NCBI GenBank assembly: GCA_026770705.1
Contig: JANJGN010000301.1
Coordinates: 62,001 to 126,000 of the forward strand
Length of the DNA: 64,000 bases
Reading direction: 5' to 3'
From: Isurus oxyrinchus
Taxonomy: Eukaryota
This document shows, piece by piece, positions 1 through 64,000 of the stretch (positions are counted from its first letter, which is position 1; every line of letters begins with the position of its first letter). The translations under genes and the position numbers were made by a program. A model generated the notes under the pieces. It was not told where the DNA came from, did no database searches, and saw only the letters and a list, made by a program, of their open reading frames with translations.

Positions 1-659
1 ACTGTCAACTTGAGGTAACTAGCTTATTTGTAATCAAGTAAGGTATGAAATTTTAGCATTAGCAAAGATAGAATATTATGAATTCAAATCGAAGGGCTGA
101 AAATAATTTTTTTGTGAATTTAGATGGAAGCAAATTCCAGTCAGCAGCATTCTTTGGGACAATATGACCTGTGGTAGACACAGCGACCCGGCAGCGTCAC
201 CTGGTGGCCTGGTTTAAATTATCAACTTTGGAAGGATCACAGAGATCATTGCTCACGATTTGTATTCTCTCTGTTTCCATTATTCGTCTGATTCAGTACA
301 ACGAACCGGACGCTCCTCCCACTTTCCACCAATGATGAACGGGAACCTCCCTCATACATCACTCTGTGAGGTGAAGTCCCAGAAGCCTGTTTCTAGCGGG
401 TACAGTTTTCTGGTTTTCGTTAAGATTCATGCGCAACAGCACTGACTTCAGAAGCAGCTACCCTGACCTGGATCTCCCGACAATTAATTTACCGAAGTTG
501 ATAGGACACGACATGAAGCTAAGCTTAATTGATGGCCTTTCCAGATTTTGCTCTCTATCCTCCACGTGATTGCGGCACACATCATTAGATACAATATGAG
601 TATAACATCGTACATAGTGCAATATATACAGTATAATATATATTATTCGTTTATAGGGT

Positions 660-900
660 GTGAGCGTCGCTGGTTGGGCCACCATTTATTACCCAGCCCT
701 CCCTTGTTGACCTTGTTCAGAGGGCATTTAAGAGTCAACTACGTTGCTGTGGGTCTGGAGTCACATGTTGGCCAGGCCAAGTAAGGATGGTAGATTTCCT
801 GCCCTATAGAGCATAAATGAACGAGATGGGTTTTTACGACAACCGACAGTGGTTTCATTTTTCCAGATTTGTATTGAATTCAAATTTCGCGATTTGCAGG
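660..900 (-). mobile_element. Shark tRNA-derived SINE / CR1-tail fragment (HE1-like)
   Basis: Shares blocks (agggcatttaagagtcaac...gggtctggagtcacatg...ggccaggccaagtaagga) with 55265-55500 and, reverse-complemented, with 22205-22560 and 35245-35540. Confidence 0.6.
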
Positions 901-1084
901 GGTTCTAAATATATTTACGTATATATATGTACATATATATAAATATAATAATGCTATATTCTATTGGATTGCATTTTCCTGTATTCTATCAACTTGTATT
1001 TTGTTATTTTATATTTTATTGTTGTATGTTATAAGGAATTGCGTTATATTTTACTAATTATGCGACGTTATATCTAATTCAACT

Positions 1085-1366
1085 GGCAGTGATGGAACAT
1101 GACAGTCAACGGTTGTTGCAGAAGGGGACATTGTATCATTGACCTGTTTTATCACTGTAGCAGGGTGGATCCAACAATGGTACAGACGATATCCGGACTG
1201 AACAGTGCAGCACCTGGCGAGAAGTACCAGCGATCGGAAAAGGATCAAGGCTTGGCCTAATTTAGCATAGTGAAGTGCTCTGAATGTTAGCGACACTTCG
1301 GTGCCCACTTTTTCTGTTCGTTTCAGACACAAGGTGTTACCTCGCAATAAGGATCAAAGAAAAGCC
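1085..1366 (+). pseudogene. TCR alpha/delta V pseudogene with degenerate 23-RSS
   Basis: Manual translation STVVAEGDIVSLTCFITVAGWIQQWYRRYPD*...SALNVSDT retains C23, WY and the SDT motif, with stops and a deletion. RSS CACAAGG (1328-1334), 23 bp, AGAAAAGCC (1358-1366). Confidence 0.7.
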
Positions 1367-1489
1367 TTCTGAGGGAGAGGGTGACAATTTGTAGTCTCTG
1401 CCCTCATCAAAGAACTAGGAGTTTGATAACAATCTCCATGGAAAAGGGCCCTCAGTCCCCTAATAAGTGAATGAGAGCAGGGTGGATAT

Positions 1490-2190
1490 ACATTTCAACA
1501 CACCACCCTGCTGTCATGCCCACTTGTCCATTCTTGGCTTGCTGCAATGTTCCAGTGAAGCTCAATGCAAACTGGAGGAACAGCACCTCATCTTCCGAAA
1601 AGGCACTTTACAGCCTTCTGGACTGAATATTGAGTTCAACAAGTTTAGATCATGAACTCTCTCCTCCATCCCCACCCCCTTGCCAATTCCCGTTTTTTCC
1701 AATAATTTATATAGGATTTTCTTTTCCCACCTATTTCCATTATTTTTAAATGTATTTCCATCCCTTGTTTTATCTCTACCTTGTAGTCTATTTCGATCCC
1801 TTCTCCACGCTCCACCCCCACTAGGGCTATCTGTATCTTGCTCGTCCTGTTTTCTACCTTTAATGTCACCTATTAGCACATTTCTTAGATAATACCACCA
1901 CCGTCAACATCTCTTTGTCCTTTTGTCTGTGACATCTTTTGGCAATGTCCACCTATCACTGGCCCTCTATCCAGCTCTACTTGTCCCACCTACCCGCCCA
2001 CCCCCCGCCTTAAACCAGCTTATATTTCACATCTCTTCTATTTTTCCTTAGTTCTGTTGAAGAGTCATACGGACTCGAAAAGTTAACTGTGTTCCTCTCT
2101 GCAGATGCTGTCAGTCCTGCTGAGTTTTTCCAGGTATTAGTATTTTTATTTTTGTTTTGGATTTCCAGCATCCGCAGTTTTTTGCTTTTA
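1490..2190 (+). mobile_element. 5'-truncated Penelope-like retroelement (GIY-YIG C-terminus plus 3' UTR/pLTR)
   Basis: ORF 1467-1655 (HFNTPPC...EEQHLIFRKGTLQPSGLNIEFNKFRS) closely matches the C-terminus of ORF 23525-25285. The 3' UTR matches the reverse complement of 22955-23520. Confidence 0.85.
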
Positions 2191-2466
2191 TCCCATCTAA
2201 TACAGTTGTTGTCAGCAGAGAGTGAGTTACTGGATTTGCAAAAAGTCCAATGATGGAGGTAGAGAAACAAAAGAGCGTGAGCTTAAATCTAAACTTGTGT
2301 CCATCTGTATGTATGTATGTGCAAATCCCCACCTACCAAGTGTGTATAATATGCATGTACCCGATCGCTAGCCGCATTAAATCCTTGTGCAAACCTGCTA
2401 ACCAGTCTTGATGAACGTAATCCAGTATTTGCTGTCCAACAGCGTGGCTAGTATTATCAGAAACAT
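2190..2466 (-). pseudogene. Truncated TCR V pseudogene (leader plus FR1 only), cut by the Penelope insertion
   Basis: Leader MFLIILATLLD (ATG 2464-2466). FR1 GLFANPVTHSLLTTTVLDG is homologous to GLCADAVTQSLVTLAVSEGG of the V at 59250. Flank 2290-2800 is homologous to 59650-60160. Confidence 0.65.
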
Positions 2467-3714
2467 GTCTCACTGAATCTCTCTCAATGAATGTGAATGC
2501 AATGGGCTAGAAAGTGAGAAGAAGAGAGGGAACCCAGGCTCTGTTCAGCTATTGTTCCAACCTCACACTGCAGGGGGCCAGGCCCATTGTGACCACACTC
2601 AGGCTACCATCCTTATAGGCCCCGGTGTTGGTCACACGTGACTTTCTAATCAACATGAATGAACTTAGTGCTCTCTTCAGCGGGCTCTGTTAGTTTCACT
2701 TTAGAATGGGGCTTTGAGTGGATGGAGGGTTCATTGGTATACATATTAAAACAGGCATGTCAGACATTGTTTCCCAGAAATTTTAATTGGAGCTGATCAG
2801 ACCTAGGCTTTTTTTATGTTTATGCCAGAGAGTAATGCAATTCTTTCTGTAATACTGTTTAAAAATCAGGGGACCAATATTCATACAAAATGACAAGATA
2901 ATAGATATTAGACATTAGAAGTAATACACCAGGCAGGTACCAAGGGTGGCGCACTTAAGTGTAAACAGACAAGGGAAACTGCCGTTATTCCTTTCTCAAC
3001 TATTTAAGCGAGATAATTAATTGAAGTTCTCAAAATGATAAAAGATCTGATGTAATACATCACGCATTATTGTGCCTATTAGCAGAAAATTCGATAACCA
3101 TTGAGTCCCATTTTCAAAGAAAAAAGATGACAAAAAGGTGAAATTCACTTATTACACCGTGTCAAAATCTTAAAAGCACGACCCAAAGGATGGAAGAAGA
3201 ATATTCAATCGTAACCTTCAGAAGGAAATGTTTTGTACATTGAAAATGGGAAAACTTGCCCCTCGTGCAAAAATTGCAAGAGTTGAAAGACGCTTTGATA
3301 ACTCTTCCAAACACACACAGGGATGGTATGTCAAATAGTCTATTCAGTAGTTTAAAATTCTATGATTCAGGTTTCTTCATGCCTCTTCTGCTCTATTTGT
3401 TCTCTGTCACTGGAACAGTGAGCTGGTGCAGGATTGTCACAAAGTTGTGAAATTTCAACCGTCGCTATTTCCTTCCCTCAGTTCAAAGTGCAGCTGAGAG
3501 TCATCGTGCACTTCACGTAATATCGAGTCTGCGGTATCCCTGCCCACAGCTTCTGTTTGCTGCTCCCACTCTGACCCGATTGTGTAATTGGAGAGTTTGC
3601 TGACGCTGATTCAATCTTCTCATTGTTCGGGTCAGCAGTGCAGTGGGACGGGGATCTATCTTTCTGCTTTGACAGAGGATTTTTTGCACGTAGGTTGCAG
3701 ACTGAGGACGTATT

Positions 3715-4225
3715 ATGGGGAACAGTTTCACTCCGCTCCTCATTGTTATATCATTTCTCTGTAAGCACCTCCTTCCCGGTAAAATCCATTGTCTTCCTGA
3801 TTGCTGTGACCCAGATGTCATTGTTGTTCAAATAATGGTGATGGCGATCATGATGATTATGTTGACTGAGTATTGTTTTTACTTTTCTTTAATGTTAGAA
3901 TGGGACCACCAGGACAAAATGGAACAGCCGGCTCATGAAATAATGGATGAAGAGAAAATTAGTTTCGCACAGACTTGCACTTTGAAACAAGCAATCGCTG
4001 CTTTTATGTGTACTGGCAAAGTGAGCATCCCAGGCAGCCTCCAGAGTACGTGTTTCATCATATTGGAGAGAATGTGTACAGGAGCATCGATATCATTGAT
4101 CGGTTTTCTTCTACGCTTAATAAAACTGCCCGATCGGCAACATGCTGATTTCCAGCTCCACCTTGCATTGATGTGCCATGAGCCCGACACTGCTGCAGAG
4201 AGATAGCGGGTCCCAGACAAAAACT
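3715..4225 (+). pseudogene. TCR alpha/delta V pseudogene (family A)
   Basis: Leader 3715-3760 MGNSFTPLLIVISFL|gtaagc. V exon from about 3899 has a frameshift after C23 and an FR3 deletion. RSS GACACTG (4186-4192), 24 bp, ACAAAAACT (4217-4225). Confidence 0.85.
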
Positions 4226-5041
4226 CAGAGAGTTTTCCAGTTAGCGCTGAGCAGAGGGCGCACTCACACCGTCAAAACAGAAGGAATGGTTCAAATCCCA
4301 CTGTGAGATCAGGTGGACCTTGTTAAAAGATCATTAAACAATTAACATTCATCAAGAACAACTGTTTGGATTAGTTTGCCGTTGAAATTTGAATTTATAA
4401 TTAAAGCGAGCTTTACAAATGGCAATGTAATGCTTCAATTCCACTTTTCTTTATCGACGCCTTTCCCTGCTGACTTGTTTCTTATCATCCCGTCTCCATT
4501 CGGTAAACAGAATTGTGCACAGTTTCTTCTTTTAGTCTTTAATTTAAGTAGATGGTCCTTTGCTACTTCTCTGTCCAGTAATTCAGAATCACTCCAATCC
4601 CGATACCTGTAGATTTAGCCCTGGATTCAAGAGAGGTTACTCATTAAACTATTGCGTATTATTGAATAATATAACAATCCTGATACTCCTGTCCCGAACT
4701 TACTCGTATCCAGTATGGAATGAATATGGAATGACCAAAACCCTCTTGGAGAGTCAGAGTTACATCCTTTTCGAAGGAGACATTACTCCTGAGTTCACTT
4801 CTTTGCAGATGAATCCGACTGTGTGATATCACTACCTGCTATAACCCCGCCCACAGCATCGGTTTGCTGTTGTTAGTATCACCCCCTTCCTTGCCGTTTA
4901 TTATTGGAGAATTTGCTGCCTTTGTTCTCTGCTTGGAATTGATTGGATGAGCAATTCAGTGGGGGCTCGGGGTGGGATTCTGTACTCCTGCTCCGACAGA
5001 GGGTTTCCCTTGACTTCACAGTTACAGACACAGCGAACATC

Positions 5042-5543
5042 ATGCAGAACCGTCTTACACTGCTCCTCATCATTTTACCCCTTCTCAGTAAGTGTTCACG
5101 CCCACGAAAAATTCATTATTCCCAGAAACACCCTCACCCAGGTGCCACTGGTTGTGAATTGATGATGATGTTAACAATAACGATGTCTCTTATTATTATT
5201 TTATGTTTGAATGAGCCGCCAAGACAAAGTGGAACAGTGAAAAGGTTGCTGAAGAGGAAAGCAATGTCACCCTAAACTGCACCTTAAAAACAAACGTTGG
5301 TAATCCTACTGTGCTCTAGTACAGTCCGCACCCCGGGGAGCCTCCACAGTACATGTTTTATATTACTGGAGGGATAATAAACCGCAACCCGGACTTGTCT
5401 GCCCGCTTCAATCCTGCATTTGATAAATCAGCCAAGATCACCGAGCTAACGATCAGTAAGGTCGTGATCTCTGACACCGCCGTGTATTTCTGTGCCATGA
5501 GACCCACACTGCTGTGGATAAAAGCGGACTCCGTACAAAAACC
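5042..5543 (+). pseudogene. TCR alpha/delta V pseudogene (family A) with intact 23-RSS
   Basis: Leader 5042-5087 MQNRLTLLLIILPLL|gtaagt. W41 codon is TAG, with an FR1 frameshift and a damaged acceptor. FR3 ELTISKVVISDTAVYFCAMRP. RSS CACACTG (5505-5511), 23 bp, ACAAAAACC (5535-5543). Confidence 0.9.
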
Positions 5544-8200
5544 AACACTGGGGTTTGCAGTTGGTGCTCGCCAGAGAGCGCTGTCACACCCACAAAACAA
5601 AGCTCCCAAACAGCCTCTACAGTGGGAATATCTGGGGTGCTCCCCACACCACCCCCCACCCCCAAATAGTAACAAAACAACATTCAACGAGAACAGGCAA
5701 GTCTCACTTGTGCAATTACATTTTTATATTTTGGTGATTTCAACTGGTAACTCAGAGATAAGTTTAAAGTGGCAGGAGTTTGAAGTGGAAAGTGGGATTG
5801 GACTGGGTGACTCGTTTTTCGGCCGGTGCTGACAACGATGGATCAAGTAATCTCTTTCAGCTCCGCTATCTTTCCACGATTCTATGAGAACCTGTCTGAA
5901 AAATCCTGAGACGTATCTCCCGCGCTGTGTACTTTCAATAACTCTCCCGGAGCTTCCCGGAATACTTGATGCACCAGAAGAGAGTTCGAGCAGCAATTGC
6001 CGATTAATTGCTGTTCAGTATTATGGTCCACCCTTCCAGAGCTGTTAATTCAGAGGCGCCCTGAGACAATTCATCTTCACCATCAGTTCCTGTAACACAT
6101 TACAGAATTTACCAAATATCTGACGGTGAATATAATCCATGGAAGAGACATTGATCATTAAAAACAAACTCACCAGGCAGCAAGACCAATATTAATAATA
6201 TAGGGGTCACATGGTGCCTGGTTTAGACTAACAGACTGACTTCTAGTGTGACATGAAAGAGTAAACCCATATCATGGGGAGGCTTCACTTACCCCGTATT
6301 TGGAAACTCGGGGGCGATTGACAGGGACAGGATTAGCTGGTTTCTCAGTACTGATGACGGTTGTGCACCAATTGATGTTAATTGTCGATTACAACTTGAT
6401 CTGGCTGTCTTCCTGTGTCCCTATGTTTTTCTGCGTCTCTGGCTCTGTCTTCGTACCTATGTCTGGTTTTCTCTCTCTTTATCTCTCTCTTTCTCAGTCG
6501 TTCCGTCTCTCTGAGCCTCTTTCTCTCCTGCCTCTCTGCGCCCTTTCCCCTCTTTCAGTTGTTATCTCTCTGTCTCCTTCTGTCGTGTTCCTGGAAGTGC
6601 AGAACGTAGAAAGTCAAATAACTCCCAACCGACCATTCAAATAGTTCCCCAAACAACACGCTCAAGTGTTAGGAGAAGCTATAGCAGACAATATATAAAA
6701 ACCACTGATCAGAAACATGCTTAATATGGAAACAGCTACACTTAAATCCCACACTATATAAGTTAGGTGTGAATCAGGAGTCAAACTGACATTATTTCTT
6801 TGCGTGGACATTTAAAAGACGGAATCTTACCGGGATCTCTGTCATTTCATTATGTTTAATACGAGCATCAATTAACAGGTATGTCTGGCATATTGAAAAT
6901 AAACCAAGACAATCACTAGAATTCGAACTGGAGTTGATACTGGTTTCATGCATAGGTTCACCTGCATTAAAGAATATTATAATAGGGGTAATAAGAACAA
7001 GAAGAACGCGGCATAATCAACAAGAACATCATTCAGTAATTTGAGAATTCAATGAACTGCCAAGAAAAGGCCATTTGCCACACATCAGCACACATCGTGT
7101 TTGTGCACTGCAGCAAGTACGGGACCGCAAATTCAATGGTTATGTTACCAGACTGGCAGTCTGAGATAACTGGTTTAATAATCCGGCTACATGATTTGCA
7201 GTCAGACCACGCCATTTGAGGAATTTAAGTTCTGCTAATAAAACAAACATCTGGAATTAAAGCTAATACTGGTTGTGACATGATACTGTTTAATGGTCAT
7301 AAAGTCGCAGCTGGTTCGATACTGTCTTTGGGAGAAAGCAATCCAGCGTCTTTGCCCGTTCTGCCTATCCATAGAAATATGGGTGACTCGTAACCACTCA
7401 TTGAAATAGCCATTTCATGAAAGCTGCGAGGAAAACCATAAGCCAAATATAAACTGCGGATGTTCAATCGTGATTCAACTCTATCTCTCCCTCAATTTTT
7501 CTCCCTGACCCTCAATCTGTTTCTCCCCCGAACTTCCCTCAGAGACGGGTTTAACAACAAGTCTTTAGGCGAATGGGCAGCCAGGTGTTGCTCTGGTCCA
7601 TAATGTGCAGCCAATGCAAACAACACAAGTCGTTCATATCTGGGCCCAAACACAAAAAAGTCTTCAAACACCCCGCAAAATAGGAAGGCCTTCATTTCCA
7701 AAACACAAAGCGGACTTTACTCATTTTATGTGTTCGATTTAAGCACAGGAGAAATAGGAACATTAACCCACTGATGTGCTTCGTGCCCATTGCAAATAAT
7801 AAATGTCCATCCATTCACTACCCACTGGTTTCCAATCCAATTCATCAAGAGGGAAAGGTCTTTGTTTGACCCACAGCCTAACCCTGTAACCGATCACCGA
7901 TTGGAGACCATCACTCTCTCCCTGGCCTGGAATTTACCGGTCCCACATGGATGAAAGACAGTGTCTGACCTGCTGCCAATTTATAAGGTCATAGAGAGAC
8001 AATGCGGCCTTAATGTCCCAGTTCTCTGTAATAAACACTGCTGGAGTCACATCAGACCAATCAGATCCAGTGATTTCAGGTCTTTCGATCCAATATCCTC
8101 AGGAAGCGACATCAGATCCGCCTCAGCCAATTGACTCAGCTTTTCTTGTCCGGTCTTCTGCAGGTTTCTGAGACACAAAACATCCCCTGCAAGAGCAGCA

Positions 8201-9275
8201 ATGCAGCTCTCCGTTCTCGCTGTAGTTTGGGTGGCATTCATTGTCGGTAAGAAGTTTAAAATTTGAAAAAGGGGGCTTAATTTCTGGGAGAATCAATTTG
8301 AAAAGCAGAAAATTCATGTTAACCATGTTTCGGATCTTGATCGGACCACACTCAGATTTATGGTGAAATGTTCTGGTCTTTAATCAGACGAACACAGGCC
8401 ACAAAATAAAATGAAAAGAAACCCAATTACAATGATGGTACTAGAATTCAGCAAGAACTGTACAGACTGGGGGCCTGTCCTCTGGTAAAGAGAAACTGAA
8501 GGGGAACTGAATAGAGGTCTTCAAAATGATGAAGGAGTTCGATGGAAAATACAATTCCATTTGTGGAGGATTCCTAAAGTATGGGTTATAAATATAAGAG
8601 TCACGGAAAAGACTCAATAGGGGGTTTGCAACAACTATCTTTAATTTTTAGAATAAGGAATTCAGTGCCACAAGAAGCAGCTGAGACAAAACGTCTAGCT
8701 GTAATGAAGGGAAATGGGATAAGCGGAAGAGGGTGAAAAGGTTGGAAGGATTTGCTGAGAGAGTGAGGATGCTCTTCGTGGTTGGAAACACAGAGATGGA
8801 CCATTTGGGCCGAATGAACTGTTGTGTGCTCGAAATTACATTTGATCTATGTCACACTGACTGTGAATTTTCACTCTCAGTTCTGTTCAGTTGAAGTTTT
8901 AATCGCTGATTTCTGCTTTCTTTAATCATGTGTTCCAGATCTGAGCGATGGAGGGTCTGTTACTCAAACCTTACTCACACAGACAGAGGGAGAAGATGCC
9001 ACTTTAAACTGCACCTATACCGACGATGCTTCTTTCTTATTCTGGTACCGGCAGTACGCAGACAGACAGCCCGAGTTTGCAGTCCAGAGGCACAAGGGCG
9101 GAGGTTCAGAATTTAAGGCGGATTTCGCTCAGAGCCGGTTTTCTGATACAGTCCAGCAGACAGACAAGTCGTACCGATTGACTATCTCGGAGATACGGCT
9201 GTCTGACACCGCGGTCTATTACTGTGCACAGAGTCTCACAGTGATGAGAATGAGTGAAAGCCTCGTACAATAACT
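8201..9275 (+). CDS. Potentially functional TCR alpha/delta V segment (family C)
   Basis: Leader 8201-8246 MQLSVLAVVWVAFIV|gtaaga. Open V exon 8939-9236: DLSDGGSVTQTLLTQTEGEDATLNCTYTDDASFLFWYRQYADRQPEFAVQRHKGGGSEFKADFAQSRFSDTVQQTDKSYRLTISEIRLSDTAVYYCAQS. RSS CACAGTG (9237-9243), 23 bp, ACAATAACT (9267-9275). Confidence 0.9.
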
Positions 9276-10282
9276 GCTGCAGTTTTCTGGGGCACAGCTG
9301 CTGTCTGTTGAGGGATGTTTATAACAGTGGCTCAGACACTGATACGTCAATCCTTCCTGTACGGGCACAATCCACATAAGCACCATCTAAAATCACTCAC
9401 ATTGAATATTGATTCAGTCTGATTACTGTATTAAATGTGTGGGGCAGAATCCTGTTGTTTATTTGTGAATGTCTGAGAGCTCGCCATATCCATTGAGAAT
9501 ACAAGCACATGAAAGTGGCCGGCGTCCATTTATATCAGTGCACTGCTGTTTATGAAAGAATTCACGGCAAATGAACAAATGTTTCTTTTGTGTTTAAATA
9601 GCCAATAGTGTAGACATAAGGCCACCAGGTGAGGGGAATCCGAATAAATATAATGACCTGATTAAAATCTCTCAATGTTAGGTGCTACTACATATTGAAA
9701 TTAAGAATCTATAATATAAACAGGCACAAAGAGGTTATTTTCAAGACATGATTAGAAGCTGATGGACATTGATTAATAGATTGAATAATCTACAAGGACA
9801 GTCTGCTGTGTTCTAGGCACCGGAACAGATGACCAGGAAACCGACTGAATACAAAAGCTTTTTTTTTGAAGTATCAGAAAGTTTGAGCACTGGAAGCGCT
9901 TTGGGAAATCTGAACACACCAGGTAAGGCTTTATGAAAATGCAAAGTCTTTGTTCTTTTTTCCTGTGCGTCCCTTCAGTGATCTGTAACTGATACCGCAT
10001 TTTTGTTGTGTGTACCCCCTGTAACGGCTGGAACATAAGGTCAAAAATGTGGTTCAGCATTTCTGCCTTTGCAACTTTAATTTTAAAAATGGGATGAATT
10101 TTCTGAACACATTTTACTTTATGTTCAGAATGCATTCGATGTAAATGGAACATTTCAAAATGCCGCACCTGTTACGATCGGATTGTTGCTTACTTGATTT
10201 ACTTTCAATGAGCACATTCCGGTTAAATGCTTTGAAAGTCTTTATTTATCCTCATTCCTTTCACCGGGTCACGATTCTGCAG

Positions 10283-10811
10283 TGTTTCTGTATGAAGAAG
10301 GTTTCCTTTGGTACTTGTCACTGTGTCCCTCAGCCTGCAGTAATACACCACGCAGGTCACGGATGTTGAAATTCCCCTCATTTCTGGAAGTGTCGAGAGA
10401 TGCAGATAATCGAGCCCCCGCGCCCTTTGCATTGAAAACAAGCCCAGCGGAAGGGATATAGGTCAATACTGTGGGGGCTTTCTCGCCCTCCTGACGTTAC
10501 AGTTGCAAGGAGCAGAAGCAAATCGTGACCGAATAGCTGAAATTGATGGTCAGCGAGTCTCCTTCAAACTGTGCACCTGCAACCGGCTCCTGTAACACCA
10601 AGTCTGCAGAAAATTCAAAGTACAGAACGTCAACTTTTTATTATCACTGTTACAATCAGGGTTAGCATGTTAACGGAGCCCTTTACAAATAAAGGGAAAT
10701 ATAGTTCAAAGGAAGATCACACTATCAGTATAACCTGCAAGATAAACATTGTGTAACTTGGGAATTTACCAGTTAAGAGAATCGCAGCTGCGAAGAATGA
10801 ACAGGAAACAT
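10283..10811 (-). pseudogene. TCR alpha/delta V pseudogene
   Basis: DLVLQEPVAGAQFEGDSLTINFSYS...LQL*RQEGEKAPTVLTYI...FNIRDLR(deletion)VYYCRLRD has lost C23 and W41. The leader is frameshifted. Heptamer CACAGTG at 10319-10325 has a 27-bp spacer. Confidence 0.8.
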
Positions 10812-10987
10812 GTTTGCAGAGCCGATGGCGGATTTGAATAGATTGATTCCAACCAGAATTGTTTCAGTGAAGAGTTAAGAAGATGTCGAGTAATATCCGG
10901 TCCCGCACCCGATTGGTTCATTCCTGACTGAGCTCACAGCTCTTTGTCCTTGAATTCACCCAATCAGCTCACAGTTCATTCAATCCG

Positions 10988-10995
10988 TGACGTCA
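10988..10995. promoter_or_regulatory. CRE palindrome TGACGTCA in a V promoter, with nearby CCAAT boxes
   Basis: Perfect CRE about 180 bp upstream of the leader ATG at 10811, with CCAAT at about 10960. Related TGATGTCA/TGACGTAA motifs lie upstream of other Vs (12149, 31042, 61865, 61925, 63377). Confidence 0.55.
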
Positions 10996-11519
10996 GAGAG
11001 CTCGAAATAAGGAGTGAGAGCATACGAACATATGAAACATGAGCTGGAGTCGGATATTCGGTCTCTCGACCCTGCAGCATCATCTATCTCTAATGTACTT
11101 ACCTAACTCTCATCCACCTTCCTGCATCATGCCCCAAATCCCTTGTTTCATAGAGCTATCAACCTCAGTCTAAAATAAACTCAGCGACGACGCTCTGGAG
11201 TGCAGAATAATGAGAACGTTATTGAAGCCGATATAGTTTCTTTCAGGGGGTCAATCTTTGATGTGGAGCGATGATGGGTAATAGTTAAAGTTGTTCTGTG
11301 ACAAGTGTTCGAGTCTCCCATTAAAAGAGCTTCTCGATGACCATGAAAAATACTCACAGGCAATAGAAAGAGGGATTTCACATGGAATGCCATACATTCT
11401 GCACGACAGAAAGAGATAATCCAGACAATCTGGTCATGATGATGTGATTTAGCTTAAATTAACATTCACAGTCCAGGTCACCGATCTGATTCAGTGAGAG
11501 GAGGTGGGAGTGCCTTGCT

Positions 11520-12002
11520 GGTTTTTGGACGGACTGGCTGCGCCACTGTAACTGTGTGGCACCAACGCACAGTGATACACGGCAGAGTCAGAGACAAGCG
11601 CTCCATCGATATCTAAAGGAGCAGTTTTCATGTCTTGGTCTAAATCAGCAGAAAACCGGTCAGGAAAATTTGGAGACAATTTCCCTGCCCATTGCCGAAC
11701 CTCCTCAGTAAAGATCTCGGAGCTTCCCCGGAATACTACACATACCAGAATAGTACTGGCACAGCGCAATTTTTTCTGTAACTGCAATTCAATATATTAC
11801 CGTCCAAACTCCCTGAACCGATATTTAGGGCGCTCTTGGGAAACTGAATCTTGGCCATTGGTTCCTGCGGCAACATAACGAATGTGTCAAAGATCTGGCA
11901 GTAAATATAACCGATGGAACACACACTGTGGAGTTTAGCTCAGACTCACCCGGCAGCACGACCATTGTTATCAGTCAAGCAAACAGGGAACATACGGTTC
12001 AT
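11520..12002 (-). pseudogene. TCR alpha/delta V pseudogene
   Basis: GTNGQDSVSQ / ILNCSY...LFWYV*YSGEAP / PDRFSADLDQDMKTAPLDIDGALVSDSAVYHCALV is split over frames. RSS CACACAG (11552-11558), 23 bp, CCAAAAACC (11520-11528). Leader ends near 11950 with a gtgagt donor. Confidence 0.85.
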
Positions 12003-12866
12003 GACTCGACAGTAAACGGCAGACTGTTTAAAATATCTTGCTGCTTCTAGTCTTATCTCAAAGAATAAACTCAGACCGGAGGCAGGTTTTAATTATTGGG
12101 TAATTGAGGGGTGTTTCTCAGTGCTGCTATTGGCTGGCCTCTCAAATCTGATGTCAGCTGTAGACCAATCACTCTTCGTTCAGGGTTAAACACAGCCCGC
12201 TCTCTCCAATCACATTCCATACCTGCACGTGTTTATCTGCCTTTATCACTGCCTGGCTCTGTCTCACATTAGCAGCTGTTTCGTCTCTTTCTTGTTTTAA
12301 CGCGCTTTCTTTACAATTCAATGTCTCTTTTTTTTTTGAAAGGTAGATCTCATTTTCTCAGTGAGGTGAGAAGTGAAATAATTGAAAATTAGTCTCTTTC
12401 CCATGTCTTGATGAACACAGTGCAGTTATTTGCACGGTTAATAGATACCTTAGTAAGTTTACAAGGGACTTGATAAGTAGCCACCCGGCTCCAAACTCAG
12501 ACACGGTAGCATTGGAGATCACCTTGTACCAGGATATTTCTCAATTCAGTCAGTCAATATTTTTACCACAGAAACTTCAAAATGTGTCACCTTTGAGACA
12601 CAATGACTTGGAAAATGCCCTCTGACAGTTAGAATTATATTATTCACCGGGAGATCTGCAGGGTTGTGCTAATGGGATCGGGAAATAATTAAATTTGGCT
12701 CTGGATTAAAATATCGCATTTCCCAACACGGACAAGCTTTAACCTCAAAGAGAAAAGAAACCGGGTCGGATTAGCCTGTATCCTCGAGATTAATCTCGTA
12801 TATTTCATCTGGGATTCTTCCCCTTGTGTTATCCTGATACCGAACTCTTGATGTCGACCTGCGCCT

Positions 12867-13388
12867 AGTTTTTGTACGAGGCACGAGGGACCCTCATTCA
12901 CTGTGGTCCTCAGCGCGCAGTAATACACGGCGTTGTCTGTGATCTTCAAATCTTTCATGGACAAGTGAAAAGTGCTTTGTGTCATGTTGAGATCCCCGCT
13001 GAAGTGTTCAAAGCTGGGAGCCGTCTCATTAAACCCATAACTATCGGCTCTGAGAAGGTATTGAGGAGCTGGGTGTGAATACTGGCGATACCAGAACAAG
13101 CCATAGCCTGCAGCTGAAATCGATACAGAGTAAATGCAGGATTTTGCTGAATCTTCACCCTCTTTTCCTTCGACTCCTTGTTCTGACTGTGACACTGAGT
13201 CTCCGTTACTCATCTCTGAAAATAAATAACAGACACAAAGAGGCTTAGATGGGGTAACAAAAAGAGAATCATCACTTGGAGCTGGAAATGGGAAATAATA
13301 TGAGGGCTGCGGAATTTAGTAGGGAGGTTCAATTAGACCGACCTGTGTTCAGGCCAATAATTAGAGTCAGACAGAGTTTCACCTCCAT
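12867..13388 (-). CDS. Potentially functional TCR alpha/delta V segment
   Basis: Leader 13343-13388 MEVKLCLTLIIGLNT|gt. Open V exon 12906-13215 with C23, FWYRQY and DNAVYYCALRT. RSS CACAGTG (12899-12905), 23 bp, ACAAAAACT (12867-12875). Confidence 0.92.
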
Positions 13389-13599
13389 GGTTCCAGTCCG
13401 CACTCCAGAAACAGAGATCACTGTCTGTACCAGAGCTGCAATTGGCGAAATTGAAAAAATAGTTCGAGGATTTTATACGATTGGCCAGGATGTCTTCTCT
13501 CGCCCACCCTTACTTTTTCAAACAGTCACTTCCTGTAGAAGCGGACCGTAATCTTCAGCAAGTGGTCAGACAGCGCCCTCTTGCGGACAATAAAACCAC

Positions 13600-14200
13600 A
13601 TTGAAACGGACTCACACAGCCACGTTCAGGGACATATCCACACACAACCATATACATATAAAATCATATGCACACACGGACACTTAAAAACATGCAGGCA
13701 TATGCACACACACTAATATAAAATTAAATGTGTGCTAACATAATGCCAGTTATGTCTTTGTGGTTTTTGATATGTATTCGGCTGAGTTGCTTGCGACAGA
13801 AGTCTGAAAATTAGTGATCAAAGATTGTTCACTGTAAACCTCGTACAGAATGCATAATCAAACATACCGATACAGAGAAGTAGACAAGCAGACATGTAAA
13901 CACAGTTACTGATACAGAAGCACATTTACTGAAATGTAGACACACATTTGAATCAACATAAACATAGAACAGAGACATAAAAATACAGTCAGAGGCAGGC
14001 ATACAAATATAATCAAACATAGACGCACATACGGACAAACACAGATAGAGGCACATAAACAGATAAACACAGACATAGAAACACATGTAGATAAGCACAA
14101 ACATAAACACACAAGCAGAGAAACAGTTATAGACAGAGGAAACAGACAATTCGGAGAGCAAAGATTCTGCAGTGAAACATTTTGAGAATGAGACACTGCA
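13600..14200. repeat. Degenerate AC/AG-rich low-complexity repeat
   Basis: Reiterated acacat/acagac/acataa units; the overlapping ORFs are C/V/L-rich artefacts. Confidence 0.7.
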
Positions 14201-15299
14201 ATGGTATCGCTTTATATTTTCATTACCATGCAATGGGCCATTTCAGCAATTGGAGCATCCAGAAACGTATTCCTCATTAACTGGGAGCATTAGCTTCTCA
14301 ATACGATTAGAATGAGAATCCCTTTGAAGCATAATCTTTAATTGAACGGTTTATTTCTGTGTGGAAATAATTTCAAGATGTGCGCACGACATTGTGTCTG
14401 TTGGGCCGGCAAGGATGAGGCAGTATCCTCCCCTATTCCTGGGGTCGGGGGCTCAAACGGCACGTGCAAAGCAGAACCGCAGAGGGAGCCCGTGTACTGA
14501 GGCCACAGGCAGTGATGATTCACATGGACCACGAAAATGCTCACCGGTAGCTCATTGCAAATGGGCTTTTGGTTTGAAGTAGGAAATTTCAGTTGTTCAA
14601 TGTGCTGGTGGAAATACATCAAGTCCAGCCCCTTCAGTCCGAAAGTGTCAACTGAGACACTAGATGAAGTGCAGTGTTCCAGTTTAGAGAGACTGCTTCC
14701 AATATGACGTTTCGTGTTTTCAATTTTTGAGGTTTTTCTGATTTGCTTATTTATGTTTACATCTGTCTGATTGCCCATTCCATTATTGACGCAACTCTCC
14801 TTTATTTATTGATGTTTAATTCTATCAATTTCTCTGCCTAGTTTTCTATCCCAGTCTATTTATCTCTCATTCTATAACACTCATCCCTCTCAATCTAACA
14901 AATAAACTTTTGCTTTCTCCTTTGGTTCTGGAGCAAAGTGTCATTACAGATAAAAAACAGGTTATCTAATCTACCTATCTATTGGTTCGTCCATCTGCTA
15001 TCCTTCTGTCATTCTGGTTCAATGGTTAAGCAGCACTATTTTCTGCACTCGTGAATTCTGGAGGTTCAATCGGGCAGCGGTGAACAGAAGTCCAATATCT
15101 GGAATGAATCTTGATTAGCATAAGTTGTATATATTCGACATCCATATGAATAAGCCCTTGCATCTTCATCGTCAGAACCAGACTCCCATTTTCATACAGT
15201 CCTGTGGAAAGACCTAAGCTAATGACTGTTTTTCTCTAAGATCTTTCCGCCTTGAGTGCACTGCAGCGCCGTTTCTGTTTTATTCTGTCACGAGGTCAG

Positions 15300-15540
15300 C
15301 ATTTATTGCCAATCTGTTAGGGCTGACGGTGGGGAGCCGTCTTGACAAATGAGTGGCCAGGCTAGAAGGTTTTTTTTTAAGTGACAATTGATGATAGATT
15401 AATGGTTACCATTCCCAGATTTTCTTATTTGAATTTTAAGTTCCACCAGCTGCTATAGAAGGAATTGAACACGTGTCTGCAGAGCATTGGCTTGGGCTTT
15501 TGGATAATAGCCAGGGAAATTACCACTACACCACCGTGTC
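15300..15540 (-). mobile_element. tRNA-derived SINE fragment (HE1-like)
   Basis: Reverse complement of the head at 60235-60350 (ggtggtgtagtggtaatttccctggctattatccaaaagcccaagccaatgctctg...ttcaattcc). Confidence 0.55.
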
Positions 15541-15744
15541 CCCATGTGTGGAGGTCTACACTGAGAAAGGCCTCAGGAGACCTCAGAAAGTTATTATGTT
15601 TTGTGAGATCAGCTAAAAGGAACTTCTTCAAAACTGACCACGAGGAGGTACATCAGACCGTGAATTGCTACTGCCACTGGTTGGTATCAATCCCAGCACA
15701 ATTGACATCTTTGTCAATATTTCCATTGCCCAACCTATTGCTGG

Positions 15745-15930
15745 CCTTCTATCCAGCTTCACCTGCTCCACATCCCCCCCCCCCCCCCCCCCTTAAATTT
15801 CATCACATTTTTACTTTTCTTTAGTTCTGAGGAACAGTCATACTGACTCGAATCGTTAACTCTGTTTCTCTCTCCACAGATGCTCTAACACCTGCTGAGT
15901 TTATCCAGCATTTTCTGTTTTTGTCTCATC
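15745..15930 (+). mobile_element. Penelope-like 3' terminal fragment
   Basis: Matches 1960-2160 (ctatccagct, C-tract, ttagttctg..gactcgaa..gttaact..cagatgct..ctgctgagttt). Confidence 0.7.
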
Positions 15931-16102
15931 ATTTCTGATCCACTTTAAATCTTTATATATGTTTTGTTGCTTTTGCACTCAACCCCACTCAGCACCCGCA
16001 GCACCCCTCGCCTGCCCCCACCCGGCCTTTGAATTATTATTAATGCACCACTCACAACGCCAATCATGGAAGCACAGTAGAGCAGAGTTCCCACTCTATG
16101 TA

Positions 16103-16474
16103 GGTTTCTGTACAAGCTCTCGGTATGCTTGTTACACTGTGGCTCATGGCGCAGACATAGGTGGCAGTGTCTGTAACTCGCGTGCCCCTCACAGTCTGGA
16201 TACTCAGTTTGCTGTCTCCCCGGATTGAAGCAGTGATCCTCCCGTTTTGATCAGCTCCTTTTGTGGCCATCACTGGACGTTGGGGTCATTAATTGAGGAA
16301 CAGCCTGTACCAACGCACCATGTCCATCACATTGGTGATGGTGCAGTTCATGGATACGATTCCCGCTTTACTAACAACTATCCACACCGGGGGCTGCGTC
16401 ACCTCATCTTCAATGGTCACTTCAGTGGAGATCAGAATGGATAAGAACAAACAAACTCTGTAAATCCAGAGCAT
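16103..16474 (-). pseudogene. TCR alpha/delta V pseudogene with intact 23-RSS
   Basis: EDEVTQPPVWIVVSKAGIVSMNCTITNVMDMVRWYRLFLN**PQRPVMATKGADQNGRITASIRGDSKLSIQTVRGTRVTDTATYVCAMS has two in-frame stops. RSS CACAGTG (16135-16141), 23 bp, ACAGAAACC (16103-16111). Confidence 0.88.
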
Positions 16475-17964
16475 TATTAGGTCACATGAAATGCCAGCTG
16501 AAGCAATTGACCGCGGAGATCGCGTTCGGACTAGATGATGGATATTAAGATTCAACAAGGAGCCAAATGCCCGCTTCAGTTCAGACTCAGAGGTGCCTTG
16601 ATGACGAAGTAACGAGAGAGGCTGATTCCTGTGGTCTGCCCGCTTCAGGGTTCACACTAGCACGAGTTCACGTTGACTCTGAGGTCATGTCTGGCCACCT
16701 ACATTCACTAATTCATAGTGACATCGGCTCACACTGTCTCTGAGCTAACACGGGGCCGCCCGCATTCGATATTTCTCACTGGTTCACACTGCTCTCTGGA
16801 GGTGCCTACTGTTAATTGCATGCTGCAATTATTCATGAGAATTCCCGCCAAGCTACAGTTCAAATGATAGCTCCAAGTGAAAATCGTTATTCCTCTCTGG
16901 TATAGGTCCTTTATCCGTGGAGTCTCTACATCGTGATTTCAACTGTAGCGCCCAACAATTCCATTGTATTTTCCTCCCACATTCTGGCTGAAGCTTTATT
17001 GTACACGGATCATTCTCAGTGTGACAATGCCCTAATATTAATCCTAAAATCTCATGCTACAGTTTGAACCAATCTGCTTCCCGACATGGATGCAATGCAA
17101 ACTGTTCTGTTGAATATTTGCAACTACCGCTAGTAATACAACACTGACAACTCATAATACTAAATTACGCTGACCAATATAAAATTCTTGTCAATGTTAT
17201 AATATTTTTTTCTCTCCACATCTGCTCCTTTAATCACTTTTTCATCAATAAAGTAACTGAACACATTTCAGAGTCTGGAACTCACCCAAACACTGAACAC
17301 AATATAGGCTCCCACTGCCCTCTGGTGCCATGGAACTGCAAGATGCAGCTTTCCAGCACTTATTAGCTTTCCGACCTCCAGATTCCTTTCAACAATTTCC
17401 AAGCCTAACCTCCACGCACTGTTCTTTTTTCTTTTGATGTTTCCTATTTGCAGTTTTGCTGCTGATGGATCTGCTTTTCATAATTACTTCTTCTCCAGGA
17501 CAATCATTTGGATATTAACTTATCCCATTCCCACAGCTCTTCTCCTGGAACATGATCCCCTTTGCCTTGCACCGTATTTCAGGGTTTGCTCTTTATGCCC
17601 TTCCGCTTTTACCGGCCCCGTGCTTGCTTAAACTCCATTTTTTTTCTGTACCATTATTTTCTACGTTCTGATATATCAAAATGTTGATTCTGTTTCTCTC
17701 TCCAAAGCTGCTGTCAGTCTTGCTGAGCATCTCCATAATTCTGTATTTTCATTTCAGACTGAATACAGTTCCCATGGTGTTTCAGTTCATTTGATGATTC
17801 AGATGAGGGAGGCCATGCAGCAAATTTTGTCTCAAAAATTCGGGGAGGTTCTAACTCCCTCCCCCAATGTGCCCCCAATCCTTTCCCTAAAATCGTGAGG
17901 GGACTAGTCATCTTCAATTCCAGCTGGGATGTTATTTCACACATTCATCGCTTTCTGTGTGTAG

Positions 17965-18300
17965 GTCTGAGTCATGGAGATTCTGCCTCTCAGCTGCTGT
18001 TAAGATAGAAGAAAGAGCGGTGACTTTAAACTTTATCTATGTTACTGCATAGGGCAACATCTCGAATTTTTATGGGACCATCAACATCCTGAAACACAGC
18101 TAGAGTTTATTCTTATTAAATACCCGAGCAGCTCTGAAGATAAAGCAAATTTTGCGGAAACACGTTTTACTGGACAAGTCGACAGTTTGACAAAATTTAC
18201 ACTTCAGCAATCTCTAGGCTGCAGCTGAGCGACACCTTGGTTCATTTCTGCTGCTTGAGACTCATAATGATAATAACAGCTCAATCCTTGCACTGAAACT
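17965..18300 (+). pseudogene. TCR alpha/delta V pseudogene
   Basis: GLSHGDSASQ / AVTLNF / QHPETQLEFILIKYPSSSEDKANFAETRFTGQVDS / ISRLQLSDTLVHFCCLRL with frameshifts. RSS CATAATG (18263-18269), 22 bp, ACTGAAACT. Confidence 0.8.
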
Positions 18301-18589
18301 CCCACCACTATGCACGACAGCGGTTCTTCCTGCCAACGCCAGGAATAACTCTGATCAGTTGTGAAGATCACAACTAAACAGTGATTTAGAAAGTCTGTCA
18401 TTTCTTCCTTTTAAAAAACGATATCAGCTATGCCTGATTTTGATTGGCCCACATCACTCCGAGTCGCCCACTTTCTGTTCATAAAGTTTACAAACACACA
18501 TCACCAGATGGCAGGAGGAGGATGGTTCATTTGGTGGTTTGGGTCGAAACGGATTATGGATTGAGAGTTTTTATTATTTATTGAGGTTC

Positions 18590-18850
18590 AGTGACGCTGG
18601 CCAGATCTGCATTTGTTGTCCGTCCCTAATGGCCCTTGAGAAGGTGGTGGTGAACTGCCTCCTTGAACCGCTGCAGCCCATGCAGCGTAGGTTTACCCAC
18701 AGTGCTGTTATGGAGGGAGTTCTAGGATTTTAACCCAGCGACAGTGAAGGAACGGCGATATATTTCCAAATCAGGATGATGAGTGATTTGGAGGGGAACT
18801 TCCTGGTGGTGGTGTTCTCATCTATCTGCTGCACTAGTTCTTCTAGATGA
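18590..18850 (-). mobile_element. CR1 LINE 3' end fragment
   Basis: Reverse complement of the tail at 28400-28650 (cccttgagaaggtggtggtg...ccagcgacagtgaaggaacggcgatat). Confidence 0.75.
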
Positions 18851-20055
18851 GAGAGATTATGGGTGTAAAGGCTTGACTTGTTTTTTTTAATCGCTTAATT
18901 TTGAATTCGGAAATCAACATCCAATGGATGTCTGTGGTACTGTTAATTAACAAATATATTCATGTGAACTTGGCTATTTTCAATATACATTTCCTGTAAG
19001 TATTGCTAAAGATCAGTTAATCGAAGATTGTTGAGCAAATACGTTGTCCACACACTCCCGTTCTACTAAAATCCATCAAACAGCCAATTCCCTCCCTTTC
19101 ACCATTTAATTCATTTCAAATGCGGCATTTCTCTATTTACCGCCTTGCTGTATTTAAATGCCCCAGTCCCCACTGGCTGTCTGCATCCGGAGCGGGCTGT
19201 ACGCATAGTCAGAGAGGCAGCTCCTTCGATTGGGGGCTCCGGCTTCCCTACCAGAACAATGTGAACTGTTTTCCTTCTCTGTCCTTGCCTTACAGATTAA
19301 ACCTGTCAAAGGGCCAACATTAGGTTTAATCATCGCCCAGTACTCAGATTTGAGGTGAACAAATTCACTTTGTCCATTTCTCCCCTCGCCGAAGGATTGA
19401 AGATCCAAGGAGTTGTGAGATCGTCGGTTTAATTGAAGACAAATGAGTTTTAAGATGTTTGGTTGTGAACTGATGACGCTTCCAGGACCAAACCAATCAG
19501 CAGGGTGGCTCAATCTCTTCCCAATTCTTGACTAAAGCAATTTCAACTTCAGCCCCTCCTGCTCAATTCCGCCACGAATTCTGTGCAAACGTGTCTCCTG
19601 TTACTTTGTATTTATTCCTCACAACGGCAGCTCTGTTAACCGATAGTTTCACATCTGTGTTTCTCATCGTCACGAAACATTGCGTTTAATCGAGCAGTTC
19701 GCTCAATACATAGGTAAGAATGGATTGATTCCAGAGAAATAAATCATTGGTATCCACGGACTTTGACAAATACTCGAGTTTTTAACCCATTGGAAGTTTT
19801 CAGTTTTCCCTCCAAATTGCAGGAAACGAAGGCGAGGAACTGATCTCCAGAGAAGCTGCCAAAAGTTCGTTAAAGGAAGGTTTATTTAATCCGTCCAAAC
19901 TGTTTCTCGGTACAGCCCCTGAACTGTGGGAAATGTATACACGTTGAGCTGCCCTGATTCTTTTCTCAGGTTATTGTTCAGGGTAACGGACCGATTCTGG
20001 GGGAGACTTAATGAAGTGACATTGTGTAATTGAATATCTCTCTGGTCTCTTACAG

Positions 20056-20401
20056 GACATTGTGGAGGACACTCTGTTTCACAGACACCGGCTGCAGTCA
20101 CAGTGAGTGAAGGAAATGATGTTCAGCTGTTCTCTAATTGTACAGCTACAAGCACTGGCAATTATTACCTATTCCGGTACCGTCAGTATCCCAGCAGATC
20201 CATGGAGTATCTGCTGCAGAGGAATAGGTACAGCGAGGACACCAGAAGATTTCGTGGGGACCGTTTTTCAGCAGAGTTGGATTATGTGAATCGCACTGTC
20301 CGGCTGAAAGTGTCTAAAACAGAACTGAGAGATTCCATGGTGTATTACTGCGCACTGAAACCCACAGAGACAAAGAGCTGGGCTGAAACTGCAGTAGGCG
20401 A
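20056..20401 (+). pseudogene. TCR alpha/delta V, open frame but structurally defective
   Basis: GHCGGHSVSQTPAAVTVSEGNDVQLFSNCT...LFRYRQYP...DSMVYYCALKP has C23>S and W41>R. Heptamer CACAGAG (20363-20369) has no recognisable nonamer. Leader remnant ends near 19713 (g|gtaaga). Confidence 0.85.
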
Positions 20402-21199
20402 CTAGGTTTGATCATCTGCATGCCAGAGATGGGCGCAGACAGCCAACAGTGTTCCTTAATAATGGTTATTAAAGGATTAAGAAAATTGCATTAAAATGCA
20501 GCCATTAACTTGAAATTGAAGTCTCAGAACTCTGTCTTCATCGTTAGTACATTACTGTGAATATGGTTACATTTAACGTCAATATATTCTAAATATTTGG
20601 AATAAGCAGCTCACTTCAGCACCATTGAACTCATCGACTGTTAATATTCTACCATTCCGGTGCAGCCTGTCAATAACTTCCCTTCTAATGTATATGGAAA
20701 TGGTCTTTGTTGGAAACATTCTATCCTTGTGTCGAATCCCTGCGGAACCCATGGCATTTATATCGGCTGTGGGGAGCTCGAATTGTCAGTGGGCAGGTAT
20801 TTTATTGAAAGACATCTGCACTGAAGTACAAGCTTAAATATTTCTCTTAATAGCCCCAACTAACAGGTTGAAACGGCAAATACTCCAGCCACAGCTTCCG
20901 TTTGTTGCTCTCCGTCTGAGCCGGCTTACTTATCCTGTGCTATTGGGCAGATTGCTGCTGCTGTCCAAGTTTGACATTGTTTAGACTTACTGCAGAGCGT
21001 TACGAGGATCTGTATTCCTGCCCCGAAATAGGATTTATCAGACAGCAGTATTTACCAGACTGCAGTTTTACAGCCTCAGGGATCATCAACCTGAACAGCA
21101 TTGCTCCACTGCTCATTGCATCTCCGCTCAGGATGGACAACAGATGCTGGTCTTGCCAGTGACGCACCCGTCCAATGAAATAATAGAATTTGTTTCCCC

Positions 21200-21535
21200 A
21201 GTAAAAATCCATTCCCCGCGTGTCTCTTTTGACGTCTGAAGGGGAAAGTCATTTCACACCTAGTAGTATCTTGAAGACGAACAATTCTCGCCTTTTCGCG
21301 AACTGGTACAGCCAGAAACAAGGCCAGTCTCCACAATCCATAGTTCATCTTATCTGGAGTAATATAAATGGGAACCTACACGTCACTCACTGATCTATTC
21401 TCTTCTATGTTAACAAAATTACCAGGAATACTGAGCTGAAGATCAGTCACACACTTATCTCTCACACTGTCCTGGATTTCTGTGCCATGGAGTCCAAACT
21501 GACGCAGCGACATCGCGTATCCTGGAGAGAGATCC
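21200..21535 (+). pseudogene. Decayed TCR V pseudogene (family A)
   Basis: SEGESHF...LKTNNSRLFANWYSQKQGQSPQ...TELKISHTLISHTVLDFCAMES. The RSS is decayed, but the 3' flank matches 4226-4300 and 63480-63590. Confidence 0.75.
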
Positions 21536-22204
21536 ACGCTTAGAGTCCCAATTAGCGCTCACCAGAGGGCGCTCTCACACCAATAAACGGAAACAGTAAC
21601 ACAGCCTCCACTGAGATTCACGGGGATTTTCTTAAAATTGCAACGAAGCAGAGTACTTAATAACAAGAGGTGAGACCCACTCATTAAATTGGAATAGATT
21701 GTAATTTTAAATTGCGTTTACAATCGATTAAAACTAGTCAGAACAAAGTTTAAATGACAGCAGTTAGACAAAAATCTCAGAGTTTATTGGAAAGACAAGA
21801 ATCATGACTTATATTTACTTCCTCTGTGCCTAACGCAGAAATTAACAATGAGAATCTATTATGACTCTCTGTAATTTCCTGTACAATTGAATGAGAATCA
21901 GGAGCCATTCCAAATCTCTGTAAACCATATCCTGAAAGCAGCTCCAAAAATTATCTTTCACCAGTTTGAATCTGTGTCCACTTGTCTTTTCCCTGCTGCT
22001 TAATTTAAAACACTATAATGTACGGATCATTTCCACTTCATTTAATTTGCAATACATTTCTGAAAGATCACCACCAGACCCCTTTTTCCAGATCAAAAGC
22101 AATGAAAATATATTTTTTAAGCTACTTTCTTAATTCTCATCCCTGAAACTGAAGAGCTGGACTCAATTTCCTCCTCGGCAATGCCTCCTTAGAATCTTCA
22201 TTTG

Positions 22205-22560
22205 AGACGGTGGACGAGTCACTGGGCTGGTAAGCTAGAAGACTAGGGTTAGGCACTAGGAAAGCGGGTTCAAATAACAGCCAGTAGAATCTAATTGCAA
22301 TTCACAATAAGGTTGAAATTGAAAGTTAGTCTCAGTAATGTTGGCGATTAATTTAAATTTTTGTCAGAAATGAAATCACCTGGTTCACCCGTCCTTACCC
22401 GGTTTGGCCTACTTGTGACTCCAGTGGCACATCAATGACTCTTAACTGTCCTCTGAAATGGCCTAGCAAGCCATTCAGTTCAATGGCAAATAGCGGTGTG
22501 CAAAAAATGCTGGCCTTGTCAGCCACGCCCATATCCCGTGAAGGAATGTGTATAAAAATA
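22205..22560 (+). mobile_element. HE1-like SINE (tRNA-derived head, CR1-like tail)
   Basis: B-box-like GGGTTCAAAT at about 22266. Body gtccttacccggtttggcctacttgtgactcca and tail aatgctggcc...gcccatatcccgtgaa are shared with the LINE tail at 28560-28650. Confidence 0.7.
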
Positions 22561-22954
22561 TTCTAACTGGCGAATTATTACCATCTGTACAACGCAAGGT
22601 TTCTGCGGACTGCTCGAATTCGTAAACAGCATGTTGAACCTATTTCCATTGCTTCCGGCATGTCGGCTCAAAAAAACCTAGTCCTTAACTCGCAATGGCC
22701 TCCCTGTCTTCAAACAATCTGCTTAATATGATATTGTTCACGTTGATTTTTCCTTTCAGATTTCCTCCTACCTCCAAATCGATGTCCTATCGTCATCTAT
22801 CGTGTATAAAGTTCGCAGGATTGATACATAAGCTTCCTGAAATGTTGCTGCCTCAGAGCAGTGATCTCTAAACATTAAACTTATAAACTGAACAAAAGTG
22901 AAACAATTCAAATACCAAGTCGAATGGTCATAAACTACACCTGAAAATATAGAG

Positions 22955-25225
22955 ATAAAAACAAAGAAAACTGCGGATGCTGGAAATCCAAAACAAAAAC
23001 AGAATTACCTGGAAAAACTCAGCAGGTCTGGCAGCATCGGCGGAGAAGAAAAGAGTTGACGTTTCGAGTCCTCATGACCCTTCGACAGAACTTGATTTCG
23101 AGTCCAAGAAAGAGTTGAAATATAAGCTGGTTTAAGCTGTGTGTGTGGCGGGGGGTGGGGGGGGGGGGGGGCGGGGGGGGGGGAGGCGGAGAGAGAGAGA
23201 GAGAGAGAGACAAAGGTGCTTGTGTAGACAAACAAGCAGTGATAGAAGCAGATCATCAAAAGATGTCAGCGACAATGGTACAAAAGAACACATAGGTGTT
23301 AAAGTTAAAGTTGGTGATATTATCTAAACGAATGTGCTAATTAAGAATGAATGGTAGGGCACTCAAGGTACAGCTCTAGTGGGGGTGGGGGGAGCATAAA
23401 AGATTTTAAAATATTTAAAAATAATGGAAATAGGTGGGAAAAGAAAAATCTATAAAATTTATAGGGAAAAAAAAGGGGAAAAAAGGGGGGAAACAGAAAG
23501 GGGGTGGGGGATGGGGGAGGGAGCTCACGACCTAAAGTTATTGAATTCAATATTCAGACCGGAAGGCTGTAAGGTGCCTAGTCGGAAGATGAGCTGTTGT
23601 TCCTCCAGTTTGCGTTGGGCTTCACTGGAACAATGCAGTAAGCCAAGGACAGACATGTGGGCAAGAGAGCAGGGTGGAGTGTTAAAATGGCAAGCGACAG
23701 GGAGGTTTGGGTCATTCTTGCGGACAGACCGCAGGTGTTCTGCAAAGCGGTCGCCCAGTTTACGTTTGGTCTCTCCAATGTAGAGGAGACCACATTGGGA
23801 GCAACGAATGCAGTAGACTAAGTTGGGGGAAATGCAAGTGAAATGCTGCTTCACTTGAAAGGAGTGTTTGGGCCCTTGGACGGTGAGGAGAGAGGAAGTG
23901 AAGGGGCAGGTGTTACATCTTTTGCGTGGGCATGGGGTGGTGCCATAGGAGGGGGTTGAGGAGTAGCGGGTGATGGAGGAGTGGACCAGGGTGTCCCGGA
24001 GGGAGCGATCCCTACAGAATGCCGATAAGGGGGGTGAAGGGAAGATGTGTTTGGTGGTGGCATCATGCTGGAGTTGGCGGAAATGGCGGAGGATGATCCT
24101 TTGAATGCGGAGGCTGGTGGGGTGATAAGTGAGGACAAGGGGGACCCTATCATGTTTCTGGGAGGGAGGAGAAGGCGTGAGGGCGGATGCGCGGGAGATG
24201 GGCTGGACACGGTTGAGGGCCCTGTCAACGACCGTCGGTGGAAAACCTCGGTTCAGGAAGAAGGAGGACATGTCAGAGGAACCGTTTTTGAAGGTAGCAT
24301 CATCAGAACAGATGCGACGAAGGCGAAGGAACTGGGAGAATGGGATGGAGTCCTTACAGGAAGCGGGGTGTGAGGAGCTGTAGTCGAGGTAGCTGTGGGA
24401 GTCGGTGGGTTTGTAATGGATATTAGTGGACAGTCTATCACCAGAGATTGAGACAGAGAGGTCAAGGAAGGGAAGGGAAGTGTCAGAGATGGACCACGTG
24501 AAAATGATGGAGGGGTGGAGATTGGAAGCAAAATTAATAAATTTTTCCAAGTCCCGACGAGAGCATGAAGCGGCACCGAAGTAATCATCGATGTACCGGA
24601 GAAAAAGTTGTGGAAGGGGGCCGGGGTAGGACTGCAACAAGGAATGTTCCACATATCCCATAAAGAGACAGGCATAGCTGGGGCCCATGCGGGTACCCAT
24701 AGCCACACCTTTTATTTGGAGAAAGTGAGAGGAGTTGAAGGAGAAATTGTTCAACGTGAGAACAAGTTCAGCCAGACGGAGGAGAGTAGTGGTGGATGGG
24801 GATTGTTCGGGCCTCTGTTCGAGGAAGAAGCTAAGGGCCCTCAGACCATCCTGGTGGGGGATGGAGGTGTAGAGGGATTGGACGTCCATGGTGAAGAGGA
24901 AGCGGTTGGAGCCAGGGAACTGGAAATTGTTGATGTGACGTAAGGTGTCAGAGGAATCACGGATGTAGGTGGGAAGGGACTGGACAAGGGGAGAGAGAAG
25001 GGAGTCAAGATAACGAGAAATGAGTTCTGTGGGGCAGGAGCAAGCTGAGACGATCGGTCTACCGGGGCAGTTCTGTTTGTGGATTTTAGGTAGGAGATAG
25101 AAGCGGGCCGTCCGAGGTTGGGCGACTATCAGGTTGGAAGCTGTGGGAGGGAGATCCCCAGAGGAGATGAGGTCAGTGACAGTCCTGGAAACAATGGCTT
25201 GATGTTCAGTGGTGGGGTAGTAGAA
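22955..25225 (-). mobile_element. Penelope-like retroelement, 5'-truncated, probably young
   Basis: Uninterrupted RT plus GIY-YIG ORF, followed by a 3' UTR and terminal segment (22955-23092) that is repeated at 25284-25420. Confidence 0.92.
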
Positions 25226-25285
25226 GGTGTTGGTCAGCAGGTGGCAGCAGTGATCTAACTGACATTGAAAACAAACCAATAACAT
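23525..25285 (-). CDS. Penelope-type reverse transcriptase plus GIY-YIG endonuclease (N-terminally truncated)
   Basis: Motifs FYLLPKIHK, GRPIVS, MDVQSLYTSIP, QIKGVAMGTRMGPSYA, RYIDD, LPFLD, a CxxxxCxxC knuckle and VYCIRC..CGLLYIGET. The first ~20 aa are probably flanking sequence. Confidence 0.92.
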   Translation of the reverse strand: MLLVCFQCQLDHCCHLLTNTFYYPTTEHQAIVSRTVTDLISSGDLPPTASNLIVAQPRTARFYLLPKIHKQNCPGRPIVSACSCPTELISRYLDSLLSPLVQSLPTYIRDSSDTLRHINNFQFPGSNRFLFTMDVQSLYTSIPHQDGLRALSFFLEQRPEQSPSTTTLLRLAELVLTLNNFSFNSSHFLQIKGVAMGTRMGPSYACLFMGYVEHSLLQSYPGPLPQLFLRYIDDYFGAASCSRRDLEKFINFASNLHPSIIFTWSISDTSLPFLDLSVSISGDRLSTNIHYKPTDSHSYLDYSSSHPASCKDSIPFSQFLRLRRICSDDATFKNGSSDMSSFFLNRGFPPTVVDRALNRVQPISRASALTPSPPSQKHDRVPLVLTYHPTSLRIQRIILRHFRQLQHDATTKHIFPSPPLSAFCRDRSLRDTLVHSSITRYSSTPSYGTTPCPRKRCNTCPFTSSLLTVQGPKHSFQVKQHFTCISPNLVYCIRCSQCGLLYIGETKRKLGDRFAEHLRSVRKNDPNLPVACHFNTPPCSLAHMSVLGLLHCSSEAQRKLEEQQLIFRLGTLQPSGLNIEFNNFRS

Positions 25286-25420
25286 AAAAACAAAAAAACT
25301 GCAGATGCTGGAAATCCAAAACAGAAACAGAATTACCTGGAAAAACTCAGCAGGTCTGGCAGCATCGGCGGAGAAGAAAAGGGTTGACGTTTTGTGTCCT
25401 CATGACCCTTCGACAGAACT
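25284..25420 (-). repeat. Direct repeat of the Penelope terminal segment (pLTR or solo insertion)
   Basis: About 137 bp, near-identical to 22955-23092, and flanked by ACAAACCAAT at 25271-25280 and 25423-25432. Confidence 0.85.
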
Positions 25421-26262
25421 GGACAAACCAATTTTGTTGAGCATACAGGTGATTCTAACCAAACCAATTTTGTTGAGCATACAAATGATTCTGTGCGCTG
25501 TCGGCGAAAGTAATAGTCTTAGAGATTGGAATTACGCAAATTATTGCTTAGACTAGTTGTAAGCGAGCATATATCGCTAGAATTTATCTGAAGGGTAAAA
25601 AAGGTATTGAATTTATTTGAAACCACACTTTCAGGAGTATGCAATAGTTTTGGAGCAGGCCCAGAAGATATTTATTCAAATTGAACCAGAGATGAGACAC
25701 CTCGGGTATCTGAAGAAATTAGAGAAAAAGGACAAGAATCTTACAGGGGGATTATAATAGAGGTTTCTAAATGTCTGAAGGTTTGTTTTACAGAATTGTT
25801 AGTGAGATGCTAATTCCACTGGCAGAAGGATCGGTAGCCAACGTTCAGACAATTCGTAGGGGAATAAAGAGGAAAAGGTAGATTTTTTTTTTTGCAGCGA
25901 ATTGCTGTGAGCTGGGCTTTATTTCCTTTAGGGAGATGGGACCATATTCAGTTGTAACCTTCAAAAGGAAATTGTACGGATGCTTGGAAGTGGAAGACGT
26001 ACAGGAGTTTGGAAAAAGAGAAAGAGAGTACAACTAATTATAGGCACTTTTTTCCAGAGAGCGGGCACAGTTTAGATGGGGTGAGTGTGCCCCGTCTTTC
26101 CTTTAGGTTTGATGAGCCCATAAATCGGAATTGGATGAATTAAGTTTAGTAATTGTATTCTTCAGGCTGCTTTATGTGATATTAGCATAAGGAAACTTAA
26201 CAGAAACTACATTAGCGAATGCAATGGTATATTTGTAAATATAAGATATTACCTCAAGCCTT

Positions 26263-26530
26263 TCAGCTAAAGTGACATTGTTTCAGTTCACCCATGAGCT
26301 CTTCGAACGTTTGCCATTGCCTATCCACCGTCATCTCTTTAAGTATCATTTCCCAATCCATCATAGACAACTCGCGCCTCAAACCATCGTAGTTTCCTTT
26401 TTTAAGATTCAGGGCCCTAGTCTCAGAATCAACTATGTCACTCTCCATCTTGATGAAGAATTCTATCATATTCTGGTCACTCATCCTCAAGAAGCCTCGC
26501 ACAACTAGATTGCCATTTATTCCTTTCTGA
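26263..26530 (-). mobile_element. CR1 LINE ORF2 fragment (end of endonuclease / linker)
   Basis: SDQNMIEF...LNLKKGNYDGLRRELSMMDWE...VDRQWQTF resembles the CR1 SDHNMIEF..LNFxKANF motif. Confidence 0.75.
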
Positions 26531-27549
26531 CTGTTCTGATTTGAGTGTCATTACATTGTGGATTCCACCTCAACTTCAGAACCTGAGCATAAATATCAGA
26601 ATTCTAATCGGGCTATTGAAAATATGCTATCTTTTTGGGGAGATCATGAACCTTGGCTGTTCTGGGATGAATTAAAGTTCTCATGGTCCTACACTATATA
26701 TTGGTCAATATCCCTCTCTTGACCTTAAATAACCAAAGAAAGATTGCTGGGGTCCAAGCGACTTTCCTCTGCCGTTGATGTTTCTGTGTGTAAATCAAAC
26801 AAGCTCATCTTCAATTAGTGCACATAAAACCCATTTTACCTCCTGCTGAACGTGATGAGGTGGTCATCAGTGTCTGTTGACCTGCTAGTACGAGAATCAG
26901 TAACTTGCACCCAACATTTTTACATTAACTACAATGTCAAACTTTCAAACAGTGCTGAAAATAAAAATGTGCAATAGAAATAAAGAGGCAGTGTTGTAGT
27001 GGCGCTTTGGAAATCTGTAGACACGTAGTGGCAGCTGAACGGAGATTCTGCTCATAGTGCACAAGGATCTATCTGTGTTATTACTTTGCAAGAACATGTC
27101 ATTGTCTTTAGTCCACTCGAACTTATCTCAGTTGCACTGTACCAAATCATATTTTTGTTTATATTACACGAGACACTGGAACACGAATGAATGCACTAGA
27201 CCACGTTTCTCTATTTATGTAAAAATAAGGAGACGGTTCTACATAAAAATATACGAGCTAGGAATATATTAGGCAATCGACCGTTCGAGTCTTCACCACC
27301 AAGCAGTGAATTCATGGTTCATATTCTATCTCAATTCCATGTTACAGGAATATCCCCATATTCCTTAATTCTTTTTGTCACCAGAAGCCCCACAGCTCAA
27401 TGGGTACAGAACCATCAGTACCAAATTGTCGACCCCGTATGCTGAGACTGTGAGCCTTGGTACTAGATTCCACTGTGAAGCCGAAATCCGTGCAACCCTT
27501 TAAGAATTATATATGAGATCCTCTCTCGTTATTATCAAAGGGGAGTTGA

Positions 27550-28650
27550 AAATGACTGCCCTTGACATCAAGGCAGCATTTGACTGACGGTGGCGTCAAG
27601 GAGCCCTGGCAAAACTGGAGTCAATGTGCATTTGGGGGAAAGCTCTACGCTGGTTGTAGTCAAACACAGCACAAAAGAAGATCGTTGTGGCTGTTTAAAG
27701 TCAATCATCTCAGTTCTAGGACATCACTGCAGGAGTTCCTCAGGGTAGTGCCCTTAGCCCCACCATCTTCAGCTGCTACATCAATGACCTTCCTTAGATC
27801 AGAAGGTTAGAAGTGACGAGGTCCACAGATGATTGCACAATGTTCAGCACCATTCACGACTCCTCAGGTACTGAAGCAGTCCATGTCCAAATGCAGCAAG
27901 ACCTAGCCAATGTCCAGACTTGGGCTGATAAGTGGCAAGTAATATTCACGCCATACAGGTACCAGGCAATGACCATCTCCAGCAAAAGAGAATCTGACCA
28001 TCGCCCCTTGACGTGCAATGGCATTGCCATCTGTGAATCCCCCAATATCAACATCGTGGGTGTTATCGTTGACCAGAAACTGAACTGGACTATGCACATG
28101 AAAGTATGCCTACAAGAGCAGGCCAGAAGCTAGGAATCGTGCTTTGAGTAACTCACCTCCTGACTCACTAAAGCCTGTTCACTATCTAGAAGGCACGGGT
28201 GTGGTGGAATAATGTCCACTTGTCTGGATGAGCGCAACACTCAAGGAGCTTGACACAGCCCATGATCAAACACCCCACTTATTTGGCACCCCATCCACAA
28301 ACATTCATTCCCTCCACCACCGACGCACATAGCAGCAGTGTGTACCAAGGAATTCACCAAGACTCCTTAGACAGCGCCTTCCAAACTCAGGACCACGACT
28401 AGCAGACACATGGGATTACCAACATCAGGAATCAGCCCTCCAAGCCACCCAACATCCTGACTTGGGAAAATATCACCGCTCTTTCACTGTCGCTGGGTCA
28501 AAATCCTGGAATCCCATCTGTAATTGGACTTTGGGTGGACCTGCAGCACAGGAACTGCAGCAATTCAAGAAGGCAGCTCACCAACCCCTTCTCAAGGGCA
28601 ATTAGGGATGGGCAAAAAATGCTGGCCCAGGCAGTGGAGCCCACATCCCT
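27550..28650 (+). mobile_element. CR1-clade LINE, decayed RT and 3' tail
   Basis: ALDIKAAFD, AGVPQGSALSPTIFSCYINDLP and DDCTMF...MQQDLANVQTWADKWQVIF are read across frameshifts. The tail ends in an A-rich run near 28655. Confidence 0.85.
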
Positions 28651-29299
28651 TAAAAAAAATAATTTAAAAACCTTCAGTGGAACGTGTGCAAAGCCGACTT
28701 AACCTCTTCTCATGGGACAAGCACCTCATCCCAGGAATTAATGTGGTCAACCTTTGTTTTATCCTCTCTAAGGCAAATACATCCTTCCTTAGGTTTGAAA
28801 ACCAAAACTGTGTACAGTACCCTAGGAAATCTCACTGGGATATATACAATTAATTATACAATTGCTGTAAGGCTTCTAAACTCTTTTACTCTAATCCGTT
28901 TCTAAAATGGCAAACATAGCATTTGATTTCCTAACTGCAGACTGTGCCAGAATTTTAACCTTCCGTGATCTATAAGTAATATCCTGTCCCCACCCACCAA
29001 CACCCGCCCCCACCACCACCATCCCCCCATCCATCCAGCACCATCACCAAGTGCAGGATTTCACGCTAAGTCCGTCTTCTATGCTGCTTCCACACATTTA
29101 ACCGGTTTGTATTCCTTTACAGAATCTTAGTGTCCTCCTGAGAGCTATCTTTTCCATCAACGTTTTGGCATCGGCGAACTGGGGACATTGCATTCAGCAT
29201 CCACCTGGTGGCAGTAGGACCATACCTTCCTTTCGATTACAGCAGGCTTTGTTAAAAAATGCTTTAGACGATGCCACTGGTTTTAAAGGGTGTCCTCTC

Positions 29300-31020
29300 T
29301 CAGTTTTTAATGCACTAGACCATGCCGCTGATCATTTTAAACCAGATCATGTTTCTGTTTATATTGGACTAAGTGGCATTTTATTACAGCATGAGATTCG
29401 TCCCCTGCTTATTTCACACTAGGTCCTATTTTATTTAATACTGTACCAGACTATAGTTCTGTTAACTTTCATCCTATCTTTGTTTGTAGTAAAATGCGAA
29501 ATGTCCCTTTGCAGATTATTCCAGGCCTTATCTCAGTTTTCATTACACTAGATCTCTGTTAGTCCATATTACCCCGGACATTTATCTGATTTCATATCAC
29601 ACTAGATCATGTTTCTGACTCAATATCCCAGAACACCATGCCATTGTTCTATCTCCTACAGACTCGGTCTCAGTGCAATCCCGTAGCTGCTGCACGAGAT
29701 CACATATTATTCTATTTTGTACTGGACTAGTCTCTTGCGTCTTTGCACCCGTGTCGATCTCAGCTCCTTCTATTCTTTAACATGTGTTAGGCCATCTCTT
29801 AATTGTTACTCCATTCGACCATGTGTCTGTTTGTTTTCGGATGGAACCGGCGTCAGTTTATCATTGCCGTCCAACACATCCCTTCTGACATTACAGTCGG
29901 CCAGGTCTTAGATATTAATGAATTAAATTCTGCTTCAGCTATAATACACTGGGAGATGATTCAGTTAATCGTGCAGTCGGCCGTGTTTCAGTTTATATGC
30001 CAGGAGACCCTGTTCCTGTTTATATTACAAGAACATGACACTTCCTTTGTTGCTCTGGGCGCTGTATTCGTCATAATTGGACTGGATAAAGTTACTGTTT
30101 ACAATAATTGAGGGCCTGCCCAGTTACTGCAACTTTAGACTCTCTCTTTGTTCATATTACACAAGCTCCCAGCCATGTTTATATTGCAGTAGATGCTGTT
30201 CTACATATTACAATACACTGTTCAACTGTTTAAGTTACACTTAATCCTATCTCAGTTATTGGTGTACGAATATTATCTCTGTTCATATTACACAAAACTC
30301 TGCCACAGATATTAATGCACAAGAATGTGTCTTTCAACTTATTAAAGACTCGGCCTTGCCTCTGTTTTTGCGACAGTAGATCATGTCGCCATTTGTATTA
30401 TGCTGGACTGTGTCCAAGCAATTATTGCATTAGATGACCTTTCATTGTTAGCACTGTACTATCTAACTCTTTATCTTATGCGTAGCGCTTTTCTATGCTC
30501 TGCTTCAAATCACGTGGTTGCTTATATTGCGCAAGACCCTATCTCAGTTTTCACAGCACAAGTCAAAGTCATTGCTTATTTTAAAATAGACGTGTATCCT
30601 TTTAGTTTAGGATCGGCTTGCGTCAGTTATTACCGCGGTAGCTCATTTCTATCTTTATTTCACACTAGACCTTGTATCTCAACAAGGCATCACTGCACTG
30701 AAGAAATTGTTTCTTTATGTTAGACCACGATCCGTCAGTGTTTAAACTTCACCACTGGTTGTGCAATTATATCAGCACTAAATCTTGTCTTCGTTTGAAT
30801 TACGCTAGATGCTTGTTTCAGTTTTTATTTCGGTATTCCATGCCTACCTCACAAAGCACTGAGTTAGCACTTACTTAGAATATGTCTCTGGTTAAAATAA
30901 CTGAAACATTACTTTCATTTATATTGCACAAGGCCTGCCTCAGTTATTGCATTACGAAGCTAAAAATTTCTTTATAATAATCCAGATTATGTGTCTATTT
31001 ATATTACAGTGGGTTTTGTG
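29300..31020. repeat. Old degenerate minisatellite, about 27-30 bp unit (approx. TATATTACACTAGACCCTGTCTCAGTT)
   Basis: Recurring atattacac/ctagat/gtctcagtt motifs at roughly 30-bp spacing over 1.7 kb. Confidence 0.65.
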
Positions 31021-31268
31021 GCACCTAGTACTCCACTAGAGTGACGTAACCATGCACACAAGTGATCTTTGCTACCCCAACTGGACTGCCGCTAACTGCG
31101 TTTATTTCTTGCTTACGTCTATCACCTGGTCATTTCTGCTGTTTGTAACAGAGCAACTTTCGGGATATCATTGTGGTGATCGTGAGCCAAGGAAACAAAC
31201 CTTGATTAAGCACGTGCCTGGTAAGACTTTAACATTATGGTCAGGAATATTTTGCCAGGACTTTAGAG

Positions 31269-31844
31269 ATGACGGCTGTTGAGCTGTTCCTGATCTCCTT
31301 TGTAATAGGTATACTGGGACATGTGAGCCCTGTGTTGATATGACTTATCATTCTACCCCTTGTAATCCGTAAATGTTAAAATGTCTTTCTTTCTCTAGTG
31401 TGAATTATCCAAATGTCCCTTATAATAGTTATACCGTAATTGTGGACTGGAATGTTCATAACCAGTAAGTGTGTTAACTGAAGTTTCTATATTATTTTAC
31501 AGATAAAACCCAAGGGAGTTCGGTAATGCAGAGTCAATATGAGTTGAAGGTACATGAGGGAGATAATCCACTTTTGAACTGTAAATACAACTCCAGTTCT
31601 CATGATCCGTGTTGCTGCTGGTACCGGCTGTGCCCGAACCAGGCACCCCAGTCTCTGTTGTACTATGATAAAACTAGGTGCAGGGATGCGGAGTTTGCGA
31701 ACGGAAAATTCGATGCTCGTGATTTCCGTCAATATCAAGTTTTTCCTTTGTCAATTTCTGCAGCAGAGCCTAAAGACAGCACCATCTATTTCTGCGGATT
31801 GAGGGTCACAGTGTTTCAAAGCCACTCTACTCCGTATAAATCAT
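31269..31844 (+). CDS. TCR alpha/delta V segment, open frame, cysteine-rich (functionality doubtful)
   Basis: Leader 31269-31308 MTAVELFLISFVI|gtatac. Open V exon 31503-31806: ...LLNCKYNSSSHDPCCCWYRLCPNQAPQSLLYYDKTRCRD...DSTIYFCGLRV. RSS CACAGTG (31807-31813), 22 bp, ATAAATCAT. Confidence 0.8.
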
Positions 31845-33185
31845 CGTTATACCAGAGAAAAGCTGGAGAGATAAGCAAAGGCATCTGCCATGGAGCGACT
31901 CTTCAAAAATAAAATTTGTCATTAAGAAAATGATGAAAAACACATTTTTCATGTTCTAACACAATGGTGTCAAGGATTACGGATATCATTTAGCTCGAGT
32001 GAATCGAGGAACCTTTTCTTTCCCTTGCAACAGAGAAACTAAGGAGAATTTTAATTGAGATGATCAAATTTATGAAAATTTCCTTAGAAAGTACATGAGG
32101 AGAAATCTTTTCTTCTGGCAGGAGGGTCGATAATCAGATGGTATCGATTAAAGTTAATAATTCCGGGGCGGGCGGGGACGAGGGGTGGTGGGGGGTGGGG
32201 GGGGGGGGGGGGGCGGTTTAATGACTTGTTTCAAGGCGAGTTGTTGTGATCTTGAAAGCCTTCCTGAAAGAATGATGGTAGCAGATACAATATTAAGCAA
32301 TTGGATAAATGTTTCAAAATGAAACATGCAGGTCTACAGAAAAAGAAAATAGCCTCGCGTTTATTGGATAACTCCTGCAGGCTTCAAGCACATGCACGCT
32401 TAACCACATGACCTCTTTATGTGCTGTGTTATCAATTAATCCTACAAACCACAGTCAATTCTCACTCCGGTGTAAGCTGTACTGTGGAGCACTTTCACCA
32501 TACACACACTGGCGGTTGGAGGAGAAGGCTCATCATAACATCCTTATGTGAAGCGTGGGATGGGCAATAAATGCCGATCTTGCCACCGTCGCCCATAACT
32601 GGGCAATGGCTAGAACAACACTAGGAAAAGCAACTGCTCCCTTATGGCAATCATCGTGTGATTTCTTCCTCAGTGTCTCTTATTCACCCTTCCCTTCCTT
32701 ATTTGTGTCTCTTCCGTCTTTTTCAGTCCTGTTATTCTCTCTCCGAGTTTCTCTGGTTCGCTATTTTCCTCCTGCAACATGAAGAATGTACAGTTGTTCT
32801 TTAAATGGCCTGATTATTTTCTCTCCTGACCAAGAGGTGTGAGGAGGGGAGGGAGGGGCGAATTGCCAAACAGAAACTCCATCCAGAATAGTTCCCCCAG
32901 CCGCCAATCATTGTCCCCTCCTCCTTCCATCTACTGAGTGATGCCATTAGACGGCGTAGGAGGAAGTAGAGGAACTATATTTGGCCAGTCAGCACTCGTG
33001 TCAAAATGTGGTGACCGAGTTTACTCATTCACTACTTCTTATTGGAAAAGAATTACAGAAGAATTACAAAAGCCCCCGCCCCTTACTCCCCTTCCGTTAA
33101 AGCTCTCTGGAGAACTGTTTCTTAATGTAACAGATTGCAACAGTAAATATATCTGCTTTTCGAAGAGATTGTTGCTCAGGATATA

Positions 33186-33657
33186 ATGTGGCTTATGCCA
33201 CATCGTCATCTGATTTTATTGTGGCTGATGTTCGGTAGGTGCAGCCAGATCATTTTATCCGTTTGCAGTTATGTGATGTTAATAGACTTTTAAACTCAGT
33301 ATTGCATTCGTTTTTCGTTACGTTTTATTTTAGGTTTGATTCAGGCAGATTCTGTGTCCCAACCTCAGACCTCACTGCATGTTACTGAAGGAGACAGCAA
33401 GAAAATAGACTGTAGCTACACAACAAATCATAGTAATCCCGGCCTGTACTGGTACAGACAGCACACGAATCAGGTTCTGCGTTTTATTTTGTATCGAGAT
33501 AGAAGCAGTAAAAGAGATGCAGATTTTACCAAAGGGAAATCCGAGGCGGGTCAGACTAACGAAGGAAAGAAGTTTCCTCTAACGATCACTTGAGCGGAAA
33601 TCCAGGACACCGCCGCAACACACTGGTTTAAAACTCATCTGTCGCTGTAAAAAAACC
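33186..33657 (+). pseudogene. TCR alpha/delta V pseudogene
   Basis: Leader 33186-33234. V exon from 33334 (DSVSQPQ...DCSY...LYWYRQH) has a TGA in FR3 and lacks YYC. RSS CACACTG (33619-33625), 23 bp, AAAAAAACC. Confidence 0.88.
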
Positions 33658-33689
33658 CGCAGTGATGTAGAACTACCAGCTCAAAGAAA

Positions 33690-34100
33690 CCGACCCTTTG
33701 TGGGTAAGTGCTATCCGCGGCTCAGTTTAACTGTTCCATCTCACAACTCTGCTTCTCTATCAGAAATGTGTGTGTTCAGGCCCCACTCTAGAGGCGTGAG
33801 CACATAACTCAGGCTGACACTTCTCCTGCCAGTATGAAGGGAGTGCTGCAATGTCCGTGGTGGCATTTTTCGGATGAGCTATTAAATGGAAATTCCGCCT
33901 CTCACGCACTCCCGCCCTCCTCCCCGAGGATGACCTTAAACACCCCACCACTTATTGCACAAAAGAGCTGGTCAAATCTCCTGTGCATTTAAACCTCAAA
34001 CGATATCAGTGAAACAAATGATCACACTGCTCTTTGTGGGAGCTTGCTATGCATAATTTGACCATTTCCTACATTACCATAGTGACTGCAATTCCAATTT
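33690..34100 (+). mobile_element. DeuSINE/SacSINE1-like element
   Basis: Deu-domain-like block caggctgacact...gaagggagtgctgca...ttcggatgag (recalled resemblance). Related copy at about 52250-52540. Confidence 0.55.
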
Positions 34101-34722
34101 ACTTAATTCCTACTACGGGGCAGTCTGGATGGACTGGGCCATCCTTTGATTTCTGTAATTGTTGATGGAAATAGTAAATTAATTATAGCAACTTGTGGGC
34201 CTGTCCACATCTTTTTCTGTTTTTCACCCAACACTGGTACAAATGGTGTATGTAACTCGACTTGGCCTCAGGACTGGCCTTTGCGGCGCTGCGTAAGCAA
34301 ATGGGATATTCTGTGCACCAATCCATGAACAGTTATTGAGCGCAGCCCCTCAAAAGGCTCTCTACTCCCACACTAAGAATATTGGACTGGATTTAAAACA
34401 GCTCGCCTTCACTTTTCTGATAATTTGACTCATTAATCTGCTCTCCTCCATCTTCCCTTTATCTATATCTGAGACAACAGGGTTTTGATGACCTAGTTTA
34501 TTTTTTGAGCTGAAAAACAAAAACCGCAGGATGGCAGTTATACCAGTCAGAAAAAAAAATCCACAGTGAAATATATGCATTCCAGCGAATTCTTCTGGCG
34601 GTTTGTAAACTTGAGCAAATGTTTCTACCAAGAGCTTGTTAGGAAATAGGGAACATGGCAGTATTAATCTCAATATTTTCAGTTATTATCATTTTTCAAA
34701 CCATATGTGTGCTAGCTCCATG

Positions 34723-35244
34723 TGAGAGTTGGAGAAGTTTTGTAAAGCGGGGAGAACAGAATAAAATAGGTCAATATTCCTGGAAATATTGCATCACATC
34801 ATAATGTAGTCACAATGTAATACAAGTCAGTCAACATCTGAAAGTGAGCAACATCAGCAAGTCCACGCGTTCCTAAGTTATCTGAGCGACAAAGAGTTCT
34901 TAGACTTCTCTAATTGATCTCTGCTTTATTAAATAGTTTTCATTATTTTTCATCACCATTGTTGGACCATGGCACTGTAGTGAAGTTCACGGCAATGCGA
35001 GTACATAATTGCCACTTTATCTTAGCAGTTACGCAAGATGGTGGGGTAGCGGCAATGTCACTGGTCCCTGTAAGGCCTTAGGTCACTTAGGAACGCGTTG
35101 ACCTGCCGGTGTCTGTCACTTACAGATGTTGACTGCGTTGTATTACATCGTGATTACTTTATGATGTGGTGCAATATTTCCAGGATTGTTATCCTCCTGA
35201 TTCTATTCTGTTCTCCCCGCTTTACAAAACTTCTCCAACTCTCA
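34723..35244. repeat. Inverted repeat, about 160-bp arms (34723-34885 and 35080-35244)
   Basis: tgagagttggagaagttttgtaaagcggggagaacagaata...cgcgttcctaag is the reverse complement of cttaggaacgcg...tattctgttctccccgctttacaaaacttctccaactctca. Confidence 0.9.
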
Positions 35245-36493
35245 GGCGGTGCTGATGTGGAGACTGGGTTCAATCTCCCCACCCCCCCCCCACCCCCCAC
35301 CCCGGCCCCCCACAGCAACTAGTGGAATTGAATCTGTTCAATTAATTAATAAAACCAATCTCGAATTGAAAACAGCTTAGTCCCAATGGCGATCATCTAT
35401 TGTCATAAAAAATCTGATTCTCTAATGTCCTTTAGAGAAGGGAACCTGCAGTCCTTACGTGGTCTGGCCTGCATGTGACTCCACAGCCCCAGCCATGTAG
35501 TTGAGCTTTAAGTGCCTTCTAGAATGGCCTAGCAAGGTAATTCGTGTTGGGAAGCAACTTCTGGCTGTATTCATATATTCCCTGATATATTTGGTCTCTT
35601 TGCTGCCCTCTTAATGCAGCATTTAAAAGTGTCGTGTGATTAAATCAAATCTCGCTGGCACTTCTACTAAATCATCAGTCACTCTTATCTCCCATGTTGA
35701 TTACAAATTCCCCACTGCACAGGATGTTGCTTCCATTTAGTGGACATTTTCTCTTCATTGACACATCGGAATTAGTGCCAAATATGAATCATCAAAAATT
35801 ACAGTTGCTGAGATATGGTGTTAATCTCTACTTGGACAAAACATATCCATGGAATCGAATGAAGTTAGACAGAGAGAAACAGACAGAGTAAACTGATTGA
35901 TAAATTTCACAAGATGTGTATAATTTGTTATAATACTCCTGAGCAAAGTAAGGAGCTAAAACTGCAATAGAATGGAACATAGCAGACAACATAGTGAAAG
36001 AAATCAAGTTATTTTCAAAATCATCTTATTTTCAATTTCCAAGCTATCTGACGCAATGATGTTTAAACCTAACTGAAAGTGAAACATACTAGATGAAACA
36101 AAGTTATGCACGGTAACATTGAACGTAATACAGTCGGTGCAAACACGAGCAGAAAACTTTCCGTTAGGATTCAGTTAGCAGTTGGTTTTCAAATGCTAGG
36201 GCGCATAAAAGATCAAAAGCTAAAAAGTTCGACAGGAAAATAATCCCGAGGAACTTCTTTGATTGATCCGAAAAGGATTATTTCAGTAAAAAAGCAATTT
36301 CTTAAAAAAGATCTTGTGTTTCTGAATGTCCGGCCAAACAGGTCTGGAAAAAAAAGACAGTCTGTTTAACTACAAAACCAACTCATTTTAGAACAATAAT
36401 ATAATTTTTAAAGTTACATATGAAAAGTTAATGCTCCCGATCTCTCTCCCGTCCTCTCTCTGCGCGTCCTTTCTCTATTTCATTCCCTCTCGA

Positions 36494-36722
36494 AGTAAAG
36501 CTCCCTCTACGTTGTCAAAAAGAAACCCAGGGCAGATACAGCACGGGGTTAGATACAGAATAAAGCTTCCCCTATAACATCCACATCAAACACTCCCAGA
36601 GCAGGTAAAGCACGGGATTAGATACAGAGTAAAGCTTCCTGCATACTGTCCCCATCAAACACCCCCAGGACAGGTACAGCACGGGGTTAGATCCAGAGTA
36701 AAGCTCCCTCTATAATGTCCCT
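36494..36722. repeat. Tandem repeat, about 68-bp unit, about 3.4 copies
   Basis: Unit gtaaagctccctcta...tcccatcaaacactcccaggacaggtacagcacggggttagatacaga. Confidence 0.9.
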
Positions 36723-36759
36723 GTAAATCACACCCAGATTTGACGCAACTGTTAGTCTA

Positions 36760-37066
36760 AGGGAGAGAGGGGCAGACGAGGACAGAGACAGAAAGATATA
36801 GAGGCAGGGAGAAACAGAGACAGTCAAAGAGAGAGAGAGAGAGCCTGCCGCTCATTCTATCAAATCCTTCGGTTCAATTTCTGATTTCCAGCAAATTGTG
36901 TTTTAATTTTGTCCCATTGTGCGATTTCAGTCTGACTAAATCCGGTTCTGCTGAGCAACGGACATCGAACTGTCAGCGACCGCAGTACAGAAACCGATCG
37001 TTTAACTGCTGTTTAGAACTGGAGAAACTGAACAGTGAGAACGGTTAACAGCTGCACGTCCCTCAG
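36760..37066 (+). repeat. Direct segmental duplicate of 41320-41635
   Basis: About 300 bp of colinear similarity beyond the GA tract (gctcattctat...ttccagcaaattgtgttttaattttgtcccattgtg...gaaactgaacagtg..aacggttaacagctgca). Confidence 0.88.
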
Positions 37067-39899
37067 GCATTGAGGCTAGGTGGTTAGAAAATGTGGTAGT
37101 TGAGAGCGGCAGTCTCTAACATCCCCACTCACCTCCACTATTTATTAGTTGTTTTTATTAAACTGCTAAAAGATGGGGAGATGTAAGACAGAAATACGAG
37201 GAGTTCATATACCCGCCAATTCTACAACATTGTTTTGTTAAACACTACAGTATTTAATGGTTTTAATCCCAATTGCCTTCAGTTGCCCCAATTAAATCCC
37301 AATCGCCTTCAACAACTGACTTTCCAAGAGCGTCTTTTAAACCCCTGAATTTATCTGTCATTGTCACACACTGTGCCAAAATTTCTTTTTGCTTTAAATA
37401 AATTGCTTGTTATTTCCCTGTCAGCCCAACATTCTATTTTTCGGTCCCCCTCTCTGCATCTCTCTCCCTGGGACAAACTTAACCTCTGCATCTGGAGACA
37501 TAATATTTCCGTACATGAACAGAAGGAGGCTATTCAGCCCCTCGAGCTTGCTCCGCATTTACTAAGAGAATTGTTGCTCTGTCCATCAACTTCAGTACCT
37601 TACCTCCATTTTCTTTAATCAACAAAAGTAGGAGCAGCACTGATAAACAAACTCCCAGGAATGGAGTTCAATTGCACGTGAGCATTCATTTATTCTATTT
37701 TATGCCCATTACCTCAATCACTCGACCATCCCGCTTCACTGGAATTGCCTAGCGTTCAATCAACCAGACGGTTAGTTGGTTTCCCTCAAAATTTTATTAA
37801 TCCCTATCCTCATCTTGGAGCATATTTTGTTATAGTCATCAATGCCTAGATGCTCCACTGCCTTTACTTCTCACCCTGATCAGTTTCATTCGCCGTTACC
37901 TTGCCCTTCTTTTTTATTTGCATTTTGCTTTATAAAGACAACAGTGCACATTGTGGGAACTCAATTCCCTTAGCCCCTTTACATACTTCTTCTACTGACG
38001 TAATACTACGTTGCGCAAGCCCCATTATTATTAATCTGTTTGTTACTAAATTCCTTAATTTGTCTGCATATTTCTTTCTTCAACTTCCTTCAAGACACAC
38101 AACAATTCAGAGATAGAGTTATGGAAATAAAGAGCTAGAGAGTGACACAAAGATACACAAAGAGAGTAAAATACAGAGGGAGAGAGAGTCCAGATGGTGA
38201 GTTTTATTGTAACGTTTAACACTGCACTTAGTATAAAGAACTCAACCCCATCTTCTGGCTCTGATTCTCAAAATGCCTCTCAAGAACAATAAGGAAAGAA
38301 GAACATGTATTTATACAGTGCCTTTCATGACATCAGAACTTTAAAAAGCACTTTACAACCAAAGAAGGCTTTGGAGTGTCTTTATGTGGGAAACATGGCA
38401 GGCAATTTACCACCTCAAGCTCCCACAAAGAACAAGGTGATAATGACCTGGTGATCTGCTTCAGTGATGTTGATTCGGGGGGTAATGGAAATTGACATAT
38501 GTCGAACAACCTGTCAGCCTGTCATCGAAGCTGCCATTTCCACACATGGATCGCAGAGATTTAAATTCCTTTGAATTTTTCAGGTGGCTGACTCATGTAA
38601 CTCCACTGTTCACTCGGAGGGTGGATTGTGCCCAATACCATATTGTTCAGGATTTATGAAGTTTTTGCTGTGGGCCTGAGCCTCTGTTGCTGGTGTGTTT
38701 CTTAATCTGATAACATGCTGCCTTTCATCTGCTTGACACCGATATTCACAATCATTCAACCCACTGAGGTAATGGGGCCCGTGTTTCAGGAAGTATGTAA
38801 AATCTAACAGGAGTGTGTGAAATAGCCTTGGGGAAGCCTCTAACCATGTGAGCAAACGTCAACTGTGTCGAGGAGCTAAAGTTGGGTAAAAGCCTTTGAA
38901 ATTCTGCTGTCGAGTGTGTCCTTTGCTAACCTTGCTTGCTTGTATTTATTTTAATTTAAAATCTATTTTAGAATATTTCCCCAATAGGTGTGTGCAGGTT
39001 GAAATCAGGTAAATTAGGAAGTTTGATATTTGTTATAGTACTCAGCAACTCTAAACGTATGTGTGTGTGTTTGAAATATTTCCTGTTGTTAATATATGTT
39101 TAAATATGGTTTTTAAAAAATCTCTAAAGGTTCCAGTAGGCTCATTACTTCTGAATTCAGTGCACAAAACTTCTCGGAATAAAAACAAATTGCAAAACTG
39201 TGATAACGTGGCCAAGTTTCCCTTGTGGGTTTGGTCCGTCTGGCACACATCCAGGCCTGCCAAGTCATAACAAACATCTTTGGGAAGCATGTGATATGTG
39301 GTACCTTACATAAAGCTGCAAGAACGGTCCATTTAACCATTCACTAGGCGAAGTTGTCTGACAGCACTGTGGATAGCTAGGTTCTAGGAAACAGAACGTC
39401 ACCAGACAACGAGAGGCCCGTACAAAAAAACGATCCCTGTCTTTCCGATGTGACATCCTGACTCCACACAATATGTAATTGTTTGGAACCCCCAACCACC
39501 AGACCCCCCAATCCCAGCAAGTTAAGTGATGTGCATTCTGTTAAAGGTATTCAACAGTTATCTACATATGGTTCTGTATCTTGCAGTTAGCCCTTCTGCA
39601 CCTCTCCAGATACTTTTTGCTCACCTATCTGTTTGACTTTCTTCATGCCTGAAGGTGATGAGGATATCCGATATGAACATAATGATGCAAGTTCATTGGC
39701 GCTGTCGGAACAGAGAGATGGAGACTTTGCAAAGTGCACAAACGTTTGAAGTTGGTAGTGGAGGCTGGGACTGCTGTAAAAAAGAATTTAAATTCTTGAT
39801 TTTATCAATAGGATTAGGATGCTTTGCTAAACATTTCTAGAAAGCTGTTAAGTTCTCAGTTGGACTGTTGTGTATAAATATGTGAACCACACCTGATGA

Positions 39900-40390
39900 A
39901 TGATTTGACGGTCTTGCAGAAGGTGCGGGAGAGATTTATTAGGAAGCTTCAACTGATGAGAGGCTTTAGCTTTGTGGAGCGACTTGAGAATCTGCGGTTG
40001 TTCTGTGTTGAACAGAAACGATTGAGAGGACATGCGATGGAGATATTAACAATTATGAACTGTTTTAGTTGAATAAATAAGGGAAGTTGCATCCACCGGC
40101 GGAAATCTATGTAATCAGAGAACTTGGATTTGAATTAATTCGCAAAAGAATCAAAGGCAACCTGAGCAGCCATTTATTTGCACTCTAAGTTGTTGAGTTG
40201 TGGAATGCACTGCCGGATAGGTTGGTGGAAGCAGTTTCAATAACAAATGTCAAAAACATAATTGGGTAAATACTTGAAATGGAAACCTTTGCAAGACAAA
40301 GCAGGGTGAACAGTGAAGTGCGAACAATTTGGTGCCTCTGCCAAAGAGGCTACACTGACACAATGAGCTGAATGGCCTCATACAATGTTG
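39900..40390 (+). mobile_element. Decayed CR1-like LINE 3' fragment
   Basis: gattgagaggacatg...tgtggaatgcactgcc...gtggtggaagcag...gctgaatggcctc. Similar fragments at 8460-8830, 25650-26100, 42230-42510, 48640-49420 and 61270-61520. Confidence 0.6.
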
Positions 40391-40476
40391 GTGCGATGAA
40401 GGAAAGGAACGAGGATTTATTGTTGCCTCCAGTATCTAAACATCCATTTGTCTTCTGTTCATTGACTATTCGAAAG

Positions 40477-40814
40477 TCTGTACTATTCAAATACAATTAA
40501 GCAACCTGCATCATCAGTATCATGTTTGGAGAAAGGATGAATGGTATTGCCCTGTTGAAACTCCACAGGTCGCCGCCGATATGATCTTTTCTGGCACCAA
40601 AGAAACGAGAAGGCGCTGACACTGAAAATCAAAATGAATTCAGAGGGAGGGCAGTAAGCAGAGCGTGTGGGCGGCCGAATCTATTCAACACTCCGGGTAT
40701 CAGATCGTTTTTTCAGTTTAATCCTGAAAGATGTAGAACTGAGTGACAGTGGGATGTTTTATTGTGTGCTGAATATTCAGTGATACAAACCGATATAGGC
40801 ACTGTACGGAAAAT
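40477..40814 (+). pseudogene. TCR V-delta-like pseudogene (not in the ORF track)
   Basis: One frame reads SNTIKQPASSVSCLEKG*MVLPC*NSTGRRRYDLFWHQRNEKALTLKIKMNSEGGQ*AERVGGRIYSTLRVSDRFFSLILKDVELSDSGMFYCVLN. RSS TTCAGTG (40776-40782), 23 bp, ACGGAAAAT. Confidence 0.82.
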
Positions 40815-41029
40815 ATCGCTAGGCTGCCATATAACCTGAATGGTGGGAGTTCATTTTGTGAACACTGAATCTTCACCTCTGACAGCACCAGAATCAGAAA
40901 CCGACCCTTTCCGGCTGTAAATTTGCATCCAAAGTTAAAACGTTTTATTGACAGAAAGTCAAGTTTGCGAATATTTCGGATTCTGAACACAAAAGGGAAA
41001 AGTGACACTTTCGATTGGAACCAATGAAA

Positions 41030-41381
41030 GTAGAGCATGAAAGCCAAGGAAAGTAGAATGAAAGAGAGAAAGTGAGAGATGAGGGAGAGAAAAGGAGGAA
41101 AATATGCCGAGACACTCAGAAAGAGTCACAGGATGGAGACAAAGATTGACGCAGAGAGCAGAAAGTGTGTGTGCGAGAGAGACGGGAGGGGGTGAGAGAG
41201 AAAGAGGGAGAGAGGGAGGGAGAGAGGGAGAGAGAGAGAGAGAGATTGCGAGAGAAAACTGAGATACACAACAACAAAGACAGAAATGTAGAAAGGGAAG
41301 GAGAATGCAATAGACAAAGGGAGAGAGGCCCAGACAGAGACAGGGAAAGAAGGAAAGATATAGAGGCAGGGAGAAATAGAC

Positions 41382-41412
<31 letters not shown>
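41030..41412. repeat. GA-rich microsatellite / low complexity
   Basis: (GA)n and (GAGG)n tracts. Confidence 0.9.
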
Positions 41413-41413
<1 letters not shown>

Positions 41414-44059
41414 CCAACAGCTCATTCTATAAAATCCGGTTCAATTTCTGAATTCCAGCAAATTGTGTTTTAATTTTGTCCCATTGTGTGATTTCAACGT
41501 GACTAAAACCGGTTCCGCTGATCAACGGTCTTCGAGCTGTCGGCGGTCGCACTGCAGAAACCACTCGTTTAACCGTTCTGTTTGGAATTCAGAAACTGAA
41601 CAGTGTAAACGGTTAACAGCTGCAAGTCTCTCAAGCCGTACAATGTGAATGAGGCACCAGGTGAATAAACTCAACACAACTGCGGCAAGTTTGGATACCT
41701 GCAGTGGCTTGTTCAATACCTGACCCGGGAGAAAAACGGGAGAGTGACACAACGGACTTCAGATATAAGTGATCCTGATGTGGGTAAATATGGAATTTTA
41801 TTATTGGACAATCAATGACTGAAATTAGCGACATTGTCCCCGCCATATCTTTCAATTGTCTTCGTAGAACCAATCACTCTCCTCCTTTTCAGCCCTCAGG
41901 CTGAAACGTGAAAGTTTGGAACTGCAGACACTTCTCTCTATTTTAAAGCAGATGTTGAGAGTTGGGATTGCTGTAATTTATCTGTATCCCTGAATAATGT
42001 TAATGGAAACAACATAGTGCAGTGAGAGAATAAGGATGATGCATTAATCTTATAAAGGAGAACATGAACATAAGGGAACAATTAGAAACTGGTGGCATGA
42101 TCATTGACAACCAGCAAGAAATAACTCGTCCAAAGGGAGAAAAGGATTGGATGATCTCTGGCCGCCTTTCAAAGTGCAATCCGACCCCAGGATGCTGGGT
42201 GAGTTTTATGCAGGGGAGGACTGAAATGGACTCCAGTCTGAAATACTGTGTGAAGTTTTGGTGTCCTTACAGAAGAGAGATCAAGATGCTTTGGAAGGAG
42301 TGCAGCAAAGGTGCATCAGGCTGATTCCCGAGATGAATGGATTGTCCAATGGGAAGAGATTGAGTAGACCGGGCCTATAATCCCTAGAGTTTAAGAGGAT
42401 GAGAGGTAATCTCATGAACACAAATAGTATTCTTCAGGGGCTTTACAGGGCAGATACTGGGTGGAAGTTTCTCCAGACTGAGGAGTATGGAACTCGGGGT
42501 CACGAGGTAATGTCGATAAAAAAGTTGAAGTCAGAGCTGGGAGCCGCAATGAGGCTGCTAAAATGCCTGCTCGCTTTACTTAAAGATGCTGCACAGCGGT
42601 TGGTGCAAATGCTTCAAGTAAAGCACTCTCCAACAGAGTCCAGGTGATCGGGAAAAAACACGATCTTGGTGTTAATTGCAAGCGCAGTTTAAAGGGACGC
42701 TCGTCACTGACAGGGGGTCACCCTTTCATGCTCATTATTGCTGCACCTGTGAAGTGAACCACATCGGGAGACTCCCTGAGACACCTTGTCAGGGCATGAA
42801 CAACTTGTGGACAACGCTTATTCTGGACTTCTTCTGGGGGCATCGCCTAAAAAGAGTTACCTCGACTTCATATCTTTGTACCCTTTACAGGAGTCGCCAG
42901 GTGAAAGAGAGAACCTGGTCAAAATCATCTTATTAGCGCCCCCTTGATCTAAATGAGGAATGGGAGAAGGTAGTGAGACCAGACGGAGCAGCTCTAATTG
43001 CTCAGGGGAGACAGAGGAGAACACGGATAGTGACGTAACATCCGGCCTCCAGGCATGTTCTAATAAAAATTATGAACAATGGGGCCCTAAACTGAGCTAA
43101 ATCCAGACTTTGAAACAGTTGTAATTTATTTGTCCAGCACCATTTCGCTCCTGATTACATCCTTTAGTCAAATAGCCTCCACTCTTATGCCCAGGCTATC
43201 AGCTGAGCTGGAGGCGCCCCACACCCGGCTGTTCCCCCACCCACCGGTCCCCGACCCCCTGGCCCTGGTTGATTGGGTGAAACATGTGTTGTGACAGATA
43301 GAAGGCATTTTGACGTCATCCATTATGGGGAAATCATTGATCAGCTTCATAAAACTTGATTTCGGTCATGTTTGAGGCCGGTAACCCGCTGCGCGGCTGC
43401 GGCGGTTGATTGAAATAGAACAGGCCGATTGTAAGAGGCTGTGTTGTTCCAGTCCTCATGTGTGGTCCGTTTGTCCCGAGTGCAGAGCGGTCCGTGTCAC
43501 AGATAGAGGCCACTCCCAGCTACGCTCAATTGTGGGAGATGCTATCTTACATGTCTGGATCTAAATCCTTTCTAGTCGAGAGGTGCCCCAGTTTTCGGTT
43601 CCAACAGACAGTAAATGTCTTGTTGAGTTGAGAGAATCTCTCAGCCGATCGTAGGCAGAATCCGGGAAATCACAGGAGGCGGTGACTTCTTATCAACTCA
43701 ATCGGTAAAAGGCGGACTGGACCAAACAAGAGAGAGAAAAAAATCTCCCGGTCCCCGTAGAAAAAGGTGGCAATAAACTCACTTGAGTTATTATGAATCG
43801 GTAAAATACCGATTCATGGGAAATAATGGAGTGTGAGAATGTGAAATAATTTCATGAAGTATATTCACAGGAGCATTGGGCAGAGAGGAAAATTCAAGGG
43901 TGGGAGGAGCGAGAAGGAAATGCAGACCTGATCAGTTTAAGCACTTTATCCTGTGCGGTAAAATGCGGACAACCTTTGAGAAAATGTTCGTGAATAATGT
44001 TTGAGTTCCCAATATCCCTGCACTCTGTGTCATTGTATGTCTGTAATCCCACCATGTTC

Positions 44060-44098
44060 AGGTTTTGTACAGCTCTTTCCCTGTTCTTTATCACTGTG
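44060..44098 (-). other. Second, tandem 23-RSS downstream of the supporting V-delta
   Basis: CACAGTG (44092-44098), 23 bp, ACAAAACCT (44060-44068), within a ~57-bp tandem duplication. Confidence 0.85.
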
Positions 44099-44117
44099 TC
44101 TAATCCCTCCATGTTCA

Positions 44118-44462
44118 GGTTTTTGTATGGCACCCTCCGTGCTCTGTATCACTGTGCTGTGCGCTGACTCAGTGCACAGTAATACCCAGCGGAATCACTC
44201 AGTTGTAGTTTGGAGATATTTAACCGGCTGATTTTCTCGGCAGGATCGATAGAAGCAGAACTTCTCCCCCCAGCAGTGTTTTCTTTATCCTCTTCTCCTG
44301 AAGCATGTCTCTGAAGCAAGTAATCCGGAGCCTGTCCTGGGGACTGACGGTACCAGTGTACTGTGTACTGACAGACACCTGAATACTCACAGCTTAAAGT
44401 AACGGTGTCACCCACAGCAGAGGTTTGGACAGGCGGATTCTGGGATACAATGGAACTGGAAT
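44118..44462 (-). CDS. TRDV: NAR-TCR supporting V-delta (leaderless, extra CDR1 Cys) with consensus 23-RSS
   Basis: Acceptor ttctcctgcag|. Open exon 44157-44462: (D)SSSIVSQNPPVQTSAVGDTVTLSCEYSGVCQYTVHWYRQSPGQAPDYLL...DSAGYYCALSQRT. Non-canonical Cys at 44371-44373. No leader exon seen; the phase-1 acceptor fits the J donor at 47077. RSS CACAGTG (44150-44156), 23 bp, ACAAAAACC (44118-44126). Confidence 0.9.
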
Positions 44463-47077
44463 CTGCAGGAGAAAAATTTGATCTTAATCTATTTAGAGAC
44501 TGGGAAACTTGTTAATCGCAGTAGATGCTCTGGTTTTGGGTGAGTTTGTTTAATTTATAACATGCTTTAACTTCATTCACTGTTATTGAAATATGAAGCA
44601 GTGAAAGGATGAGGTGTTATTTTGTGTTTCAGAGCGAGTTCTTACTATTTGGCATGCATTGTCTGAACAGACGGTGAAATTGGTTAAGGGTGTTTTCCAA
44701 ACGAGTAATGGATGTATGTTGGAACATGGAAAAACACAGGGCTACGGGGAAAGAGAGTAGTGGGGATAATTGGGTTGCATTTTTAGAGGGGCAGCACCGA
44801 CAAGATGGACCGGATTTCAACTGCAGTGCAGCATGTAATGAATATTACATTTCTGTTTCTATTTTTCCAGAAGGGACATTTTATTATCAGCGAAGCAATC
44901 AGTTTCCAAAATGATTGCCCGAGACTAACCGAACTGTGTAGCATCAAAGCAAGATCCATAATAACTTGATGAGATTCATCAGCACTGATTGGGCCAAACC
45001 GATAGTGAACATAGGTGGTCAAAGGTTAATCATTTGCTGGAGTTGACCACTGCTCGGGAGTTTCTATCAACTTTTTGATCTGTTTCTCTATATTCATCTA
45101 ACATGAGGGCCCAAATTTCTCCGTGTCCTTTTAATTTGAAATATTTACAGTTACTCTCACTTTATTTTACGTTAATGTGCTGTTTGCGCTTTTTGCAATC
45201 GTGGGAACTTGTCCCAATCTCTCTCAGTTGTCGGTTGCGATCAGTCTGTTCAGTTTCCGCAGTGGTTTCCCTGTTACTCACTGGGAGCTGTCTCTTCCGG
45301 CTCTCTGACAATTTCAATTCTTTCCGCTCATTGACTGATTCTGTCCCTGGTTCTCTGAGCGGAGTATTCTCGAAGGTTTTACATTATACACAATCTGCAG
45401 AAGAGGAATAGGCCATTCGGCCTAATTGATTGATGCCTATGTTTACACTCCAAACCAGCCCTTCCTGCCCGAAATCTAAATGACCAATTCGGTCCACATC
45501 CTTCTGCCTGTTTATTCCGCTCTTCCTCTTGTATTTTGAAGTCTTCCCATAAATCTATCAATGCTCTCTGCTCCAGCCACTCCATGTGACCTCCAGTTCC
45601 ACATTCTAACACGTGTTCATGCAAATGTATTTTTCTTAATGCCTTTTATTTTCAATTAGTGGCTACCTTATAATAATCTCCTATTGCTCTGGACTCAGCC
45701 TCAAATTACCAGTTGCTCCACATCCACCCGATTGAACACATTCATAATTAAAAGGTTTCTCTGATATCTCCTCGGTTTCCTCTTTTACAATGAAAAGTGG
45801 CCCAGCCTGTTCAATCGTTCTAGAGAGACGTGGATTGTTGCTGATTGCACTTCTCAGGAATGTAAGAAATCAAAGCAGAGAACCTAACAAAGAGATGGAG
45901 AGGCTGCTATAGCACCTTTCAAACCTGCTCTGCCATTCAATAACATCGTCGCTGATCTCCATCCTCAAAATCACATTACAGCAGTGCCCCCATATCCCTT
46001 CATTCTTTTAGTATCCAAAGATCTATCGAATACCGTCCTAAGTACAGTCAGCACTGAGTATCCAAAGCTCTCTGAGGTACAGACTCACAACAATGGTTTG
46101 ACTTCTCCTCTTCTGAGTTCTAATGGCCGAATGTTTATTCTGAAACTTTGACCCATAGTTATAGACTTTCCAGCCTTGGGAAACATCCACCGGGAATCTG
46201 CCCTGACTTCCATATTACATGTTTCAAATGAGATTACATCTCAATTCCTCGAAACCCGAGGCAATATAGACCCAGACAACTCAATCTCTTCTCGTAAGAC
46301 TTTATCTCAGCAATCAGTCTGATGAAACTTTGTTGCACTCACTCCAAAGGATTTAGATCTTTCCTTAACAAAGAGGTCAAGCGTTTACCTAGCATTCCAG
46401 ACTGGACCCATTGCAGCCTGTCCCTCCATAAACCTCACCCCCCACCCTCGTGCCAGGAAGAATTTTGAACGGCTCCCAGAAATCATCCAACCTTTCTCTT
46501 GATTTCGATGATTATTGTTCTCTGATGTTCCTGTTCCCTTCTAGCAGTTTAGTGCATCATCCTCACTCTCCCACTGCTCTGTGTTGTTTTAATTTGCAGA
46601 AATCACAGATACAGATAAATTAAAGCAATCCAGTATCTCAAAAATCTACATTCAAAAGAGATAAATGTTAGCAATTCCAAACTTACAAATGATTAGGATT
46701 GTGAATCAGAGGGATTGATGGCCCCCGATGTACCAGTGAAACTAATAATGGTTCAGATGCAGCGAACCCTCATGCTCCTCCAAACTTAAAATCCCCTCCC
46801 TCACGTCCCCACACTCCATCCTCCACCCACCCTGATCCCGTTGACCGCCTAGTCTGACAGATCTCACACATAGTTTCACCTAGACATTCGACCCGGCTCC
46901 TGAATAATATTCTGCCCCCAAATCGAAAAAGCCAACAGAGAGGTTTCCTTATGAAAACCATCTGTTTTCCTTTTCGTGGGACTGAACTGACACTGAGCAC
47001 AATAAAAAGCAGCGGGTGAACATTAGCTAGGACAGGCCGCAACAGGTGTGAGGGGGAGGGTGGCTGGAGTCACTTAC

Positions 47078-47169
47078 CGGCTATGACAGTCAACATCGTA
47101 CCGGATCCATCCACAGAATCATATTTCCACCACAGTAACACTGCTCTCAGTCTCCCCGGCACAAGAACC
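47078..47169 (-). other. NAR-TCR J segment with 5' 23-RSS
   Basis: J 47078-47130 WKYDSVDGSGTMLTVIA|gtaagt has a GxGT motif and a phase-1 donor. RSS GGTTCTTGT (47161-47169), 23 bp, TACTGTG (47131-47137). Confidence 0.9.
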
Positions 47170-47483
47170 ACCGACAACTCAATCTGGCGGGAAATCATCA
47201 CCAGACAGTAGAAACTGCCATATATTCAGCGGATTGAAAAAAATAAACAATATTCAATGTTTCAAAATGTCTGCCGGCTCACACTGTGCTTTGTGAGGTC
47301 CTGAGCGCTGAGTAACTGGTCCAGGGAACGAGATGTTCGCTTCATATAAACCGAAACAAATATCAAAGAAAGATAATGGAATGGTGGAAATTACAATAAA
47401 ACGTAATCAGATTCCAGCGATGATAACATCAACCCGACAATTCAGTATCCGGGCCCGGAGAATATATATTTTAATTGTACAGA

Positions 47484-47990
47484 GCTATTTGTTCAGGCCT
47501 TTTCCTCTGTGATTAACCAATGTTGTACCTGTATTGAGCTTTACAGTAATAGTTGGCCGTGTCTTCAACTCTCACGTCCCGAATTTCCAGTGAAAATGTC
47601 TTTCCTGCTTTATTCACCGACACAACAAATCTTCCTCCGCCGGAGATCCGTTCCCGCTCTGTCCCGGTCTGGGTTTGTTTGAAGAAATGTCCATTTTGTA
47701 AATAATAATAACCATAATAAACACAGGTGATGGTGAGAGACTGACACTCCTTCCTGGTCACCGCTGCTGGGGTCTGTGTCACTGACTGACTGAAAGAGCC
47801 TGGAAATTAAACAGAGAGAGTGTAATGGACCATCAGAGCCGAACCACGGAGCGGGGTTAAACCCGCAGACATTGTCTGTAATTGGGATGGACTCGAGCAG
47901 CTTTATATTAAACCCACAACATGTCGGTTTGTTTGATCGGTACTCACGGGGTATACAGACACACAGGGTGAAAACAAGGAGGATTCCCAT
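47484..47990 (-). CDS. NAR-TCR V (IgNAR-like V domain), apparently germline-joined to D, with 12-RSS
   Basis: Leader 47948-47990 MGILLVFTLCVCIP|gtgagt. V exon 47512-47799: SFSQSVTQTPAAVTRKECQSLTITCVYYGYYYLQNGHFFKQTQTGTERERISGGGRFVVSVNKAGKTFSLEIRDVRVEDTANYYCKAQYRYNIG*. It has the VNAR-type short FR2-CDR2, YYCKA and an extra FR1 Cys (47744-47746). RSS CACAGAG (47505-47511), 12 bp, ACAAATAGC (47484-47492). Confidence 0.88.
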
Positions 47991-48639
47991 CGCTCTGCTG
48001 CCTAGAGCTGGGGGTTTATGTGACGGGGAGCTGGAGACTGCAGCCCTGGACTGCGCTGGGAGACCGGACTTCAGGGCTGGACTGAAACACCTTAGGGGAT
48101 CGAGTTGATTTACAAAGGGCAGCTTAGCTGAGATCATTGATGGGCCGCACGGTTCTCGGGTCGCTGGCTAAATGTTTTGTGAATAAGAGACAGGTTTATA
48201 AAAGGAGGCTGCAATTTTCTGACTCTACATTGGGATTGTGACCCGGATGTGAAATCCCCTCCCACAATACTCTGTTGTACAGGGCTGGGGGTAGGGAGCT
48301 TTTCTTTCTGCCAGTTGTGCTGCCGCCCTCCTTACCCCACAGTGATGAACCGGGAGGTCGGTGCATGAGTTCGTATTGGGTGGTGTTTGTTAAAGGTAGG
48401 ATGTGGGCCCAGGACATCGAGACAGTCCCTAATGAACGTACCGGACTCTTATGCCCAACCCCGGTCTCTAGCAGCTGAACTATTCCCACAATGAGGACAC
48501 TGGCTGCAGCGCAGCTCGAGCTGCTTCTATTCACTGACTTCCAGCTCAGCAACGCTCCCACGAATAACACTTGTCTTCTTATGGTGACCTGGATGTATGA
48601 AACTAGATTGTGCTGTTCTGAGATAGATTCCAAGACTAG

Positions 48640-48844
48640 CAGATAATACAAAGATTGGAAACTTTGTGAATTTTGTTGGGGATAGATTTGAACTTCAGAA
48701 GGACATAGAGACGTGGGTGGTTTGCCAGAAGAAGTTCAATGCCACAGAAGTGTGATGCAATTCATTTTTGCCGAAAGAATATGGAGAAATAGTATAAAAT
48801 AAAGGGACAAACTCTAAAGGAGATGCAGGCACAAAGGAACCTGC

Positions 48845-48887
<43 letters not shown>

Positions 48888-49420
48888 TAAGCTATTGAAG
48901 ATGGCACAGCATGTTGAGAGAGCAGTTAATAAAGCATACAGTATCTTAGGCTTTATTAATAGGGGCATTGTGGAAAAGAGTAATGAGGTCATGTTGAACA
49001 TTTGTAAGACACTAGTTAGGTTGTTACTACTTCCTTAATAATTGACTCTAGCATTTTACAAGTGACAGATGTTACGCAGAGTGGCACAGGGTTTCCTAGG
49101 ACGTGGGATGGGGGGTGGGGGGGGTGGGTGGGGGTGGGGGTGGGCATAATCGCAGAGTAATGGGGCCCCCCACTTAAAATAGAGATGAGGAGGAATCTAT
49201 TCTCTCAGAGGGTCGTCAATCTGTGGAATTGTTTACCAAAGAGGCTAGGTCGTTAAATATATCCAAGGTTGAGAAATACAGTAAGTAAGTGAATCATGGG
49301 TGATAGTGGAAAGACAGGAAAGTGGAGTTGAGGATTATCAGAATAGCCATGATCTCACTGAATGGCGGACCTAGACTCGATGGGCCGAATGGCCTACTTC
49401 TGCTCCTAAGTCTTATGGTC
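48640..49420 (+). mobile_element. CR1 LINE fragment containing (TA)n at about 48846-48882
   Basis: VHKLLKMAQHVERAVNKAYSILGFINRGI...EVMLNICKTLVR is typical of the CR1 ORF2 C-terminus. Confidence 0.8.
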
Positions 49421-50699
49421 TTATGTGGTTGCCATGGATTGCAGTGCAAGCCAGTAGCTCACACATGCTGCAGCCGAGACACATCACCTCTCCTGCCATC
49501 TTTATTGAGCGAATTACATTTATTTTGATTAATTAATTTGTATCTTCACTGAACACCCTCACTCACCAAACTTACGCCTTCACACATTGTATATTCAGGC
49601 AACAATCAATGCTGACCACTCAGTGTAATGTGATATAAAAAGAGGTACACCCTAGTGCAGCAACTATAGTAATATCACGATATAGAATTACAACAATCGA
49701 TCTTACTTACCTTTTGAGTCTCCTAGAAATATTACTCCTAAGCAGTCGCTCTGAATTGAAGAAAATATTGCCTGCGGCATTCTGATTGCTTCCACCAGGT
49801 GGCAGCAACACCTCAGAAACGGATAATTCTTTTCAATATGTCCGAAAGTCTTTAACACTGAGGGACATTTAAACAGGCTCATCAAATTATTCGAATCGTC
49901 TCGAGCTGGCGGACTTCTGCTTCCCCTGCAGGCCGGTAGAAACAACCAATTATTGCAGCCATGTCAGAAGAAGCGGGAAACCAACTGAACTGGCACCAGG
50001 AAAGCGGGTGGGAGTGTGTTTTCTTAATGGGAATAAGGAGCAGCCAATTCTCATTCCGTTCATGCAATCATCAAAGAGAGAGCCATTGTTCAACATGAAC
50101 GTAATTAGATGGTGCTTATGAGGATTGCCCTAGGGATTTGTGCCCTTTGAGTGTCTTCGGAAGATAATTCCTGAACAACAGTTCTCTGAACTGAAGGAAA
50201 CAATGACGGGGACAATTCTGATTTCTCCCGCAAGATGGCAGCACACTTTCAGGAACTGCTCAGATTACACATGCTCTGTTTTAATATGTCCAAATTTCTT
50301 TTACATTTAGGAACATTTACTGGTTCATATAATTATTACGCCCTTATAGCTTGGAGTACTGCTGTTTCCACTGCAGACTGATGTTTCAGAACAATTATTC
50401 CTTCTCTGTTTGCCACGAACTGCCTCTGAAGCTAAACTGGTAGAACGGTTCCAGGAAAGGGTCTGGAGATAGTTTTGGGAAATGGGGAATGGCGAGCAGC
50501 CAATTCAGCCCCCATAACGTTAATGCAATCATCAGGAAGAGGGTCAGCATTCAAAGGGACCGATTTCAGATGCAGTTTTTGTTGTTCTTGTTCTTGTGCT
50601 TGTTTTATTGCTAGTAGGAATGGATTCACGTGACAGTGTCTGACCCGCTGTGATAAACAGCCCTCAACAGAGAGAAGCTGTAACCCAGAAAGCTGCAGC

Positions 50700-51728
50700 A
50701 GTTATTGAACGAGGAACAATCGCTATGAGACTCAGTGCACAGTAATATACTGCGGTGTCAGACAGCCGCAGCTCCGAGAAGGTCAATCGGTACAATCTGT
50801 CTGTCTGCTGGAATGTATCAGAAAACCGGCTCTAAGCAAAATCCGCCTTAAATTCAGAATCACCGCCCATGTGTCTCTGGAGTGCAAACTCGGGCTGTCT
50901 GTCTGGGTATTGACAGCACCAGGATAAGTAATAACCATCGCCGGTAAAGATGCAGGTTAAAGCGACATCTTCTCGCTCTGCCTGTGTGAGCGAGGATTCG
51001 CGCTGAGTAACAGAATCTCCATCGCTCAGATCTGGAACACACGGTCAAAGGAAGAGGAAATCAGAGAGTATTACTTCAATTGAACTGAACTGACAGCAAT
51101 AGTTCACAGACAGTGTTATATTGATGTAGATATAATTCAGATGATAGAAAAGGTTATTGGGCACAACTGGTGTCTGTGGGTGTTTACAATCACCAGGAGT
51201 ACCTTCCATCACTCTTCATTTTCTCTCTCAACATATCCTTCTCTTCATTCCCCCAGCACCTGTCCAATTATATTAGGGATACTATTCACCCGAAACCCTC
51301 TTTGTGAAGGTGAATTCAACACTTTAACCGTTCCATGGGAATAAACCTTCTCCTGAATCCCACTTTGGATAACTTTTCCCACTTCTGTATTTGTGGCTCG
51401 TAGCTTTATAATCTGTGACATGTGGAAAGATTTTCCATTTCAACCCCATCAAACTCCTTCAGCCATTTACAGATCTCTCCCACCTTGTCCCTCAGTCCTG
51501 ACTTAACTGGGAAGAACAACCCCATCCTCTCCAATTATTCCTCCTGATTTTCTATCTCCTTTTGGTAATACTGCAAATGTGGTCCAACAACCGGTCGGTA
51601 AAAGGATTACATTAACTCTCTGCTTTTCACATTGATTCATCCAGAAATTAATATTCTTTTTTATAAACGTTTCATCCTCTTATCGACAATGAATGCCCCC
51701 AGGCTACAGCGAGAACGGAGAGCCTCGT
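50700..51728 (-). pseudogene. TCR V pseudogene (family C) with spacer shortened to 12 bp
   Basis: Paralog of 8201-9275 with ATG>ACG, donor GT>AT and a TAG in FR3. RSS CATAGCG (50721-50727), 12 bp, TCAATAACT (50700-50708). Confidence 0.88.
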
Positions 51729-53695
51729 TGCTGCTGCTCCATAATCCCAGGGGCTTCTCTGTGTCTCAGAGAGTTGCAGTATATCCAATCAAAAAGCACT
51801 GGCGTCACTTTCCTATAGGTCCGATGTCGCTCCCTGCGGAACACCAAATAGAAACAGCTGGGAGGGTGGGCAGATCTCACTTCCATGGGCTAAATTGATA
51901 GACTCCAAACATAAAGGCCGTGACCGGCTGATCAGAACCAAATAAAATGTGCACACAAAGCCGATGGAACTCTAATTGATCTGAGGGGCATCCTGACCTA
52001 TAACTGAACCACATGCAGGCCAGAACGACAGATTTCATTCCCTAAAGTGGCATTAGATTCTCTTTTTTACGGCAGACTTCCATTGAATGAGGATAACATT
52101 AGAATTCCAATTTCCTGATCAGGTGTCATGGGTCGAACCCGGGAACAAAGAGCATCACGCTGGTGTTAGTCCAGTTACAAGACCATTATGCCGATGCCTC
52201 TCCTCGAATGCGCTGTGATTAACAGGAGCGGGTCTAAAGTATAGATCCTGCGGTTTAGATTTGCCTCAGTGGTAAGGCCCTGGCATCTGAGGCAGTAGAG
52301 CCTGTTTCTAAATCTTGTTGCAGCGATTTGAGCTCAAAATTTAGGGCGCTGCTGCCAGTCCCGTTACTGAAAGAGGTTTGACGCTCCTGGAGGTTCCCTC
52401 TTCCATTTGAGATGCGGAAGCAGGAACCCAATTGGCTCGATTAGGTGCACATGTCATGGGTGGCACTTGAAAAAAAGGGAGGGTTTGGGGGTTATCCTGA
52501 AAACGAGGCAAATATTCAACTGCCAGTGAAAATCATTGAATTCCGCCCAGCCCTACCTCCTAACAGCAATGTGGGTATACCTACACCACATGGACTGCAG
52601 CGGTTCAAGAAGGCAGCTCACCACCACCTTCTCAAGAGCAACAAGGAATGGGCAATAAATGCTGGCCCAGCCAGTGACACCCACATCCCGCGAATGAATA
52701 ACAAATAAATAGTGAACGTGCCTTCCAGGAGCCCGTAAAAAGACCTCACACCGAGGTCAATGCCCACTAGAGGGCTTCCTCACACCAATGAGGAGGAGGG
52801 GTCATTCAAACTCCACAGCGAGTGTCAGGGAGACCTGCCTGATATATCAGTAAACAGCGCAGCACTGAGTTGTGAGATGCTGAAGGATTTTCACACTTGT
52901 TAGATCTTGGAAATTCCTTTCCTTACACGCAGCCTTCTCCCTTTATGCATATTGTGCCCATTGAATGCAGGTGAGAATTAATTCTGGATTTATATTTGTT
53001 TATTTCGACTTGCAATATAAACCAAAGTTGAATGTCATAAATGCACCACGTCTTTTAAAAAAATCTTTTCCTGCCCTGTCAGCAGCTATTTCTCTATCTC
53101 CATCTCCCCTGACAGTTTTAGGGAAACAAGGCCTGTTCACATGATATGGTGAATCTAAGTGTCTTATTGGATCATAATCAGTTTCTCCACAGTCAGACGA
53201 TCTTGCAAATTAGTGACTGTGGTCATTGAAACAAACCCAAGCATAGACCGCCCTCAGTGCCCATTGTGCTTCAGGGCATCTTCCTAATGCTGGGACATTT
53301 GTTCCTCCATTAACATTGCTTTCCAGTTGATTAGCCAGGCGTTCCCATTTCCACCCAGGTCTCGAACACCAGAACCATTACTCCAAACAGGCCATTGAGT
53401 GCAGCCGAACTCAAGGTGTTCCAGTTCACTGACATGCAGCTCAACATCGACCGTTCTCACCTGGCAGCAAGTTAGTGAGGGTGGGGATGTGAATGGCTCT
53501 CTCCCAATAGGATTCCCTTCTGTGTCTCTCTGCCCGATGCGAAGATGCAGATTTATTCTCTTAACGTCTCTTAGAAAACTGCTGTGTGACAGTTCGATCA
53601 GAGGTTCATTTGGTTTCCTCCTGGTGTGTGTGTTGAGCGGCTAAATGTGCCCGAGATTCACCACAATGCGCAACAGTCATTGAATCCCCCTCCGC

Positions 53696-54186
53696 AGTTC
53701 TTGTACAGGGGTGAGGCTGCATTCTGTCACTATGAGTGCCAGAAAGCGCAGTAATACACTGCAGACCCGCTGATGGATAAGTAGATGATTTTGTTGGAGA
53801 TTTGAAGGTCAGGAAAGAAGCGAGTTTCAGCAAAATCTGCTTTAAATTCATCACCATCACTATCCTTTCTGAGCGTATACTAGGGATGTGTGTCTGGGTG
53901 TTGTTGGTACCAGAATAGACTATACCTGCTTGCTGTATGATCGTAGCTACAGGTCAGTGTCACCGGTTCTCCTTCTGCCTTAACACACGGGGGCAGCGGC
54001 TGAGTGACTGAATCTCTATCGCAGAGATCTGAAAACAAAACAAAATCAGGCAATATATGAACGGTGGCTGATTAAAACATGACTTGAACCATGACGAGGA
54101 AACGGGAGCAAAGTTGACTTGATGTTAAGTCCACAATTGCCTGTGATCAATAATCCCCAAAGAACCAAAGTGCCGAGTAGATGCAT
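53696..54186 (-). pseudogene. TCR alpha/delta V pseudogene
   Basis: Leader 54141-54186 MHLLGTLVLWGLLIT|gc. V exon DSVTQPLPP...LTCSY...LFWYQQHPDTHP* has an FR3 deletion and ends AVYYCAFWH. RSS CATAGTG (53728-53734), 23 bp, ACAAGAACT. Confidence 0.88.
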
Positions 54187-54230
54187 TGTCGCTGTCCGGT
54201 CTATAAAAGGGCGGTCGGCTATTTGAAGGC

Positions 54231-54505
54231 ACCCATTCTGAACCCCGCCCTCAATAATCTGATGACGTATCTCAGGTGAAAACACGCAATCTAAACCCTG
54301 CCTTCAACAATCTAATGATGAATCGCACGTGAAAATACCCATTCAAAACCCCACCCTCAATAATCTGATGATGTGTCTCACGTGCAGGAACCCATTCTGA
54401 AACCCGCCCTCAATGATCTGATGACGTGCCTCAGGTGAAAACACCAATTCTAAACCCCGCCCTCAATAACCTGATGACGTGCCTCAGGTGAGGACACCCG
54501 TTCTA
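54231..54505. repeat. Tandem array (about 53 bp x5) of a V-promoter module
   Basis: Unit aaccccgccctcaataatctgatgacgt..ctcaggtgaaaacacccattct contains a GC box, a CRE half-site and an E-box. 54511-54583 repeats the proximal promoter at 54182-54260. Confidence 0.85.
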
Positions 54506-55264
54506 ACCCCTGCATTGTCGCTCTGTAAAAGGGCAGTCGGATATTTGAGAAAACCTGTTCTAAAGCCCATCCTCAATAATCTGCTCTCGTGACTCAGGAT
54601 AGTCCCGCCTCACTCCTTTGTGCCGCCAGTGGTGCTGGGTGTGGAGCTGACTGCTAGTGAATGGATACGCCCCGAGCTGGACTGCAAGCACTCTGCTCAC
54701 AGACAGGATGGTTCCTAATTTATAGTTAGTGTTGCGGATCAAACACTTGCCTGGTTCTTGTGACTCCGGACAAGTATCTGTTGTTTTGCAAAGGAAATCA
54801 GAAGGATTGCTTTAAACATCGCTGGGAACTACCCTCCGCCCCGCCGGTGTGTCCTCGCGCTATGAGCCACGCACTGCTACAAAGATTAACCAGATCCCGT
54901 ACAATGAAACATCCCTTGTCACACCAAAATATTGCACTAAAGTTACTGCACTTCCAGATCTTGTAGTTCGGATAAAATTTCACCAATCAGAGACGTTAGC
55001 TCTGATCCTCTCTCCACTGGGAGGCAGCCTATCCGGCTAACCTTTACTTTTCCAGAATTTTCTGCTCTTTTATTTCAGATTCGCAGCATTTGTGGTTCTC
55101 AGCTTTTCGTGTGCGATTTGAACGGAACCCCTGCTGTGTTTAACTTCTCTCTATCCTGTGGGGATTATATTTTATCGATTCTAACGCCTACTGTTTATTG
55201 GACACTGCACATGGAAATCCTTCGTATTTAGAGTCTGGAAGAAAATAGACCTTCTAAACATTTG

Positions 55265-55500
55265 CTTTTATTCGTTCCTGGGATGTTGGCATCGCTGATT
55301 AGGCCAGCATTTAGTGCCTAGCTCCAATTGCCCTGGTTCAAGGGCATTTAAGAGTCAACCACATTGATGTGGCCCACGAGTCGGATGTAGGCCAGTCCAG
55401 GTAAGGGCAGCGGATTTACGTCCCTTAGGGACATTAGTGAACCAAATGGGCTTATTAATGGCAATCGGCAATGGTTCCATGGTCATCATTAGGTTTTTAT
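55265..55500 (-). mobile_element. HE1-like SINE fragment
   Basis: Matches 660-900 and the reverse complement of 22380-22560. Confidence 0.65.
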
Positions 55501-55904
55501 TTACAGATTATTTAGAGAACTCAAATTGCGCAGTGAACCCAGTTTCGAAGAGCCAGCGTGTTTTCCAGGGTTACTCCCTGACTTTTGAAATATTCTATTT
55601 TTGTCTTTCAGGAAAAAATGGCGAATAATCAGGTTCTGAACACCTTTCAGAATGAAGAGATTGTCAATTGTCCTGGGTATCACTGCACTGTGGTTACTCG
55701 CCAACCTCTGCCAAATCTCTTTTGCCATGTCCAATAGCGCTTGGAAGCTCTAAGATGTTCACTGAGTATTGTAGCTCGGTGACGGGTAAATGCTTCCACA
55801 TGTCCCAGTCATGGCGTCTGCTGTTTTACACAATGAAAACGAAATGGTTCCCTTAATATGCAGCCCTTCAATTCGACATCGCCGTTTGCTGCTGTGCTGG
55901 ACAC

Positions 55905-56034
55905 NNNNNNNNNNNNNNNNNNNNNNNNNNNNNNNNNNNNNNNNNNNNNNNNNNNNNNNNNNNNNNNNNNNNNNNNNNNNNNNNNNNNNNNNNNNNNNNN
56001 NNNNNNNNNNNNNNNNNNNNNNNNNNNNNNNNNN
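55905..56034. other. Assembly gap (N run) next to CA-rich repeat 56035-56480
   Basis: Run of n characters. Confidence 0.99.
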
Positions 56035-57683
56035 ACTCTGCTGGACACTGTCACAATCACATACACATGCACACACACGCAAACACACACACATGCACTC
56101 AATCACACGCACTCTCTCACACACACACTCACATGCAGACACACACACTCCTTCAGTCCCTTCCCTCTGCTGTGCACTGTCATGATCATACACACACACA
56201 CCCTCACACACCTTTAGCAATCTACTCTCTGCTGCGACTGCCATAATCACACATACACATACGCACACACATACGCACACACACACATACACACACACGC
56301 ACAAAGGGATGCACAATTTTAGCAATCTACACTCTGCTGGACACCGTCATAATCACCCTTAGGCACATCTTTGGCAATTTACCCTCTGCTGGACACTAAC
56401 ATAATCACACACACAAGCACACATGCAGACATTTAGCAACCTGTCCTCTGCTGGACACTTTCATAACCACACAAACATACAACACCTCCTGGAAGTTCCC
56501 CTCCAAGCCACACACCAAACTAACTTGGAAATATGTCAGCCGTTCCTGCACTGTCGCTGGGTGAAGTTCCAGGAACTCCCCCACTATCAGCACTGTCCGT
56601 TTGTCTACACCACAAGTTCAGCAGTGGTTCAAGAAGGCAGCTTACCACCACCTTCTCAAGAGCAATAAGGGAATGGCGATAAATGCTCATCCAGCTAGCG
56701 GCTCCCACACCCCATAAATGAATGAAAATACTCATCCTGCAGTTGGTCAAGTCAGCAGCGAGCGACCTCCACTGGAGAACATCGGAACACCGCACGGGTA
56801 TACAGATAAACATACAAGAGCAAACATACATATACATTCAAATAGCCACATTAGGTGGCCACAAAAGATGCTCCTGATATTTTTTCGTTAAGTTTCAGAA
56901 ACTGCGAGAGCGCAATTTCCCTCATATCGCTACTAGAGACTCATTCATCAATTTGAAGTTTTCATTGCAGCAGTGTACACCCACAGTGCTGTTAGGGAGG
57001 GAGACCCAGGATTTTGACGCAGCAACAATGAAGGAACGGCGATATATTTCCAAGTCAGGATGGTGAGTGATTTGGAGGGGAACTTCCAGGTGATGGTGTT
57101 CCCATCTATCTGCTGCCCTTGTCCTTCTAGATTCCATGGCCGCGGGTTTGGAATGTGCTGTCGAAAGAGACTTGGTGAGTTCCAGCAGTGCATTTTGTAG
57201 ATACCATTCTGAAGCCATTCAGTGTATTGTTAGAGGAGATTGATCAAGGAATGAAAGACAAACAGAGACCGCTTACTTTATCCTGTGGAAATTTAGCTCC
57301 GTTTCATTCTTGATTTGAAACGTTGAATCTAGTGATTTCGCACAAAACATCAACAAGCTCACAGCAATAGATTGCTTTTAACTGACTTCATTCACTGCAA
57401 TAATACAAACTTAACCGTTGGACACTAAGAAATTAAATTCCTCACATACACTTCAGGTATTTAAACTTAACATAGGAGATAACTGGTGAATTATTCAATA
57501 GGAGCAGCTGATCCCAGATGTATTGATTAACACGTTATTTTCAACAGTTACCAGGCTTACGAGGCCATTACATAACAAGGGAGCTGTTGCTAATTTCCAG
57601 AGGTATACAATTAAACAGCAGAAATAGTATATCAATCTCTAATGCATCCCTGGTTTTCTCACACATCTTTACCAATCCAACCC

Positions 57684-57814
57684 NNNNNNNNNNNNNNNNN
57701 NNNNNNNNNNNNNNNNNNNNNNNNNNNNNNNNNNNNNNNNNNNNNNNNNNNNNNNNNNNNNNNNNNNNNNNNNNNNNNNNNNNNNNNNNNNNNNNNNNNN
57801 NNNNNNNNNNNNNN
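57684..57814. other. Assembly gap (N run)
   Basis: Run of n characters. Confidence 0.99.
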
Positions 57815-58414
57815 ACAATTAGCCCATCATATTTGATGTTTCCGGGTGAAATCACGGACACATCAATCCCAGGTCCTTTCGGGTTCTAACAAATGTGTCC
57901 GGCCACAGCATCAACGCCATTAACCTTTCAGATCTTTGTCAGATGACACTATAAGGCAATACTATAATTTTTCTTTGTTGTACTGACAAAGGGTTACTCG
58001 AGGTGGTGAGGATGAAAGTAATTAACCCGATGATTGAGAAGAATGAGAGTCGTTCTACAGGATCGGTAACCATTTTCCACATGTGCCTCTTCCTGCAGTC
58101 ATACACCCAGGTGTCTGAAACTGCCGTTTCTTACCTACAAAGAGTGTTAAAATCATTTTCCTGTCAAGACACTTTCCAAACCGTTCGGTTTCCTCGGTTA
58201 CTCTGCCCTGATAGAGGGAGATTATGAATTCTGCTGTGGGGAATGATAATTTCCAGTACCACGGAATCCAATCATTCCTGGTATTCGGATTTGAGCCTCT
58301 TTCCCCACCTGCGCCGTCCCCTGCTCGCTTAGGGATATACTATCTGCACCACAGGCCGCTGTAAATGCAAACTAATCATGCAAAACAATCGTTATCATCC
58401 AACTTATTTTTCTT

Positions 58415-58738
58415 AAGTCAGAACAGCTCCATGGAAATATAAGGGTGAAAGCCCCAGCAGGGTACATTATAGTTCAGATATTGGTTCTGAAATACCAGCA
58501 GGATATTTTTCCTGGAAAACCATCTGGATCGGTGCTTGATTCACATTTTAATGTTTTGAAGTGCCAGCGACTGGCAAACGCGAGGCCTGTGATGTTTGTT
58601 CTTACGACCGTTTGTCGCCTGTGCCATTATCAGAGAGCTGCATGTTTATTAACACTCTCCCTCGGTATCCCAATAAGTGATTCTGCCCCTGACATGTGAT
58701 CACTCTTTAATATCAGAGCAAAAATACCTAAAAAAACT
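58415..58738 (+). pseudogene. Possible highly decayed V relic
   Basis: LSQNSSMEI/KGES...DRLS...LLTLSLGIPISDSA followed by CACTCTT (58701-58707), 22 bp, AAAAAAACT. Confidence 0.35.
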
Positions 58739-59249
58739 TTCTACGTTCAGTTATTCCCTGTCAAAATCGAAATCAGATGCTCTCCGCGTCCCTTTATTGT
58801 AACAATTGTCGTGTTATATGCTGAGTCTAGGTAAAAATCGCCGTTGTATATTTCATATGCTACATCTAGTCCCAGACTTGGATAAATTCTATATTTTATT
58901 ACAGGAATGAATGGCGAAGAATGTCCTCCGGTCTGCCTGAGTTAACGGCCTGGAAGAACATTTCATAATGTTAGGCTTTAGTTACTGAATATCTGAGAAC
59001 CTTCTCTACCTCTGTTCACACATCAATATTCCGGGTGAACTTCGAGACATTTACTGAGTAGATAGAGCTCCGGACATGAAGATAAGGCTCAAGATTTCCC
59101 AGACCTGTTCCCTGTTGATGTGGAGAAGGACAAAAACAGCAATGCAATTGTTTGATAAACAAACCTGCTAATCTTTGTTCTCAGTCGGCTTTGTTTCCCG
59201 CAGATGAAAGAGCCAAAGAGAAATTAATGGAGCTGTGAACACTCGCTGA

Positions 59250-59826
59250 GCTTACTGTCCGGGTTCTTCAATTTTATCTGACATTGTGTCTCGCTGCACA
59301 TGAGTTGACTGCCCGGTCCTCCACACCCAGGCTGCTTACATTGAGGTAATCGGGCTGTGCAGCCTGGTCAGCAGCAGCCAGATATCGTTCTCAGATTTTC
59401 AATCCCTTCAGTGCTGCTGCTTTGCTAATGATCCAGCTTGGAGGCTGTGCCGGTTTCTGCCAATACTGTTACATGATGTATAAATACAGGGTTTTATATC
59501 CGCAGTCTCACTTCACCAAACCCCCTTCTGACACGGCCAGTGTCACCAGAGACTGTGTTACTGCATCTGCACATAGTCCACCTGTGAAGTTAGAGGAACA
59601 AAATCCAGGAGGTTAAACCGGATCGATCTAAACCTGTGTTTAGCTGTATGAGTTTATGTAAATTCCCACCTACCAAACTGTCCATAATATGCATATACAG
59701 GATCGCTAACAACATTGAATACCTGTACAAGCTGCAATTGGATCAATGTGTTAATTTGTTTATTTTAATGATGAACGTAATCCAGCATTGACAGTCCAAG
59801 ACAGCTGTCAGTATTATCAGAAATAT
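59250..59826 (-). pseudogene. TCR alpha/delta V pseudogene (family B)
   Basis: GLCADAVTQSLVTLAVSEGGLVK*DCGY...QKPAQPPSWII...YLNVSSLGVEDRAVNSCAAR has several stops and leader ATG>ATA. RSS CACAATG (59282-59288), 23 bp, ACAGTAAGC (59250-59258). Confidence 0.85.
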
Positions 59827-60234
59827 GTCTGACTGAATCTTTCTCAGTGAATGTGAATTCAACGATCCAGAGATTGAGAAGTGGAGAAGGAACCCGGGCT
59901 CTGTTCAGTTCATTGTTCCACGTGCACACTGCAGAGGGCTGGGGCCATTGCAACGTCACTCAAGAAACCATCCCTATTGGCTTTGGTGTTCGTTTCACGA
60001 GACTTGGTGATGCCCTGGACGCCCTCTACTGGCGAAGTGTGTTCGGACCTGTTTAGAATGGGGCCATTGATAAGTGGAATGTGGTCATTGATAGGATCTA
60101 GGGCTTCTTGGTTTTCATATTAAAGGGCCAATGTCAGACAATCTCTCACAGGAATCGAATTTGGACCTGAGTAGTCGTTGTCTGTATAGTTTTTGATGTT
60201 ACTGACAGGAATTGATGCTAAATGTGAGGAGATG

Positions 60235-60490
60235 TTGGAGTGTTGGCAATATCACGGGACTAGTAATCCAGGATCCAGGCCAACACTTTGGGGAACACGG
60301 GTTCAAATCACACCACGACAGCTGATGGAACTTAAATTCAATTAATAAATCTAGAGTATAAAACTAATCTCGGTAATGGTGATAATGAAGTGATGGCATC
60401 GATTGACACCGAATACTTAGTTCACCAATGCCTTTTGGGAAGGAAATTTGGCATCCTTGTCTTGTCTGACCAACACGTGACCGAAGACCC
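60235..60490 (+). mobile_element. HE1-like SINE 5' part
   Basis: tRNA-like head ...ggactagtaatccagga...gggttcaaatcacaccac. Confidence 0.65.
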
Positions 60491-60838
60491 ACTATAGACT
60501 GATATTTCAAAACAAACATTATTTGTTCTTTTTCCCTGGGTTCTTTCCATAACAGCGGTACAGGGAAAAACCTGATTACAGGCGGCCTACAGGGGTTTGT
60601 ATTCTCAATGGGAGTTGCGCGTTTCCAGAGAGCCCAATCAAACAAAAGCCAATTTTGACCTCACACAATGAATACACTAATCAGACTGAATCAGTATTCG
60701 ATGTGAGTGATTTTAGATGGTGTTTATGTGGATTGTGCTCGGGGTCTGCGGGCACAGAATGGATTCACGTGCCAGTGTCTGACCCGTTGTTATAAACAGC
60801 CCTCAGCAGATAGCAACTGCGACCCAGAAAGCTGCAGC

Positions 60839-61770
60839 AGTTGTTGTACGAGGGTTCCGCTCGGTTCCATCGCTGTGAGACTCTGTGCACACTAATAGAC
60901 CGTGGTGTCAGACAGCTGCAGCTCCGAGATGGTCAATCGATACAACTTGCCTAACTGGTGGACTGTATCAGAAATCCGGTCCTGAGCGAAATCTGCCTTC
61001 AGTTCACAACTGCCGCTCTTGTGCCTGCAGATTGCAAACTCGGACTGTATGCCTGGGCCTTGTTGGTACCAGAAATAGTAATAAACGTCGTCAGTATAGC
61101 TGCAGGTTAAAATGACATCTTTTCCCACTGCCTGTGAGGATTCGGCGTGAGTAACAGAATCTCCATGGATCAGATCTGGAAGACACAGTTAATGAAAACG
61201 GAAACCATCGACTAAAAGTTCGACTAAAAAGAACTGACACTGAAAATTTTGCTCATCTTCTCCTTCTGACAGTGAATTCCATATTCTAAAGGAGAAAGAA
61301 GTTTCTCATGAATTCCCCTTTGGGTCTCTCTGTGACTCTTATTTATGAGCCAAAGTTTTGGAATTCTCCTCAACTGTATGCATCTTTCCCATATCTTCCC
61401 GATCGAAACCCCTCCTCATGTTAAAGAGCTCTATCCGGTTACCCATCAGTCTTCTGATTACTCGAGGAAATACGCCCAGTCTCTTCAGTGTTCTTCGAGA
61501 GTTATTATCTCTCAATTCTGGCATCAGCATTGTAATTAATTTTTACATTGTGTTTTATGTCCCTTTATTCTTCTTATAAGGAAGATACCAAGTCTGCAGA
61601 CAATAACTTAAGTGCACTCTAACGTAGGTCCAGCGCTTGATTAACATGAATTCCCCAGTCTTTTTCTTCATATTTATCCCTCCGGAAACTGAAGCCTTCT
61701 TTAAAAATGTTTTAAATTTCTTGCCGACAACGAATGTCACCCAGATCACAGCGAGAACGGAGATTCGCAT
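60839..61770 (-). pseudogene. TCR V pseudogene (family C), single nonsense codon
   Basis: Leader 61725-61770 MRISVLAVIWVTFVV|gc. V exon 60878-61175 is open except TAG just before C104 (VY*CAQS). RSS CACAGCG (60871-60877), 23 bp, ACAACAACT. Confidence 0.9.
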
Positions 61771-62460
61771 TGCAGCTGCTCCGGGGTTCGGGGGACAATT
61801 TGTGCGTCAGAAACACGCAGAATATGAAACAAGAAAAAGCTGAGAACACTGGCTGCTTCTGATCTGATGTCACTCCCTGCAGAACCTGCCAAAGGAAGAG
61901 CTGAGATCACTGATCTCATTGGTCTGATGTCAATTCCATAACCACAAATCTATTGATTTCCGAGAACTAAGACTTTAACGGCGCATTCTGCTGAGCAGAG
62001 AGGCCAGTAAATATAGACCCTTGATGACTAATTGATCTGAGAGATTGCTTGATATCTAATTGACCATCGCCTCAAAAAGTGCACTTGTTCAATGTGGATG
62101 AAGATATTCACGCCCCCGTCCAACGAAATAATAGAATTATTTTTCCCCAATAAAAACTAATCAATCCACCCATCCACCAATCCATCCTGGGTCCACCTGA
62201 GTTAACGGTTCTGTAAGAGCAACACAGAATTATCAGTTATAGGAACTCCACTTCTGAGAGCTTTCTTTGCCTCTGTTGGCAAATCGATATCCGCGTAATT
62301 TGGGAGCTATTTGCCCTATAAAAGGCGGATGAAGATAAGTTTATATATTTCCCAAATCTGCTTCTTTGTGGATTTGGACAAGGACAAACAGAACAATAAA
62401 ACAGCGGTAAATAGACCTGTCTGTTTTGCTCCTCTGGAACCCGGGATCAAAAGCCGCTGA

Positions 62461-62781
62461 AGTTGTTTTACAAGATTCTAACTCTGTGCCTCACTGCACA
62501 GTAATAAACCGCCTCGTCCTCCACACTCAGTTGGCTGATTTTGAGGTAACCGTTCTTTTGAGACTGGTCAGCAGCCGCCAGATATCGTCCTGAAATTTCA
62601 TCTTTCTTCAGTGCTATGATATTGGTAATAATCCAGTTTGCAGGCTGTGCCGTCTGCTGCCGATACCATTGCATGTAGTACATATTCCGTTCTCGATATT
62701 CATAGTCTAACTGCAAAGAACCCCCTTCTGACACCGTTATTGCAACCGGTGCCTCTGTTACTGGATGTGCGCATAGTCTGC
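62461..62781 (-). pseudogene. TCR V (family B), open frame, C23>Y, with 12-spacer RSS
   Basis: HPVTEAPVAITVSEGGSLQLDYEY...QWYRQQ...LKISQLSVEDEAVYYCAVR, with no clear leader donor. RSS CACAGAG (62482-62488), 12 bp, AAAACAACT (62461-62469). Confidence 0.85.
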
Positions 62782-63591
62782 CTTTAAGGTAGAGGAACGA
62801 AATATCAAGCGGTTAAACTGTGTTGATCAAAATTTGTTTGTGCTGTGTGAGCCCCGTCCCGCTGAACTGCTGATCCAAACAATGCCAAACAGAGAGCAGC
62901 GGCATCAAACTGCTCAGTAACAGGGGAGGCAAGGCGGGTCAGAGCGACGGCAGCAAACGGAATGTGTGGGCGGCGCTAGAGCAGTAAATGTTGTCACACA
63001 TCGGACCCATTTGTAAGGAGCTGAATTCAATAATAATGTCTCCTTCGAAAGTGATATATCTCTGCCTCTCGATAATAACTGCTGTTCTTTCAGATTTATT
63101 CCAAATTGGAGGCGAGCAGGGTGAACACGTGTGTCAGCATTAGTAAATAATTCAATAATAAATTGAGTTTTCATTGGCTAAACCGTTTAAAACTGGGACA
63201 GAGCCTATGGACGGCTGGGTTAGCATAGTTCTGAGTAAATGTTCAACGAAGTATCAAAGGTTTGAAACCTTTAAACCAAAGTCCGATGAAGGAGATGTCT
63301 GAAAATATGGATAACGCGTGGAGACAGGGCGGGAGAAGGATCAAATCGGCAGGAAAGGCATCCAAAGAGAAAGAAGTGACGTAAGGCACCACAAATTGGT
63401 CCGTAATGTTAATGTTATTACATGTGTAATTTGAAATCGCAAATTAATATTACTGTTGAAATTGTCATTTTTTATTCTTGTAGAAGGCTGTGTTTTTTTG
63501 CAACTTTTCTCACTGTGGAGGCGGGATTATTGCTCCTGTTTTTCGGTTTGAGAGCGCCCTCTGCTGACCACTGACTGGAACTCTCAGTGTG

Positions 63592-63935
63592 GGTTTTTGT
63601 ACGGTATCCGCTATATCTCTGCAGCAGTGTGGGGTCCATCGCACAGAAATATACCGCGCTGTCAGAGATCAGGATGTTACTGATCATGAGTTCGGTAATC
63701 TTTACAGTTTCATTAAACATTGCTGAAAACCGATCACTGATGTCCTTATTTCTGAATGGTATCCCTCCCAGAATATAAAGCATGTACTGTGGAGGCTGCT
63801 CGGGGCGCTGACTGTACCAGTACACATAACGGTTAGAAGTGCTTGTTTTCAATGTGCAAGCTACTGTAATATTACTTTTCTCGTCAAACGTTATTGCAGC
63901 AACCGGCAGTTCCACAATGTCTTGGTGGCTCCAGT
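63592..63935 (-). CDS. Potentially functional TCR alpha/delta V exon (family A); leader outside window
   Basis: Open exon 63632-63935 with C23, YWYSQ and DSAVYFCAMDP. RSS CACACTG (63625-63631), 24 bp, ACAAAAACC (63592-63600). Confidence 0.88.
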
Positions 63936-64000
63936 CTAACATAAAACAATAGCAATAACAACAATCAGTATCAGCCTCATATTGATCAACATAATCATCA

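Follow-up and report, generated by a model that had tools for sequence, protein, structure and literature searches.

Results and discussion

Composition of the cassette

The stretch of Isurus oxyrinchus DNA analysed here, in the following called the window, comprises 64,000 nt. It carries on its minus strand a leader, a VNAR-like V, a J, a 2.6-kb intron and a leaderless V-delta, all of which had been proposed in a preliminary description of the sequence and were found again. Counted in the window, the elements are:

47948..47990, minus strand: leader exon, MGILLVFTLCVCIP; 43 nt, phase 1, GT donor
47512..47799, minus strand: NAR-type V exon with its acceptor at 47799 and a frame that is open as far as YYCKAQYRYNIG, then a stop; probably joined to bases of D origin in the germline
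47744..47746, minus strand: codon for the additional Cys of the NAR V (KEC, a-b loop)
47512..47521, minus strand: approximate D remnant at the putative germline V-D joint, exact boundary inferred
47484..47511, minus strand: 12-RSS after the NAR V, homologous to the D 3' RSS of unjoined cassettes
47170..47483, minus strand: D-J spacer; the V-D spacer is absent
47131..47169, minus strand: 23-RSS of the NAR J, one mismatch in the heptamer and one in the nonamer
47078..47130, minus strand: NAR J segment, WKYDSVDGSGTMLTVIA, phase-1 donor G|GT
44463..47077, minus strand: J to V-delta intron, 2.6 kb
44157..44462, minus strand: leaderless supporting V-delta exon, CAG acceptor, open frame
44371..44373, minus strand: codon for the additional Cys of the supporting V-delta (GVCQ, CDR1)
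44118..44156, minus strand: 23-RSS of the supporting V-delta, perfect
44060..44098, minus strand: second 23-RSS, a tandem duplicate behind the V-delta with a 58-bp period

The splice phases match as had been claimed, the donor G of the NAR J (G|GT) and the AT of the V-delta (AG|AT) forming an Asp across the splice. Each domain has the additional cysteine attributed to it, KEC in the first and GVCQ in the second. The NAR V is without the FR2 Trp, as the WYRK position reads GHFFKQ, and its in-frame TAA stands one base before the heptamer of the 12-RSS. The RSS of the NAR J is indeed of the 23 type, which is the norm among such cassettes. When the J to V-delta intron was inspected (44470-47070) for a leader belonging to the V-delta itself, 0 candidates for a phase-1 leader-like exon were obtained. 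Furthermore, no separate D was found between the NAR V and the J in the window. The term "complete", used for this module in the preliminary description, is justified insofar as the parts are present, but V and D appear already fused and a free D is missing. Similarly, the cassette is a single one only within the window, since its junction has at least 13 copies in this genome, and the largest contig, C26, carries no fewer than 67 NAR modules.

The cassette is surrounded by 18 conventional V-like segments, of which 12 are broken, three look usable and three, though open, are missing Cys, Trp or a good RSS, in agreement with the earlier impression of mostly dead surroundings. The usable-looking conventional TCR V segments are located at 8950-9237 (plus strand), 12905-13204 (minus strand) and 63631-63918 (minus strand); all have an open frame and a good RSS, the last one with a 24-nt spacer. 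Tandem repetition of the supporting V-delta RSS, with a period of about 60 bp, amounts to two copies in the window (44044-44156) and to as many as eight RSS-like matches at locus L102, and is also seen in the paralogue L106.

Assignment to NAR-TCR

The source study for NAR-TCR is reportedly that of Criscitiello from 2006. NAR-TCR is a doubly rearranging TCR-delta of cartilaginous fish (PMC1845163, PMC12227049, PMC6795676, PMC3457774), characterized, in the sections of PMC1845163 covered here, by a leader, an a-b loop Cys, the absence of Trp in WYRK and a leaderless V-delta with a CDR1 Cys. The window shows this entire set, namely its own leader, the a-b loop Cys, no WYRK Trp, a leaderless V-delta in phase and the CDR1 Cys. 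Compatible RSSs exist for both V domains, a 12-RSS facing the 23-RSS of the J and a perfect 23-RSS after the V-delta. What is missing from the canonical layout is the separate D between V and J.

When the first V was compared with PDB, the 20 best of 50 matches were shark single-domain V chains by name or listing (best E 3e-18; 8hgi and 7spp among them). In this comparison, the V at 47512-47799 does not group outside the NAR-TCR and IgNAR V sequences. An IgNAR cluster, with FR2 Trp, several D segments and constant exons after the J, can be distinguished from this cassette, which has no FR2 Trp and no free D and whose next exon is a V-delta. The VNAR of IgNAR are the best structural relatives of the first V, but IgNAR V keep the FR2 Trp and have no KEC Cys. 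Two protein searches yielded 53 and 73 matches, all of them automatic genome models of sharks and rays and none named NAR-TCR. The identity as a NAR-TCR cassette, a known receptor type, is supported by the VNAR structure matches together with the NAR-TCR feature set (PMC1845163). The cassette as first described is known biology; the V-D fusion is a variant layout and not the canonical V-D-J. At L092 (C38:12.75-12.76 Mb), a locus of different type on a contig separate from the NAR-TCR cassettes, there is at 45% identity an IgNAR-like V that retains the FR2 Trp and is accompanied by several D-type RSS pairs.

A probable V-D joint in the germline

Unjoined paralogues have the order V with a 22-RSS, about 390 bp, a D between two 12-RSSs, about 340 bp, and the J with its 23-RSS. 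The D-J spacer of the window is 82.7% identical over 335 nt to that of an unjoined cassette, and a comparison of the window with the 392-nt V-D spacer of this cassette gave no match. Lost in the window are the 22-RSS of the V, the V-D spacer and the 5' RSS of the D, whereas the leader intron, the 3' 12-RSS of the D, the D-J spacer and the J with its 23-RSS were kept. The distance from V to J is 358–379 nt in 22 VD-joined modules versus 730–801 nt in 39 unjoined ones. From the Tyr codon of YYC to the heptamer one counts 37 nt in the window but only 22–32 nt in 44 unjoined V ends; therefore, extra D-like bases are present in the window V. In trees of leader plus V (81 rows) and of the D-J spacer (58 rows), the joined families nest among unjoined ones, which makes joining the derived state. 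The cleanest sign of RAG joining is a younger joint, L069, in which the full V coding end is followed by two bases and then by 17 nt of D with exactly the sequence of unjoined Ds, and which from its sequence looks like a coding joint.

Loss of signal ends and spacer, fused coding ends, retained introns and inheritance are the characteristics of a V gene joined in the germline by RAG, and all of them are found here. Joining in germ cells by a RAG-like activity is established for shark Ig genes (PMC2193156, in the part covered). We consider it likely that in this NAR-TCR delta cassette, in which the NAR V runs into D-like bases and a 12-RSS, V was joined to D by RAG in an ancestral germ cell, and that duplication of the joined cassette afterwards produced the 13 or more copies in this genome. 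A search for an unjoined donor D with the 12-RSS of the window found none within two mismatches.

How such a cassette might work can be outlined from the rules of V(D)J recombination. After the germ-cell event and the duplication of the joined cassette, a single RAG reaction in a thymocyte would connect VD (12) with J (23), and two or more bases at the coding end would have to be trimmed for the in-frame TAA to disappear. Terminal stops are commonly removed by trimming. In a toy simulation, the stop-free share of in-frame joins was 31%, 58% and 72% with trimming of up to 3, 6 and 10 nt. The supporting V-delta would join D-delta/J-delta through its 23-RSS, and splicing would then yield a chain of leader, NAR V, V-delta and C-delta. 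In this chain the V domains would sit one on the other, and the cysteines of KEC and GVCQ would likely form a bond between them. Half of the CDR3 of the NAR domain would be fixed (KAQYRYNI...), and a single junction would contribute diversity where otherwise two do. Since the V-D fusion is inherited, a T cell would need one cut-and-join fewer and the binding loop would likely be less varied. In a model of a 95% identical white shark protein (pLDDT 76.6, pTM 0.61) the KEC Cys is placed in the loop connecting the two initial strands, and the GVCQ Cys in the B-C loop of domain two; these predicted positions fit an end-to-end stacking of the V domains. A fold search returned only scFv and diabody matches (TM 0.32–0.38), which are uninformative on domain stacking.

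Copies of the joined cassette

Modules with the junction of the window were assigned to family A. The 12-RSS of the window has 13 exact copies, all adjoining a NAR V, on five contigs, nine of them on C26. They form one clade (support 100/99 and 100/100), with one diverged pseudogene relative (L087) in addition. On C26, the leader is intact in 9 of 9 family A copies, and seven of the nine are intact throughout (leader, V, J, V-delta and RSS), compared to 10 of 36 unjoined modules; as these copies are young, this intactness may reflect age.

The joint might be real and family A nevertheless a passenger of large segmental duplications, seldom or never used owing to the terminal stop and the weaker RSS. 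We regard this as rather unlikely, although several observations are in its favour. The J to V-delta intron is 98.3–99.5% identical among the 12 other copies, which in C26 occur in runs with distances of 47–86 kb. The in-frame TAA, present in 13 of 13 copies, costs productive joins, and the heptamer of the 12-RSS is one position off the consensus to which most unjoined Ds conform. The V is broken in two of the nine copies on C26, L087 is a pseudogene, and the V-delta of these young copies is without a signal of selection (dN/dS 1.33 on very few changes). Against disuse stand a dN/dS of 0.40 for the V exon, the perfect V-delta RSS in every family A copy scored, the ease with which a terminal stop is trimmed, and an open cassette with 95% identity in white shark.

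Much less probable is that the D-less layout arose without RAG activity in the germline, by ordinary deletion from the V heptamer to the 3' heptamer of the D or as a native V(12)-J(23) design. The junction of family A is indeed too diverged to be matched to one donor D, and family E has only 32 nt before the heptamer, inside the unjoined range. Yet a deletion would leave a bare V end within that range, which the 37 nt of family A exceed, and families B, C and D have 34–47 nt ending in D-like bases. Moreover, the joined forms lie inside the unjoined ones in the tree, and 14 fully in-frame VDJ exons show that germline joining occurs in this locus. An error of assembly, or a somatic rearrangement contributed by a lymphocyte of the tissue that was sequenced, for which only the presence of lymphocytes in shark tissue can be adduced, has a negligible chance: the same joint is found at 13 places on five contigs with diverged flanks, and also in a white shark protein model and a contig of another run, and the 13 exact copies of the 12-RSS beside a NAR V together with the nearly identical introns exclude a one-off somatic event.

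NAR modules in the genome

Searching the same genome with the NAR cassette gave at least 150 matches (150 of 628 candidates were scored and all 150 match); the supporting V-delta has about 100 close matches. On C26 all 68 matches were fetched and one V fragment without 3' end was dropped. Of the 67 NAR modules thus classed on this contig alone, 36 are unjoined, 17 are VD-joined and 14 are VDJ-joined. These counts are lower bounds, as one more VD-joined module was found later. On the smaller contigs, which may be alternative haplotypes, the classing took in 14 NAR modules and one IgNAR-like V only. Altogether 31 of the 67 modules on C26 show partial or complete joining. In the tree, the five families of VD junctions and the two of VDJ junctions occupy different places among the unjoined modules, and judged from their sequences the joined modules on C26 come from several separate events. 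The two VDJ junctions are alike and may go back to one event; a shared origin might also be considered for families A and B. Among the open exons on C26, all 47 NAR V have the KEC Cys, and 29 of 31 supporting V-delta have the GVCQ Cys.

TCR constant exons were located at C26:29.90 Mb, within the span of the NAR cassettes on this contig, and at C242:617 kb, with a second TM-like match at C242:752 kb (C-alpha or C-delta). Between 23 and 40 Mb of C26, NAR cassettes occur in both orientations and on both sides of the constant exon at 29.9 Mb. Hence, many cassettes would need inversion and rearrangement at megabase scale.

Fully joined exons and possible multi-V chains

In each of the 14 VDJ-joined exons on C26, the CDR3-J is in frame, free of stops and has a Cys at the same position; the V exon is open in 11 of them. 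The leader has failed in 13 of 14, through several different lesions; the leaders of unjoined modules are intact in 29 of 36. For the V exons of family F, dN/dS is 0.39 at dS 0.21 (seven sequences, pairs not independent). With one exception, the 14 exons lie 3–7 kb downstream of another NAR module on the same strand, in chains headed by a leader-bearing module, and no V-delta was found between them and the upstream NAR module in the stretches fetched. Leader-dead joined NAR exons in this position between NAR module and V-delta may give rise to chains of three V or longer.

In two arrays on C26, at 37.89-37.92 Mb (L074-L077, L101, L104) and at 38.75-38.77 Mb (L080-L083, L102, L103), four tandem NAR modules precede a single supporting V-delta. 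The module at the head is intact and unjoined; behind it come three germline VDJ-joined exons, most of them leader-dead and each with the CDR3 Cys. The VD-joined family E (L032, L034, L035; C26 29.99-30.04 Mb) has an open V and leader and a decayed nonamer, and heads tandem units above VDJ-joined exons; in one such unit, all that is left of the joined exon are remnants of its leader and J.

One can extend the reading of the window to the entire locus, tentatively and as a possibility rather than a probability. RAG in germ cells would have rewritten the TCR-delta locus repeatedly, with the window cassette as an intermediate, and the fully joined NAR exons would have come to serve as internal spacers of the receptor. 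A leader-bearing NAR module would rearrange and be spliced to one to three leader-dead joined NAR exons, and these in turn to V-delta. The resulting chain would have three to five V domains, with a fixed CDR3 Cys linking every domain to its upper neighbour. The dead leaders could instead point to leader borrowing with exon skipping, as reported for a pre-joined TRD gene of a newt (PMC12698447, in the part covered).

Comparison with other joined receptor genes

With the known NAR-TCR, the window shares a leader and an IgNAR-related V, a leaderless V-delta and both cysteines, and it still needs two somatic rearrangements. The known form is made by separate VDJ rearrangements according to the parts of the sources covered, whereas here the V-D step would be inherited and only VD-to-J be left for the NAR domain. 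Germline-joined shark Ig clusters (VD-J, VDJ and VJ; PMC2193156, PMC6795676, in the sections covered) resemble the window in fused coding ends, loss of RSS and spacer, a retained leader intron and later duplication. These, however, are B-cell receptor genes in V-(D)-J-C clusters, and the window contains a T-cell receptor cassette among conventional TCR V. The V-mu-j of marsupial TCR-mu (PMC7615758, PMC3457774, likewise in part) is also a V exon that was joined in the germline, in a TCR chain with two V domains. In that chain it is the supporting domain that is completely joined, and retrotransposition was probably the cause; in the window it is the distal, antigen-binding domain that is half joined, with its intron kept. 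In the newt Pleurodeles waltl, a pre-joined V-J is found in the TRD locus (PMC12698447, portions covered), comparable insofar as a V of a TCR-delta locus was joined in the germline. Having no leader of its own, this gene borrows that of a neighbour, a precedent for the leader-dead VDJ exons on C26, but it belongs to a conventional single-V delta chain, is fully joined and has no NAR domain.

Within the portions of the literature covered (PMC1845163, PMC6795676, PMC12227049, PMC5931798, PMC7615758, PMC3457774, PMC12698447), germline-joined TCR V are known only from marsupials and newt. Our literature search, including the elephant shark supplement PMC3964593, met with no report of a germline-joined or three-V NAR-TCR; the primary NAR-TCR papers were outside this search and may describe joined cassettes. 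If the present reading holds, the activity of RAG in germ cells would extend from shark antibody genes to a T-cell receptor locus. It also predicts semi-invariant NAR domains, whose ligand could be sought directly; the ligands of NAR-TCR are unknown, as stated in the part of PMC7615758 covered. The three-V reading, if true, would amount to a new receptor architecture.

Reads and other sharks

Among the sequencing runs searched, none recorded as RNA had a stretch of the cassette. A contig of run X1 (record 7, 1126 nt) contains the V-D joint and the J in unspliced form, with 19 differences in 799 nt (window 47003-47801). It agrees with the unrearranged cassette as far as the V acceptor, beyond which another 327 letters follow, and may be spliced to a different upstream exon. 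In run X2, which we guess to be RNA, one contig of low depth has a family-F-type J joined to a NAR V acceptor, which would fit chains of three V or longer, and another contig has a spliced leader intron. The V in the spliced X2 sequence includes a stretch that is identical in six family A rows and one base off in several unjoined rows. None of the reads and contigs matched shows family A rearranged or spliced from J to V-delta, and a second read alignment, dominated by repeats, had no usable splice joint.

Some of the germline joints recur in protein models of white and basking shark, known from the automatic models alone and not from their DNA. The white shark model P0003, the 95% identical open cassette mentioned above, has the same YRYNI and the same J as the window, i.e. 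the family A junction; white shark is also the nearest named relative for the window's protein. The two VDJ families are represented by automatic NCBI models of white shark (P0001, P0005, P0019) and basking shark (P0008), and the family E junction by a further one of basking shark (P0031). P0003 is drawn with a splice from the V-D joint to just upstream of the J, which would bypass rearrangement; we reject it as a likely artefact of gene prediction, as by inspection the donor is weak and the acceptor has no pyrimidine tract. In the horn shark model P0002, NAR domains with an identical CDR3 without Cys are repeated before the supporting V-delta. This may point to a tandem of germline-joined NAR exons in a further order of sharks, where they would have arisen separately.

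Follow-up and report, generated by a model that had tools for sequence, protein, structure and literature searches.

Two questions are raised by a V exon near the end of the window, by which we mean the whole 64,000-nt stretch of DNA analysed here: how a TCR V segment came to carry an RSS with a 12-nt spacer when its siblings carry 23 nt, and whether the altered signal serves any purpose. The exon (62781-62489, minus strand) directly abuts the heptamer (62488-62482) of this focal RSS (62461-62488), which continues on the same strand with a 12-nt spacer (62481-62470) and a nonamer (62469-62461). The exon has an open frame, an AG acceptor and a Pfam V-set match of 2.9e-15; a protein search gave one match, a catshark protein at 61% identity, and a PDB search gave generic antibody V matches only. 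From the V-set exon, the catshark match and an NAR-TCR cassette at 47990-44060, we infer that the window belongs to a shark TCR alpha/delta region and that the exon is of alpha/delta type. In our view the focal V is probably a leaderless TCR V pseudogene, the signal of which changed class from 23 to 12 by chance and would be cut rarely at most.

The focal signal matches the consensus weakly, with one mismatch in the heptamer and three in the nonamer. Three sites of this quality are found in the window, against a mean of 1.02 and a maximum of 4 in 50 shuffles, and since such sites arise about once per shuffled window, the assignment of the RSS rests on position and homology. Setting the nonamer at a spacer of 11 or 13 nt does not improve the fit. 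A genome-wide search with a 12-RSS pattern gave 191 hits, a set biased by the pattern itself.

The genome contains six copies of the focal V, 95–100% identical to one another. Four are on contig C26, and the two small contigs that carry the others may be alleles. The copies sit in a duplicated cassette of about 98% identity, which the longest comparison traces over at least 33 kb, and all six, on three contigs, have the 12-nt spacer in unrearranged form. The same spacer length is seen in a gap-free contig over 62411-62596, with one difference, from another sample and study under the same organism label (run X5), and in one over 62396-62513, with six differences, from a related species, organism B (run X17). 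Although no contig spanning the focal RSS was found among the matches listed for a further run (X3), an assembly error as the source of the short spacer is thus hardly credible, and we reject it. The 12-nt spacer and the 11-nt shortening described in the sequence-only reading are therefore real, and the look at related sharks that it proposed turned up the short spacer in organism B as well, from which it follows that the 11-nt deletion likely predates the split of the two species. Its account of an open V frame, an intact CAC and a lost first Cys was also accurate for the window copy. The CAC is present in all six copies, while the change of the first Cys codon (62704-62702) to Tyr is private to the window copy, as is the change at nonamer position 9; the first Cys is retained in the other five copies, and the Trp and second Cys are present in the window copy itself.

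The same reading called this a conventional TCR V, which it is not, as its leader exon is missing. The leader of this family is a short hydrophobic exon that lies roughly 240 nt before the acceptor, and it is recognisable, though in some cases mutated, in all 26 other distinct family loci (24 by the leader pattern, with L078 and L089 identified separately). It is absent from all six focal copies, and the focal V has no leader exon with ATG and donor of its own. Homology ends about 70 nt above the acceptor, and this remnant of the leader intron (62782-62851, minus strand) is all that is left of the 5' region typical of the family. Over the 5.2 kb upstream of the focal V there is an 88% match to three syntenic sister cassettes; the V of each has kept its leader, Cys and 23-RSS, and at the equivalent of 62849-62852 each has an extra 1,714–1,718 nt that includes the leader. 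This position is the junction of a deletion of about 1.72 kb, with 3-nt microhomology, which removed promoter and leader exon and fused the intron remnant to the promoter-side block of another V family (62852-63160, minus strand; 70% identical to 4657-4963, which precedes the V at 5505). Both the 11-nt and the 1.72-kb deletions are found in all focal copies. Comparison with the same three sister cassettes points to a likely second deletion, of about 2.17 kb, with its junction at 62154-62156, downstream of the RSS.

A substitute for the lost leader is not apparent in the neighbourhood. The nearest one on the same strand belongs to the upstream V at 63592-63935 (minus strand, 24-nt spacer); it lies just beyond the window end and is frameshifted in all six copies, so that leader borrowing from this V was rejected. 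No good donor was found between that leader and the focal V, the sole upstream ATG frame stops before the focal exon, and an in-frame Met first appears at codon 33. On these findings the earlier suggestion of a chain with two V domains is not supported, the focal V having neither a leader exon nor an ATG before that codon. With the leader deleted in all six copies and no usable substitute, the focal V has a lesion that blocks a productive chain, and joined to any J it would lack a signal peptide. The neighbouring Vs at 60877, 59288, 53912 and 50759 all contain stops. The upstream V at 63592-63935, which is also found at the start of L037, has an open V frame alongside its frameshifted leader in all six cassette copies. 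Slightly beyond the window end (L037, about 1640–1970, plus strand) lies a paralog of the focal family in head-to-head orientation, with a leader, an open frame and a 22-nt spacer, the 3' end of which is the edge of the duplicated cassette.

As for the origin of the short spacer, the sequence-only reading took as its reference the paralog at 59250-59581 (minus strand). This paralog does carry a 23-nt spacer, but at 72% identity and with stops in its frame it is a poor reference, and when the 59288 paralog is aligned with the focal RSS even the best gap placement leaves 10–12 mismatches. The 18 sibling loci at 83–87% identity, which carry 23-nt spacers and represent 10 distinct signals, leave 5–7 mismatches, with the gap starting at RSS offset 5 or at offsets 8–12. 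The two placements tie on mismatches: a gap at offset 5 would account for the heptamer change as well, but no repeat is found there, and a gap at offsets 8–12 coincides with a direct repeat of 11-nt period. This repeat is of 4 nt in the spacers of L095 and L084 and of 3 nt in that of L097, while L081 has a different 3-nt one and L086, L093 and L082 have none. It is likely that such a short repeat in the sibling spacers templated the deletion, through slippage or microhomology repair, in which case the exact loss of 11 nt needs no selection and the switch of class would have been an accident. Spacers of 22 and 24 nt represent other accidents of this kind in the locus. Copying of the focal signal from the 12-RSS of the NAR V was rejected, the two spacers being unrelated and the focal spacer aligning with those of its own family. 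In three frameshifted family members (L007, L012, L016), an independent 10-nt deletion has removed the heptamer at the end of the V exon.

All six focal copies are changed, compared with the siblings, at position 6 of the heptamer and at positions 2 and 5 of the nonamer. This amounts to 3 of 16 sites, as against 1 of 160 in the 10 distinct sibling signals (Fisher p=0.002), or for the nonamer alone 2 of 9 against 1 of 90 (p=0.02); these p values are rough, because related signals are counted as independent. The comparison is of the six copies in the window's genome with the siblings, organism B being compared at sites other than nonamer positions 2 and 5. Among the six copies, three sites segregate in the 28 nt of the RSS where 0.9 are expected (P=0.057), and conservation of the signal by selection is not seen in these data. 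Mammalian assays rate position 5 of the nonamer as critical (PMC212687) and describe a purine at the sixth heptamer position as disfavoured more than tenfold (PMC9723617), and RSS activity is said to be scaled globally by the nonamer sequence (PMC12205992). However, mammalian rules may overstate the damage, since the putative signals of the NAR-TCR cassettes, known here from sequence, deviate in a similar way: 29 of 30 NAR J signals (L041–L070) have C or G in place of A at nonamer position 5, and the heptamer of the NAR V signal is the same as that of the focal V in all 13 close cassettes. The NAR V nonamers of L041–L070 have T at position 6, which along with position 5 is called critical in mammals.

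The exon gives a mixed picture. Between the focal V and the sister V, dN is 0.122 and non-coding divergence 0.119, as compared with 0.036 and 0.088 between two intact sister Vs, and in a three-way comparison the focal V has 19 unique residues, the others 3 and 4. On the focal branch dN/dS is about 0.57, with dS also high, and the exon tree places the focal V beside the sister clade with a support of only 61%. Invariant residues are changed at 5–8 positions in intact members when clade c or d is left out and at 8–11 in the focal V, ranges by which this test separates poorly for those two clades, though well for two of the four. Within the exon, the six copies differ by 9 synonymous and 5 replacement changes (binomial p=7e-4) and by two indels. 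The replacements are as expected from neutrality (5 against 7.0 from the non-coding rate), whereas the synonymous differences are about five times the non-coding expectation (9 against 1.9, P=0.0002). Gene conversion from the sampled paralogs finds no support as a source of this excess, since 9 of the 14 minor alleles are absent from all 17 of them. The synonymous excess is the main evidence for a frame that may still be in use. The frame is open in five of the six copies, and acceptor, frame and both Cys are intact in three; each of the other three has a further lesion (the Cys to Tyr change, a frameshift, or a 12-nt deletion before the second Cys).

If the signal were cut, with what could it join? 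Under the 12/23 rule it cannot pair with a D or J that has a 12-signal, as had been argued, and the geometry of that argument is right. The partner proposed for it, the NAR-TCR J (47130-47078, with its 23-RSS at 47131-47169, minus strand), lies on the same strand with its signal facing the focal RSS, and a join would delete 15,358 nt. The focal V lacks the 23-nt spacer of a functional conventional V and faces a signal of the complementary class. By orientation, pairing with 23-signal Vs would be deletional for those on the opposite strand (5505, 9237) and inversional for those on the same strand. The J has a much nearer partner in the NAR-TCR V (leader and V with a long 3' tail, 47484-47990, minus strand), whose own 12-RSS (47511-47484) is 381 nt away, 40 times closer than the focal signal. 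The cassette is completed by a supporting V (44060-44462, minus strand), which is leaderless and has a CDR1 Cys and two stacked 23-RSS (44156, 44098); an extra Cys is carried by both the NAR V and the supporting V and is missing in the focal V. In all 30 NAR cassettes examined (L041–L070), V and J are about 380 nt apart with no separate D between them, and the 12-signal behind the V passed the scan in 21; the long 3' tail of the NAR V may be a germline-joined D. In the window cassette this tail has an in-frame stop just before the heptamer. The window NAR cassette has 13 close copies, five of which have the focal V upstream, at 15.2–15.4 kb from the NAR J in the four measured and in the same layout in the fifth. 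Upstream of the focal V there is no NAR V-J within 10 kb (five copies) or within 30 kb (the window's contig).

This arrangement invites the idea that the signal has been kept as a deleting element: the fused foreign promoter would open chromatin, the 12-signal would join the NAR J, and the NAR V would be excised, turning off the NAR-TCR of the cassette. Class and orientation relative to the J are correct at 15.2–15.4 kb, the CAC is intact in all six copies, a promoter-side block is directly upstream, the short spacer is common to organism B, and a leader is not needed for such a role. Nevertheless, we consider a deleting-element role possible but unlikely, as the signal is degraded and the own 12-signal of the NAR V is 40 times closer to the J. 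The focal signal decays faster than those of the siblings and still varies among copies; the focal V is upstream in only 5 of the 13 close NAR cassettes; one copy (L002) has lost its downstream NAR unit; the sister cassettes have no NAR V-J within about 21 kb; and none of the six copies is joined in the germline. Among the contig matches listed for the bulk sequencing runs, no joint at this signal is seen either. Quite unlikely, too, is the more elaborate version, by which a dead V turned into a 12-class signal under a borrowed promoter, competing for the NAR J and deleting the NAR V as an off-switch that predates the species split.

The exon might instead be translated as part of a multi-V delta chain, once it has joined the NAR J and is spliced from a distant leader or from an NAR V-J some 42–44 kb upstream. 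The synonymous excess among copies would fit this, as would an acceptor and frame with both Cys in half of the copies, and for the four copies on C26 there are indeed same-strand NAR V-J units 42–44 kb upstream. But the own leader is gone, the nearest one is frameshifted and the upstream ATG frame stops short of the exon; the focal V lacks an extra Cys with which a supporting V could pair, the supporting V of the upstream unit would need to be skipped, and the replacement rate fits neutrality. We regard translation in such a chain as very unlikely. Identity of the focal V as an NAR-TCR supporting V was also rejected, on its missing CDR1 Cys, its position and its signal class. The pseudogene reading, which we favour, has to contend with the 9:5 synonymous excess, a dN/dS of about 0.57, a frame open in five of six copies, the sharing with organism B and the state of position 5 in the NAR J signals. 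On this reading, the loss of promoter and leader would have left the V without a surface protein, selection on the signal, whose heptamer and nonamer have drifted, would have lapsed, and any RAG cutting would be rare and unselected. The V has also been copied inside its cassette, which is 33 kb or longer.

TCR alpha/delta V pseudogenes with a lost leader or a faulty RSS are a class recognised by IMGT. The focal V resembles them in being a V-set exon in an alpha/delta-type array, with a deleted leader, an off-consensus signal and neighbours with stops; it differs in that its spacer error yields a length of exactly 12 nt and with it the other legal class, and in that its frame is open in most copies. 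Deleting elements such as the kappa-deleting element and delta-Rec/psi-J-alpha are non-coding signals that remove a coding unit and need no leader. Use of the focal non-coding signal would likewise remove a coding unit, but this putative signal, known from sequence, is decaying and is found in 5 of the 13 close cassettes only. In the NAR-TCR description of PMC1845163, the supporting V-delta has no leader and is marked by a CDR1 Cys. The focal V is similarly leaderless, with its splice acceptor intact, and sits in an NAR-TCR cassette; unlike the supporting V-delta it lacks a CDR1 Cys, is not directly preceded by an NAR V-J, and has a 12- rather than a 23-signal. It belongs to a family with leaders, the true supporting V being 44462-44157. 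In Anolis, the V segments of TCR-epsilon have 12- and 23-nt spacers, a pattern attributed to inversions with matching J (PMC11754216). There, as here, both V signal classes occur in one locus, but here the cause is a spacer deletion on a leaderless V, not an inversion. A literature search extending to papers other than Criscitiello 2006, Deiss 2019 and Ott 2021 yielded no published case of a shark TCR V whose spacer had changed from 23 to 12; further background is given in PMC3457774, PMC5931798 and PMC7696796.

A pseudogene is of little weight in itself. What this one displays is a simple route by which a 23-signal can become a 12-signal, by way of a short spacer repeat of 11-nt period. Receptor loci differ in how signal classes are assigned to segments, and spacer deletion is one way in which such flips could begin. 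If used, the signal would act on NAR-TCR as a deleting element. Were the off-switch reading true, an RSS polarity flip would have been caught in the act of evolution, along with a home-grown control of NAR-TCR for a two-V receptor, the NAR V of which is antibody-like.

The surroundings of the sixth focal copy bear on the wider layout of the locus. It departs from the window at the equivalent of 51976 and runs into an Ig heavy-chain C1 exon (L023:448-702). IgH and TCR alpha/delta are described as linked in sharks (PMC12227049), with which a C1 exon beside a focal copy agrees, and on C26 the TCR V cassettes and IgH clusters appear to be interleaved.
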